Origin: Chiloscyllium plagiosum
Taxonomy: Eukaryota
Assembly: GCF_004010195.1 (NCBI RefSeq)
Contig: NC_057714.1
Span: 46,265,922 to 46,329,921, forward strand
Length of the DNA: 64,000 nt
Direction of reading: 5' to 3'
In this document: positions 1 through 64,000 of the stretch, in pieces
How positions within the stretch are numbered: the stretch's first letter is position 1
Layout of the letters: every line of letters begins with the position of its first letter
Program-made: the position numbers and the translations under genes
The notes under the pieces: generated by a model
What the model was told of the DNA's origin: nothing
What the model saw: the letters and a program-made list of their open reading frames with translations, nothing else
Database searches by the model: none

Positions 1-148
1 GAAAGAAGTACACAGTTATGCTTAAAGAAAATTAGATGACAAAACAGAGATTGGATAGGAGTATAAACGCCAGCATGAACCAACTGACATTTGACAACAT
101 TGTGAACACTTTTATATGGGATAAATCAGAATTGAGATACCAACCTAC

Positions 149-338
149 CTTTCCAGTAGCGGTTCCAGCCAACCTATATGGCATTCACAATGGCAGTCCA
201 AGAACGTCAAGACATCACCTGTCGCTATAGATGCGCCCAACAATCGTGCACGAACTAAACCTTCTCTCTTTCGTGCTCGTATCAACCGCACTTTGCGAAG
301 AGTAGCCACGTAGTCTTCTAAAGGCTTTTTCAGGTGTT
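149..338 (-). CDS. GALNT12: GALNT12 coding exon 3 (contains the Mn-binding DxH motif)
   Basis: Acceptor ttgctttcccag|AA. Encodes [64 protein letters not shown]. Donor AG|gtaggt; 190 nt. The gene continues beyond position 1. Confidence 0.95.
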
Positions 339-639
339 CTGGGAAAGCAAATAACAAGAAATTAAAAGCCAGATATTACAATAAAGGTTTCTGTTTTGGT
401 GCAACTTTTCCAGAAAATTTTTCAAATGTATCGCACTACAAACTCACTACAGTAACACGATCATTCTCAACTTTTTTTTTTAAGTTACTCTTCAATTGCA
501 GCTTTAAATCGGATACAAGGCCATTTATGTATGGGATGCAATAGGTCAGATTTCAGAGCAGCATGTAAATTCAGTGCAGAGAGGAAAGAGGTACTTTTTG
601 CTTGTTTTTTTTAGTTGATAGCTTGTAAACTCTGAGAAT

Positions 640-3600
640 AAACAGAAACTCAGGATGAGGGGCCCAGCACAAAGCAAAGAGTGACATCACAGGAGATGTG
701 TCAGTTCATGGGTTGATAATAGATTAGAAATTACTTTCCAATTGCAGATAAAGGCAGAAATACTTACAGATTACAAGCTAAAAGACCAGTAGGATTTTTA
801 TTAGAAAACAAATTAAGAACAGATTAAATAGAGATGCAGGGCCACATGATGTATTGTGCCTGCACGCGGGGGCTAGTGGACCACACTGTGGTTCACAGTG
901 ACCACATCTGTAACAAGTGTCTACTGCTTGTGAAATTCAGCTCAAAGTTGATGAGCTGGAGTCTGAGCTTTGAACATTGCAACACATCAGGGAGAGGCAA
1001 GAGTTAACTGTATGCTGCACTGCAGGAGGCACTCACACCACTTAGATTAACTACCTTGAAGTCAGTCAGGGGTGACTCAATGAGATAGGTTGTGGGATCC
1101 AGGAGATGGTGCTGAAAGCACCTCAGTCTTTGAGATCATCTAAAAGATTTGAGATTCTTGCACCTTGTATGGCTGAGAGCAGAGGCTGGAGGGAGGGGAT
1201 GAGCAAAACGACCACAGCACCATGGTAAAGGGAGGCATGCAAGAGAGGGCAAAAAGAGAAATGTAGTTGCAATCAGGATAGTACAGTCAGGGGAATAGAC
1301 ACTGTTCTGTGGTCAGGATCGAGAGTCCTCAAGCTGGATTTCCCGGTCTGGTGCCCTGGTTCAGGATTTGTCCACGGGGTTGCAGAGGAACTCTAAATGG
1401 GAAGGGAATATCCAGTTGTTGTGGTCCATGTAGGTACCAATGACATAGGTAGAAAGAGGGAAGGAGGTTCTGCTGAAGAAGTATGAGCAGCTAGAGACTA
1501 AATCAAAAAGCAGAACCAAAAAACGTAATTATCTCCAGATTACTATCAGAGACTCAAGTTAGTTAGCATGTGGTCAACAAAATTAAAGAGGTAAATATAT
1601 GGCTCAAGGATTGGTGCAATAGAAATTGGTTCAAAACTCCTGGGACTTTGGCACCAGTATTGCAGAAGGAGGGAGTTGTTCTGATAGGACATGTTCCACC
1701 TGAATCATGCTGGGACCAGAATCTTTGCAAATCACATAACAAGAACTGACATAGGTAAAGGAGAACGGAGGATTGCAGGTTGGTGACAAGTTGATTTTTT
1801 GATTGCAGCTTAAAGAATACGGAGTGGCCTGGATAGACTGAATGTGGAGATGTTTCCAAAAGCACAGCCTCAAAGTGAAGATGACCCTTTAGAGGTGAAA
1901 TGAGGAGCTACTTCTTCTGCCAGAGGATGGTTGATCTATAGAACTCATTGCTACAGAAGGCTGTGGAGGCCAAGTCATCGAGTGTTTTTGAGAGAGAGGT
2001 AGATAGGCTCATGGTGAGTAAGGGGATCAAGGGTTACAGGGAGAAGGCAGAAAAATGGGTTTGAGAAACATATCAGCCACGAACAAATAGCACAGTAGCC
2101 TCAATAAGCTGAATGGCCTAATACTGCTTCTATATCTTACTGTCTGTCTATCCAAAAAAAGGAAGTGACAGAATGTATGAATGTCAGATTGTACCAAGGA
2201 ACCATGCAAGTGCAGGGAGATTAGATGATAGAATAGACTTAAAGCCTTTATATTTAGTGCACAAAGCATTTGGAAAAAGATAGATAACTGACAGATGAAA
2301 TCACATTAAATGAATATGATCTCATAGCTATTACAGAAACATAGTTACTAGGAGATCAAAACTGGGAACATAATATTCAGGAATATTTGACCTTTCAGAA
2401 AGGCTTGGGGATGGAAAAGGTGCTGGGATAGCGCTGTTAAGAAATGAAACGAGGACAGTTGCGAGAGGTGATGTAGGCCCGGATGATGTGGAGTCCATTG
2501 GAGTAGAGGTAAAAATCAGCAAGGGACAGACAACTATGTTAGGAGCATTGTCTAAACCCTTGAACACTGAAGGACACGCTATAAATCAGATTGTCGGAGC
2601 ACGTAAAAAGAATAGAGCAAAAACGATGGGTGATTTTAATCTTAATGCTTAATGGGTTAATCAAATTGGAAAAGGTAGCCATAACAATGAATTCAAAGAG
2701 TGCATTTGAAATAGTTTTCTAAAGCATTACATCATGGAGTCAGCCAGGGAGCAGGCCACCCAGGATCTGCTAATGGGTAATGACGCAGGTTTAATAAAAG
2801 GACCTCCAAGTAAAAGATCCCCTAGGAAGTAGTAACCACAACATGACGGAATTTAATACTCAGTTCGAGAGTAAGAAACTTGGTTCAGAAACAACTGTGT
2901 TCAACGTAAAGAAATTACAATGAAACGAGGATAGCGAAAATGACTGGTTGGATAGATTAGCAGCATTGACAGTAAGCAAGCAGTGAGTGGCAGACATTTA
3001 AGGAGTTAATTCATGACCCTCAGCAAAAATATATCCCAATAAGGAGGAAAGATTCTGAGAGAAGGGTAGCAAACGATGGCTAATCAAGGATGTTAAGGAG
3101 AGTATAAAGTTGAAAAGAAAAGCATAATAAAAATAGGATGTCAAACCCAGTAATAGCCCCAAACACTAGAATAAATTCAGAATCCAACAAATGAGGACTA
3201 AAAAGATAGTAAAGACAGAAAATAAACGAGGGCAAACTAATGGGGAGTATTAAAACTGATAATACGAGCTTCTTGAAATATATGAAAAGGGGAGAGGTCA
3301 GACTGAATATAAGCCACTTAGCAAATTAATCTGTGGAATAAGAGGTTGAACAGATACTTAACATCAGTCTTTATGGTGGAAGACATTCCATTAACACCAA
3401 AGAATACAGAGGAGGAATTAAGTGCCATCACAATCAATAAAGTTGTAGCATTAAACAGACTAATGGAGCTAAAGGCAGGGGAGTCCCCTTGCCTTTATGA
3501 TTTATATCCTAGGATCCTAAAAGAGGTTGCTACACAGTTGAGGCATTGGTTGCAATTTTCTAAAAACCAAGTAATAGCAGAGCATTTTGAAAATCATAAT

Positions 3601-4825
3601 CTAATCAGGTAGAGTCAGCATGACTTTAGGAAAGGGAAATCATGTCTAACTAATTTTTTTTCCCCCAAGAATGTCTGAACCCGAATGGATAGACAGGAAC
3701 CAGTAGATGTGTTGTACTTATACTTCCAGTCAAGATACCTCAGAAAAGTGTGTGATTAGATGAGAGCCCAGACTGTTGAAGATAGTACATCGGCATGGAT
3801 AGAGAATTGGCTAATGTGCAGCAAACAGCAAGTGGGGAGAAGTGGTTCTTTTTCAGGTTGGCAATGTGACCAGTGGGTTCCACAGGAATCCGTGCTGGTG
3901 CCACAACTGTTTACAATATATAATTAGGACTTGGAGTAAGGAGATGAATGTACTAGAGTCCAAATTGCAGACAACACAAAACTCGGTGGAAACACAGGAT
4001 AAGAGGGGGATACAAACATATTACAGAGAGATACTGAAAGGTTAAGTAAGTGGACAAAAAGAATAAAACATGGGGAAATGCAAAGTTGTTCACTTTGAAA
4101 GGGAGAACAAAAGAACAAAATATGATTTAAATTGTGAACAAAAACTGCAGGAACGTGCAACACTAAGGGTCTTGAGGGTACTCCTGCACAAAACACAAAG
4201 CTAGCACACAGCTGCAGCAGGCACTCAAGAATGTTTCATGGGAGTTCAAGCATAAGAGTAAGGAAGTCTTTCAGCAACCATACATTATGCTGGTGAGACC
4301 ACTTCTGGAGTATTGAAAGCAGTTTTGGTCCCCTCATTTAATTGGCAGGAATTCAGAGAAGGTTCATGGTGATGAACAAAGCTTGGAACTCAACTTACTG
4401 GAGTTTAGAAGAATGAGATTAACTCTGTGTTTTACAAAGTTTTCATTGAAACATATAGGATTCTTAATGGGCTTGACAGGGTAAATGCTGAGAGGATATT
4501 TTCCTTCATGGGAGAGTCTAGGATCAGAGGGCATTGATGCCCCTTCATGCTGAGACAATTTAAGACTCAGTTTATGAGGAATTTCTTCTTTCAGAAGGTT
4601 GAATGTCTTGGAACTCCTTGCCACAGACAGCTTTGAGGGCACAGCTCTTGTGTATATTTAAGGCTGAGATAAATAGATTCTTGATCAGTGTGGGAATCAA
4701 GGGTTATGGGGAAAGGGCAGGAAAGTGGACGCTAGGAATGTTAGATCAGCCATCATCCTATTGAATGGCAGAGCAGGCTCAAGGAGCCAAACAACCTATT
4801 CCTATTCCCGTTCCTGTGTTTTATG
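640..4825 (+). mobile_element. Near full-length degenerate CR1 LINE with a nested CR1 3' fragment (about 1776-2145)
   Basis: ORF1 relics (Cys-rich N-terminus, esterase-like VVVHVGTND motif near 1415-1445), endonuclease and RT remnants, and a CR1 3' end. Many stops and frameshifts. Confidence 0.8.
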
Positions 4826-5619
4826 GTTGAACAAACTTATATTCTCACATATGGCACAAGAATATGGTTTTGTCAGCTCTGAAACTGATGGCAAACTAAC
4901 TAAACAACCACAGACTTGGCAAGGTTCTGAGTAAGGTTTCAGCAAGCTGCATATGCCAGATAGAAAACACTAAATGATTTAATTACAACACACTGAACAA
5001 CCATAAACTTTTATTTGCACATGATGAGTTTAAACATTAATATAATAACATTTGAGAGAAGTGGAAAAGCACACACAATTTGGAGCTCACTGAGCCTTGT
5101 CAAAGCAACATTGGCAGTTGCTATAATCATAGTGTTAAGTCTGGGCAACTGCCACTGGTGACTCATGGTTGGGTTAAATGCTAACACCAATCTTCCTTTC
5201 TATGCTGCTCAGTCATCTTTGGTGGAGGAATGACCATGAATAAGACACAGCAGAAGAGGTTGTCTCTTCTCCTTGGTATATTATACAATAGGTAACAAGA
5301 CAGATTACATGAACTCAAATAAATTAACTATCGCAAATAAAAATAGAAAACACGTGCCTTCATCAGGAGACGTGTCAGTGTCCAATAACTCCGAACTGCC
5401 CTCAGATTCCATATGGCAGTAATTATATATCAGATTGTGATGCCATGTTAGTGCCCCTTTTTGGAGCCAGAGACATTGGTTTACGTCCCATCTCATCACA
5501 TTCCTGGAAAGGTTAATTTAAAGGTATCCACGTCCAAACAGTCAGAGCTTCAGCATAGCCATATTTTAACTTTATCATGACTATTACAATATACAACAAC
5601 AATAGCAATAGAGACTCCA

Positions 5620-6830
5620 ACCATCAACCCTTGAGATTCAATAGCATCACAATCGCTGAATAGCACTGACCTAAAATTGATCTGGACAACGAATACTGTG
5701 GCATTAACAGTAAGTCAAAGAGTAGGACCTCTGCAGTTGTAACGTTAAAAGATTAGATTGCACTCTTTCTCTAGACATTAATGCAATATTAAAGGGTTAA
5801 ACTGTACTGTTTTTGAGTGGGGGTGACATTCACGCAGGAATGTGGATGACTCCCACTTCATTTGGCCAGCCATTTACTACTACTGCCCTGCTAATATCAA
5901 ATTAAAACTCTCATTCAATCCCTTCCATTCAGAAATGTTTTCCTAGCCATCCCCCTATCTAGGGCATATCACACCTACATAGTCCCTACGATGAGGGAAT
6001 TTACATTTACATTATCTCAGAGAACGACCTCATCCTACCATTGTACCTGGGGTACCATGTGATTATGGGGGAGCGGCCAAAGTACCTGGAAGCATTACCA
6101 ACTGACCTGTATAAAGGGGATGTGTTTTCTTTCCTCAAGGACTCTTTTGACTCTATTTTACCCACCTGTGAGGAGGGTCAAAGGGGGGCCACACAGCTTG
6201 TACAGGCTTTAGTAAACTTTAACTGTTTGCAGAAGTTGGTGTGTGTAAATTGCACCTCGTGTGTGAGACACCTCGGGAAAAGAACCTAACGCAGTAACTA
6301 TATTAATTCACTTCCTGATTCTGAAAGCCTATGTTCCTGCAAGGTACAGTCAGGAGCAAGACTCCACTTGCTTGAATGGTGACAGCTCCATCAACAGTTA
6401 AGAAGCTCATCAGGTAAAGTAGCTTGCTTGACTGTCACCCTATCCTATATTTTCAACACACACTCCTTCCACCACTGATATACACTGGCAGCAACATATA
6501 CAAGATGGACTGCAAAACTCTCCAAGGTTCGACGGACAGCACCCTCACACCGACAACCTCGACCACCCAGAAGGGCAAAAGATGCACCCAAACATCACTT
6601 CTGCAGTACCTATCTCTTCCCTCCTCTTCACCCCCATCCTCCACTCCTCCAAGTTCACATCCTGATTTGGTGCTAGACGGATTCAAAATCCTAGAATTCC
6701 CTTTCTGAAGTGTCCACCTGCAAACCACAAGTACTACAGTATTTCAAGACGACAGTTCACTATCACCTTCTAATGGGCAACAAATGCTGGCCAAGCTAGG
6801 AAAGTCCACATCACACGAAAGAAAATAGAA
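5620..6830 (+). mobile_element. 3' part of a second LINE family (CR1/L2 group), split by a solo LTR
   Basis: Tail gggcaacaaatgctggcc...cacatcacacgaaagaaaa is shared with copies at about 17030-17310, 18900-19570 and 44100-44480. Confidence 0.6.
5738..6290 (+). mobile_element. Solo LTR
   Basis: Starts TGTAAC and is flanked by direct repeat GCAGT (5733-5737 and 6291-6295). TATAAA at 6110 and polyA variant AGTAAA at 6211. The host LINE resumes after it. The 3' end lacks a perfect CA. Confidence 0.65.
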
Positions 6831-7971
6831 TCTTTCCTATTTCGTCAGACTGTAAAACTGAAGTATGGATGCCAGCCAAGCTTTTTGAGCAATACCATCA
6901 AATGTTTTACGGCCATCAGAGGATACCCCAAATGAACAATCTAAGCAACCAATTCGTAGAACAATTGATCTGCTTCTTCGCCAAACAGCTCTCTCAAGGT
7001 GCATGTTGAGAAGAAAACTGTACCACAAACACTATAATTACTACTCAATTGATGGAAAACACAGAATAAAGCAGCTTTTCAGGATTATGTTAAAGTATTT
7101 AGATAACAATGACAACCATTTAAAGCTCAAACATAAAAGCATTTGTCATTGTTGTAAAGCACAAGTAACATTTGCTTATCTATTAAGGAATTGTAGTTTG
7201 AGATTTCTGAACCTTGTGCTCTGATCAATTAGCTCCAAAAGAAAACACATCTGAATATCAGAGCACTTTTCACAACAAGTCAGAACCTAAAGTAGCAATA
7301 ATAACAAATAGCTTGTTGCATATAGACTGGGAAATGGTCATAAATTAAATATTGATTTGTAAAGGTATTATTACTGAAGCTTCTCTTCTAAAAAAAACCC
7401 CAAGGAGGAACAATAAGAATAAAATGAAAATTTGGATGCTCAATGACATGATTATCTTTTGCTATGCATACTTCACAAAACAAAGTCATCTAAATATGAA
7501 GTTATATCTGATGATTTGTAAAGTTGTCAGCCTGTGACTTCCAGCAATAAAAGTTAAGCTTTTTATTTTATACAGAAACACTTTATAACATTTACTTAAG
7601 AAATAATCTTGTTTTAAAAATGGGTCAATCAAGGAATAATATGCAGCGACACTAAAAGTAAATCCCTGCCAATATTGTAAATTAGTGTGTCAGTAGCTTG
7701 TGCATGATTAAAAAAATGTTTTCCTGTCCAAATTTTTTGTATATTCCTCCTTATGCAATATAATTCACGGTGATTCAGTGCAACGACCTAAAACTTCAAA
7801 CAATACAGACCGTGAAGATCACAGAAAATGGAATATATACTTGCCCTACAAAATCCATCCAAACAAGTTCATATTAAAGCATTTGTAACCAGAATCTCCA
7901 AGAAAACAATCAATTTAGACCTCCTCTTGAGGTCCCCAGCATGGCAGATTCCAATCTTCACTGAATCGTTC

Positions 7972-8335
7972 TTTTTGTTATTCATCCTTGGGATGTGGAA
8001 ACCACTTCCTGGACCTGCATTTATTAGCCATACTCAAATAGCCTTCAAATGAGAGCCTTGCTAGGCCATTTCATATGGAAGTTAAAAGTCAATCATGTTG
8101 CTGTAAGTCCAGATTCACATGCAGGCCATACCAGTAGGTTTGGCTGACAACCTTCCCTGAAGGACATGGGTGAACCAGACAGATTTTTACAATAATTGAC
8201 AATGGCCGCTACATCATTATCAGACTCGCTTTTAAATTTGATGTTTTTCAGTTGAATTTGAATTTCATCGTGGGATTCCAAAGCATATCCCCAGAATATT
8301 AGATTACTCGTTCAGTAACATTTCCAGTGCACCAC
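7972..8335 (-). mobile_element. tRNA-derived SINE, SacSINE1-like; another copy at about 41085-41270 (+)
   Basis: Both copies share the aaaacccatctggttcac-type core and a LINE-derived tail. Family name is from recall. Confidence 0.5.
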
Positions 8336-8803
8336 CAATTGAAGGTTGCCAGGACATTCCCACAAAAGTACTAAAAGTTTATGACCCTAGCCAAACAGCT
8401 TCAACATGGCATCTATCTAGAAACATGGAAAATTTTCCAGTTATGTCCTGACCACAAAAGGCAGGCCAAATTAATCCAGCTAATTATCACTCGAACAGTC
8501 TACTCCAGATCATAAACAAGAAGAAATAATTGACAGTACCATCAGGAAGCTTTTCTTGAATAATGGCTGGCTTACTGACATTGATTCGCATTCTATCACA
8601 GCTACTCAGTTCCTGGCCTCATTACCACCTTGGCTGAAACATGGGCAGAAAAGATGAAATCCAGCGATGAGGTAACAATCTTTGACATCAAGGTAATATT
8701 TGATCAAGTGTGACACCAAGAAGCCTTAACAAAAATGAAGTCAATAGGAATCAGGGACAGGACTTCCCACTAGCTGGAGTTATGCCTAGTACAAAGGTAA
8801 ATA

Positions 8804-9538
8804 CAGAGGAATCGCGATTATCCAAATACCAATTATCCAAAAATTGGATTATCCAAAGGAGATCTCGCGGTCCTGATGGAAACATTACATAAAAGGCATG
8901 TTTCCAACAATGATCGCGTCTTTTGTTTACAGTGATTAAACAGGCATCGTCTCCAAATTACTGACCTCCCGCCCTCTCTCTCCCTCCACACTTTCCCTGG
9001 AATTCTATACAGGGGCATACCCTAAACCTCCCTTCCCCAAGTAGTCTCTCCAATATTGCTCTGTACAAGTGAAGGTGGAACCTGTCAAAACATTGCAGTA
9101 CAAAGTTGTGGGGCTGTGGCTGCTTGTGCGTGTGCTATTTGAAGACTTACCCCCACAAAGGTAGGAGCTGCAGCATTCTGTTGTTGGTGTCCAGTCCAGC
9201 TGCCCCGGAGAGGGGGCGGGTGTGTACGGGGTTGGGGGGCGGTGTTAGATGAGGTTTGGGGTGGGGGGAGGTGTTGCACTGGGTTGGGGGCGGAGNNNNN
9301 NNNNNNNNNNNNNNNNNNNNNNNNNNNNNNNTGTATGGTGTTAGAGGTGGTGGGGCAGTGTCTGACGGCGTTGGGGGTGGGGGATTTGGGGCAGGGCCTC
9401 ATGCGCTGTGTGCTGCTGCAGTCTCCTGAACGAGGAGCAGACTTTAAAAACACGGAGCCCTAGAGGAAAGGCATTTAATCGATTATCCAAACGAAAACAT
9501 GCCCGCCCATCACATTCGGAAAAATCGAGGTTCCCCTG
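8804..9538. mobile_element. Tc1/mariner (pogo/Tigger-like) non-autonomous MITE inserted in a LINE RT relic
   Basis: TA at 8802-8803 and 9539-9540. Imperfect 24-bp terminal inverted repeats: CAGAGGAATCGCGATTATCCAAAT versus reverse complement CAGGGGAACCTCGATTTTTCCGAAT. Subterminal ATTATCCAAA repeats; no transposase. Confidence 0.8.
9296..9331. other. Assembly gap (36 N)
   Basis: N run within the G-rich interior of the MITE. Confidence 1.
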
Positions 9539-10744
9539 TAGTTGTGACTGTTGGAGGTCAGTCATCTCAACTTGGGACATCACTGCAGCAGTTCAAGAGA
9601 TAGTGTCCTAGTCCCAATTAGCATTAGTTTGTTAGATAAATGACCTTCCTTTCTTCATAAGAGGGGAGATTTGCTGTGATTGCAAAATATTAAATACCAG
9701 CTGCAACTCTTCAGATACGAAAGCTGTCCAGGCCCACATACAGCAAGATCTGTATAACATCCATTCTTGGGCTAATATGTGACTTATAGTATTCATGTCA
9801 TACAAATGCCAAGCAATGACCACCTTTAAATCGATCAGGTCTGACCATCTTCAGCTGCTTCATCAATTGCCTTGCCCCCCCCATCAAAAATGTCAGAAGT
9901 GGGATTGTTTGCTGATGATTGTCCAACGTTCAGCACCATTACTGACTGCTCAGATACTGAAAAGTCCATATTCAGCAAGAGCTGAGTAAAATTCAGGCTT
10001 CGGTGGATAAATGGCAAGTCAGGTGATCTCCGTAGCCATATTCCTGTATTTCTTCAGTTTTAAACCATTTTAGTCTCAGGTGTTATCATCAGATGATGGA
10101 ATCAAAAATTGACAATATATACCATACCAATATTGTAACAACTAAAAAATAATATTCATGACAAACAATACTTCCTTTACCAGGATTTGAAAGATGCAAC
10201 ATTGTTGCTTTTTATACAGAAGCCATGCCTGTGGAACGTTTAAAATGACACTAAATTGCAAAGTTAAACATGAGTTTTCAATTCCGACAAGTCAGATTGG
10301 ACTCAAAAGTTAATTCTATTTCTCTCTCCATTGATGTTAAAAACAGGAAATGGTAAATATTTACAAGCTACCAAGTAAAACACCACTATGATTTATTTTT
10401 AAAATAAAATTGAGAAGTCATTAAAATAAGAAACTCAGGCCAGGGAGGTGTGTTGTATCTGCATGATGTGGGGGTTGGTGGACTCCACTGTGGTTCATAT
10501 TGACCACATCTGTAGCAACTATTGGCTGCTTGAGGAATTCCAGCTTAGAATTGATGTGACAGAGTCTGAGTTTTGAGTACTGCCATACATCAGGGAGGGG
10601 AAAGAGTTTCCTAGACATTGATTTAGGAGACAATCACACCCCTTAGATTAACTACCTCAAATTCAGTGGTCAGGGACAGGTAGAGAGAACTGGGAGGTAG
10701 TGCAGAAGGACCCTCAGTCCTTGAGCTTATCTTACAGGTTTGAA

Positions 10745-11058
10745 TAGATTCCCTACATTATGGGAAAAGGCCCTTCGGTCCAACAAGTCCACACCAACCC
10801 TCTGTAAAGTAACCCACCCAGACCCATTCCCCTACCTTACCTGATTTACCCCTGACTAATGCACCTAATACTATGGGCTATTTATCATGGCCTGCAAATT
10901 TTTGGATTGTGGGAGGAAACTAGAGCACCTGGAGGAAACCCACACAGACACGGGGAGAATGTGCAAACTCCACACAGACAGTCACCCAAGGCAGGTATCG
11001 AACCCCGGTCCCTGGTGTTGTGATGCATCAGTGTTAAACACTGAGCCACCGTGCTGCC
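10745..11058 (-). mobile_element. HE1-type shark SINE
   Basis: Reverse complement has the tRNA-like head GGCAGCACGGTGGCTCAGTG...GGGTTCGATACC, the central TGTGTGGAGTTTGCACATTCTCCCC block, and a LINE-like tail. Confidence 0.85.
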
Positions 11059-13921
11059 CTCAGCGTTTGAGATTCTTGCTCCGTGTGAATGAGAGTGGGG
11101 GCTGTAGGGAAGATGAGCAAACTAACCATAGCATCATGGGAAAGACAGCCATTCAAAAGGGGGCAATAAAAGAGAAATGTAGTTACCATCAGGGATAGTA
11201 CAGTCAAGGGAATAGACACGGTTCTCTGTGGTCAGGACCTAGAGTCCCGAAGGTTGCGTTGTCTGCCAGGTGTCCGGGTTCAGGATGTGATGTTGCCGAG
11301 AATAGAGGGTTTCAGATATAAAAATAAACTGGAAAGGCTTGGACTTATTTCACTGAAACACAGAAGGTTGAGGGGTTACCTTATCGAGGTTTATAAAACC
11401 ATGAAAGGCACAGAATGTGAATGACATGGGTCTTTTCCCTAGGGTGGGGGAAGTTAAAACTACGGGGCATTTTTTTTAAAAAGTGAGAGGAGAAAGATTT
11501 AAAAAGGACGTGAGGGGCAACTTTTTTCTTTGCAGAGTGAGTGATTCACATGTGGAATGAACTGCCAGAGAGAAATGGTGGCTGCAGGTACAGTTACAAC
11601 ATTGAAAGGTTCCTGAGCAGCAAAGGTTTGGGCCAAACACAGGCAGGTGGGATTAGTTTAGTTTGAGAACATGGTTGGCGTGGACTGGTTGAAACAAAGG
11701 GTCTGTTTCCATGCTGTAAGACCTCATCTCATCTGTGTTGCAGATGAACATGGAGTAAGAGTGGAAAGATCCAGTTGTTATGGTCCATGAAGGTACCAAT
11801 GATACAGTACAAAGAGGAAAGAAGTTCTGTTGAGCGAATATAAAAGCAGTCAGTAGCTAAGTGAAAAAGCAGAACCAAAATGATGAAAAGCTCTGGATTA
11901 CTACCTGAGCAACAAGCAAACTGGCACAGAGTCAACAAGATTATAGAGGTAAATACACGACTCAAATATGGAGGTGGGAGAAACGGGTTCAAATTCATGG
12001 GACATTGACACCAGTATGGGGGAAGGAGGGAGTTCTTCTAATGGGATGGGCTCCACCGGAATCATGCTGGGACCAGAGACCTGGCGAATCACAGAACTAG
12101 AGCTGTGGATAAGGCTTTAAAACAAATAGTGAGGGAGTGGGTTCAGTTACATGGAAAATTAAGGAAAAAGGTAAGGGATGGAGTGCTCAGGAAATGTTTT
12201 TAAAGTTTCTAAAACAACCAATAGGGCAGAGAGCATGGAAAATATCATGAATCTAACTTCAGGCACAGAAGGTAAGGGATCAACTATGAGAAGGGGTGGT
12301 TAGTCAATGCAGGACTGAAGGTGTTCTACTTGAATGCATGCAATATGTGAAATAAAGTGAGCTTGTAGCACAAATTGAAATTGGCAGATATGTGGATATC
12401 ACAGCTATGTTACAACCAGAGGATCACTGCTTGGAACGAAATATCCAAGGGTACACACCCTATCAAAAGGACAAACAGGTGGATAGAGAGGGTGTGACTG
12501 CCTTCTTAGTAAGAAATGAAATTAAATCAATTGCAAGAAGTGATATTAAGTCAGAAGATATAGAGTCTGTATGGGTAGAGTTGAAGAACCACATAAGAAA
12601 AAAAGACCCTGATGGGAGTTGTTTCCATGCCTCATAACAGTAGTCAGGATGTTGGCAGAAAATAAATCAGGAGATAAAAAAGCAACTACAAAATGCATTA
12701 GATTGGAAAGATGCAGAAGACATGAAATGATAGGCCAACTAGCATGGCCTCAGTTGCTGCTTAGATTTTACAGTCCGTTATAAAGGATGAGATTATAGAG
12801 TACTTTTAAGTCCTTGCCTTTGTCAAGGGGAGGTCATGCCTAACAAATCTGTTAGGATTCTTTTAGGTGATAACAAGCAAATTAGTCAAAGAATAGCCAG
12901 TGGACGTGATTTATTGGGATTTCCGGAAGACGTTTGATAACGTGTAACACGGGCTGCTAAATAAGAGCCCATGATGTTCAGGACAAGGTACTGGATAGAA
13001 GATTGGCTGACTGGCAAAAGGCAGAGAGTGGAGTTAAAGGGGTCTTTATCGAGATGATAGCAGGTGACTGGTAGAGTTCCGTAAGGGTCAGTGTTGGGGT
13101 CACAACTTTTCACGTTGTGCATTAACAATCTAGATGAAGGAACTGACAGCATCGTTGATGGGTTTGCAGATGGCAAAAAACAGGTGGAGGAACATGCAGT
13201 GTTGAAGTCGTAGGAAGACTACAGAAGGACTTGGACAAACTAAAAGATTGGGAAAGTAGTGGCAAACGGAATACAGATGAAGTATGGTGGTATGAGTTTT
13301 GGTAAGAAGAAGAGAGACATAAACTAAACAGGTAAAAGTTTGGGTAATCTGATGCACAAAGGCAGTCCTAGTTCAGATTCCCTTAGGTTCAGATAGCAGG
13401 TACGAAGGCAAATGCAACATTAACATTCATTTCAAGAGGGTTAGAATGCTGAGGTTCTAAAATGCTCTGGTCAGATTGTATATAAAATATTAAGAGCATT
13501 TTTGAGCATTTAAGGAACAGTATGCCAATGTTTGAGAGCGTCCAGAGGAGGTTTATAACAATGATCCCGGAAGTGAAGGGCTTGTCATGAGAGGAGTGAT
13601 TGGAGAATCTGGGTCTGTACTCGAAGTTTATAAGGATAAGTAGGGATCTGATTGAAACTTACAGAACACTAGATAGATGTTTCCACTAGTAGGGGAGATT
13701 GTGACCCAAGAGCACAGCCTCGGAGTGAAGGGACAATCCTTTAGAACAGCGATGAAGAGGAATTTCTTCAGCCAGAGGGTGGTTAATCTGTTGAACTCAC
13801 TGCCGCAGAGGGCTGTGGAGGCCAAGTCATTGAAGGCATTTAAGACAGCTAGATAGGTTCTTGATTTCTAACAGAATCAAGCGTTATGGAAAGAACGCAG
13901 GAAAATGGGATTGAAAAATAC

Positions 13922-14114
13922 ATCAGAGTCAAGAGAGTGGTGCTAGCAAAGCACAGCAGGTCAGACAGCATCTGAGGAGCAGAAGAATCGACGTTTCGGG
14001 CATGCCCGAAACATCAATTCTCCTGCTCCTTGGATGCTACCTGATCTGCTGTGCTTTTCCAGCACCACTCTCTCGACTCTGATCTCCAGCATCTGCAGTT
14101 CTCACTTTCTCCTA
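13922..14114. mobile_element. Fold-back Penelope-derived short element
   Basis: Imperfect palindrome 13922-14083 centred on CGGGCA|TGCCCG plus a unique 3' tail. 16-bp TSD TTGAAAAATAyAyCAG at 13911-13926 and 14116-14131. Confidence 0.75.
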
Positions 14115-14818
14115 GTTGAAAAATATACCAGCCATGATTGAACGCAGGAGCAGATTCAACAGGCTGTATGGCCTAATTCTGCCCCTAGGGTCTTATGCTG
14201 CCAGACCTTGAGTTTCTCCAGTGCTTTCTGTTTATACTTATGCTTGAAGGAGTTGCACAAACATGCATAAAAATAACATTCATTTCAGAAGCAAAAAAAC
14301 CAGAAAAACTACGGAATATAATTTATCAATACTTACAACTGAATAAACAAAATGTACGTAGAAGCAAATTATTTCTAATATCACCATTTGGACAAATACT
14401 TTCTTGATTTTTGGATTACATACAAGACAAAATGACACGGCGAGAAAAAAGAACTCATTCCACCTTTCAAGTAGTACTGAGCACATAACTCTAATAGTTT
14501 CTTGAATGGATTCCTTCACAAATAGGATTCAAACCTTTGCACACTAAAATCTCTTCGTAAGGGATGCATTCGCATAGAATGTCAAAATTGATGATTTTCA
14601 AAGAGCAAAATTACCCAACTACATTTGCACAGTGCAGATTTACCCTCAGAAAACTGTGCAAGGGCAAACGAGTCCTAGTGGATTAAAAGATTCCCAGTAT
14701 GAATTGCACATATGAGCAAATTGGTGATGGGCAACATACAAATGTTGTGCAACTTTACTGTATCTAGAAAAGAAATACTGTATCAGGAAATGAATGCAAT
14801 TGACAAGATTGTATCTAC

Positions 14819-14988
14819 CTCGGTCACTGTAATCATCCACAAGGATGAGCTCCTTTAACAGAATATCAGGTGAAGTATCAAGAACACTGTGGACCGTCCT
14901 CAGGAGTGTTGACCAGGCCTCATTATAAAACGCTATTACCACTGAAGTGGTAGGAAGGTTTCGATAATCGTACTTTTTCTCTCTACAC
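14819..14988 (-). CDS. GALNT12: GALNT12 coding exon 2 (GT-A catalytic domain)
   Basis: Acceptor tttacattatag|G completes the Leu codon from exon 1. Encodes [56 protein letters not shown]. Donor G|gtagat; 170 nt, phase 2 to phase 1. Confidence 0.95.
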
Positions 14989-15696
14989 CTATAATGTAAA
15001 CATTAAAAATAGTATCATGTACATTTGCAGTTGAATTACAACATATTGCATACATTTGGCACATTCATTGCATTTACTTTACACAATGTGAACATTTTGA
15101 AGGCAAGCATTCTCCCAGTAAAAACAAGTTGTTACCATGCACCCTTTTCCAAAAAGGAGTGTGAAATACTTCAATATTCTTTGAATATCTTTGGCTGAAA
15201 GAAATCTGTTCAAGTGTAATCGCTAAACAATAATACCTTAATAACCCTGAAGACAATTTAAAGGAATTCACAATTGTGAGCGCATTATCGTTTTCATTCA
15301 TTCAGTCATTTCTACTTATTTCTGTACCAATTTATCGCGTGCAAACTGAACTCAGATGATTCTTAAAATTGCAATGACGTGATGTGAACTCCTATTGTCT
15401 CAAGTATTAGTCCAGGCATCAGAATATATAACCACTCAGCTATCATACATTCAAGCACAATTTTTTTTAAATCTTAAGCTATTTTATCCCAAATGTAATT
15501 GAGCCGAACAAAAATTTAATTTTGTTCTGCCTTAATTTAGTGCTCTGGATTTTGTGCACACTGCTGGTACTGAAGAGATCTGTGAAATATATGATGCTAC
15601 TTATATTTCCCAATGTCTACCTTAGTTCTGGAGCCAGCTTAAAAGGATCTCTGCAATCATACCACTTTGAAGTCATTGAATAGGTTAAGCAGCCAG

Positions 15697-15913
15697 GGAG
15701 AAAGTGAGGACTGCAGATGCTGGAGATCAAAGTTGAAAATTGTGGTGCTGGAAAAGCACAGCAGGTCAGGCAGCATCTGAGGAGCAGGAAAGTCGACTTT
15801 TCAGGCATAAGTCCTTCAGGAATGAAGGGGGGTTTATGCCCCAAACATCAACTGTCTTGCTTCACGGATGCTGCCTGACCTGCTATGCTTTTCCAGTGCC
15901 ACACCTTTTGACG
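15697..15913. mobile_element. Fold-back Penelope-derived short element (opposite orientation)
   Basis: Inverted arms GTGCTGGAAAAGCACAGCAGGTCAGGCAGCATC. Exact 15-bp TSD AGGTTAAGCAGCCAG at 15682-15696 and 15914-15928. Confidence 0.8.
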
Positions 15914-16721
15914 AGGTTAAGCAGCCAGTCACACACTAAAATAATCCACACAAAGATCAAAACTTGAGGTAATGTACAATAAAGCAGCACATAAGCCTCA
16001 TCATTCACTTTTGTAATTTTACAAAATGCTAAATAAAGATTGCAAAATAACTGGCAATAGAGTAAAAGCTGAAATATCAAATCTTAAAAAAATTGCTTTT
16101 ACAATTATGGTCTTTGTTTTTTTTAAACAAAGTGTGGGATGCAGAAATGTGGCATTCTATATATTAACCTTTCTGGCCCAGAAAACTAATCAACAGTGAT
16201 TATGAATTAGCACACCATTAGTAAGATCCTCCAACTCCAAGAATTCTAAGGGTGATAATGTAAAAAGTGGAAGGTCATGTTCAGTGATATCTAATTGATT
16301 TTTATCTTCAACAGCAAATTCTTGGAGAGTGAGAAGTCACTGACAGTGACTTTGATTTTCTTCATTGAACTGGATATGTGCAAAAGCCTGAAGTTTCACA
16401 GTATTAATGAAGATTGCATCCAGTTTTGCAACAAAATTAAAATCCAGTTTATTATCTCAACCAATTACTTATCCCAACAACATCCAGGTAACGAGAAAAT
16501 TTATCAATGAGAAAAAATCCTGCATGGTAAAACCTTCACCCTTATCTTCGAAGTGACTGAAGCCTTTAATTTGATTTTAAATGACTGCATACCACAAATT
16601 ACATTTACAAGGTCCTAACAGAATAGTAATCTCTACAGTACAGTGGATTTAAAACATGAAAACGTTACCTACTTGGGAATTACTGTGGTTATGGAGAGGG
16701 TTCGACACAGATTTATATTCA

Positions 16722-16862
16722 GGGGGCAAGTGAGGACTGCAGGTGCTGGAGATTAGCATCAAGGAGTGTTGTGCTGGAAAAGCTAGGGCTTATGCCTGAA
16801 ACTTCGATTTTACTGCTCCTCGGATGTTGCCTGACCCGCTGTGCGTTTCCAACAACACACAC
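16722..16862. mobile_element. Fold-back Penelope-derived short element, internally deleted
   Basis: Same family sequence. 20-bp TSD TCGACACAGATTTmTATTCA at 16702-16721 and 16863-16882. Confidence 0.75.
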
Positions 16863-19800
16863 TCGACACAGATTTCTATTCATTTCTCGCTGATTTCATG
16901 ACTGCATTTTGTACCTACCATCTCTGGTTTGAGAAACTTGTTTAATTAAAATATTTCCATGAGTGCTCCTATAAAATTTCCCTGACCTTCAGAGTGCCTG
17001 ATCCTCGTAGACAGCCCCTTCTAAACCTATAACTACTTCCAGCTAGAAGGACAAGGGCAGCAGATACTTGGGTACACCACCACCCAGAAATTCCCCTCCA
17101 AGCCACTCACCATCCTGATTTGGAAATATATCACCATTCCTTCACAGTTGCTGGCGAAAATTCTGGAATTCCCTCCCTAATTGCAATGTGGATCAAACTA
17201 CAGCATGTAGATTGCAGCAGTTCAAGAAGGCAGCTCACCCCCACCTTCAAGGGAGATTAGGAACGGGCAAGCCAACAACACCCATGTCCCACAAGTGAAT
17301 AAGAAGAAATCTAGATCTGACACCCTCATCAGTCTCATGAAGTTCAATGTTCCTCTCCCCAATCCATTCAGTTTCTCAGAATTCAGCCTTAATATCTTGA
17401 GACTGAAATACTTGATCTTTGTTACATGGGACCTCACTATTACTAGGTATGCAATGAATACAGTCACAGACTGACTCGTACTGCACAGGTTTATCCATTG
17501 TAGTTGACTCAGGGCTCTTCAAGAGGGTCATAACAGTTAAAGCTCAAAAATAAAGAACATTGGCTTTTTTTACTAAAAAGCAGAAATCAACTTAAATCCA
17601 TTTCAGTTTCAGGTGAAAATTAAAATGTAGAAATACCACTATTTCCCAATTCTACCATTGTCTAGCACTAATGCACTGTTGAACAAAAGAACATTCCCAG
17701 AGCGCTCTCACATGAGAAAATTGCGTTCTCAATGAGAACGTAGTCCATCCAGGTCATTGGCAGTGCTGTCAGAACTCTCTAAAACAGTCATGTATCCCAA
17801 TCTCCCAGCGCTACAAAACTAAAACTCTCTCACAATTTCAAACCCAAAATGATGGCAAACTTCCATATCCTAACAGTACTCTTCCCAACAACCCTCCATA
17901 TTCACATCTCTCCATAAATAATACTTCAACTGCCTTCCACTTGAAACAATTTTCACCATCTTGATATAGATTCTGGGCTTTAAAATAAATATATTCTACA
18001 CAAACAGGTTAATCAATGTACACAAAAATAAGCACTTTTAAACTGAATTGTAAAAGCTTAACACACAGTAATTTACCAAAAACAAAATGACACTAACATT
18101 TTAAATCAGTACTCCCAACAATACTGTCCTCAAACCTACCTAAGATTAACTATTCATAATTGATTTCTTCTTGATCTGAAGAAGTTGATGGTTTTTTACA
18201 ATCCTTCAGAGTTAATAATTTAGCTCCAACTCAAAGTAAAAACATCTCTCTGCACCGCCATTACTATAAAGATTGCAGACAGCAATATCACCAGTTCTTT
18301 CGCTAAACCTAATTTGCTGTTTTAAGATCTCACCTTTCAAGTCGTTAACCTCAAATCAACATGGTGCCAAGCCTTTTAACTAAGTCCAAGCTTGGTTTAA
18401 TTGCATTTATAAAATTTAATGGCAGAAAATTGTAAGTCCTAACATTACCAAAAATGAAATCGTCATAAGGTTACATGAAATACCTAGTCTACAAATGATT
18501 AATATGAAAGACGACTCAGTGGTACTAATGAAAATTGGAGCAGGATTACATGGTAAATATCGCACAAACCAAACCAATGGCACAACCTCAACTTCTAAAC
18601 AAACCAACAGTGGTCACGGTTTCCTCTTTGGCAATTGAATGCAGCAGTCAGCTATTTACTTATGAAAAAGTTTGAAGAGCTTCTGGTTTTCTCTGTTCTG
18701 CAAACAAAAATCAGGTTCTATCACCAACAAACCTGCAAGGTGAAGTGTAACTTATTGGTCATTTCTCCTTGGCATCTCGCAGTTAAAGTTTGATTCTTTT
18801 TACAGTTTTTAGTTGTTTTCATTCATAGTTGGTTGTCAAAGCAGAACTAAACTACCAATATTCTATTGCAAACTGCAAATTCAGTATCATTCAACTAACC
18901 ATCACTCAATCCCTACTACCCACATCCCGCGGGCTACCATTAGCCAAAAACTGAACTAAGTTAACCATGTAAGTACAGTGGCTACAGAAACAGATCAGAG
19001 GCTAGGGATCCTGCAACAAGTAACTCACTTTTTAACTTCCCATTACCTGTGCATCTATAAAGCACAAGTTCAGGAGTTTGATGAAATACCCCACCACTCG
19101 CCTAGAGGAGTGCAGTTCCACCAATACTAACTCGACTTATTACCATCCAGGGCAATGCAGCTAGCTTGTTTGACACCACATTTATAAACATTCACCCTCA
19201 ACGACCAGTACACAGTAGCAGAGTGCATTCTGTACAGGATACACTGCAGAAATTCACCAAGTCTCCTGAGACAGCATTTTAAAATCCATGACCACCACCA
19301 TCTCAAAAAATCAAGGGCAACATATGTGGGACACTATTACCTTCAACTTCCTATCCAAGTCATGTATCATCCTGGTTTGGAAAGTTATCACCGTTCCTTC
19401 ACTGTTGCGGAGTCAAAATCCTGCAACTCTCTTCAGAGCATTGTGAATGTACCTACATCAGATGGACTGCATAGCCCAAGAACATACCTCACTATCAGCT
19501 TCTCAAGGGCATTTAGAAAAATTTACATTCCAACCCAGGCAGCAAATCCTACATCCCCGGAATAATACTTTTAAAAATGGAGGAGCGTGTTGTCAAGTAA
19601 CTGAAATAAAACCATGAGTTTAATTTTGAGACCACACTGTTCCACTTCCACAATTTAAAGGGAGGCCATTAGCACATCATATTGGAGTCCGTTCTTTCGA
19701 AGAGCTTTAAGCTTCTAAGAGAGTTCTTGTAGGTTTTTGCATTTAATAATGCTAAGGGGGCCAGAACAGATACATTAACTACTTCGGCCAGTTTGAAGCA

Positions 19801-21959
19801 TTTCAGGAAAGGGGACACAGTCTTAACCTTAAGAGCCTAACCTCCAACAGTAAAATTAGGAGACAGCACCAGACACACACAGGGTGACAAAAGTTTTGAA
19901 CTTTCCTCCACAAATAGTAATTAATGTTAGAGCTGTTGATAATTCTAAGCCTGAAATTTGCACGATCTAATTTACTGGTGAAACAAGGAAAAAATAGCTT
20001 ACTATGTTATAGGGAGATTATTATTCGAAATGTATAACTGTAGTTGGGTAAAGAAAGAAGGGGATCTCAAAGTACAAATACAACAATCACGGAAGGTCAC
20101 ACCACAGACTACCAAGATGATTGGAATAAAGCATGCCACACATGAAAGTTCATTTCCAAAAGGAAAGCATTGCAAATTAGGGAAATTATGCTGTTTCCAT
20201 CCCTGGTTAAGCCGCACTTACGAGTATGTACAGTTGCTGGTTCCCATATCAGTAAAAACACCAGAAAGGGTACAGACAAGATTTACAAGGACAATAGCAG
20301 AAATGCATGGGTAAACATATCAGGAAAAGACTAACAGGATAGGATTTTATTCACTTAGAAAAAGACCAAAGAATAACTTAATAGAGGTGTTTACAATCAT
20401 GAAAGGTTTTGATAAAATTCCAAACAATGACAATGTTTCTTCTTGTGGGAAATAACTTAAGCAACGTCTGAAGCAAAGGAAATCTACCATCATTACAAGA
20501 GACTCACAGCAATACGGTTGACCTGTAATTGCCCTCTAGTTAATTAGAAGTTGGTAATATATTCTGAACTAGTCCAGACCCCAAGTGGCAGTGACTGACA
20601 CCATAACAGGTGTTCCCTTTTTTTTAAAAAAAACACCACCACTGCCATCCACCTCAAACGCCCAAATCTTCCATTCCCACCTTCCTATTCTCAGAGGGCT
20701 CATGGCAATCCTCACACTTCAAAATAGGATCAGAATGGGAAAACATTTGGGAAGCTCTGTTTTAAGGGATAGAAGTATTCGCCTTAAACAGCTACACGGC
20801 GCACAATGAACTTGTACAGCAGATTCCTTATTTTGTGAAGTGGTTGAACTAATCAGCTTACCACCATTACTAAAGGCAAAAGCAAGTTATGCATTGCAAG
20901 TTCAACACTTAAGACATACTTAGTATGTACATCAAATTTACAATGAACATGTTTTCAGTTGTTATCTCCCTTTGCCAAAGTTCATTTTCTTGAACTTGCA
21001 GACTTGTATTACTCCATTCAGTAAACTGAACATTTTTTATGAAGACTTGCTTTGCTCCAACTCTGAACAAAAGCTTAACTCTGCATTCAGAGATGGTATC
21101 AGCAGAAACCACGCAAAGGGCCAGGGGAGGTTGGTCCGCACAAACATTACTTTTTAAAAATCAAACCCACTCCAAGTACAGTCAGATAAACCAGGTTCAC
21201 GCAAGAGTAAAATGCCCTCTTTTAGAGTAAATTGCTGTGAAGAGTTTTTTTTGTTTACACTCTGTTATTTTTCAATAATTAAAAGTGACTGGGCTGGCAA
21301 GTTAAAAGTGCACTGCTGCCCTCCAGTGTTATTTTGAAAGATGAGTAAATTTCAAGCGTTCCGCAACAGCGAAGTAAAAAGAACGACAGAGACAAACTTG
21401 TATGTTTATTAGGAGAACCAACTGAAAATTAAATTACTAAGACCAGGTTTCAAAAATATCTCATAACAAATACATCAATACACAATCTACTTAAGAATGT
21501 AAACAGAAGAAATGCAAAAGGCAAAGAAAACACTCAATTTAAATAGTTAATGTGACTTTTCTTTAATAGCATCAAAATTAAGTGGCCAGAAGAGCAAAAA
21601 GACTTGGTTAAAAGGTTTACTAAATGCAGGACCTTGCTTTAAGTAATTCATTTATTGTATTGCCTTTACAACAGCAAAAGCACCTCAAAAATAATAGAAA
21701 ATACAAATTGATAGGTTAGCAAAAAACACATTGGCTCTTTTAGCCTGCCTGAAACAAGCTTAAGAAATGGGTGCAAAAATAGCCAACTGCAGCCTTTCAA
21801 GGCTTCTCCAACTATTCACAGAGACATGGTTGAACTTCAGAATTATTTTTATTCACTTGTGAAATGTGGGCACCACTGGCTGGCCAGCATTTATTGCCTG
21901 TTCCTATTTGTCCTTGAGAAGGTTATGAATCTTATTATGTGAATATAATTCTATAACTC

Positions 21960-22300
21960 TGCAAGTACAAATTCATCTCACAAACGTATATGCGTGCGTG
22001 TGCGTATAGTGCAATGGTCATGATTCGGATATGGATACCAAACTTAGCTTTCATAGGGAGGGCCTCAACCCGGACCTTGGGTTCATGTCACCCTACAGGT
22101 GACCACCATTGCACTATACACACACACGCAGACAGGCAGACAGACAGACACACACATCTATACACAGACATGCGCAGAGACATTCACACACATTCCTACA
22201 GACATACACACTCCCACATGCACCTTCTCAGACTTAAACCCCTTTACTCTGACACACACACATACATACACTCTCTCTCACAGAACTCTCAACCAAGGGC
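21960..22300 (+). mobile_element. Penelope-like element 3' fragment with a short inverted 5' segment and a CA-rich tail
   Basis: 22052-22102 reads HREGLNPDLGFMSPYR*, like the GLN-motif end of Penelope GIY-YIG ORFs. Upstream TATAGTGCAATGGTCA is the inverse of downstream TGACCACCATTGCACTATA. Confidence 0.6.
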
Positions 22301-23299
22301 AAACCACTGTGCTATCATGCCACCCCTTTAAATAATTAAAGGTAGTAGGGTAGGTTTTGAGGAAAGAGTCAGAAAGGCATTTGGGATCCTGAATTTTCTA
22401 AATTGAGGCTTGTAGTGGCAAGGAAGTTGTGATTCACCATTATAAATAGATTTTACACTAACTGGACATTACACTCTTGTGAAATATTAGACGGGATGCA
22501 TTAAGAATTTACAAGAATTGCTTCCAAGATAAAGGGGCTTCACTTATGCAGAGAAAATAGAGAAGCTGGAGCTCTAAGAGATTTCATCAAGGTCTTCAAA
22601 ATCATGAGAAGTCTAGACAGCGTTGACAGAGCAACTATGTCCATTGGTAAAAGTTTGAAGAATCCAAAGATGCCAGTATAAGGTGAAAGACAAAAAAAAA
22701 ACCAACAGGCAACAGGAGGAATCTGGAATTCATTCCTTGTATATGCAGAAGCAAATTCAATCATGGTTTTCAAGGGGGAAACTGAAAGAGCAAAACAAAA
22801 GGGCTACAGAGAAATAACGGAGAAGAGATACTAGCTGATTTGGTCTGAAAAGAGAGCCAACACAGATACAATGGGGTGAATAGTCTCTTTGTATTGTAAT
22901 AATTCTGTGTATTGTGTCCATGTTTACTGACAACGCAAAATTAGACAGATTAATATACCATAACAATGTCAGACGTTGCAAGAAGATACAGATTAGTGAA
23001 ATGATTGGGCAAGAAAACTGCTAAAGTGGGAAAGTGATCATTTTAGTAGGAAAAATCAAAACTATTTTAAAATAAAAAAAGGTGCTAGTTAACTTTTGAC
23101 ATTAAGACCTAATAAACAAACAGGGGATTAGGAAGGCAAATAGCACTTTAGATTTTATTGCAAGGGTATTGAATGTGACAGTAAATAAGTCTTGCTGGAA
23201 ATTTTAGTGCTTTGGTGGGAGTCATACTAGACTTATTGTGTACAACTAGGTTCTCCTTACTGTGAAGAGGTATATATCGTTTGTGCAGCTAGATTGAGA

Positions 23300-26000
23300 T
23301 TACATTTCACCATGTGCGAGGTTTGCTGCAGCCTCCCTTTTAAATATTCCATCTACAGAACCTGCTGGTAGATAACATGGTAGATGAAAAATATCGCTCC
23401 TGGTTTCACAAGAAACACCTCTAGTTCTGATCACGTAGTAGTGACTATTTGCATGTCAGCATCGGGATACAAATTACATTAATATGATAGACAGTTTAAG
23501 AGATATTTGGAGGAAGTCCTGGATGCAGGATCTTATTCCATTGAGATCTTAAACTATACTGTCCACAAGTTATGACATCACCACAATGGGTGGTACTTCA
23601 GCCACTAACTCTTCAGACTTTTATACTCTTACATGGGCAACAATGCAGCATTGTCCCCATGCTTGGTTTCCATTATTAATATCAAATATTTGTCTATATT
23701 ATATTCATTACCTCCACATCTCACTTGCCGTCTCCTAATGCACGGACTCAGCTAGTTAGGAAGTTTCACTATTATCGGCACGGTGGTTCAGTGGTTAGCA
23801 CTGCTGCCTCACAGTGCCAAGGACCTGGGTTCAATTCCTGTCTCAGGCGATTGCCTGTTTGGTTGCCCGTGCCTGCGTGGGTTTCCTCTGGGTGCTCCGC
23901 TTTCCTCCCACAATCCAAAGATGCGCAGGTTAGGTGAATTGGCCATGCTAAATTGCCCATATAGTGTTAGGGGCATTAGTCGGGGTAAATTTAGGTAGGG
24001 TAATGGGTCTGGATGGGTTATTCTTCGGCGGGTCAGTGTGGACGTTGGGCCGAAGGGTCTGTTTCCATACTGTAAGAAATCTAATCTGAATATATTCTCT
24101 TTGAACCTGGAAGATTGATAGCTTTCCAAGTTGAAGACTGTTGACTTTCTCTCCTAATAGCACTCTGCCTGCAAGTCCCTTTATCTGGAGCATCATTGAT
24201 CTCTCGGATTTTCTTTGTAGAGAACATCTCACTTGTTGAAAAAGAGAATTTTTTTCATTGCAGTATCCTAAACCTGTGGTCACCCCTTCCTCATGATGGT
24301 TTTCATAAGCTGTAAGCATCCCATTTATGTTGGCAGACATATATCCGCAAGTTGCCAATAAATCTGCACTGATGTATGTAAATCTTTTTACTTCAGCTTG
24401 TTGACTGGTTTGGATGCTTTAATTTATTCTCAATTACTGCATTATTGGTAAAACCAACATGAACACCTCCTCATTTCTGCTTTTTGATGAGTGATTCTTG
24501 CTTAGTGTTATTTCTATCACTCGTACAGAGGATTCTTCCAGGGAAGATAAAGAAACTAAAATTCTGTCTGAACTGGTCTGTTGTGTCACCACTAGTACAA
24601 TGTATTCACCAAGCTGTACTGCACTGAGTAACATCAAGTGAAGATCTCTCAGAGCACGTGTAGTGTACTTAATGCGTTATCGGACTGCTAGTGTTGCTCA
24701 CAAACATCGATGAACTCATTTTAGTGTGATAGCAGTGGAAAACATTCCCACGATTCAATTTAGTTGCAGGTGTCTATCTTAATGACAGTATTAAATAAAT
24801 TTCTTCAGCCAACATTTCTTTCTCAACAGTTTCCTGTGTCTAGGTTCTACCATGAATCTGCAAGTTGCCCCTTGACAAATGATCCTGCTCCTAGTCCAAT
24901 TGTTTCTTGTCGTTAACTAGTTTACGTCTTGTCCTTCTATCATTGTAAGATGGAGGTGAGACATAAATTTATATTAGGAATTCTTGATTGTAAAATACAT
25001 CTAGGTTTTCTGCTACTTGTCATCCTCAAATGGAATAGCTTATAGCATTCTTGTACTCTTAAGTGCTTTACTTCCTCGTTGCACTGTTGTCAGGTGTAGA
25101 CAATGATTGTCAACCATTGCTTTTACTATTTTATATATGTTGACATTTGCCCCTGTATTGAATACGAAATGTGCGACATAGACTATTTGCATCGCTGACT
25201 ATCGTCAAAATGCTAAGTCTTGATCACCAAAAATTTCTAAAAATAATTTAGATTTTTGTTCTATTGAAGCCTCTTCTACTCCATCAAAATTCACGTTTGA
25301 CTTCTTCCTTTTCTGTGACTAAGTACAATTTTGGTACATTTCCTGAAAATCATCTATTATGAGACAGGTAAAGATGTTACTTTTAATAATTGAGCATTAC
25401 CTGGGCTTGAGGTTTCTTTGCTCCACAGTGCTGACAAGCATGTTTTGTCTCAAGCACCTGTACTACTCACTGCTTTAGCTTCTCATATACGTTATTTGTA
25501 GTTTGGTACCTTAAGACTAAACTGAAGCGGATCTCCTGCTCAAAGTTTACGCTCTCCTCTCAGTATTGATCGGTGCTTTCAGCCTACCATATCCCTCACC
25601 TTCTGAAAGGATTTCTCCAGTCAGATCTTCATATACAGTAATAAGTCTGACAAAGACTCATCAGTAATTCAACAATTCTCCCTCTCCTTAATTCTGTCTT
25701 TAAATCACCATGGTCACTTTTCTCTACTAATATATAGAGATCAGTAATGAAGTTACCTATTGTCTGTTACTAACCTTTTCTTCAAAACCTTGCTTTCAAG
25801 AATTTATTTTTGTTCTGAGCTTAAAGTAATTGTCAAATGTTTTTAGTGCTCCCAATTGTACATTGGAACACATTTATTTGTATCGCTTCTGATTTTCCAA
25901 TAAAAGTTTAAAGCTAATCAAAATCCCAAGAATTGTTTTCTCCAAGGCACTCAATACAGTTCTCCATTTGGCCTAGCTCTCAATATTATTTCTGATGCTA
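23300..26000 (-). mobile_element. Highly decayed Ty3/Gypsy gag-pol relic (outer boundaries uncertain)
   Basis: Hand translation of the minus strand at 25760-25620 gives IGNFITDLYILVEKSDHGDLKTELRRGRIV/ITDESLSDLL, matching the gag pattern FITDLY..AE.C.YG.LKEELIRDRIVVGI.D..LS..L. Zinc-knuckle-like CQHCG near 25430 and protease-like FVFNTGANV near 25160. Confidence 0.6.
23777..24088 (+). mobile_element. HE1-type shark SINE
   Basis: Head GGCACGGTGGTTCAGTGGTTAGCACTGCTGCCTCACAG...GGGTTCAATTCC (A and B boxes); tail ending ATCTAATCT. Confidence 0.88.
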
Positions 26001-26349
26001 TTCCTTCTTAATGAGATTGATTCCTTTTTATTATCTAAAAGGCTCCGTTTTATCATTAAATGCATGGTTATTGTTGTGCGACGTAGGAGGAGAGTTTTGC
26101 GTTGTGTGGCCAAATGTAGAATTTCAACTTTCCCACATCTAAAATTGAGATGCCCACCTTTTTCAGTTTCATGAACTCTCTCCTTGCATTCTAATAAATG
26201 ATTCTTTTTTTTGTTAGTGGCCTTACTGAATGTATCATGCTGTCTGTGCCTTTAAAAAAAGAAACTTATTTTAACACTGGTTTTATTAAATGACCCCCAC
26301 TCTTTGTAGCTTTGAGAAAGGACTCTTATTTCAAAAAGGAACTCCACAT

Positions 26350-28020
26350 TTTCTGTAAGCACATCAGTCGTAAAAGCATGACTTGAGGAGAAGGAAGGCT
26401 GATTAGGAACAAAATAGATGATTTACATATGGAGGCTGGAGCCATGGCTGAGGTGTTAAGTGAGTAATTTGAATCTTTTCTCACCTATGCAACAGGCGTT
26501 GCCCAGGCCAATGGTGACAAAGGAAGAAACTCAATCACTAGTAGGATTTAAAATTGATGACATGGTGGCATTGTATAAACTGTCAATACCTGGAGATCCT
26601 AAAGACACCAGGACTGGATGAGATGCATCTAAGAACAGTAAAGAAATTCAGTATGTAAACTGTACAAGCACTGGCAAGGGCTTTCAATTTTCTGCAGACT
26701 CAGGAGTGGTGGAGAACTGAACTTTGTTCAGAAAAGGTTGCAAAGACAAGCCCAGGCACAGACCAATTAGTTTAACATTGGTGTTGGGGAAAAAAATCTG
26801 GATAGGATTAAATAGTCACATGGAAAAATGTAGGTTAATTCAGAAAAGCCAACGTAAATACGTAAAGGGCTGTGGTTTCTGTGGTATATGGAATTCCAAA
26901 AAGGGTTTGATCCAATAGAACACAAGAGGCTTGAGGAAAGTTGTAGGTCATGGAATAAAAGAAATAGTAGCAACACAGTTTGTTAAGTGATAGGAGATAG
27001 AGTAACAATGATGGATTTTTTTGGGGGCTAGTGGAACGTTTGCTGTGGAGTTGCCAATTGACAGAATTGTAATCCTTATTTTTCTGATATATGCAAATGA
27101 TAAAGATCATGGCGTGCACAGGGACAACAAGCAGTTGAGATATCAAAAGCACAACCTCTAAGTAGGGTTGAGATTGCCTCAATTGAGGTGTTCAAGGCGG
27201 CATTGGATAATTATTTCAAAGTTTATAAACAATACAAACTTGAAGCACCACCAACGGGAGGACAACAGTGTTGAATTTCAAATGGACAATTCAAGTTATT
27301 GGATTTGCAGATTGATGACAGATGAAATCCAACATGAGAGGATGCATGCTTGTAAAAAGAACACAACCACATTAGAAAACAAAATAAAACAAAATAAAAG
27401 AGTATCCAGGCACAAACAGGTTGGGGTGTATTGCATGATGTTCAGGGTTTGAGAAAAAGGCAGGAAGTTAGCAGCAAGCTAAAATGTTCAGGCAGTGCAG
27501 ACACAATGGGCTAAACGGCCTCATTTTGAGCATGAGATTACGTGAAGTGTATTCTTTAGATCCCAAGTGCAGAAGGGGTTCATGGAGCATTGTTCCTGCA
27601 ATGAAACACTTCCATTATGAGGGATGTTGGGATTGCGTTTCTTGGTGAGAATTTCAAAAGGAGATTTGAAACGAAGTTTTCAAAGTCACAAGAGGTCTGG
27701 ACAGATTGGATTGGGTGAAACTGTTCCTGCTCATAATGGATTGAGAACTGGGGTGGGGGCACAATTTTAAAGTGGTTCACAACAGAAGTAATTTTGATGA
27801 GAGGAAACATTTTCATGAATAACAAGCAGTTGGGGTATGGAATGCACTACCTGGAAGTGGGGTTGATATTACCTCAAATCAGGCATTCAAGATGGCGTTG
27901 GATAATTATTTAATTAAAAACAATGTGCAGGGTTTTGGGAGAAAAGATGGATATTAGCACTGAGTTAAAAGGCTAGTGTAGACACAATGGGCTGAAAGAA
28001 CTCCTTCTGCAACGTAACAA
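26350..28020 (+). mobile_element. Old CR1 ORF2 and 3' fragments
   Basis: Relic FRKGCKDKP..RPISLTLVLGK and CR1-type 3' ends. Confidence 0.6.
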
Positions 28021-29339
28021 TTCAGAGATTGCGTCTCTGAAATTCCTGGACTGTTCTTGGTCCCTGTGGTTTAAATAAATGCTTCCTGCCTTTCAAGTTT
28101 GAACGAAGGATTTCCTGTGACCTTAAAATCTTATTTATTCTTCCATTTGTAGCTGTATAGGATTCTAATCTGTGTCTTAAATTCTGGATCTACAAAGTCC
28201 CAGATCTGAGACAACAGCTTAAATTGGTTCTGCGGCTTTGATTTCCCTTGCAATAGCCTTGCACCATGGTGCTGCCTGCTGTGGTGATAATGTTCTATCC
28301 GAGCTACAAATATTTTCTCTCTTTTTCATTTTCTCAGCCTGCACCCATCCATTAAAAGTTTTTCCTTGTCCATGAGAGATTTTTAAACTTTCCACAAGCA
28401 ACCTGTGATACTTGTTTATGATCTGCAAACCAACTAAGAACTGCTCCCACAACCACTGCCACTGCCACGTGGTGCAATCTGTACCTACTTTGCAGTAACT
28501 AATGCTCTCTCTCCAGAGAATTCTTTTGCCCTACTGCAGGAGGTCTCTTGAAAGGTCTAAAATATATTTACTACTGACTAGATTTCTTCATTTTATATGA
28601 ATGAGAGGGTTTCTTATCTAAGATTATTTAACCTTTGCATTAGCAATCAACTTTAGCCGAGTCTGAAGACCCCACACTATTGTTCACTATATTCTACAAA
28701 CAGTCAAATAAACTGCAACTCACTATATGATAGAGGATGACAACAGTAAACCTACATGTAGCAATAAACAGGGCTTGCTCAGCCTAATGTGATAGAGAAA
28801 AGCCACTTCTTGGTCAAACTAGAAAAAGCTCTTGCATAAAGCAAGAAGTGCATTGCCTTGCATGTTAGCAGGTTGTTGTATATTACATTAATCTGATCAA
28901 AAATGTTACACAGACTAGGATGCTTGATCTTCGTTCTTCGAGATTCTAATCTGTTCTGCCCATGTCTCCATCTGAAATTAAAGCTTAAGACATTCTTTTG
29001 TATTAACCTTTTCAACCCTTTGACATCTTTACACTACAGTATATATTTGTTTTGAGGGATTGCAACTAAGGTTCACTCAATTTGTGCCTTGGACAACAGA
29101 GCTTTGTAATCAGAAGAGATTGAGCAAGGCATTTTCTTTTCTTATTCCTATCTGTTCTGATGTTACTATGCCATGGGGAAGATCTAACAGTCTCCAACTC
29201 AAAACAACAAATGCTGGAGATCGCAGCAGGTCAGACAGCATCCATGGAGAGAAAACAAGCTAATGTTTTGAGTCTAAATGTCTCATCAGAGCTGTTGCTT
29301 AACATTTGCCAAAGTTATTATGCTTTTTATGATGGATAT

Positions 29340-31540
29340 TGATAAATACCGTATGATTCCACACTGTAAACAATCTAATAGCTATGGAGAAGAAGAGGAT
29401 ATTTAATTGGGGAAGAGGAAACTATGATGCGATTAGACACGAGTTAGGAAGCACGGACTGGGAGCAATTGTTCCATGGTAAAGGCACTATAGATATGTGG
29501 AGACTGTTTAAGGAACAGTTGTTATGAGTGATGAATAAATATGTTCCTCTGAGACAGGCAAGAAGGGGTAAGATAAAGGAACCTTGGATGACGAGAGCGG
29601 TGGAGCTTCTCATCAAAAGGAAGAAGGTAGCTTACATAAGGTGGACGAAGCTAGGTCAAGTTCAGCTCTAGAGGATTACAGGCAGGCGAGGAAGGAGCTC
29701 AAAAATGGTCTGAGGAGAGCCAGGAGGGGGCACGAGAAAGGCTTGGCAGAACGGATTAGGGAGAACACAAAGGCATTTTACACTTATGTGAGGAATAAGA
29801 GAATGGTCAAAGAAAGAGTAGGGCCGATCAGGGACAGCATAGGGAACTTGTGTGTGGAGTCTGAGGAGGTAGGGGAAGCCCTAAATGAGTTTTTTGCTTC
29901 TGTTTTTACGAAAGAAACGAACTTTGTAGTGAATGAAACCTTTGAAGAACAGGTGTGCATACTGGAATAGATAGAGATAGAGGAAGCTGATATGCTGAAA
30001 ATTTTGTCAAGCATTAAAATTGACAAGTCGTCAGGCCCGGACCAGATTCGTCCTCGGCTGCTTTGGGAAATGAGAAATGCAATTGCTTTGCCACTTGCGA
30101 AGATCTTTGCATCCTCGCTCTCCACTGGAGTCGTACCTGAGGACTGGAGAGAGACAAATGTAATTCCTCTCCAAGAAAGGAAATAGGGAAATCCCCGGCA
30201 ATTAGAGGCCAGTCAGTCTCACGTCTGTCGTCTGCAAGGTGTTAGAAAGGATTCTGAGGGATAGAATTTATGATAATCTGGAAGAGCATGGCTTGATTAA
30301 ATGCAGTCAAACACGGCTTTGTGAGGGGCTGGTCATGCTTCACAAACCTTATCGAGTTCTTTGAGGAGGTGACTAGAAATGTTGATGAGGGTCGAACTGT
30401 GGATGTGGTGTATATGGACTTCAGCAAGGCATTTGATAAGGTTCCCCATGGTAGGCTCATTCAGAAGGTCAGGAGGAATGGGATACAGGGGAACTTAGCT
30501 GTCTGGATACAGAATTGGCTGGCCAACAGAAGACAGCGAGTGGTAGTAGAAGGAAAATATTCTGCCTGGAAATCAGTGGTGAGTGGTGTTCCACGGGGCT
30601 CTGTCCTTGGGCCTCTACTGTTTGTAATTTTTATTAATGACTTGGATGAGGGGATTGAAGGATGGGTCAGCAAGTTTGAAGGTTGAAGGTGTCATTGACA
30701 GTATAGAGGACTGTTGTAGACTACAGCGAGACATTGACATGATGCAGAGATGGGCCGAGAGGTGGCAGATGGAGTTCAACCTGGATAAATGCAAGGTGAT
30801 GCATTTTGGAAGGTCAAATTTGAAAGCTGAGTACAGGATTAAGGATAGGATTCTTGGCAGTGTGGAGGTACAGAGGGATCTTGGTGTGCAGGTGCATAGA
30901 TCCCTTAAAATGGCCACCCAAGTGGCCAGGGTTGTTAAGAAAGCATAACAGTGTTTTGGCTTTCATTAACAGGGGGATTGAGTTTAAGAGTCGTGAAATT
31001 TTGTTGCAGCTCTATAAAACTTTGGTTAGACCGCACTTGGAATACTGCGTCGAGTTCTGGTCGCCCTATTATAGGATGCTTTGGAGAGGGTTCAGAGGAG
31101 GTTTACCAGGATGCTGCCTGGACTGGAGGGCTTATCTTATGAAGAGAGGTTGACTGAGCTCGGACTTTTTTCATTGGAGAAAAGGAGGAGGAGAGGGGAC
31201 CTAATTGAGGTATACAAGATAATGAGAGGCATAGATAGAGTCGATAGCCGGAGACTATTTCCCAAAGCAGAAATGGCTAACATGAGGGGTCATGGTTTTA
31301 AGCTGGTTGGAGGAAAGTATAGAGGGGATGTCAGAGGCGGGTTCTTTACACAGAGAGTTGAGAGAGCATGGAATGCGTTGCCAGCAGCAGTTGTGGAAAC
31401 AAGATCAAGGGACTTTTAAGAGACTGCTGGACATGCATATAGTCACAGAAATTTGATGGTGCATACATGAGGATCAATGGTTGGCACAACATCGTGGACT
31501 GAAGGGCCTGTTCTGTGCTGTACTGTTCTATGTTCTAATA
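29340..31540 (+). mobile_element. Young 5'-truncated CR1 LINE (ORF2 RT), frameshifted
   Basis: ORF pieces [69 protein letters not shown]. Tail TGTTCTATGTTCTA. Confidence 0.93.
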
Positions 31541-31732
31541 TCTATTACTGCTTTTGATTAAATCTTCCAGCACTTCGCTGATGATCAAGATTAAACCAAT
31601 GGGGTGAAATTGTCCCGATTAGATTTGTCCTGCATTGTATGGCCAGGATATACTTGAGAATTTTACATTTTAATGTGCAGATGTCAGCATTGCAGCTGCA
31701 GTAAAATATCTTGGCTCAGGGCATAGCTAGTT

Positions 31733-32046
31733 TTAGATTAGATTAGATCCCCTACAGTGTGGAAACAGGCCCTTCGGCCCAACCAGCCCACACCGACCCT
31801 CCAAAGAGTAACCCACCCAAACCCATTTCCCTCTGACGAATGCACCTAACACTACGGGCAATTTAGCATGGCCAATTCACCTGACCTGCACATCTTTGGA
31901 TTGTGGGAGGAAACCGGAGCACCCGGAGGAAACCCACGCAGACACAGGGAGAATGTGCAAACTCCACACAGACAATTGCCCAAAGCTGGAATCGAACCTG
32001 GGACCCTAGTGTTGTGAGGCAGAAGTGCTAGCCACTGTGCCACCCT
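31733..32046 (-). mobile_element. HE1-type shark SINE
   Basis: Full copy with (TCTAA)n tail, seen as ttagattagattagat, and A/B-box head. Similar to the copies at 10745 and 23777. Confidence 0.88.
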
Positions 32047-32404
32047 AATTTTGGAAACAACTCTTCTGTTGCTTAGCTGAGATATTGTCTGAGTCCAATT
32101 AAATGCACCTTGGAGCATCCAGAGGACACAGACATAATTTTAGTTGCTTCTTTTAAAGTTGAATCTCGAAGAGCTTTTAAGATTTTATCTCTCAATTGTG
32201 ACAGTTAAGACAAGTCAAGCTTTAAAAATTGCAGATAACATTACATTACACAACAAGATAATTAACGTGGCCATTTGTGTAAACAATGATAAAAGTCAGT
32301 ATTCACAATGCAAATGCAACATGACAGCTTTTTAAGCAGCACTTGGCAATGCTGATTTCCTTCCACACTTTAACTTCACAGTGTACATAGATTATTTGGA
32401 GTAT

Positions 32405-33012
32405 TTTGGGGAATATGAAGTCATCCATTTTGGTAGGAATAACAGTAAAAAGGATGATTATTTGGATGGTAAGAAGTGGCAGTGTGCTATTCAGAGGGAC
32501 CCGGGTGTCCTTGTGTATGAATCACAGAAAGCTGGTCTGTAGGTACAACAGGTAATTAAGAAAGCAAACGGAATTTTGTCCTTCACTGCTAAAGGGATTG
32601 TGTTTAAAAACGAGGTGGTTATGATCCAGCTGTACAGGATGCTGGTAAGGCCATACCTGGAGTACTCTGTACAGTTTTGGCCTCCTTACTTGGGAAAGGA
32701 TGCACCGGCACTAGAGGGTGCACAGAGGAGATTCACTAGGTTGATTCCAGAGTTGAGGGGGTTGGCTTATGAAGCCGAACTGAATAGACTGGGACTACAT
32801 TCATTGGAATTTAGAAGAATTGAGGTGTGTGTGTGTGTGTGTGTGGTAAATATTTTTAAAGCTAAGATGGATTTTTTTTAACAATAAAGGAATTGTGGGT
32901 TTTGGTGAGACAGTGGATAAGTGGAGCTGAGGCAACAAAAAGGTCAGCCATGATCTTATTGAATGGTAGAGCAGGTTCGAAGGGCCAGATGGCCTGCTCC
33001 TCGTTCCTTATG
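32405..33012 (+). mobile_element. CR1 3' fragment with an internal (GT)n
   Basis: ORF 32576-32881 contains LYRMLVRPYLEYSVQFW...QRRFTRLIP. Confidence 0.85.
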
Positions 33013-33559
33013 ACTAAGTATTTTGCAAAAATTTGAAGCTTCCTTGAACGATGGCTATATATTCATCCTGTCCCCAGATCGCAATTTGAACCATTGTATA
33101 ACTTTACATAATATTATTCTTTTGAGTGGAACTTGGGAATTCACAATGAAACAATCAAGGGGGTTAATGGTCCGGGGATTGGGTCAATTGTCAGATTGTC
33201 AGATTGTTGGACATGCATTAGTTCAGGCAAGTGAGTGCAATATAATCACACAACTAGTGGAAAGACTTGAGTTGTCAGCAGGCAAGATTTACCCCGAAAT
33301 AGCGAGCTCCTGGCAGAACATAAAACCACAGTATGTGTGTGGCTGGTTCATGTACATTTCTGGTTAATATTGGCTCTGGGGATAGTGATGGTGGGGAATT
33401 AGGTAAATGTCATAGGTATACAGTCAGATTCTTTTTGTTGGAGATTGTCAATGCCTGGCACAAGTGTTTCTTGACCCACATTATACCAAGATTTGATACT
33501 GTTCAGGTCATGCTGCAGGTAGCTTCAGATTGCAAATGCCAAATTAGCATTCATTAGTC

Positions 33560-34260
33560 TACTCTCAATTAATATGAAGGTGATGGAAGGTATCATTGCC
33601 AGTGCTATCAAGTGACACTGCGACCATGTGGAAAATTACCCAGGTATGTCACACACTCAAAAAGCATGATGAGTCCAACGTGGCCAATTACAAACCATTA
33701 ATCATGATGGAAGGTGTCCTCAACAATGTTATCTGGTAGTATTTGTTTAGCAATAATCTTCTGAGTGACACTCAATATGAGATCTGCCAGGGCCACTCAG
33801 TTTCTGACTTCATTACAGTCTTAGTTCAAACATGGACAAAAGAGCTGAATTCCAGAGGCAATGCCAGAGTGACTGCCTTTGACATCAAGGCCACATTTAA
33901 CTGAGTGTGGCATCAAGGAGCTCCAGCAAACTGAAATGGATATTGAGCAAAAAGTCTCCATTGGTTAGAGACAAACATAGGAAGGTGGTTATGGTTGTTG
34001 GGGGTCAGTCATTTCATTTCAACTCTAGGATACTCTGCAGGAGTTCCTCATGGTAGTGTATCCTGGGCCCAACTATCTTCAGTTGCTTCAATGACTTTCC
34101 CTCTACCATGTCAAAAATTGTCATTTTGCTGACGACTACACAATGTTCAGCACCACTTATGATAACCCAGATGCTGAAGCTGCTCATGTCTAAATGCAGC
34201 ACATCTTGGATCGCTTCCAGGCTTTAGCTGAAACGTAGGTAACACTTGCGCCACACAAGT
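33560..34260 (+). mobile_element. RT relic of the second LINE family
   Basis: GACATCAAGGCCACATTT and GGAGTTCCTCATGGTAGTGT..GGCCCAACTATCTTCAG parallel the sequence at 63530-63750. Confidence 0.65.
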
Positions 34261-35689
34261 TACTCAAGATTTTAAACCATTCTATATGCAAGTCACATAC
34301 TGCAGTTTGAAACTAATTAACTGCCTGCAGTATTGTGGGATACTATTGCAAACTGAAGATGCTGCATTAATGGCTACAAAAGTTTTAATAATTTCCAATG
34401 GCATCAAATTATTTCTTTCTCAGAACAGTTACAATCATAAGCCTATCGTACACATACACAGAAAAACTACAGGAGACAAAATAACAAGGTTACACAATGT
34501 TGCACTACAGTAAACGCCTTCACAATTACTCAACTAACTTGGTTGTTGGGAGCAGACCATAGTTCAAATTATACCCACCCATCTTGATGTGAAAATATGC
34601 CAAAACCTTTCTCTGTGTTGTAAAACATTAGGAAAGTTAAGGCTGCCCAATCATTGCCATGTACATTATGAACAAAGAACTTCTTACAAGAGAGAAAGAA
34701 ATTTCATTTATGACACTGACCTGAGTGGAATATTTACAGTGTATTGTATAACTCTCAGCAGCTTTGGTACAAACTCAGTTTAATTGGGCTAATTCAATTT
34801 CATGAGTGCTAGGCCAAAGGCTCATCATTATCAACTGTTTTCTGGGAATGGTTCTAAAATTAAATTACTGCTTTGACTAAAACTTTGTACGCCTGACAAA
34901 ATGATGATACAGCTAACACATACAAAAATTAAGTGGGCTATTAAGGAACATGTGTAATGGGCACTGAAGAAGGTTATGTCAGAGACCTTGATCAGATAGG
35001 CCAATGGGCCAAGGAGTGGCAAATGGAGTTTAATTTAAATAAATGTGAGGTGTTACATTTTATTAAGGCAAATCAGGGCAGGACTTATATACTTAATGGT
35101 AAAGTCCTGGGGAGTGTTGTCAAACAAAGAGATCTAGGGTCACAGGTGTAGAGTTCCTTGAATGTGAAGTTGCATGTAGACAGGGTGGGGAAGGTGGCAT
35201 TTAGTATGCTTGCCTTCATTCCTCAGTGCATTGAGCATAAGGGTTGGGTGGTCATGTTACGCTGTACAGATCATTGTGAACCACATGTGTTTTATGAAAA
35301 TTGACCATGGTAATACTTTTAGGCTGGCTCTATTTTAATTGCAGAATAATTAAATTCAAATTTCACATTTTCCCATGGTGGAATCCAAACCTATATTCAT
35401 CAATAACCATACATAATTTTAGTCTATACACAGACTGGAAAAATTAGAATGGCAAAAGTATTTTGGAAGATAACTTCGGAGTGCTTCTGTAACAATTTCT
35501 TCGAGCAATAAGTTTTACAGCCAACCTAGTGTAAACTGTTCTAGATCTGGTAATGTATAAATGTTTTTACAACCAGCTTGTTATGACATCTCTGGAGCAG
35601 GTGGGACTTGATCTCAAACCTTCTGGTCCAGAGAAAGGGATACTATCACTGCACCAAAAGACCCTTTCTGTCAGTATGTAATGAGACAA

Positions 35690-38600
35690 AGGATCTTGAG
35701 GAATGAATGAGTGCAACATAATTTAATTTTGCATTCAACGTGAAGGAAAGGCGAGTGGGTCTAAGTAGTGTTTTAACTTTAAAAATGGGCAGATATAATG
35801 CTATAGAATCATAGAGATGTACAGCATGGAAACAGACCTTTCGGTCCAACCCATCCATGTGAAGGCAGAGCTGGCTAAAATGAGGTGGGAAATTGAGTTA
35901 AGGGATGCATCAGTAGAGATGTACTGGAAGATATTGAAGGTGATATTTCATCACATTCAAAGATCATTACAGTCAGAGATCTACAGCACAAAAAGGTCAT
36001 CAGCCTATCACGTTTGTACAGGACATAAACAATCACCTAATTATTCTGACTTCATTTTCCAGCACTTGGCAATGTCCATTAAAAGGCTCTCAGAGAAGGA
36101 AACACCGTCTTGGAATAACTGAGGAAGTTAAGGACAGTATCCAATTGAAGGAAAGGGAATATAATTCTGCAAACATTAGTGTCATGTCAAAAACTAGAGA
36201 GGTGGTTAAAGAAAAAAAGCAAAGTAAACTAAAACATTAGAGTTTGATAAAAAGTTAGTAAGAAAAATAAAAATGTACAAGAAAGATTTTCTAGAAGGCA
36301 TGTAAATAAGAAAACATAACTGAAGTGAGCACTGATCCTTCAGGATGGTTAGAGAATTAATGATGGAAACTAAGGAAATAGTGAATGAATTAAACAGATG
36401 TTAAAAGTTTGTTTTCACCGTGGAAGATACAAACCAAATCTCAAAATAATTGTACATCACGAGATGAAAGGGAGGAAAAAAGTAAAAACAACTACAATCA
36501 CCTTGAGATTTCATTCTAAGGTCACAAAGAAGTGACAGCTGAGATAAGCATTTGACAAGATTCCAAGTTTATTGCATGGGAGTTAGAGCTCCTGGTACAG
36601 GCATTCACATATTACCATGAAAACAAGATTGCAATATCTTGGAGTGGGGTGGGTGGAATTTGCTAATGCTGTTCGGGTGGGTTTAAACTAATTCAACAAG
36701 GGGGTGGGAAGCTTAATTGTAGTTTGAGTACACAGGAGGTTGAGAGTAGTGAGATCAGAACTAAGGTTTCAAGGTCACAAGCAGGCACAAGCAAGCAAGA
36801 AGTTGGTTTGAAGTGTGGCTTCTTCAACGCCAGGAGCATCCGGAATAAGGTGGGTGAACTTGCAACATGGGTTGGTGTCTAGGATTTCGAAGTTGTGGCC
36901 ATTTCGGAAACATGGGTAGATCAGGGACAGAAATGGTTGTTGCAGGTTCTGGGATTTAATGTTTCAGTAAGACCAGAGAAAAAGGAAAGGGGGAGTGGCA
37001 GTCTTAGGCAAAGACAATATTATGGCTGCAAAAAGGATGTTTGAGGACTCGTCTACTGAGATAGTATGGGCTGAGGTTAGAAACAGGAAAGGAGAGGCCA
37101 CCCTGGTGGGAGTTTTCTGTAGGCCTCCAAATAGTTCCAGAGGTGTAGAGGATAGGATACCAAAAGATGACCCTCGATAGGAGCGAGTGTGACATTTGTT
37201 ATGGGGGACTTTAACTTGCCAAATATCAACTGGGAATACTATAGCTCAAGTACGTTATGGGTTAGTTTTTGTCCAATATGTGCAGGAGGGTTTCCTGACA
37301 CAGAATGCAGACAGGCCAAAAAGGGGCGAAGCCACATTAGATTTGGTACTGGGTAATGGCCAGGTGTTAGGTTTGGAGGTAGGTGAGCACTCTGGTGATA
37401 GTGACCACAATTCAGTTATGTTTACTTTAGTTATGGAAAGGGTGTGTACCTCAAGGTAAGAGTTATAGCTGGGAGAAAGCCAATTACAATGCAATTAGGC
37501 AAGATTTAGGATGCATAGGATGGAAAAGGAAACTCCAGAGATAGGCACAACTGAAACGTGGAGCTTATTCAGGGAACAGTTACTGCGGGTCCTCGATAAG
37601 TGTACACCTGTCAGGCAGGGAGAAAGTGGTCAAGCAAGGGAGCCGTGGTTTACAAAGTAAGTTGAATCTCTTGTCAAGAGGAAGAAGGTGGCTTATGTTA
37701 GGATTAGATGTGATGGCTCAGTTAGGGCGCTTGAGAGTTACGAGTTAGGCAGGAAAGACCTAAAGAGAGAGCGCTATGAAGAGCCAGAAGGGGGCATGAG
37801 AAGTCGTTGGCGGATAAGATCAAAAGAAAACCGTCAGGCCTTCTATTGGTTTATCTGGATTAAAAGAATGACTACAGTAAGATTAGGGCCAAAGACAGTA
37901 GTGAGAAGTTGTGTGTGGAGTCAGAGGAGATTGGGGAAGCGTTAAATGAATACTTTTCATCCGTCAGTATTCATACTAGAAAAAGACAATGGAGTCGAGG
38001 AAAAAACTGTGATACAGGATACTAGACTAGATGGGATTGAGGTTCACAAGGTGGTGTTAGCAATTCTGAAAAGTGTAAAAATAAGTACCCTGGGCTGGAT
38101 GGGAATTATCTCACTGGAAAGCCAGTCAGAAGATTGCAGAGCCTTTGGCTTTGATCTTTATGTCAGAACACTGGAGGATAGCAAACATTGTTCCCTTGTT
38201 CAAGAGACAACCCTGGTAAGTGAACCTTACTTCGGTTGTGGGTAAAGTGTTGGAAAGAGTTATAAGAGATAGGAATTATCATCATCTAGAAAGGATGAAG
38301 TTGATTTGGGATAGTCAACACTGTTTTGAAGGGTAGGTTGTGCCTCACAAACCTTATTGAGTTTTTTGAGAAGATGCTCAAACAGGTGGATGCGGGCAAA
38401 AGAGTTGATGTGGTGTATATGGATTTCAGTAAGGCGTTTGATAAGGTAGGCTATTGCACAAAATATGGAGGCATGGGATTAAGGATGATTTAGTGGTTTA
38501 GATCAGAAATTGGCTGGCTGAAAGACGACAGAGGATGGTGGTTGATGGGAAATATTCATCCTGGAATTCAGTTACTAGTGGCATACCACAAGGATCTGTT

Positions 38601-40980
38601 TTTGGGTCCACTGCTGTTTGCCATTTTTATAAATGACCTGGATGAGGGTGTAGAAGGATCGGTTAGTAAATTTGTGGATGACACTAAGCTCAGTAGAGTT
38701 GTGGATAGTGATGAAGAATATTGTAAGTTACAGAGAGACATAGATAAGCTGCAGAGCTGGGCTGTGAGGTGACAAATGGAGTTTAATAAGGGTAACAGGA
38801 ATGCAGAGTACTGGGCAAATGGTAAGATTCTTGGTAGCGTAGATGAGCAGAGGGATCTTGGTGACCATGAACATTGATCCTTGAAAGTTGAATTGAATTA
38901 AATTGAAGTTATTGTCATGTGTACCGAGGCACAGTGAAAAAGCTTTGCCTTGCGAGCAATACAAGGAGAAGTCGCCACCCAGATTGACAGGGTTGTTAAG
39001 GCGGCATCCGATGCGTTAGCTTTTAATTGGTAGAGGAATCGAGTTTCGGAACCATGAGGTCATGCTGCAGCTGCACAAAACTCAGCTGCGGCGGCACTTG
39101 GAACATTGCATACAATTCTGGTCACCACATTATGGGAAGGAAGTGGAAGTTTTGGAAAGAGTTCGGAGGAGATTTACTAGGATGTTGCCTGGTATGAAGG
39201 GAAGATCTTACAAGGAAAGGCTGAGGGACTTGAGGCTGTTTTCATTAGAGAGAAGGTTGAGAGGAGACTTAATTAAGACATACAAGATAATCAGAGGGCT
39301 TGATCGGGTGAACAGTGAGAGCTTTTTTCCTCGGGTGGCAAATGGTTAGCACATGGGGACATAGCTTCAAATTGAGAGGTGATATATATATAGGTCAGAT
39401 GTCAGAGGTAGTTTCTTTACTCAGTAGTAGGGACGTGAAACACACTGCCTGCAACAGTAGTAGACTCATCAACTAAAAGGGCATTTAAGTGGTTACTGGA
39501 TAGGCATATGGGCAGGTCAGCACAACATCGAGGACCAAAGGGCCTGTACTGTGCTGTTATGTTCTATGTTCAATTGTTGTCTAACAGGAAGGAGAGAGAA
39601 GAGGCATTTTATTTTCAAGCTTGAATGATGAAAGTATTATCATGTCACAGATCTCAAATAAACACTGGCATATGCCAATGAGTTGGAGAAGGGGGCCAGA
39701 TGCACGGCTGCTAAATTTGCTAAAAGCACAAAATTAGATAGAACGGTAGTTTGTGACAATATATGGAGTTTACAATGGGATATTGTTAGGTCAGTGAGGA
39801 GTTGGAGGCAGGGGACAAAGATGTGGTTATGTAAGCAAATATGACTTTTTCTAATTTGGCACAAAGATTAGAAAGGCAGTGCATTGGTCAAATGGCAAGA
39901 GATTCTAGAATGCTGTGGTGCAGAAAGATTTGGGTGCTCTGATAATACAAATATGAACAGATGGTATCAAAAGGCAATAGTTAGGATTATTGTCACATGT
40001 ACTCAAGGACAGCAGTACAGGAATACAGTGAAAAGTTTACAGCACCATCTTAGGTACAAGATACGTAATAAAGAAAAGAATTATGTTACCTTATTCATAG
40101 TATACGTTAGAAAAATAAGGAATAAAATTAAAAAGACAAACATTACAGTCTTCCTATAAAGAGCCTGCAGTAGATCAACACAAGAGGCTTCCACATGTGG
40201 TCTGACCGGACGCACAAGCTGCTGACTGCCCACACCTGCCCCAAGTCCAACAACCTTCCCCGCTCCACTCCAGGCACGCTGGCCATCTCGCTGAGTGTTA
40301 CTGGAAAACTGAATGTCATCATCCAATGCATGAAGAATAGAAAATAAAAAGTATAAGTTTTGCAAATATTATACAGAGCATTGGTGAGACCACTTCTGGG
40401 TGCTGGGTACAGATCTAGTCTCATGTAAGTAAGGACACGCTGCACTGGAAACACTTCAAAGAAGGTCCACTCAACTGATGAAGGAGTAATCTTCTGAGAA
40501 ACAGTTGAACATGTGGAAGTTGTATCCATTCGCGTTTAGAAGATTAATGATTTTATTGGAATCTTTTGTATCTTAGGTTGTGGTGGTGGTGGGGTGGAGC
40601 AGATGTGATGAGTGGGGAGAGAAAGACAGAATTGAGAGTGCGATGGTCACAAGATATTTCTCCTTGTGGGAGAAACTCGAGCAAAGGGACACAGTTTAAA
40701 AACAAAGGATCTCCCATTTAAGTGATTGGGAGGATGAAATTCTCCATGTCTAAGACTTGAATTTGCAGTCCTCTTTTCCCAAAGGAGTAATGGAAGCAAG
40801 TCCTTGAATATTATTAAAAGCTGCATTAAATAGTTTATGAGCTAGAAGGTACATCAAAGAATATGGAGATTGGCAGGAGAGTGGACCTGAGGCCACATCC
40901 ATATGATCTTAAAATGGCAGAACAGGTCAGAGGAGCCAAAATGGCTTTCTTCAACTCCTAGCTCATGATTGTATGATACA
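35690..40980 (+). mobile_element. Nested CR1 cluster: old host copy with a younger endonuclease-RT copy at about 36640-39570
   Basis: Endonuclease motifs EIVWAEVRN and [48 protein letters not shown], tail TTATGTTCTATGTTC at about 39560. Confidence 0.85.
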
Positions 40981-43039
40981 AACATTACAAATATTCTAAA
41001 ATAGGCAGAAAATATTTATTAAAAATGAAAAGACTACCTATAGGCAACAATGATAGGTAGCACTTGCTGCTTTCACACATGGGGAAGGGATAGCCTAATG
41101 GTATTATCATTGCACATAACATTCTGGAGATTGGGTTTCAAATCCAGCAATGACCATGAAACCATTGCCAATTGTTGAAAAAACCCATCTGGTTCCTGAG
41201 TGTCCTTTGGGTACTAAATGCTGGACTAGCCAGTTACACACTTATGCTGTGAATGAAGTTTAAAAAAACTTGAGATAAAACAAATCCTCCTCAACTATTC
41301 AGGCTGCACAATACACTTACACTGTTCTCTAAAAGAATAACTTGCACACTTGTTGTCATAAAATCCTAATGTCTGCTACATCATCTCAATAGTGATAAGG
41401 ACATCAAAACAAGGCACAACACTATGTCAGTGCACAACATCTTTTAAAACTTCTATTGGAGAGGAACTGTTGCAAATTGAATTGAGACACGGCTAACAGC
41501 TTAAAAATGCAAAGCCACCTCAAAGCAGAATGTTTTTTTTTAAAAAAATCACTCTCAGGAAGAGTGCAGAAAGAGAGAAAACCCACAATTTAGACTGATT
41601 AAAGATTATGGTGGTTTCAGGAAGAAATTGGCAAATGTAAAGTACAGGACATGGATAATATGGCTGTTGATAAACTTCAAAAAGGTCCAGCAATATGCTC
41701 CAAAGTTTTATTTCAACTTAGACTTGGCAAAGTTCTAAACACATCAACTGCTTGTTCCCCATATATACACCTAGTGTTCATCCAATTACACCTCAATGAA
41801 TATATAACCAGCACATGTTCCATAATTCCATTCGGTCTCAGGCCAAATTACTAGATCATAATTGCAATCACAAAAGACCCACCAAAAAGAAATCTTTTGG
41901 AAATACAAGAGATCCTGTTTATCGAAACAAGATTCTGAAGGCTTCCAGAGATCACTACAAAAAAGTTGCTTTCTCTATTTCTCTCTCTCTCATTCACGCA
42001 CAAAAATAAACTTGCTCTGTTTAACACAAAAAAAGCAAGAGAATGAGTGTCAGGGAAATAAAAATTTGAAAGTAAATGCAACCTTCCCTCCTGCTGTATT
42101 CAACTACTGAACCCAGACCTCAGGTTCAAACCTACGCTTCAAAAGGCTTCATTAAACTGAATATTCTTTTCTCTTCCTTTCTAATGGACACTATCCCCTT
42201 TTAGTTTTGTACCTGCATAATCTGTGCATGTTCACAGATGCAACTGCAGAGAGGCCATATGCTTGACATATGTCTATTATTTTTCTCAGGATCAGCAACT
42301 AATAAAATTGCTTTTTCACTCAATACAACCATGCGATTGGCTCTTTATGACTGCAAAAAAAAAGCTATACCCCTCTCCAGTTAACTTGGTGCTTAAAAAA
42401 ACTGAAACATTTATTGCAATTAATCAAATAGTTTAAAAAGAGAGGAACTGGTTCACTAGCTCTCACCTGGTCAGAACAAAAGAAGTTTGCACAGACTCAC
42501 TAAAAAAACAACTTACCAGGGCAAAGTGGCAATGCCCTTACCTCTGGGTCTGAAGTCTGGATGCAAGTCTCCTGCCAAGGACAGGTCTCAAAATGTCCAA
42601 AAGGTTGATTTAAAGTGAAACAGAATTATTAGGAAAGCTTCCCAGCCTACTTGCAAGCATGTAATATCTTCACCTGGATTGCCATTCCCCATATACAGGA
42701 ATGCACATGTAGAAGTGACCACCATTCACTTCACCTGCCATAGTGACAGACAATTGCAGGGAATCTGATTCTCATTGGTGTATGAGCAATCTTTCAAGGA
42801 ACATCTACACTTCCAATCATTAGCTTTAATGTCGTTAGTCATTTGTTCCCATTATCAATATTCACTGCTATTCTCAGAGATACAGTATATAATAATTGCT
42901 ATGTGCGTAGGATGGCAAGTAATGGGAAAATGGCAAGAATCATACACTACAGAAGGAGTTATTCAGTCATATAATGTCATACCAGCCTTGTAAAAGCTAT
43001 CCAAATAGTCCCATTGCTGGATTATCCCGCACTGTCCGT

Positions 43040-43490
43040 CAGAATCACACAGATGTACAGCACAGAAACAGACTCTTTGGTCCAACTCACCCATACAGAC
43101 CAAATATCCTAAAGTAATCCAGTTTCATTTGCCAGCACTTGGCCCATATCCCACTAAATGCTTCCTACTCACATACCCTATCCAGATGCCTTTTAATGTT
43201 ATATTTGTACCAGTCTCCATCACTTCCTCAAGCAGCTCATTCCACACACGCACCACCCTTTGCATGAAAATGTTGCCCCTGAGGTAACTTATAAATTTTT
43301 CCCCTCTCACCCTATGTCCTCTAGTTCTGGGCTCCCCTACCCTAAATAAAAGATCTTGCCTATCTACCCTATCCATGTCCCTCATTCTTTTATACCCCTC
43401 AGCCTCTGACGCTCCAGGGAAAACAGCCCCAGCCTATTCATCCTCTCCCTATAGCTCAAACCTTCCAACCCTGGCAACATCCTTGTAAAT
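43040..43490 (-). mobile_element. CR1 3' fragment
   Basis: ORF 43125-43385 contains RTRGH...FMQRVVRVWNEL. Confidence 0.85.
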
Positions 43491-44633
43491 CAAATTTCTC
43501 CTTTTTAAGCATACAGCCAATTCCTTTTTGAAATTTACTTTTAAAGCTGCTTCCACTTAGTCAAGCTGTACATTCCAATTTCCAAATCGCCAGATACAAA
43601 GAAACAATTTCAGTCCCAAAAGCAAACTTTAGGCCCCTAAATGTAACAAATCAAACAACTATTTCACAATGCACTGTTGAGAATTCCAAAGTCAGATGTG
43701 ACACAGGGCATAGCAACGTCAAAAAAGGATCAAAGTATACAGCCCTTCCAGCATCTTCTGTCATTCAAGAAGATCACTGCTGAATCTAGGAATTAACTCA
43801 TACTTGCCTTTGATTAACAAATCTATCAACATTAGACAAAAATAAAAATTAATCTAAAATTTACTATCGTTTGCTATTAATACAAAATAACTTTCCATTT
43901 AACTTTCCACAATGGAACAACTTTTTTCTAAAGGGAGATTCAAAAGGGGCAGCTGCATATCCATAATTAAAAGAGCAATCAATCTTGTGAATCGGCTTTT
44001 ATTTCAGTAAAAGTAGTAGAAAATTGTTTAATGAATTCTAAAGGTCTAAGTCACATTCATGAACATTCAGGAAATTTGACATCCGGGACAATACAACCCT
44101 CTTGATAGCTTCTGAATTCAAGTATTCACTATCATTGATGCACAATGCCTCATACGGAGGATAAACGGCAGCAATTCCCAAGCTCTCCACAGACAGTACC
44201 TTCTCAGCCCACAGCCTGTATCACTGAAAATGATTAAAAGCAGGAAATACACAGGAACGTGACTGCTTCAAGTACCCCACTAAGCTATTCACCACCATCA
44301 CAACATTATAATTTTTCACTGTGAATCAAAATTCTGGCAACTGCCTACAGGAATACTGAGTGCTTATCTAAAACAGACGGACTGCAAGCAGCTGAAGAAC
44401 ACCACTTACCACCACCTTTCTAATGACATTTGGAGACGGGGCAATAAATGTTGGTTTTACTACCAAAACTCTCATGCTTCCAAGGACTTTTTTTTTTAAA
44501 TTCACTTACCAATAGAAATAATGCAAAATAATTATGGGAAAATATTTTTCACCTGTTTTCTTAAGCTTTAAAAAATATCAATCTCTACATCTTTCTTTAT
44601 AGCTCAGTTGATATTAACTGACTAATACATTGG

Positions 44634-44974
44634 TGAAAATGTGTTGCTGGAAAAGTGCAGCAGGTCAGGCAGCATCCAAGGAACAGGAGAATCGACGTTT
44701 CGGGCATAAGCCTTTCTTCAGGAATGAGGAAAGTGTGCCCAGCAGGCTAAGATAAAAGGTAGGGAGGAGGGATTTGGGGGAGGGGCCCCTCCCCCAAGTC
44801 CCTCCTCCCTACCTTTTATCTTAGCCTGCTGGGCACACTTTCCTCATTCCTGAAGAAGGGCTTATGCCCGAAACGTCGATTCTCCTGTTCCTTGGATGCT
44901 GCCTGACCTGCTACGCTTTTCCAGAAACACATTTTCAGCTCTGATCTCCAGCATCTACAGTCCTCACTTTCTCC
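44634..44974. mobile_element. Young fold-back Penelope-derived element with a 304-bp spacerless palindrome
   Basis: Arms 44634-44785 and 44786-44937, about 5 mismatches by eye, centre GGGG|CCCC. Exact 16-bp TSD CTGACTAATACATTGG at 44618-44633 and 44975-44990. Confidence 0.88.
44846..44881 (+). ncRNA. Minimal type I hammerhead ribozyme motif (Penelope terminal-repeat type); mirror copy on the minus strand at about 44690-44725
   Basis: CUGAAGA (44850-44856), an extra A, stem II GGGC-UUAU-GCCC, GAAAC (44870-44874), then GUC. Stem III is the self-complementary ACGU type and stem I is weak (AUUC/GAUU). Confidence 0.65.
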
Positions 44975-45990
44975 CTGACTAATACATTGGGACAGCTTCC
45001 AGTCATAAACGATTTCCTTAACAATATAGCTGTCTTAAATGACAAACCTGTAGATTACTGTATTGTCCTAATGAATTAATTTCTCTTATCTATGAACTGC
45101 TGCATTTCCACACATTCCATGCTGGTACAGAAAACAGTGGCAGCACCAGAAATAGACAGGGCATTGTAAGCTTTCAACTGAACTCTACAATACGAACATT
45201 GCTATCTGCCCATTTTATTTGCACTAAACTGCTTGACAATACAGGATAAGTTTTAATTTATTTGAAGTATATACTGAAAATATCAAAATCTTCCATCCTG
45301 ATGACCAATTGCAATTCCAACCTAACTCTATTCCTCTCTGGTAGCATTCCAGTGTAAACCAAATTGTTCACAACTTAAATGTTATACTTGACTCACTACA
45401 CACCTAAACACTTACTAAACAAATCTCTAACTTAGGTGTTGTTGAAATCTTAGTTGGTGCCTTCATTATCTCCAGGCACGATTATTCCAATGCAGTCAAT
45501 TTCAGACTCCATAAAAGGTACAGTCATCCAGCACTCCCATGCTCTCATTCTAAGGGTGCACCAACTTTCATTCACCTGTCACCATTGTACCCGTTGACTT
45601 CCCAGTTGAGTAACAGCTCGATTTTAAAATTCTTTGCATTCTTGGGAAACATTTCCATGTCTGCAACTCTCCCTTTTGCCATCGTCTCCTCCAAATCAAC
45701 TTATCCGCAACCCACCAACTCTGGCCGGTCTGGCTACGCCTTACACTGAAGCTCATCGTCCCGGGAATTTTCTCCCCAAACCTCCCGTCCCATTCATCCT
45801 TCCTTGCGCGTCCTCACAGAATGACTTCCTTCACAACAACTTCGCACACACATACATTATCGTGCAAATCCTTTCCCATCTGATGTCCTTCAGTGGCTCA
45901 GTCACCCCTCCAGTGAAGAGCCTTGGGACAATTCCCCTCCCACCCCCACCCCAAAAGGTGCTATAGAAGTGTTTGTTAGGTTGTTGTTGC

Positions 45991-46018
45991 TGTGTGTGTG
46001 TGTGTGTGTACACACACA
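45991..46018. repeat. (TG)9-TA-(CA)4 microsatellite just inside GALNT12 intron 1
   Basis: Read directly from the sequence; 46001-46018 is self-complementary. Confidence 0.9.
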
Positions 46019-46049
46019 GTGAATTGCAGTTGTAACAGCACTCAGTCCC

Positions 46050-46830
46050 TCCGTCTCACTTACAGCGGGTTCCACCTCTCGGGCAGCCGGCGCCGCAGGG
46101 AGATCCTGTCGCTGACATAGATGTTGATCTGATGTTTGCTCACACTCTCTTCCTCCTTCCGCTTCTCCTCGCCCTCCAGGTTCAGGTGAACCGCTCTGCC
46201 CAGTTCCCCCAGCGCACCCTCATCCAGCCGCGGCTTCTCATACACGGTTCTCCGGAGGCGGTCGTACTCGGAGTGGCCGGCGGCGGCGGCGGCGGCGGCC
46301 GCCACCGAGCCCGTGTCAGCCGCGGGCTCCCAGCGCTCAGCCCGCGGCTGCCGCTTGCCCTGCTGCCCGCTCCGGCTCAGCACCACGAAGCCCAGGGCGA
46401 TCATCCCGCAGCACAGCAGCAGTAACTGCTTACAGCACCGCCGCCTCCGTGCCAGCAACATCGCCCCCCACCCTCCAAGGACAGGAGAAGGTGGGGGTGC
46501 CCCTCCCGCGGCCCAGGGACGGACACACACCGGGCTACCGGCCCCTCCCGCTCCGGACCGTGCGGCGCTCACACACCGAAGCTGCCGCCCCCGCCGTCCC
46601 ACACAAACTTTCCACAACTCGTCCAGGAAGTGGCTCGCGGTCGGTCGCACGGTAGGCGGGGCCTAGAGCGGAAAGCCGCCGAATGTTGAGGCGTTTCCCT
46701 GGAGACCCAGCCGGGGCGGGCGCTAGAGCGTGACACGCTGTCAGCAAGTGCGCATGCGCAAGTTCTGCAGGTGACATAAAGAGGGTGTGGCTCACCAAGA
46801 TGACCCTGTTCCCCGAGGAGGGCGACACAA
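46050..46830 (-). promoter_or_regulatory. CpG island and promoter of GALNT12
   Basis: Sharp rise in GC and CpG content against the AT-rich background. Perfect NRF1-type palindrome TGCGCATGCGCA at 46749-46760, GC boxes near 46654 and 46713, ETS-like CAGGAAGT near 46624. Confidence 0.8.
46064..46461 (-). CDS. GALNT12: Polypeptide N-acetylgalactosaminyltransferase 12, coding exon 1 (cytoplasmic tail, TM anchor, stem, start of catalytic domain)
   Basis: ATG at 46461 (context gcgATG). Reads MLLARRRRCCKQLLLLCCGMIALGFVVL (type II TM anchor) ... HQINIYVSDRISLRRRLPERWNP-L, matching recalled human GALNT12 HQINIYLSDRISLHRRLPERWNPL. Ends CT|gtaagt (phase-2 donor at 46063); 398 nt. Confidence 0.93.
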
Positions 46831-46976
46831 GTGACAGCGAGGGGTTAGACTCGTACAGCGGGGAAACACACCCTTCAGCCCAACTAATCCATGCCGACTA
46901 TTTTTTTTTCAAATTAAACTCATGCCATTTGGCCCATATACCTTTCCTATTTACATAGCGATCCAAATGTATTTTA

Positions 46977-47315
46977 TTTTTTCCCCTTGTTTAGTGGCAC
47001 AGGAAAAAGACACTTTTGCGCAAATCCTTTCCCATATTATATTTTTCAGCAGAAAAACAATCATGTGGTTCGTGAAACACTGACAGGCAAAGACTGACAA
47101 AAGCAATGGTTACACCAAATAAAAAGTGGAGGAGGGGACTAAATCAAAAGAGTTGGATAGAGAAATAGCACTTGATCCAAAACCCCAGTGCACACATCTC
47201 CCTAAAGACATCGAGAGCACTGGCAGAGGCAGCATGCTCGCTCTCCCGTCAGACGCGAACTCAAACATAACCGCTGCAGGGGAACAGGCAGTCTCCACGA
47301 CTCGCCACCTGGACA
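46977..47315 (-). mobile_element. Unclassified 339-bp SINE-like insertion inside a CR1 3' fragment (about 46845-47830, minus strand)
   Basis: 14-bp TSD CCAAATrTATTTTA at 46963-46976 and 47316-47329. CpG-containing head and A-rich 3' end on the minus strand. Confidence 0.65.
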
Positions 47316-49446
47316 CCAAATATATTTTAAATGTTATAATTGTATCAGCCTCTATCACTTCCTCTGGCAGCTTGTTCTGTATATGCACCATCTCTGTGTG
47401 AAAAAGTTGCCACTGAGGTCCATTTTAAATCTTTCCCCTCTCACCTTAAACCTGTGCCCTCTAATTTGGACTCCCTCATCCCAGAGAAAAGATCTTGGTT
47501 ATTTACCTTATCTATGCCTCTCATGACTTTATAAACCTCTATAAGGTTTATAACCCCTCAGCCTCCTAAGCTCCTAGGAACAATGTCCTAGCCTATCCAC
47601 CTTCTCCTTATAATCAAACCCTGCAATCTCAGTAACATCCTTTTAAATCTTCTTTGCATCTTTTCCAGTTTTGTAACATCCTTTCTATTGTGGGGTGATT
47701 AGAATTGTATGCAGTCCTCCAAAATTGGCCTCATCAATGAAGTCAAGCAAGCCAAATGCCGCTTTCACCACCCTGACGACCTGTGACACTACTTTCAAGG
47801 AAATATGTACCTACACCACTAGATTTAAGTTCAGACATCCAAGAGAGGGATGTAGAGGTGGCAGAGAACTGGGGTGGAGATGGCAGAGACATATGCCAGA
47901 GATCCCAGATGTCATGGAGTTGGACAGAGACAGTGTCATTCAGCAGAGGTTTGGAGACTTCAAGTTTATGTAAGGCACAATGCGAGGGAACAAGGCAAGA
48001 ATGGTTTGATCTGGCTGTGTCCAGAAATAACAAATGAGAGTGTCTGAGATAGTTTATGGAAGTCTCAGTGATAATGTGCACTTGCATTTGGTAGCACAAC
48101 CAAGGCCAAATCGGGTAACAGATTGCAAATAGACCTATTTAGCCTTTTTGCTAGGATCTTAGTCCTAGGTCAGTTCATATTGTGCCCATCCCAATTGTAT
48201 AGTTTACTCCTATTGCCATGGTCCCACAAGATTCCCACATGTTGACTTCCCTACTCTTATCTCTTTGCCAATTTGTACGTGTAGCAGATAATAATCCAGA
48301 CATTACAATTCTTGAGGTCCTGTTGTTTTAATTTTGTTCCTAATTCCTGATATTCCGCAAACAGGACTTTTGCCTATGTTTTTGGTGGCGACATAGGACT
48401 GCACAACTGAACCCTCTCCCCCTCACCCAATCTCCAGTTTCTTATTTGTTGAGTAGAAGTGTGATTAGCTTGGTAATTCTGGAACTTCTGCTTCGTATCA
48501 TACTGATTCATCAGCTATAGGAGGGTGGTAGGTGGTAATCAACTGAGAGTTCCATGTTTGACTTAATGCAATAAGACTCCATCGAATACAGATAACCACT
48601 CCTCTTGACCATATGCCACTGTTGCATCATTGATAATAAGCTTCTTTAAATTCTCAAAAGCTGTTAAAACAAGCCAAAGAAACAGCATTCTATACACTTG
48701 AACAAACCAAATAATTCTCTATATAGTTTTCTGTAAATTACTTTAAATGATTTGAAGTCTGATTAATCTGTGTCATGCAGCACATGAGTAAAGTGCTTAT
48801 TGTACATGATAAACCAATTTTCAGCTATTGTAATTGACTCCACAACAATAGGACACCATAAAACTAGAGGAATATCTTTTCATTAAAAAAAAACTTTGTA
48901 TATATTTGTAAATATGTTTCAAAAAGATCCAGATTGTGGTGTAGTCAGATGTTCACTCTGATATGCATTTGAGGGGAACTCAAGATAAAACATGCTCAAA
49001 ATTTGCTTACACTGTTAATTATATCCCAAACAGAAACCCTACTCAGCAAGTTCCCATCCTAAAAAGATCATTTTGCGAATCAGATTAGCATTTACAACAC
49101 TAACACCATTAAAATACCTGCTTTTTATTAGCTTGTTTTTCAAATTCACAAAGTGGATGCAAATTCATGGAACTACCATGGTGGGATTTGAACTCTGATC
49201 TCCAGATTATTTAGGTCTCTGGTTTACTTGTTTGTGAATATATCCATGACATTACTGCCATTACTGTCATCAAAATGCCAAGGTCAATCCTGTCCACTCC
49301 CAACGTCCACCTGCCTTCCATGAATGAATTACTGAACAGAAACAAAGTAACAATTTTTCCCTTTTGTTTTCTTCTAGTCAACCTGTTCAGAGATGTTATT
49401 ACACACCTCTGGAGCAGGTGGGACTCAGAGAAGAAAAGGAATGCCA

Positions 49447-49518
49447 TACGTTGGCAAGGAATCGAACCCAGCACCCCCCACCTGACAGGCAAGAATTCTA
49501 CCACTGAACCACTGCAAA
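49447..49518 (-). pseudogene. tRNA-Gly(GCC)-derived pseudogene
   Basis: Reverse complement GTGGTTCAGTGGTAGAATTCTTGCCTGTCAGGTGGGGGGTGCTGGGTTCGATTCCTTGCCAACGTA versus recalled vertebrate tRNA-Gly GTGGTTCAGTGGTAGAATTCTCGCCTGCCACGCGGGAGGCCCGGGTTCGATTCCCGGCCAATGCA. The 5' acceptor strand is lost and the anticodon now reads GTC. Confidence 0.75.
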
Positions 49519-49741
49519 TAAAATCCCTTTATCATGTCAGAGATCTTGAAGGTCAGCTGTTTCAGTCCTGCAACCAATTAAAGTATCCGCACAAAACATA
49601 TCAGAACTGGGACAATCTTGCTGAAGGCAGTAAGTCATTGCAGACAAGACTAGAGGGGTGGGATCCTTACTGTCTAGTTGAGGTGATTGTATGCAAGGAT
49701 CATTTTAACACATTGATAAACAGAAAATGAATAATTTGGCA

Positions 49742-50970
49742 TCATGAGTCATAGAGATATACAGCATGGAAACAAGACCTTTCGGTCCAACCTGTCCATG
49801 CCGACCAGATATCCCAACCCAATCCATTCCCACCTGCCGGCCCATATCCCTCCAAACCCTTCCAATTCATATACCCATCCAAACGCTTCTTAAATGTTGC
49901 AATTGTACCAGCCTCCACCACATCCTCTGGTAGCTCATTCCATACACGTACCACCCTCTGCGTGAAATAGTTGCCCCTTAGCAATGTCCTGTACAGCCGC
50001 AACATGACCTCCCAACTCCTGTACTCAATACTCTGACCAATAAAGGAAAGCATACCAAACGCCTTCTTCACTATCCTATCAACATGCGACTCCACTGTCA
50101 AGGAGCTATGAACCTACACTCCAAGGTCTCTTTGTTCAGCAGCACTCCCTAGGACCTTACCATTAAATGTATAAGTCCAGCTAAGATTTGCTTTCCCAAA
50201 ATGCAGCACTTCGCATTAATCTGAATTAAACTCCATCTGCCACTCCTTAGCCCATTGGCCCATCTCGTCCAGATCCTGTTGTAATCTGAGGTAACCCACT
50301 TCGCTGTTCACTACACCTCCAATTTTGGTGTCATACGCAAATTTACTAACTGTACCTCTTATGCTCGCATCCAAATCATTTATGTAAATGACAAAAAGTT
50401 GAGGACCCAGCACCGATCCTTGTGGCACTCCACTGGTCACAGGCCTCCAGTCTGAAAAACAACACTCCACCACCACCCTTTGAGCCAGTTCTGTATCCAA
50501 ATGGCTAGTTCTCCCTGTATTACATGAGATCTAACCTTGCTAAACAGTCTCCCATGGGGAACCTTGTCGAACGCCTTACTGACGTCCATATAGATCACAT
50601 CTACTGCTCTGCCCTCATCAATCATCTTTGTTACTTCTTCAAAAAACTCAATCAAGTTTGTGAGACACGATTTCCCACGCACAAAGCCATGTTGACTATC
50701 CCTAATCAGTCCTTGCCTTTCCAAATATAAGTACATTCCTGTCCCTCAGGATTCCCTCCAACAACTTGCCCACCAACAAGGTCAAGCTCACCGGTCTATA
50801 GTTCACTGGCTTGTCTTTACCGCCCTTCTTAAACAGTGGCACCACGTTTGCCAACCTCCAGTCTTCCGGCACCTCACCTGTGACTATCGATTATACAAAT
50901 ATGTCAGCAAGAGGCCCAGCAATCACTTCTCTAGCTTCCCACAGAGTTCTCGGGTAACCTGATCAGGTCC
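49742..50970 (-). mobile_element. Young 5'-truncated CR1 LINE with internal deletions
   Basis: ORFs [64 protein letters not shown]. Confidence 0.92.
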
Positions 50971-51134
50971 TTTATCATTAAATATCGTCTTTTCAGTTAA
51001 TCAGCAGGTAAGAATGAGCGATCAAATATTTTCTAGCTTCTCACCTGAATCATGGAGTGTTATAATCCAAAAATATCACAGTTCTCATCAATATTAAAAA
51101 TGTGAAAATAGAACATGACCACATTAGCAAAATT

Positions 51135-52060
51135 GTATAATGACATAGGAACTGGAATAAGCCATTCAGCCCCTCAAGCCTATTCCACCATTCAATGTGT
51201 TCATGGCCGATTTGTGTCCTAATTCCATATAACCTACGTTTGGCCCATAGATCTGTAAAATAAGTGCTTTTTCCGGAACTGAAAGGTATTTTTTTTTTAG
51301 AATCATATGGTACAGAAGAGGCATTAAGTCTGCACTGACAAGAATTACTCTAAATCTACACTCGTCCCGTTTTCCAGCACGAGGCAAAGCCTTGAATTTT
51401 TTTTTTAATTTCAAGTATTCATCCAAATATTCTTCAAACTTATTGAGTTTTCCTGCCTTTGCTACCCTCAGTTCACTCCACATTCACAACACCCTCTGGG
51501 TGAAAATGTTTTTCCTCAAATCTCCGCGAAATTTCTTGCCTCTTGTTTTAAAATTTTGCCCGTTATTAACCTTGCAGTTAAGAGATGTAGTTGTTTTCTA
51601 CATGTCCATGTCCCTAAAGATCTTACACTTCAATGAGGTCCTGCCTCAGCCTTTTCTGCTCTAAAGAAATCAGCTTGGGCCTTTCCTGTTTCTCTCCTTA
51701 GCTAAAATGCTCCATCTCGGGCAACATCCTGATGAATCTTCCCTGCTTTCTCTTCAGTACAATAATTTGCTTCCTGTAGTGCAGTGACCAGAACTTCACA
51801 CACTACTCCAGCTGTGGCCTAACCAAAGTCCTGTACATGTCTCACCTCCTGCTGTTCTAATCTATGCCACAGTGGTAACAGATTTGCCTTCTTAGTCACC
51901 CTATTAACCTGTTCCGTCACCTTCATGGATCTGTGGAAATGCAACACAAGGTCCCTCTGAGCTTCCTCGTGTTCTGCCATACGATTCCTTCGTTACTTAG
52001 TCTAAAGTGCATCACCCCACACTTATCAGGGTTAAATTCCATTTTTAAAATAAATTTTCA
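51135..52060 (-). mobile_element. Old CR1 3' fragments
   Basis: CR1 3' ends and C-terminal RT relics on the minus strand. Confidence 0.65.
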
Positions 52061-52389
52061 CTCTCTCTGTGGAGAATCCACCTTGGCTCACTTTGGCACT
52101 TGCTCCAGTCGTCATTCTGAAGTTGTGTAACTACCCAGCAGTGAATTCTTCAAAGAACCGTTGTTGCATTATGGGAGATGTTTGCTAACACTCCTGGAAA
52201 ATGATTTAGGGCATGCTACTATGTCTAAAGACATGATGTACATGCAATTACAACATTCAAAAGGCATCTGGATGGGTACATGAATAGGAAAGGTTTAAAG
52301 GGATATGGGCCAAGTGCTGGGATATCTGGTCAGCATGGATGAGTTGGACCAAAGAAGCTGTTTCCATGCCTACTTATCTATGACTCTAT

Positions 52390-55300
52390 CCCTTAATATG
52401 TTTGCTGAACAAAAATATATTGCAGATTTAAAATTAACATCTGTTTGAGCATTCACTGCCATTAATGGAAGAGAGTTCCAAACATCTACCAGCCTTTATG
52501 TGTAGACATACTTCCTAACATCTCTGATAAATGGTCTGGCCCTAATTCTCAACCAGTGGAAATAGTGTAGATAAAGATGAACTTCTTTTCCTGTTAATAT
52601 CTTGAAGATGTTGATCAGATTAGCCCTTAACTTTCTGAACTCTAGAAAAAAACAGGTCAAATTTATATAATCTCTCTTCATAAATTAACTAGGTCTAGGT
52701 ATCATTCTTGTAAACCTACGCTGTACTCCCTCCAAAGCCAGTACATCCTTCCTAAGGTGAAGTGGCCAGATCTGCTCACAGTACTCCAAGTAGGGTCTAA
52801 CCAGGGTTTTGTATAACTTCAGCATAACTTCTGTATCCTTGTACTCCAGTCCTCTAGATATAAAGGCCAGCATCCCATGAGCTTTCTTGATTATTTTCTG
52901 CATCTGTTTGTGATATTTTAAAGATCTAGTCACCTGAACCCACAATTCTCTTTGGACATCCACTGTATTTAACTTCATATCATTTAGAAAGTACTCCAAT
53001 CTATCCTTTCTTGATCCAAAATTAATAACTTCACTTGAACATAGAATATAGAACAATACAGCACAGAACAGGCCCTTCGGCCCACAATGTTGTGCCGAAC
53101 ATTTGTCCTAGCTTAAGCACCCATCCATGTACCTATCCAATTGCTGCTTAAAGGTCACCAATGATTCTGGCTCTGCCACTCCCACAGGCAGCGCATTCCA
53201 TGCCCCCACCACTCTCTGGGTAAAGAACCCACCCCTGACATCTCCCCTATACCTTCCACCCGTCACCTTAAATTTATGTCGCCTTGTAACACNNNNNNNN
53301 NNNNNNNNNNNNNNNNNNNNNNNNNNNNNNNNNNNNNNNNNNNNNNNNNNNNNNNNNNNNNNNNNNNNNNNNNNNNNNNNNNNNNNNNNNNNNNNNNNNN
53401 NNNNNNNNNNNNNNNNNNNNNNNNNNNNNNNNNNNNNNNNNNNNNNNNNNNNNNNNNNNNNNNNNNNNNNNNNNNNNNNNNNNNNNNNNNNNNNNNNNNN
53501 NNNNNNNNNNNNNNNNNNNNNNNNNNNNNNNNNNNNNNNNNNNNNNNNNNNNNNNNNNNNNNNNNNNNNNNNNNNNNNNNNNNNNNNNNNNNNNNNNNNN
53601 NNNNNNNNNNNNNNNNNNNNNNNNNNNNNNNNNNNNNNNNNNNNNNNNNNNNNNNNNNNNNNNNNNNNNNNNNNNNNNNNNNNNNNNNNNNNNNNNNNNN
53701 NNNNNNNNNNNNNNNNNNNNNNNNNNNNNNNNNNNNNNNNNNNNNNNNNNNNNNNNNNNNNNNNNNNNNNNNNNNNNNNNNNNNNNNNNNNNNNNNNNNN
53801 NNNNNNNNNNNNNNNNNNNNNNNNNNNNNNNNNNNNNNNNNNNNNNNNNNNNNNNNNNNNNNNNNNNNNNNNNNNNNNNNNNNNNNNNNNNNNNNNNNNN
53901 NNNNNNNNNNNNNNNNNNNNNNNNNNNNNNNNNNNNNNNNNNNNNNNNNNNNNNNNNNNNNNNNNNNNNNNNNNNNNNNNNNNNNNNNNNNNNNNNNNNN
54001 NNNNNNNNNNNNNNNNNNNNNNNNNNNNNNNNGTGTTCCTCCAATGCTCTGTCTGAAGTTTCCTCAACCTTATGTAAGCCTCCTTCTTCCTCTTTACAAG
54101 ACATTCAACCTCCCTCATCAACCAAGGTTCCCTCACATGACCATCTCTTTCCTGCCTGACAGGTACATACATATCAAGGACACGTCGTATCTGTTCCTTG
54201 AAAAAGTTCCACATTTCAACGCCATCCTTCCCTGACAGCCTGTGCTCCCAACTTATGCTCCTCAGATCCTGTCTTGCAGCATCTTATTTACCCTTCCCCC
54301 AATTGTAAAACCTGCCCTGTTGCACGCACCTATCTCTCTCCATAACCAAGGTGAAAGTCACAGAATTGTGGTCACCATCACCAAAATGTTCACCCACTAA
54401 CAAGCCCATCACTTGTCCCGGTTCGTTACCAAGTACCAAATCCAATATGGCCTCCCCTCTGGTCGGACAATCTACATACTGAGTTAGAAAAGCTTCCTGG
54501 ACACACTGCACAAACACCACCCCGTCCAATCTACTTGATCTAAAGAGCTTCCAATCCATATTTGGGAAGTTGAAATCGCCCATGACAACTACCCTGTGGC
54601 TTCTGCACCTTTGCAAAATCTGTTTCCCCACATCTCTGCTGCTATTGGGGGGCCTATAGTAAACACCCAATTTCCTATTTCCTAAGGAGTAAACACTCCT
54701 TTCCTATTTCTGACTTCAGCTCATACTACCTCCAAAGGCAGATCCCCTCGAACTGCCTTTCTGCAGCCGTTATACCATTTCTAATTAGCAACGCCACCCC
54801 CCCCCCTCCTTTTTTACCATCCTCCCTAATCTTACTGAAACATCTGTAACCAGGAACCTCCAACAACCATTCCTGTCCCTCTTCTATCCACGTTTCCATG
54901 ATGGCCACAACATCGCAGTCCCAGGTACCGATCCACGCCTTAAGTTCACCCACCTTATTTCTGATACTCCTTATGTTGAAGTATACACACTTGAACCCAT
55001 CTCTGTGTCCGCAAGTATTCCCTGTCAGTGCTACCTTCTTCGACATCCTGACAAACAGCTAGCCTACTTGCTGGACTACAAGTCTGGATCCCATCCCCCT
55101 GCCAAATTAGTTTAAACCCACCCGAAGAGTGCTAGCAAACCTACCTCCCAGGATATTGGTGCCCTTCTGTTTCAGGTGCAACCCGTCCTGCTTGTACAGA
55201 CCCCACCTTCCCCAGAATGCAGTCTATTTGTCCAAATACCTGAAGCCCTCCCTCCTACACCATCCTTGCAGCCACCTGCTTACAATAAACTCCACCTGCC

Positions 55301-58300
55301 ACAGTTTTTCAGCATTCACTTAGCATAAAATTATAAAGGGATATTGATCGACTATCTCCATTGTCTATAGTGTACCTAGCTTTGTGTTATCAACAACTTT
55401 GTACTTTCTATGCCATTATCCAATTCATTAATAATGAGTGTGAATAATTGAGGCAGAACACAGATCCTTTTGGGACATTATGATCACACCCTGCCAATTT
55501 GAGTACCTATCCATTATCTGTATGTTCTGCCACCTGCCATTCAACCAATTTCCCAGCCATGTCAGCAGTTTGCCCTCATTTGCATGGACGTCTAGCTTAG
55601 TTAACAGTCTTCGATGTGAGACTTTCTCATTTGGAAGTCCATGTAAACATTCATAAGACACTCCCCTGTCCACTTACTTAGTCACTTCCTCAAAGAATTT
55701 CAGGCATGACCTACCTGACATGTTGGTTCTCCCTGATTAACTGAAAATTTTCAAGGTGTTCAGTTATCCCATTTTTGATTATAGACTCCGACAATTTCCC
55801 ACAGATGTTAGGCTAACTGGTCTGTAATTGCCTGGTTTTCCTCTTTCACCCTTAAAAAAAAACACTAAGTGACATGTACAATTTTACAGTCAAGAGGGAC
55901 GATTCCTGTATCTGAGGAATTTTGGAAGGTTATAGTTAAGAAGTCTACAAATTTGCTCCTTTACATCATTTAACACCCTCTGTTGTGAATTGTCGAGTTC
56001 TGGAAATTTGCCACTTTTTATTTCGATTAATTTTCATATCACTGGTGTTTTACTTATGTTAATTTTATTCAGTCCCTGTTCCACTGTTAATATCCTTAGA
56101 ACTTCTGGCAAGCTATTCTGCTTTTCTACTGTAAGTACTTAAGCAAAGTAATTATTCAACATATCTATTATATCCTCCGAGTCATTGACAATATCCCCAC
56201 TTTCGATCTCTAGTGGGTCAATATTGCTCCTGAACACCTGCTTTCTCTTTATGCAACTATAAAAAGTTTCTTCTTATTGATTTTGATGTCTCCAGCAATT
56301 TTCCTTTCATAAACTCTTATAAGCTGCTTTGTGCCCATTTGCTGGTCCTGGTCCCCTTTCCATTCAGCAGGATCTGTTTTTTGCAAGCCTTTTCATTTGG
56401 TTTTATGCTATCACTTCTCTCACTTTGTTTTTTTTTCTGGAAGGTGGTGCCTTTTTCTCTCAGTGGTGTAAACTGGTCTTGTGTTGTGACAAATGTTTCT
56501 TGAAACATCCTCCACTGCTCTTCAGTTGATTTGTCCATAAGCAAATTTTCCCAATTTATTGTGAACAGTCATCTCATTAAAGTTGACCTTACGCAAATCT
56601 AAATCTCTAATAACTGATCCATACTTTTCACTTTCAAACGAGACATTGAACTCGGTCATGTTATGATCACTATTTGATAAATGTTCATACACAATTAGGT
56701 GACTAATTGAATCTGGCTCATTACAAAATCCAATATTGCTTGTCCCTTGTTACATCCAGGATTTACTGCTGCAGGAAACGATCCCGGACACACTCCAGAA
56801 ATTTACTATCTTTCAGAAAGGGTGCTTTTCTGCCTCTCCCAATCATTTAAAGTTAAAATCCCTCATTAATACCCCTTTGGCTTTGCTATACACTTGTTTA
56901 ATTTCTGTATTTATACAATCTAGCACTTCAGAGCTGCTATTGGGGGTTCTGTATACAACACTGATTACAGGTTTAGATCTTTAATGTTCCTCAGTTCCAC
57001 CCATACAGTCTTCACTGAATGTTTTGCCCTCATTATGTCCTTCCTCACCATTGAAGTAATTTTGTTTCTAATCAGTAAGGCTAGTCAAACCACTTTGCCA
57101 ATTTCCTGGTTCATCCTGTAAAATCTATGAACTGACTTATTTAGTTCCCATTCCCAAGTGTTTTGCAGCTGTGTCTCAGTTATGGTTATTATATCATAGC
57201 CTCCGATTTAAATTTATGCCTGCACCTTACTCAATTTACTCCTTACATTCCACGCATTCATACATTCAGGCCAAACTCTGTAACCCGGCCCTCAGCACTG
57301 ATGCTTTATTCATAGATTTACTATTTCTTTCAGTTGAATCAATACACTTTTTATTGTTTTGTCATTCCCTACTGTGTTTGAAGTAGGATTCCTGACTGCT
57401 TTACCCTGTCATGTTACTTAAATTTGAAACTACACTGATTTCGCCAAAGCCCTCCTCACCATTTACTAATTTAAAGTCCCTGTGACCACCCAATTTAGCT
57501 TTTCCACTTGGACATTGGTCCCAGATTGGTTCAGGTCGAGCCCATCCCAATGGTACAGTTTCTTCCTGTTCTAATATCGACACCACAGCCCCACGAGTTG
57601 GAACCCTTCTTTTAGCCATGCAGTCACTTACCTAATTTTCTTACCTCTACGCCTATTTGCACATGGTTCAGGTAATATTCCAGAGATTACAACCTTTGAA
57701 GTCCTATTTCTTAATTTTGTTCTTAATTTTTGATATTCCTAAAACAGGACCTCTTTCCTAGATTTGTGGGTCCAATTTTGTTGATCCTCCCCTCAACAAT
57801 ATCCTTTCATGCCAGTTAGAGATGTCCCTTACCTTGACACCACTCAGGCAATAGATCATTCTGGACTCTCTAATCATGCTTACAAAAGGATACTTTCTGT
57901 ATCCATCATCATGGAATCTTCTACCACAGTCAGTTTTTCTCCTTCTTCCCCCACAAGAATGGCCTCCTTTATCACAGTGTGATGGTCAGTTTGCCAATCC
58001 TCCCTCACATCCTTTTCCTCAAACACACAGGTAGCAAATTTGACTGCTGGTGAGGGGCAGGAGAATGTGACAAGTGAGGCAGGTAGCCGGATGCTGAATT
58101 TAGCATTGCAGGAACCTCAGTTCTTGAACATGTCCAACATGAGGTACTTTCTATTATTCCTTCATTGGATGAGAAATCTCTGATTGGCCAGTATTTATTG
58201 CCCTTTCCAGATGGTCTTGAGATGGTGGTGATGAACTGCCTCTTGAATTGCAGCAGTCCAATATACTTTAGGTAAACCCACAATGGCCTTCAGTTCACCA

Positions 58301-59450
58301 CCACCTTCTCTAGGGCAACTAGGGACAGGAAATAAATGCTAGCTGTTCTAGCCACACCAACATCCCATGAGTGAATTAAAAAAAAGTACTCATATCTGTT
58401 GCTCAAGGTCAAGATCTGAGGCTCCTCCAATGCTAAATTCAGAATCTCTTGATCTGCCTCACTTACAGTCACATCCTCCTGTCCCTGATCTTCGGCCAAA
58501 TTTGAAGTACTTACCTACACGGTATGGCTGGTCCTGAAATACAGCATCCAGGTAATTATCCCCCTCCCTGAAGTGCCACAGACTTCCAGCTCATCACTTC
58601 TGATCTCATATCCTTTAGCAACCAACACTTGTTACAGATGTGGTCACTCTGAACCACAATGAGGTCCACCAGCTCACACATCATGCAGGTACAACACATC
58701 ACCTGGCCCTGCATATCTTAAGTTAATTTTTAGTTTTTATTGTATATTTACATTTCCTACCAGTCTTTAATTTTTTAATCTAAAATATTTCTCAAACTTA
58801 TTTTAAATTCCTTTCGGATTAAAGGTAAGTATTGAAATTTGCAGCTACAGTGGCTTACAGCTTTTCCTGTAATGTCACTTTTTCTCCCTGCACTGTTTCT
58901 GATCCCTAAGTGTCCTCCCTCATTGGTTCCGCTCTCTCTCTCTTTCCGGGATTGCACAGCTAAGTGAGTAGGCCTGGAGCCTCAACCTCAATTTTTTACT
59001 TCCTGCTCAGTCCCTGCATCCACCCCAGCTGGCTCCTCTTTCCTCTGATGTCCCAAATTCACTAAAGACCCGATTTGGATATTAAAGAGAAAAAGTACTC
59101 AGCAATGATTAAAAAAGATGGACTGACCAACACCGCCCCCCCCCCCCCCCACGCCTCCTTTCACCGAACTCCATGTTTCATCAAACTCCAGTTACACTCT
59201 GCTGCAATGAAGTAGCATTCCAGTACAGGCAAGGCAGCCCTGAAGGAACCCTCTTTTCATAGCCCCTAACTCTGAAACTTCTGGAACTGGATAAAACCAG
59301 TTGTCTAATTAACTAGCTTCAGTGCTGTACAGTACCTGTAAATTCTTGTTTTAAAGCTGCACCCAATCAATAGTACAATCTTTAGTTAATTGCTAAATTG
59401 AAGGACAGACTAGACTTTAGATTGAAATTAGCCCTTAAATTAAATAATTC
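52390..59450 (-). mobile_element. Near full-length degenerate CR1 with a younger CR1 nested at about 53040-55280 (spanning the N gap)
   Basis: Host has LYKTLVRPYLEYC at 52685-53056, RT and endonuclease relics at 55300-57250, and ORF1 relics to about 58710. Nested copy has endonuclease GVYYRPPNS..VVMGDFNFP..GEHFGDGDHNSV and a TTCTATATTCTATG tail at about 53040. Confidence 0.85.
53293..54032. other. Assembly gap (740 N)
   Basis: N run inside a young CR1 copy. Confidence 1.
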
Positions 59451-59599
59451 AACACGATATAAATGTATCAATAAAAACCTATTTCATTCTTTAAAACAGG
59501 AAGAGAAAATGCTCAAAATACTCAGCAGGTATGCCAACATCTGTGCATGAAAACAGATTTGCAGCATCCATGGCATTTTGCTTTGGTATTCAGCACAAA

Positions 59600-60288
59600 A
59601 ACAAATTTTAAAAAAATAATAATTTATTTATATATAATTCTAAAAAGACAGTAGTTTATTTCATGCATTTCTTATATCCACACAAGTTTTCCATCCCTTT
59701 GTTCCTGCATTATAAGCGCTTTAACAATCATTTATCCCTTATACAGTTTCTATTTTAAAATAGCATTTGTTTTAAACTGCATTTCACAAGCAAAAATTTT
59801 ACATCTAAAATTTCTCCTCACATTCTGAAACCATGAATTGTTTCATTTTGTCTCGATTGAAGCCTGCAATCTTTTTTCCCTTTTAAAAATAACAGAAAAG
59901 TAAACTATGCAAGATTGTACAAATCACAAAGCAACAGGGACCCATTCAAGTCCAAAAAGCAGTTTGATTAGTTTTAGTTATCTGATACAGTGATCAAGGA
60001 AGGGCAAAGAAACCAAATATCCAGACAGAGAGCCATGAATAAATCATCATGAACAAAGACCTCATAATGTCTGGCATTCAAAAATGGACAAAAATCTACA
60101 TTCACTCAAGCTATCCCCTCCACCTCACCCACCCCTTGATGCTTTCCATCAATGTTTTAGGCACCATGGTGATACAAATTGCACTTTGCTTCAATGCATT
60201 AAATTTTAACTTCACTTAGCATTGATTTCTCTTTGACAATTACTTAAGTCAAAGCATTACTGTTTACTCTGGAAAATTGTGAATAGCC
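59600..60288 (-). terminator. Putative 3' UTR and polyadenylation signals of the GALNT4-like gene
   Basis: Non-repetitive AT-rich stretch after the stop codon. AATAAA on the minus strand at 59655-59660 and 59623-59628, followed by a U-rich tract. Confidence 0.6.
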
Positions 60289-60417
60289 CTATTCAAAATG
60301 CCAGATTTGATTATTGTCCTGTGAATTGCAAATTCTCATTTCAACATCCATCCGTCCTTCAGCTGTATAATAGGAAGTAATGCACTTGTTCGATTTTGGA
60401 TGGAAAATCATTCCGTT
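60289..60417 (-). CDS. Terminal coding exon of a second GalNAc-transferase, GALNT4-like (last repeat of the ricin-type lectin domain)
   Basis: Acceptor tgtttatttacag| (phase 0), then NGMIFHPKSNKCITSYYTAEGRMDVEMRICNSQDNNQIWHFE*. Has the ricin-B C..C and QxW pattern and resembles the recalled human GALNT4 C-terminus DGTIFHPHSGLCLSAYRTPEGRPDVQMRTCDALDKNQIWSFEK. Confidence 0.85.
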   Translation of the reverse strand, partial: NGMIFHPKSNKCITSYYTAEGRMDVEMRICNSQDNNQIWHFE

Positions 60418-62819
60418 CTGTAAATAAACAATGCAGTTATTACACATAATATACATACAAGTTTTACCATACCAACATTGTTCAGCTTTACCATGGGACA
60501 TTAAGGCTGGAACTAAACACTTTTCCAGTTCTACCAACATCAATATGAAATTCTGCCAGTTAAGGAGAAGCACAAAGTAAAACTCCATTAGTGTACGTCA
60601 AAAATCTGAAGACAAGTAAGGTGTTAATATGTGATATGTATTAATATATCACGAAACATTGTCATTTTCTATGCAGGCCAGGCCACAGGTAGAATATGGA
60701 TCTTAGAACAAATTCAGAAGAAAATGATGAGTTGATTGAGAGATGTCCTAATGGAGTTATTGAAAGTGATGCAAGTATTTAATAGGAGGAGAAACCTGTT
60801 CCTCTGGTGGGGCGATCCAAAACAGGAGGATTCAAGCTTAAAATGAGAGCAACGGTATTCAGAAGGGAAATCAGAGAAACACTTTTTCCCCCACGCAAAG
60901 TAGTTAAATTAAGACTCATTACGTAAGGAGTCATTGTTTGATCAACTGAAATTTCCAAAACCACATTTGGGTAATTGAAGCCCCACTTTATAATTACTCT
61001 ATGATGCTGATATTTTTCTGTAATTTCCCTACAGGCTTGTTCCTCTACAGCTTTTCCACTAGTTGTTGTTCTATAGACTAAACTGAACAAAGTGTTCAGT
61101 GAGAAAGGGTGAACCATCTTCCCTCTTTTCAGCCTCTTCAGTTGGTATAACAAAGTTTTTTGAGAGAGCAAATTTATTACCGCCAAACCCCAAGAAAAAT
61201 AAAAAGAAGAACAAGCATACACCTGCATGCAGTCACTCAGGCACGTACACACTCAAGTACAAATTTGAAAAGGAATAGGGATGAATACAAATGAATGTAT
61301 AAAGAATATGTTTGGTTCAGAATCCTTTGAATGTCCTCAAGAATCAAGATTTCAATCTGAGACTTAAGGTTGGTTAGTTGGTTTTTTTAGATGCAGTCAG
61401 TATTAGTGAATTTTACTTTTTTTTTAAAGAGGTCTTAGTTTTCTGATCTTCCTTTCAATCAGTGCTGTCAAACAGGCACTTTTCTTATTGGAGGAAGAGA
61501 GATCAGTTGTCCATTCCGAATCTCATTTCTCTTGATCTGTCAAAAAAGCTCGTCAAAATATTAGCTGTTTGTACATTCCACGCCTATGGAGGTAGGCAAT
61601 AACAGATGTTTCAGGTCCAATATGCAAACATTCCCATATAGTGCAAATCAAATAGGAGATGTTGACCTTCTCATGCTCCCCATGGAGGGTGACTGACCAA
61701 TTTAATTGTCCTCAGAGAAAATGTTAATTTCAGTTTAGCCTATATTTGGTCTAATCTGTGTGAGTTTCATAAAACTCAGCCAACATTTATGGGTCAGGCA
61801 ATCGATGAAGCCTTTTAACTTCATCTTTCAGTTTTTTTTGTAAAAACTGTTTCCATCCATGCAAGTCCTGGTATTAAATGAGCAGACAGAATTCCGAAAC
61901 CAATATTCTGTAATTTCTATCATCATAAATAATTCAACAGCCTTGTGAGTTGAATGCCTTACTCAGGTTCTTGTATATGTAGCTTAACTGCACTAAGGTT
62001 CTTGCTGGAGCTTAGGAAGCTGAAATAGCAATGGCTTGAGAAGATATGATTAATGTATTCAAAATAGGAGAGGGATTAGACTCTGATTATAATGGATAAG
62101 CGATTCAAACTAAGTAGAACAGGAAGGTACCTCAAAACAATGAAAAACAGCAAGCAATTCTTCTGATGAACTGACCAGTACTCCTTTCTCAACCAATAAT
62201 AAAAAGCCATTGTTTCCAATACTATTTAAATATCTGCATACATAAGTCATTGCACTTCCACCAAGGTGAGGAGAGATATGTGGATAATGTACAAAATAAA
62301 TGTAAGTTTGTCCTTCCTGTTTCACCTCTACAGCCCCATATTTTTGCACAAGAATTTTGAAAGCTTACATTATGTTTGAATGCCATCCAAAAGTAGGACA
62401 AAGATTTTTTCAAAACATAGCCAAACATTCTTGGCCAACTTTCACAAATAGCCTTTCAGATTTGGTGGAATGCCTTAACAGAGAGATGCAGTTCTTCATT
62501 CATCTTCATCTTCATCTTGAAGCAAAGCATCTCAAATTTTAGGGAAAATGAATGAAACATAGACACAAAATTTTCATTGATCAAATAATCTGGCATTAGT
62601 TAAGCCATTTTTTCTGACTCACAAAGCACAATAAACTGATTCACTGAATCGCTTTGCAAGACAAACTAATTTGTGCCACATCTGTATTGTATTTTGAAGT
62701 GTGTTCATGTACGAAGTTGCCTTGCAACTCAGCTTCCAGGAATATAACATTATTCAAAGACCTCCTGGATGGAACTATATCTTGAAATTCATAAACTGAC
62801 TGAAAGAAAAATACTTCAT

Positions 62820-64000
62820 CCCATGATTTGTCTGTTTGTCTGGTGATTCCATCTGCAGTCAGCCTCCTCTTCTGATTCCCAAGATTCATGGATGCCAGTC
62901 ATAAGTCATATCAATCCATTTCACATGATATCATAAAATGGCTGAAGGTACTGGATCAATCAAAGCTCTACACCCTGCCAACATCCTGACTGGTATATTG
63001 AAAACAATTTCTTCTTCACAGCTAACCATGCACATTGCCAAAGTGTTCCCGCACAATTACAACACCAGTAACTATATGATATTATGAGAAATAGCCCAAA
63101 TAGGTCCTGACCGCAAAAAAAGCAGGATAAACCAATTATAGCAATTACCATTCCATTACTCTACTCTCAATCAACAGCAAGGTGAGGAAGATATCATTAC
63201 CAGTGTTACCATGTGGCACTTCCAACTGTGACCATGTGGAAAATTACACAGGTACTTCCCGTAATCAAAATGCAGGACAAGTCAAACCCGGTCAATTACT
63301 ACCCATCTGAAGTGATGGAAGGTGTCCTAAACAGTGCTATCAAGCAGGATATTCCGAGCAATAACTTTCTAACTGACACTCAGTTTGGGTACCGCCAGGA
63401 CCACTCAGCTCCTGACCTCATTACAACCTTGGTTCAATTCCAGAGATCATAGAATCCCTACTGTGTAGAAACAAGCCATTCGGCCCAACACGTCCACACC
63501 AACCTTGTGTTGAGAGTCATTGCCTTTGATATCAAGGCTACGTTTAACCAAGTGTAGCACCAAGGATTTCTAGCAAAGCTAGAATCAATGCATATCAGTG
63601 TGCAAACTCTCACTGGTTGGAGCCATTACTGGCTCAAAGGAAGGTGGTTGTCATTGTTGGAGGTCAGTCATTTCAGCTACAGGACATCTCTGCAGAAGCA
63701 CCTCAGGGTAGTGTCCTAGGCCCAACCATCTTCAGCTGCTTCATCAATGACCATCCCTCCGTCATAAGATCAGAAGTGGGGATGTTAGGTGATGACTGCA
63801 CAATGTTCAGCACATTCATGACTCCTCATATACTGAAACAGTCAATGTCCAAATGCAAGTGCTGGATAATAACCAGGTTTGGTCTGACAAGTGAGAGTAA
63901 CATTTGTGCTACACAAGTGACAGGTAATGACTGACTATCTCCAACAACAGACAATCTAACCATTGCCCCTTTGCAATCAATAGTATCACCAATCACTCAA
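62820..64000 (+). mobile_element. RT relic of the second LINE family in the last intron of the GALNT4-like gene
   Basis: ORFs QFGYRQDHSAPDLIT and PQGSVLGPTIFSCFIND..GDDCT. Confidence 0.8.

Follow-up and report, generated by a model that had tools for sequence, protein, structure and literature searches.

The coding region of mammalian GALNT4 is a single exon, and a short lectin-type exon lying beside GALNT12 in the shark Chiloscyllium plagiosum raises the question of whether other vertebrates have a GALNT4 gene with introns and, if so, how the intronless gene relates to it and to GALNT12. The stretch of DNA analysed (64,000 nucleotides, hereafter the window) contains parts of both genes, each on the minus strand. 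GALNT12 is represented by coding exon 1 (46064..46461; 133 codons with a phase-2 donor), exon 2 (14819..14988; 170 nt, phase 2 to phase 1) and exon 3 (149..338; 190 nt, phase 1 to phase 2, including the DxH motif), the latter two matching the Pfam GT2 domain. The AG/GT sites of these exons were taken directly from the window DNA, and each exon is 100% identical to C. plagiosum GALNT12 (P0178), over 253/253 residues in all. The best PDB match of exon 1 is GalNAc-T12 (6pxu, E 6.3e-19; GalNAc-T4, E 1.4e-10), and the sole GC-rich 2 kb bin of the window (GC 0.53) contains this exon. Exon 1 includes a stem-region alanine run, the length of which differs between close relatives; the exon comprises 133 residues in C. 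plagiosum (and the window), whereas C. punctatum has 131 and Hemiscyllium 125. GALNT12 introns 1 and 2 (within 339-46063) are about 31 kb and 14.5 kb long, and are rich in reverse-transcriptase fragments, e.g. at 29572-31416 on the plus strand. From the ORF listing and N runs, the intergenic region between GALNT4 and GALNT12 (46462..59622) likewise holds LINE-like reverse-transcriptase fragments, together with an assembly gap of 740 N (53293-54032) in LINE-like sequence; a second gap, of 36 N, is at 9296-9331. We take the reverse-transcriptase fragments of the window to be LINE/CR1. Rfam gave no match in the 64-kb window.

The exon at issue (60289..60417, minus strand) encodes residues 539-580 of GALNT4 followed by a stop codon, i.e. 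the end of the ricin-type lectin domain. It is preceded by a 3′ splice acceptor (60418..60445, minus strand), a T-rich tract ending in an AG at 60419-60418, such that the exon begins at 60417 and extends over 42 codons to a TAG at 60291-60289, giving 129 nt in total. All 42 residues are identical to the C terminus of C. plagiosum GALNT4 (P0009, XP_043545895), and the same 42 residues end the intact, 580-residue GALNT4 proteins of Hemiscyllium and both Chiloscyllium species. The identity with the full GALNT4 protein ends at the acceptor position; the preceding GALNT4 residues are encoded in none of the three frames upstream of the acceptor, where the in-frame sequence is not GALNT-like. The lack of upstream GALNT sequence in any frame implies a spliced terminal exon, not a processed copy, which would have no coding introns. 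The penultimate exon (residues 488-538) was not found in the 64-kb window by permissive tblastn (best E 1.4), so the last intron, of phase 0, exceeds 3.5 kb, extending on the minus strand over 60418..64000 and running off the window; one of about 10 GALNT4 exons falls within it. A first-pass annotation of this DNA had described a 129-nt, minus-strand, phase-0 exon with an acceptor and with non-GALNT sequence ahead of it, a description that both the sequence and the tblastn search bear out, and the exon is confirmed as the terminal exon of an ordinary, intact, multi-exon GALNT4 with a spliced phase-0 start. The gene is not, as had been supposed, an unknown 'GALNT4-like' one, since the NCBI annotation of C. 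plagiosum already names it GALNT4 (XP_043545895-900; GALNT12 is XP_043545893).

The probable 3′ UTR (59623..60288, minus strand) was placed by motif scan, a weak basis, with candidate AATAAA signals at 59660 and 59628, i.e. 629 and 661 nt past the GALNT4 stop. These signals had been cited earlier as support for the gene; they are present, but a 3-kb span of this AT-rich DNA contains six AATAAA, and, with the motif so frequent here, poly(A) signals alone prove little.

The exon peptide is nearer to GALNT4 than to GALNT12, as first proposed. Among PDB sequences it matches GalNAc-T4 (5nqa, E 8.3e-12), with GalNAc-T12 unmatched at E<=10; the Pfam ricin lectin match of the peptide (E 2.6e-4) is under the curated cut-off. 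There are seven matches to it in the protein database, all of about 580 residues, and the six that are named all come from cartilaginous fishes, five of them being named GALNT4. Over the 42 positions, the exon shares 19-42 identities with 51 named GALNT4 proteins versus 9-15 with 25 GALNT12 proteins. The full shark GALNT4 scores 1030 bits against human T4 (residues 7-580) and 690 bits against T12.

GALNT4 is placed with GALNT12 in subfamily IIa (PMC5288242), and GALNT12 is the closest human paralogue of GALNT4 (PMC8472655). It might thus be proposed that GALNT12 gave rise to mammalian GALNT4 by retroposition and, independently, to the shark gene by duplication, the more so as the shark gene adjoins GALNT12 and has introns in common with it. 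The tree of vertebrate GALNT4 and GALNT12 proteins argues otherwise. In the IQ-TREE analysis (53 of the 78 named proteins, 25 rows being left out by species name, and with no outgroup from another GALNT subfamily), all 35 GALNT4 proteins, from shark to mammal, lie in largely species order on one side of a long branch with 100/100 support, and 17 GALNT12 proteins plus one lamprey protein lie on the other. The shark tip is the database protein P0009, the last 42 residues of which are those of the window exon, and FastTree with all 78 named proteins gives the same GALNT4/GALNT12 split (topology only). Constraining mammalian T4 and mammalian T12 to one clade is 485 log-likelihood units worse (p-AU 0.0001), such that derivation of GALNT4 from GALNT12 is refuted under the model used; the exon itself has 22-24/42 identities with mammalian T4 compared with 13/42 with shark T12. 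We consider the likelihood of a GALNT12 retrocopy negligible, and the PDB matches, tree and exon identities likewise rule out the 60.3 kb exon as part of a GALNT12 orthologue. At the level of sequence, the shark gene is the orthologue of GALNT4, not of GALNT12.

Five lamprey proteins (P0140 and P0260-P0263) have the NCBI name 'GALNT15', which is probably a misnaming, as judged from the 73% identity of the protein with shark GALNT12 and its position on the GALNT12 side of the tree; no lamprey GALNT4 was present among the matches listed.

P0009 has the Pfam domains PF00535 (GT2) and PF00652 (ricin lectin), i.e. the same type II GT2 plus ricin lectin layout as GalNAc-T4 (PDB 5nqa, 6h0b). By alignment to 5nqa it retains the DxH of the catalytic domain and, in the lectin domain, the Asp that corresponds to human D459, residue 459 of T4 being one of the lectin alpha-subdomain (PMC3173194). 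Shark GALNT4 is predicted to act in the Golgi as a polypeptide GalNAc-transferase, initiating mucin-type O-glycosylation.

The relationship with GALNT12 (GalNAc-T12, PDB 6pxu), which is 57% identical to GALNT4 in this shark and forms a separate clade, extends to gene structure. Three GALNT12 junctions were taken from the DNA of the window and five from isoforms that skip exons, and all were mapped onto GALNT4 numbering. A Scyliorhinus torazame GALNT12 isoform skips 52 residues and ends the skip exactly at the residue homologous to the window acceptor, which confirms that the last intron is shared by GALNT4 and GALNT12, in line with the earlier proposal; the phase of this intron in GALNT12 can be inferred from the cleanness of the skip. 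For GALNT4, 26 odd-length models were picked by hand, of which 17 depart internally (the nine that do not were left uncounted). Among the departing models, 9 of the 11 from non-amniotes have their breakpoint at a GALNT12-type junction or one residue away from it (four shark/ray, four sturgeon/paddlefish/grenadier and one frog, Mantella), versus none of the six from amniotes. Five different junctions are hit across sharks/rays, the window and fishes (1/2, 2/3, 4/5 or 6/7, 8/9 and 9/10), and the junction of the window is itself the breakpoint in two sturgeon/paddlefish GALNT4 models. Every testable intron position, including the last, is thus common to the two genes, and the window exon together with the 9/11 non-amniote models identifies a multi-exon GALNT4 orthologue in amniote outgroups. 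The single Mantella model breaks at 8/9, and on this one gene model GALNT4 introns probably persist at least into frogs.

Within the window, the GALNT4 stop lies 13,827 nt from the GALNT12 ATG (46461), in agreement with the distance of about 13.8 kb first given and, from the exon identities described above, with the neighbour being GALNT12. Beyond the window, intron positions were read from protein models, and linkage from longest-contig sizes, accession order and fused protein models. Both genes report the same longest-contig size in all 16 cartilaginous and all six ray-finned species in which both were seen. Accessions or locus tags of GALNT4 and GALNT12 are at most three apart in 10 of 15 species with both seen, e.g. 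XP_072431599/600 in C. punctatum, KAK1173095/096 in Acipenser and Q7C36_014279/280 in a catfish; the remaining five have non-consecutive accessions and the same longest-contig size. Three draft models fuse GALNT4 and then GALNT12 in one protein (P0148 and P0213 from sturgeons, P0141 from a grenadier), an order that agrees with that in the window. The two genes are therefore a tandem pair, being adjacent, on the same strand and with shared intron positions in the window, and conserved in linkage, by this indirect measure, beyond it.

These observations bear on whether the exon could be a stray fragment or pseudogene, or its adjacency to GALNT12 a scaffolding error between 46.5 and 60.3 kb, a worry raised at the outset. 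Such an explanation could draw on the N gap in repeat DNA between the genes and on the window being without any upstream GALNT4 exon. The peptide, however, is the end of intact 580-residue proteins in three bamboo/epaulette sharks, and linkage in 22/22 fish species with data, plus the three fused models, shows the pairing to be ancient and no product of misassembly at the 740-N gap; independent assemblies so contradict the explanation that it is scarcely credible.

Several further observations on gene order were made. The P0213 model (Acipenser ruthenus) continues from GALNT4 and GALNT12 into a SPATA46-like domain, reflecting the local sturgeon gene order, and GALNT4 is present twice in sturgeons and paddlefish, each copy on its own contig, the two contigs being of similar size. 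Several unnamed proteins of 990-1490 residues (e.g. P0270, P0271, P0273 and P0274) contain at least two GALNT-like stretches at 41-44% identity, and probably represent other GALNT genes in tandem that were fused in the gene models. No fused amphibian model was found, Xenopus GALNT4 giving no long two-domain match above 56% identity against 50%-identity representatives. In Nanorana, the only amphibian in which both genes were seen, each is on a small scaffold of its own (398 and 231 kb). A location of Xenopus GALNT4 and GALNT12 on one chromosome was not counted as evidence, being based on chromosome lengths alone. In both turtles with data the genes are unlinked, on different chromosome-sized contigs, the longest contigs being 360,060,997 vs 291,303,948 in Chrysemys and 370,335,144 vs at most 303,241,278 in Gopherus evgoodei.

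A gene that has lost all its introns and lies nested, on the same strand, within an unrelated gene bears the standard mark of retroposition. In agreement with the POC1B location in the first-pass annotation, Galnt4 is described as a same-strand retrogene in Poc1b that disturbs Poc1b splicing in human and mouse cells (PMC10901741), and GALNT4 has been placed with POC1B on chromosome 12 (PMC6862657), including as a GWAS locus for NT-proBNP (PMC6072381). Gene models point to the same location, with POC1B-like WD40 sequence flanking GALNT4 on both sides in a desman model, and a bat model named POC1B running on into GALNT4. The six amniote models without a junction break and the two turtles with unlinked genes are likewise consistent with an intronless copy at a new locus. 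The coding region of the shark gene, by contrast, is interrupted by introns, and the gene is situated upstream of GALNT12. An alternative is that amniote GALNT4 lost its introns in place, by recombination with its own cDNA, and was later moved as DNA into POC1B, a retrocopy and its parent never having coexisted. On the tree alone, with its one GALNT4 lineage, this looks no different from a retroposition soon followed by disappearance of the parent; two rare events would, however, be required, and the intronless, nested, same-strand arrangement is what retroposition leaves behind, so we think in-place loss very improbable.

The available evidence instead favours a history in which GALNT4 was retroposed near the amniote stem from a multi-exon gene that was subsequently lost, human GALNT4 thus being an orphan retrogene, and we consider this history highly probable. 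GALNT4 and GALNT12 would have arisen as tandem duplicates at the DNA level before cartilaginous and bony fishes diverged, an origin suggested by their linkage and shared introns and consistent with the tandem arrangement originally proposed. The pair appears to have been kept head-to-tail, with GALNT4 first, in cartilaginous and ray-finned fishes, and the GALNT4 introns to have been retained at least to frogs. A spliced GALNT4 mRNA would then have been reverse-transcribed and inserted elsewhere, in mammals apparently into a POC1B intron on the same strand; introns that seem kept in a frog, and turtles in which the genes are already unlinked, point to the amniote stem for this move. The copy would have taken over and the parent beside GALNT12 been lost, making GALNT12 the sister of the parent of human GALNT4, not the parent itself. 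The suggestion that the shark gene is the multi-exon parent of GALNT4 is therefore right as to its exons and wrong if taken literally, since it is an orthologue of the parent locus; that the mammalian gene is a retrocopy is likewise supported, with the qualification that the event was probably not specific to mammals. A poly(A) remnant or target-site duplication is unlikely to have survived at the age of the amniote retrocopy.

The squamates may complicate the amniote part of this history. The name 'GALNT4-like' is attached to several of their proteins, no GALNT12 was retrieved from them, and one model from Anolis carolinensis (P0266, UniRef H9GBI4) combines GALNT4 residues 1 to about 476 with an inositol-monophosphatase-family tail that is BPNT2-named, such that squamate GALNT4 may, on this model, lie in or beside BPNT2/IMPAD1, not POC1B. 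It might be argued from the protein names and the Anolis model that, beside a genuine retrocopy, the parent gene lives on in certain amniotes, with squamates the likeliest, the replacement being lineage-specific and not a single stem-amniote swap. Against this, squamate GALNT4 is nested within sauropsid GALNT4 (98/96, IQ-TREE), and a mammal, turtle and bird GALNT4 clade without squamates is rejected (p-AU 0.017), as hence is reciprocal retention in squamates. Moreover, the breakpoints of the Anolis and Python models lie off the GALNT12-type junctions, and squamate GALNT4 N-termini are strongly G/A/R/P-rich, as in many other amniotes. Survival of the parent thus seems improbable, if slightly less so than in-place intron loss.

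Because the Anolis neighbour is a BPNT2-named tail and not POC1B, the retroposition history of amniotes may nevertheless have more than one step. GALNT4 might have been retroposed more than once, or have hopped again, into a POC1B intron in mammals and at BPNT2/IMPAD1, a Golgi-pathway gene, in squamates, with the parent lost each time. We regard this elaboration as doubtful, with perhaps a modest chance of proving right. If true, it would be a case of repeated retrogene replacement of one amniote glycosyltransferase, with a housekeeping promoter borrowed each time, and one hidden because GALNT12 poses as the parent.

Parts of this picture have precedents. That the shark gene is annotated as GALNT4 is already known, and retrogene replacement is a described class of event. 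Orphan retrogenes, i.e. intronless copies at a new locus the multi-exon parents of which are gone, have been catalogued (Ciomborowska et al., PMC3548309), and amniote GALNT4 would be of this kind. The same work describes a wave of retrogene swaps in the common ancestor that birds and mammals share, the parents disappearing soon afterwards; its main text does not mention GALNT. Further parallels have been described for amphioxus SYCP1 (PMC5803294) and the teleost hatching enzyme (PMC6385490). Searches of the supplements of PMC4641402, PMC10794172 (one file apart) and PMC5655803 gave no matches, and no account of a multi-exon tandem GALNT4 or of parent loss was found in the searchable literature, Bennett et al. 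2012 and the supplements of PMC4772013 and PMC8302217 being beyond reach. Bennett et al. 2012 compared intron positions, fish included, according to PMC3960557, and it is quite possible that fish GALNT4 introns have been noticed before, e.g. there.

No new enzyme or mechanism is involved. The history favoured here, in which a GALNT4 retrocopy arose near the amniote stem and its parent disappeared, would correct what one might naturally assume, namely that human GALNT4, being intronless, was copied from GALNT12: the split between GALNT4 and GALNT12 predates the jawed-vertebrate radiation, and what changed later would be only the packaging and address of the gene. It would also make GALNT4 one more orphan retrogene, unlike the others in that GALNT12, a close paralogue in tandem with the parent, has survived and may be taken for it; human-versus-chicken screens would miss such cases because that paralogue is still there. 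The result would be a testable contrast: in fish and frogs GALNT4 would be spliced and have a promoter of its own, and in amniotes it would be tied to a host gene.
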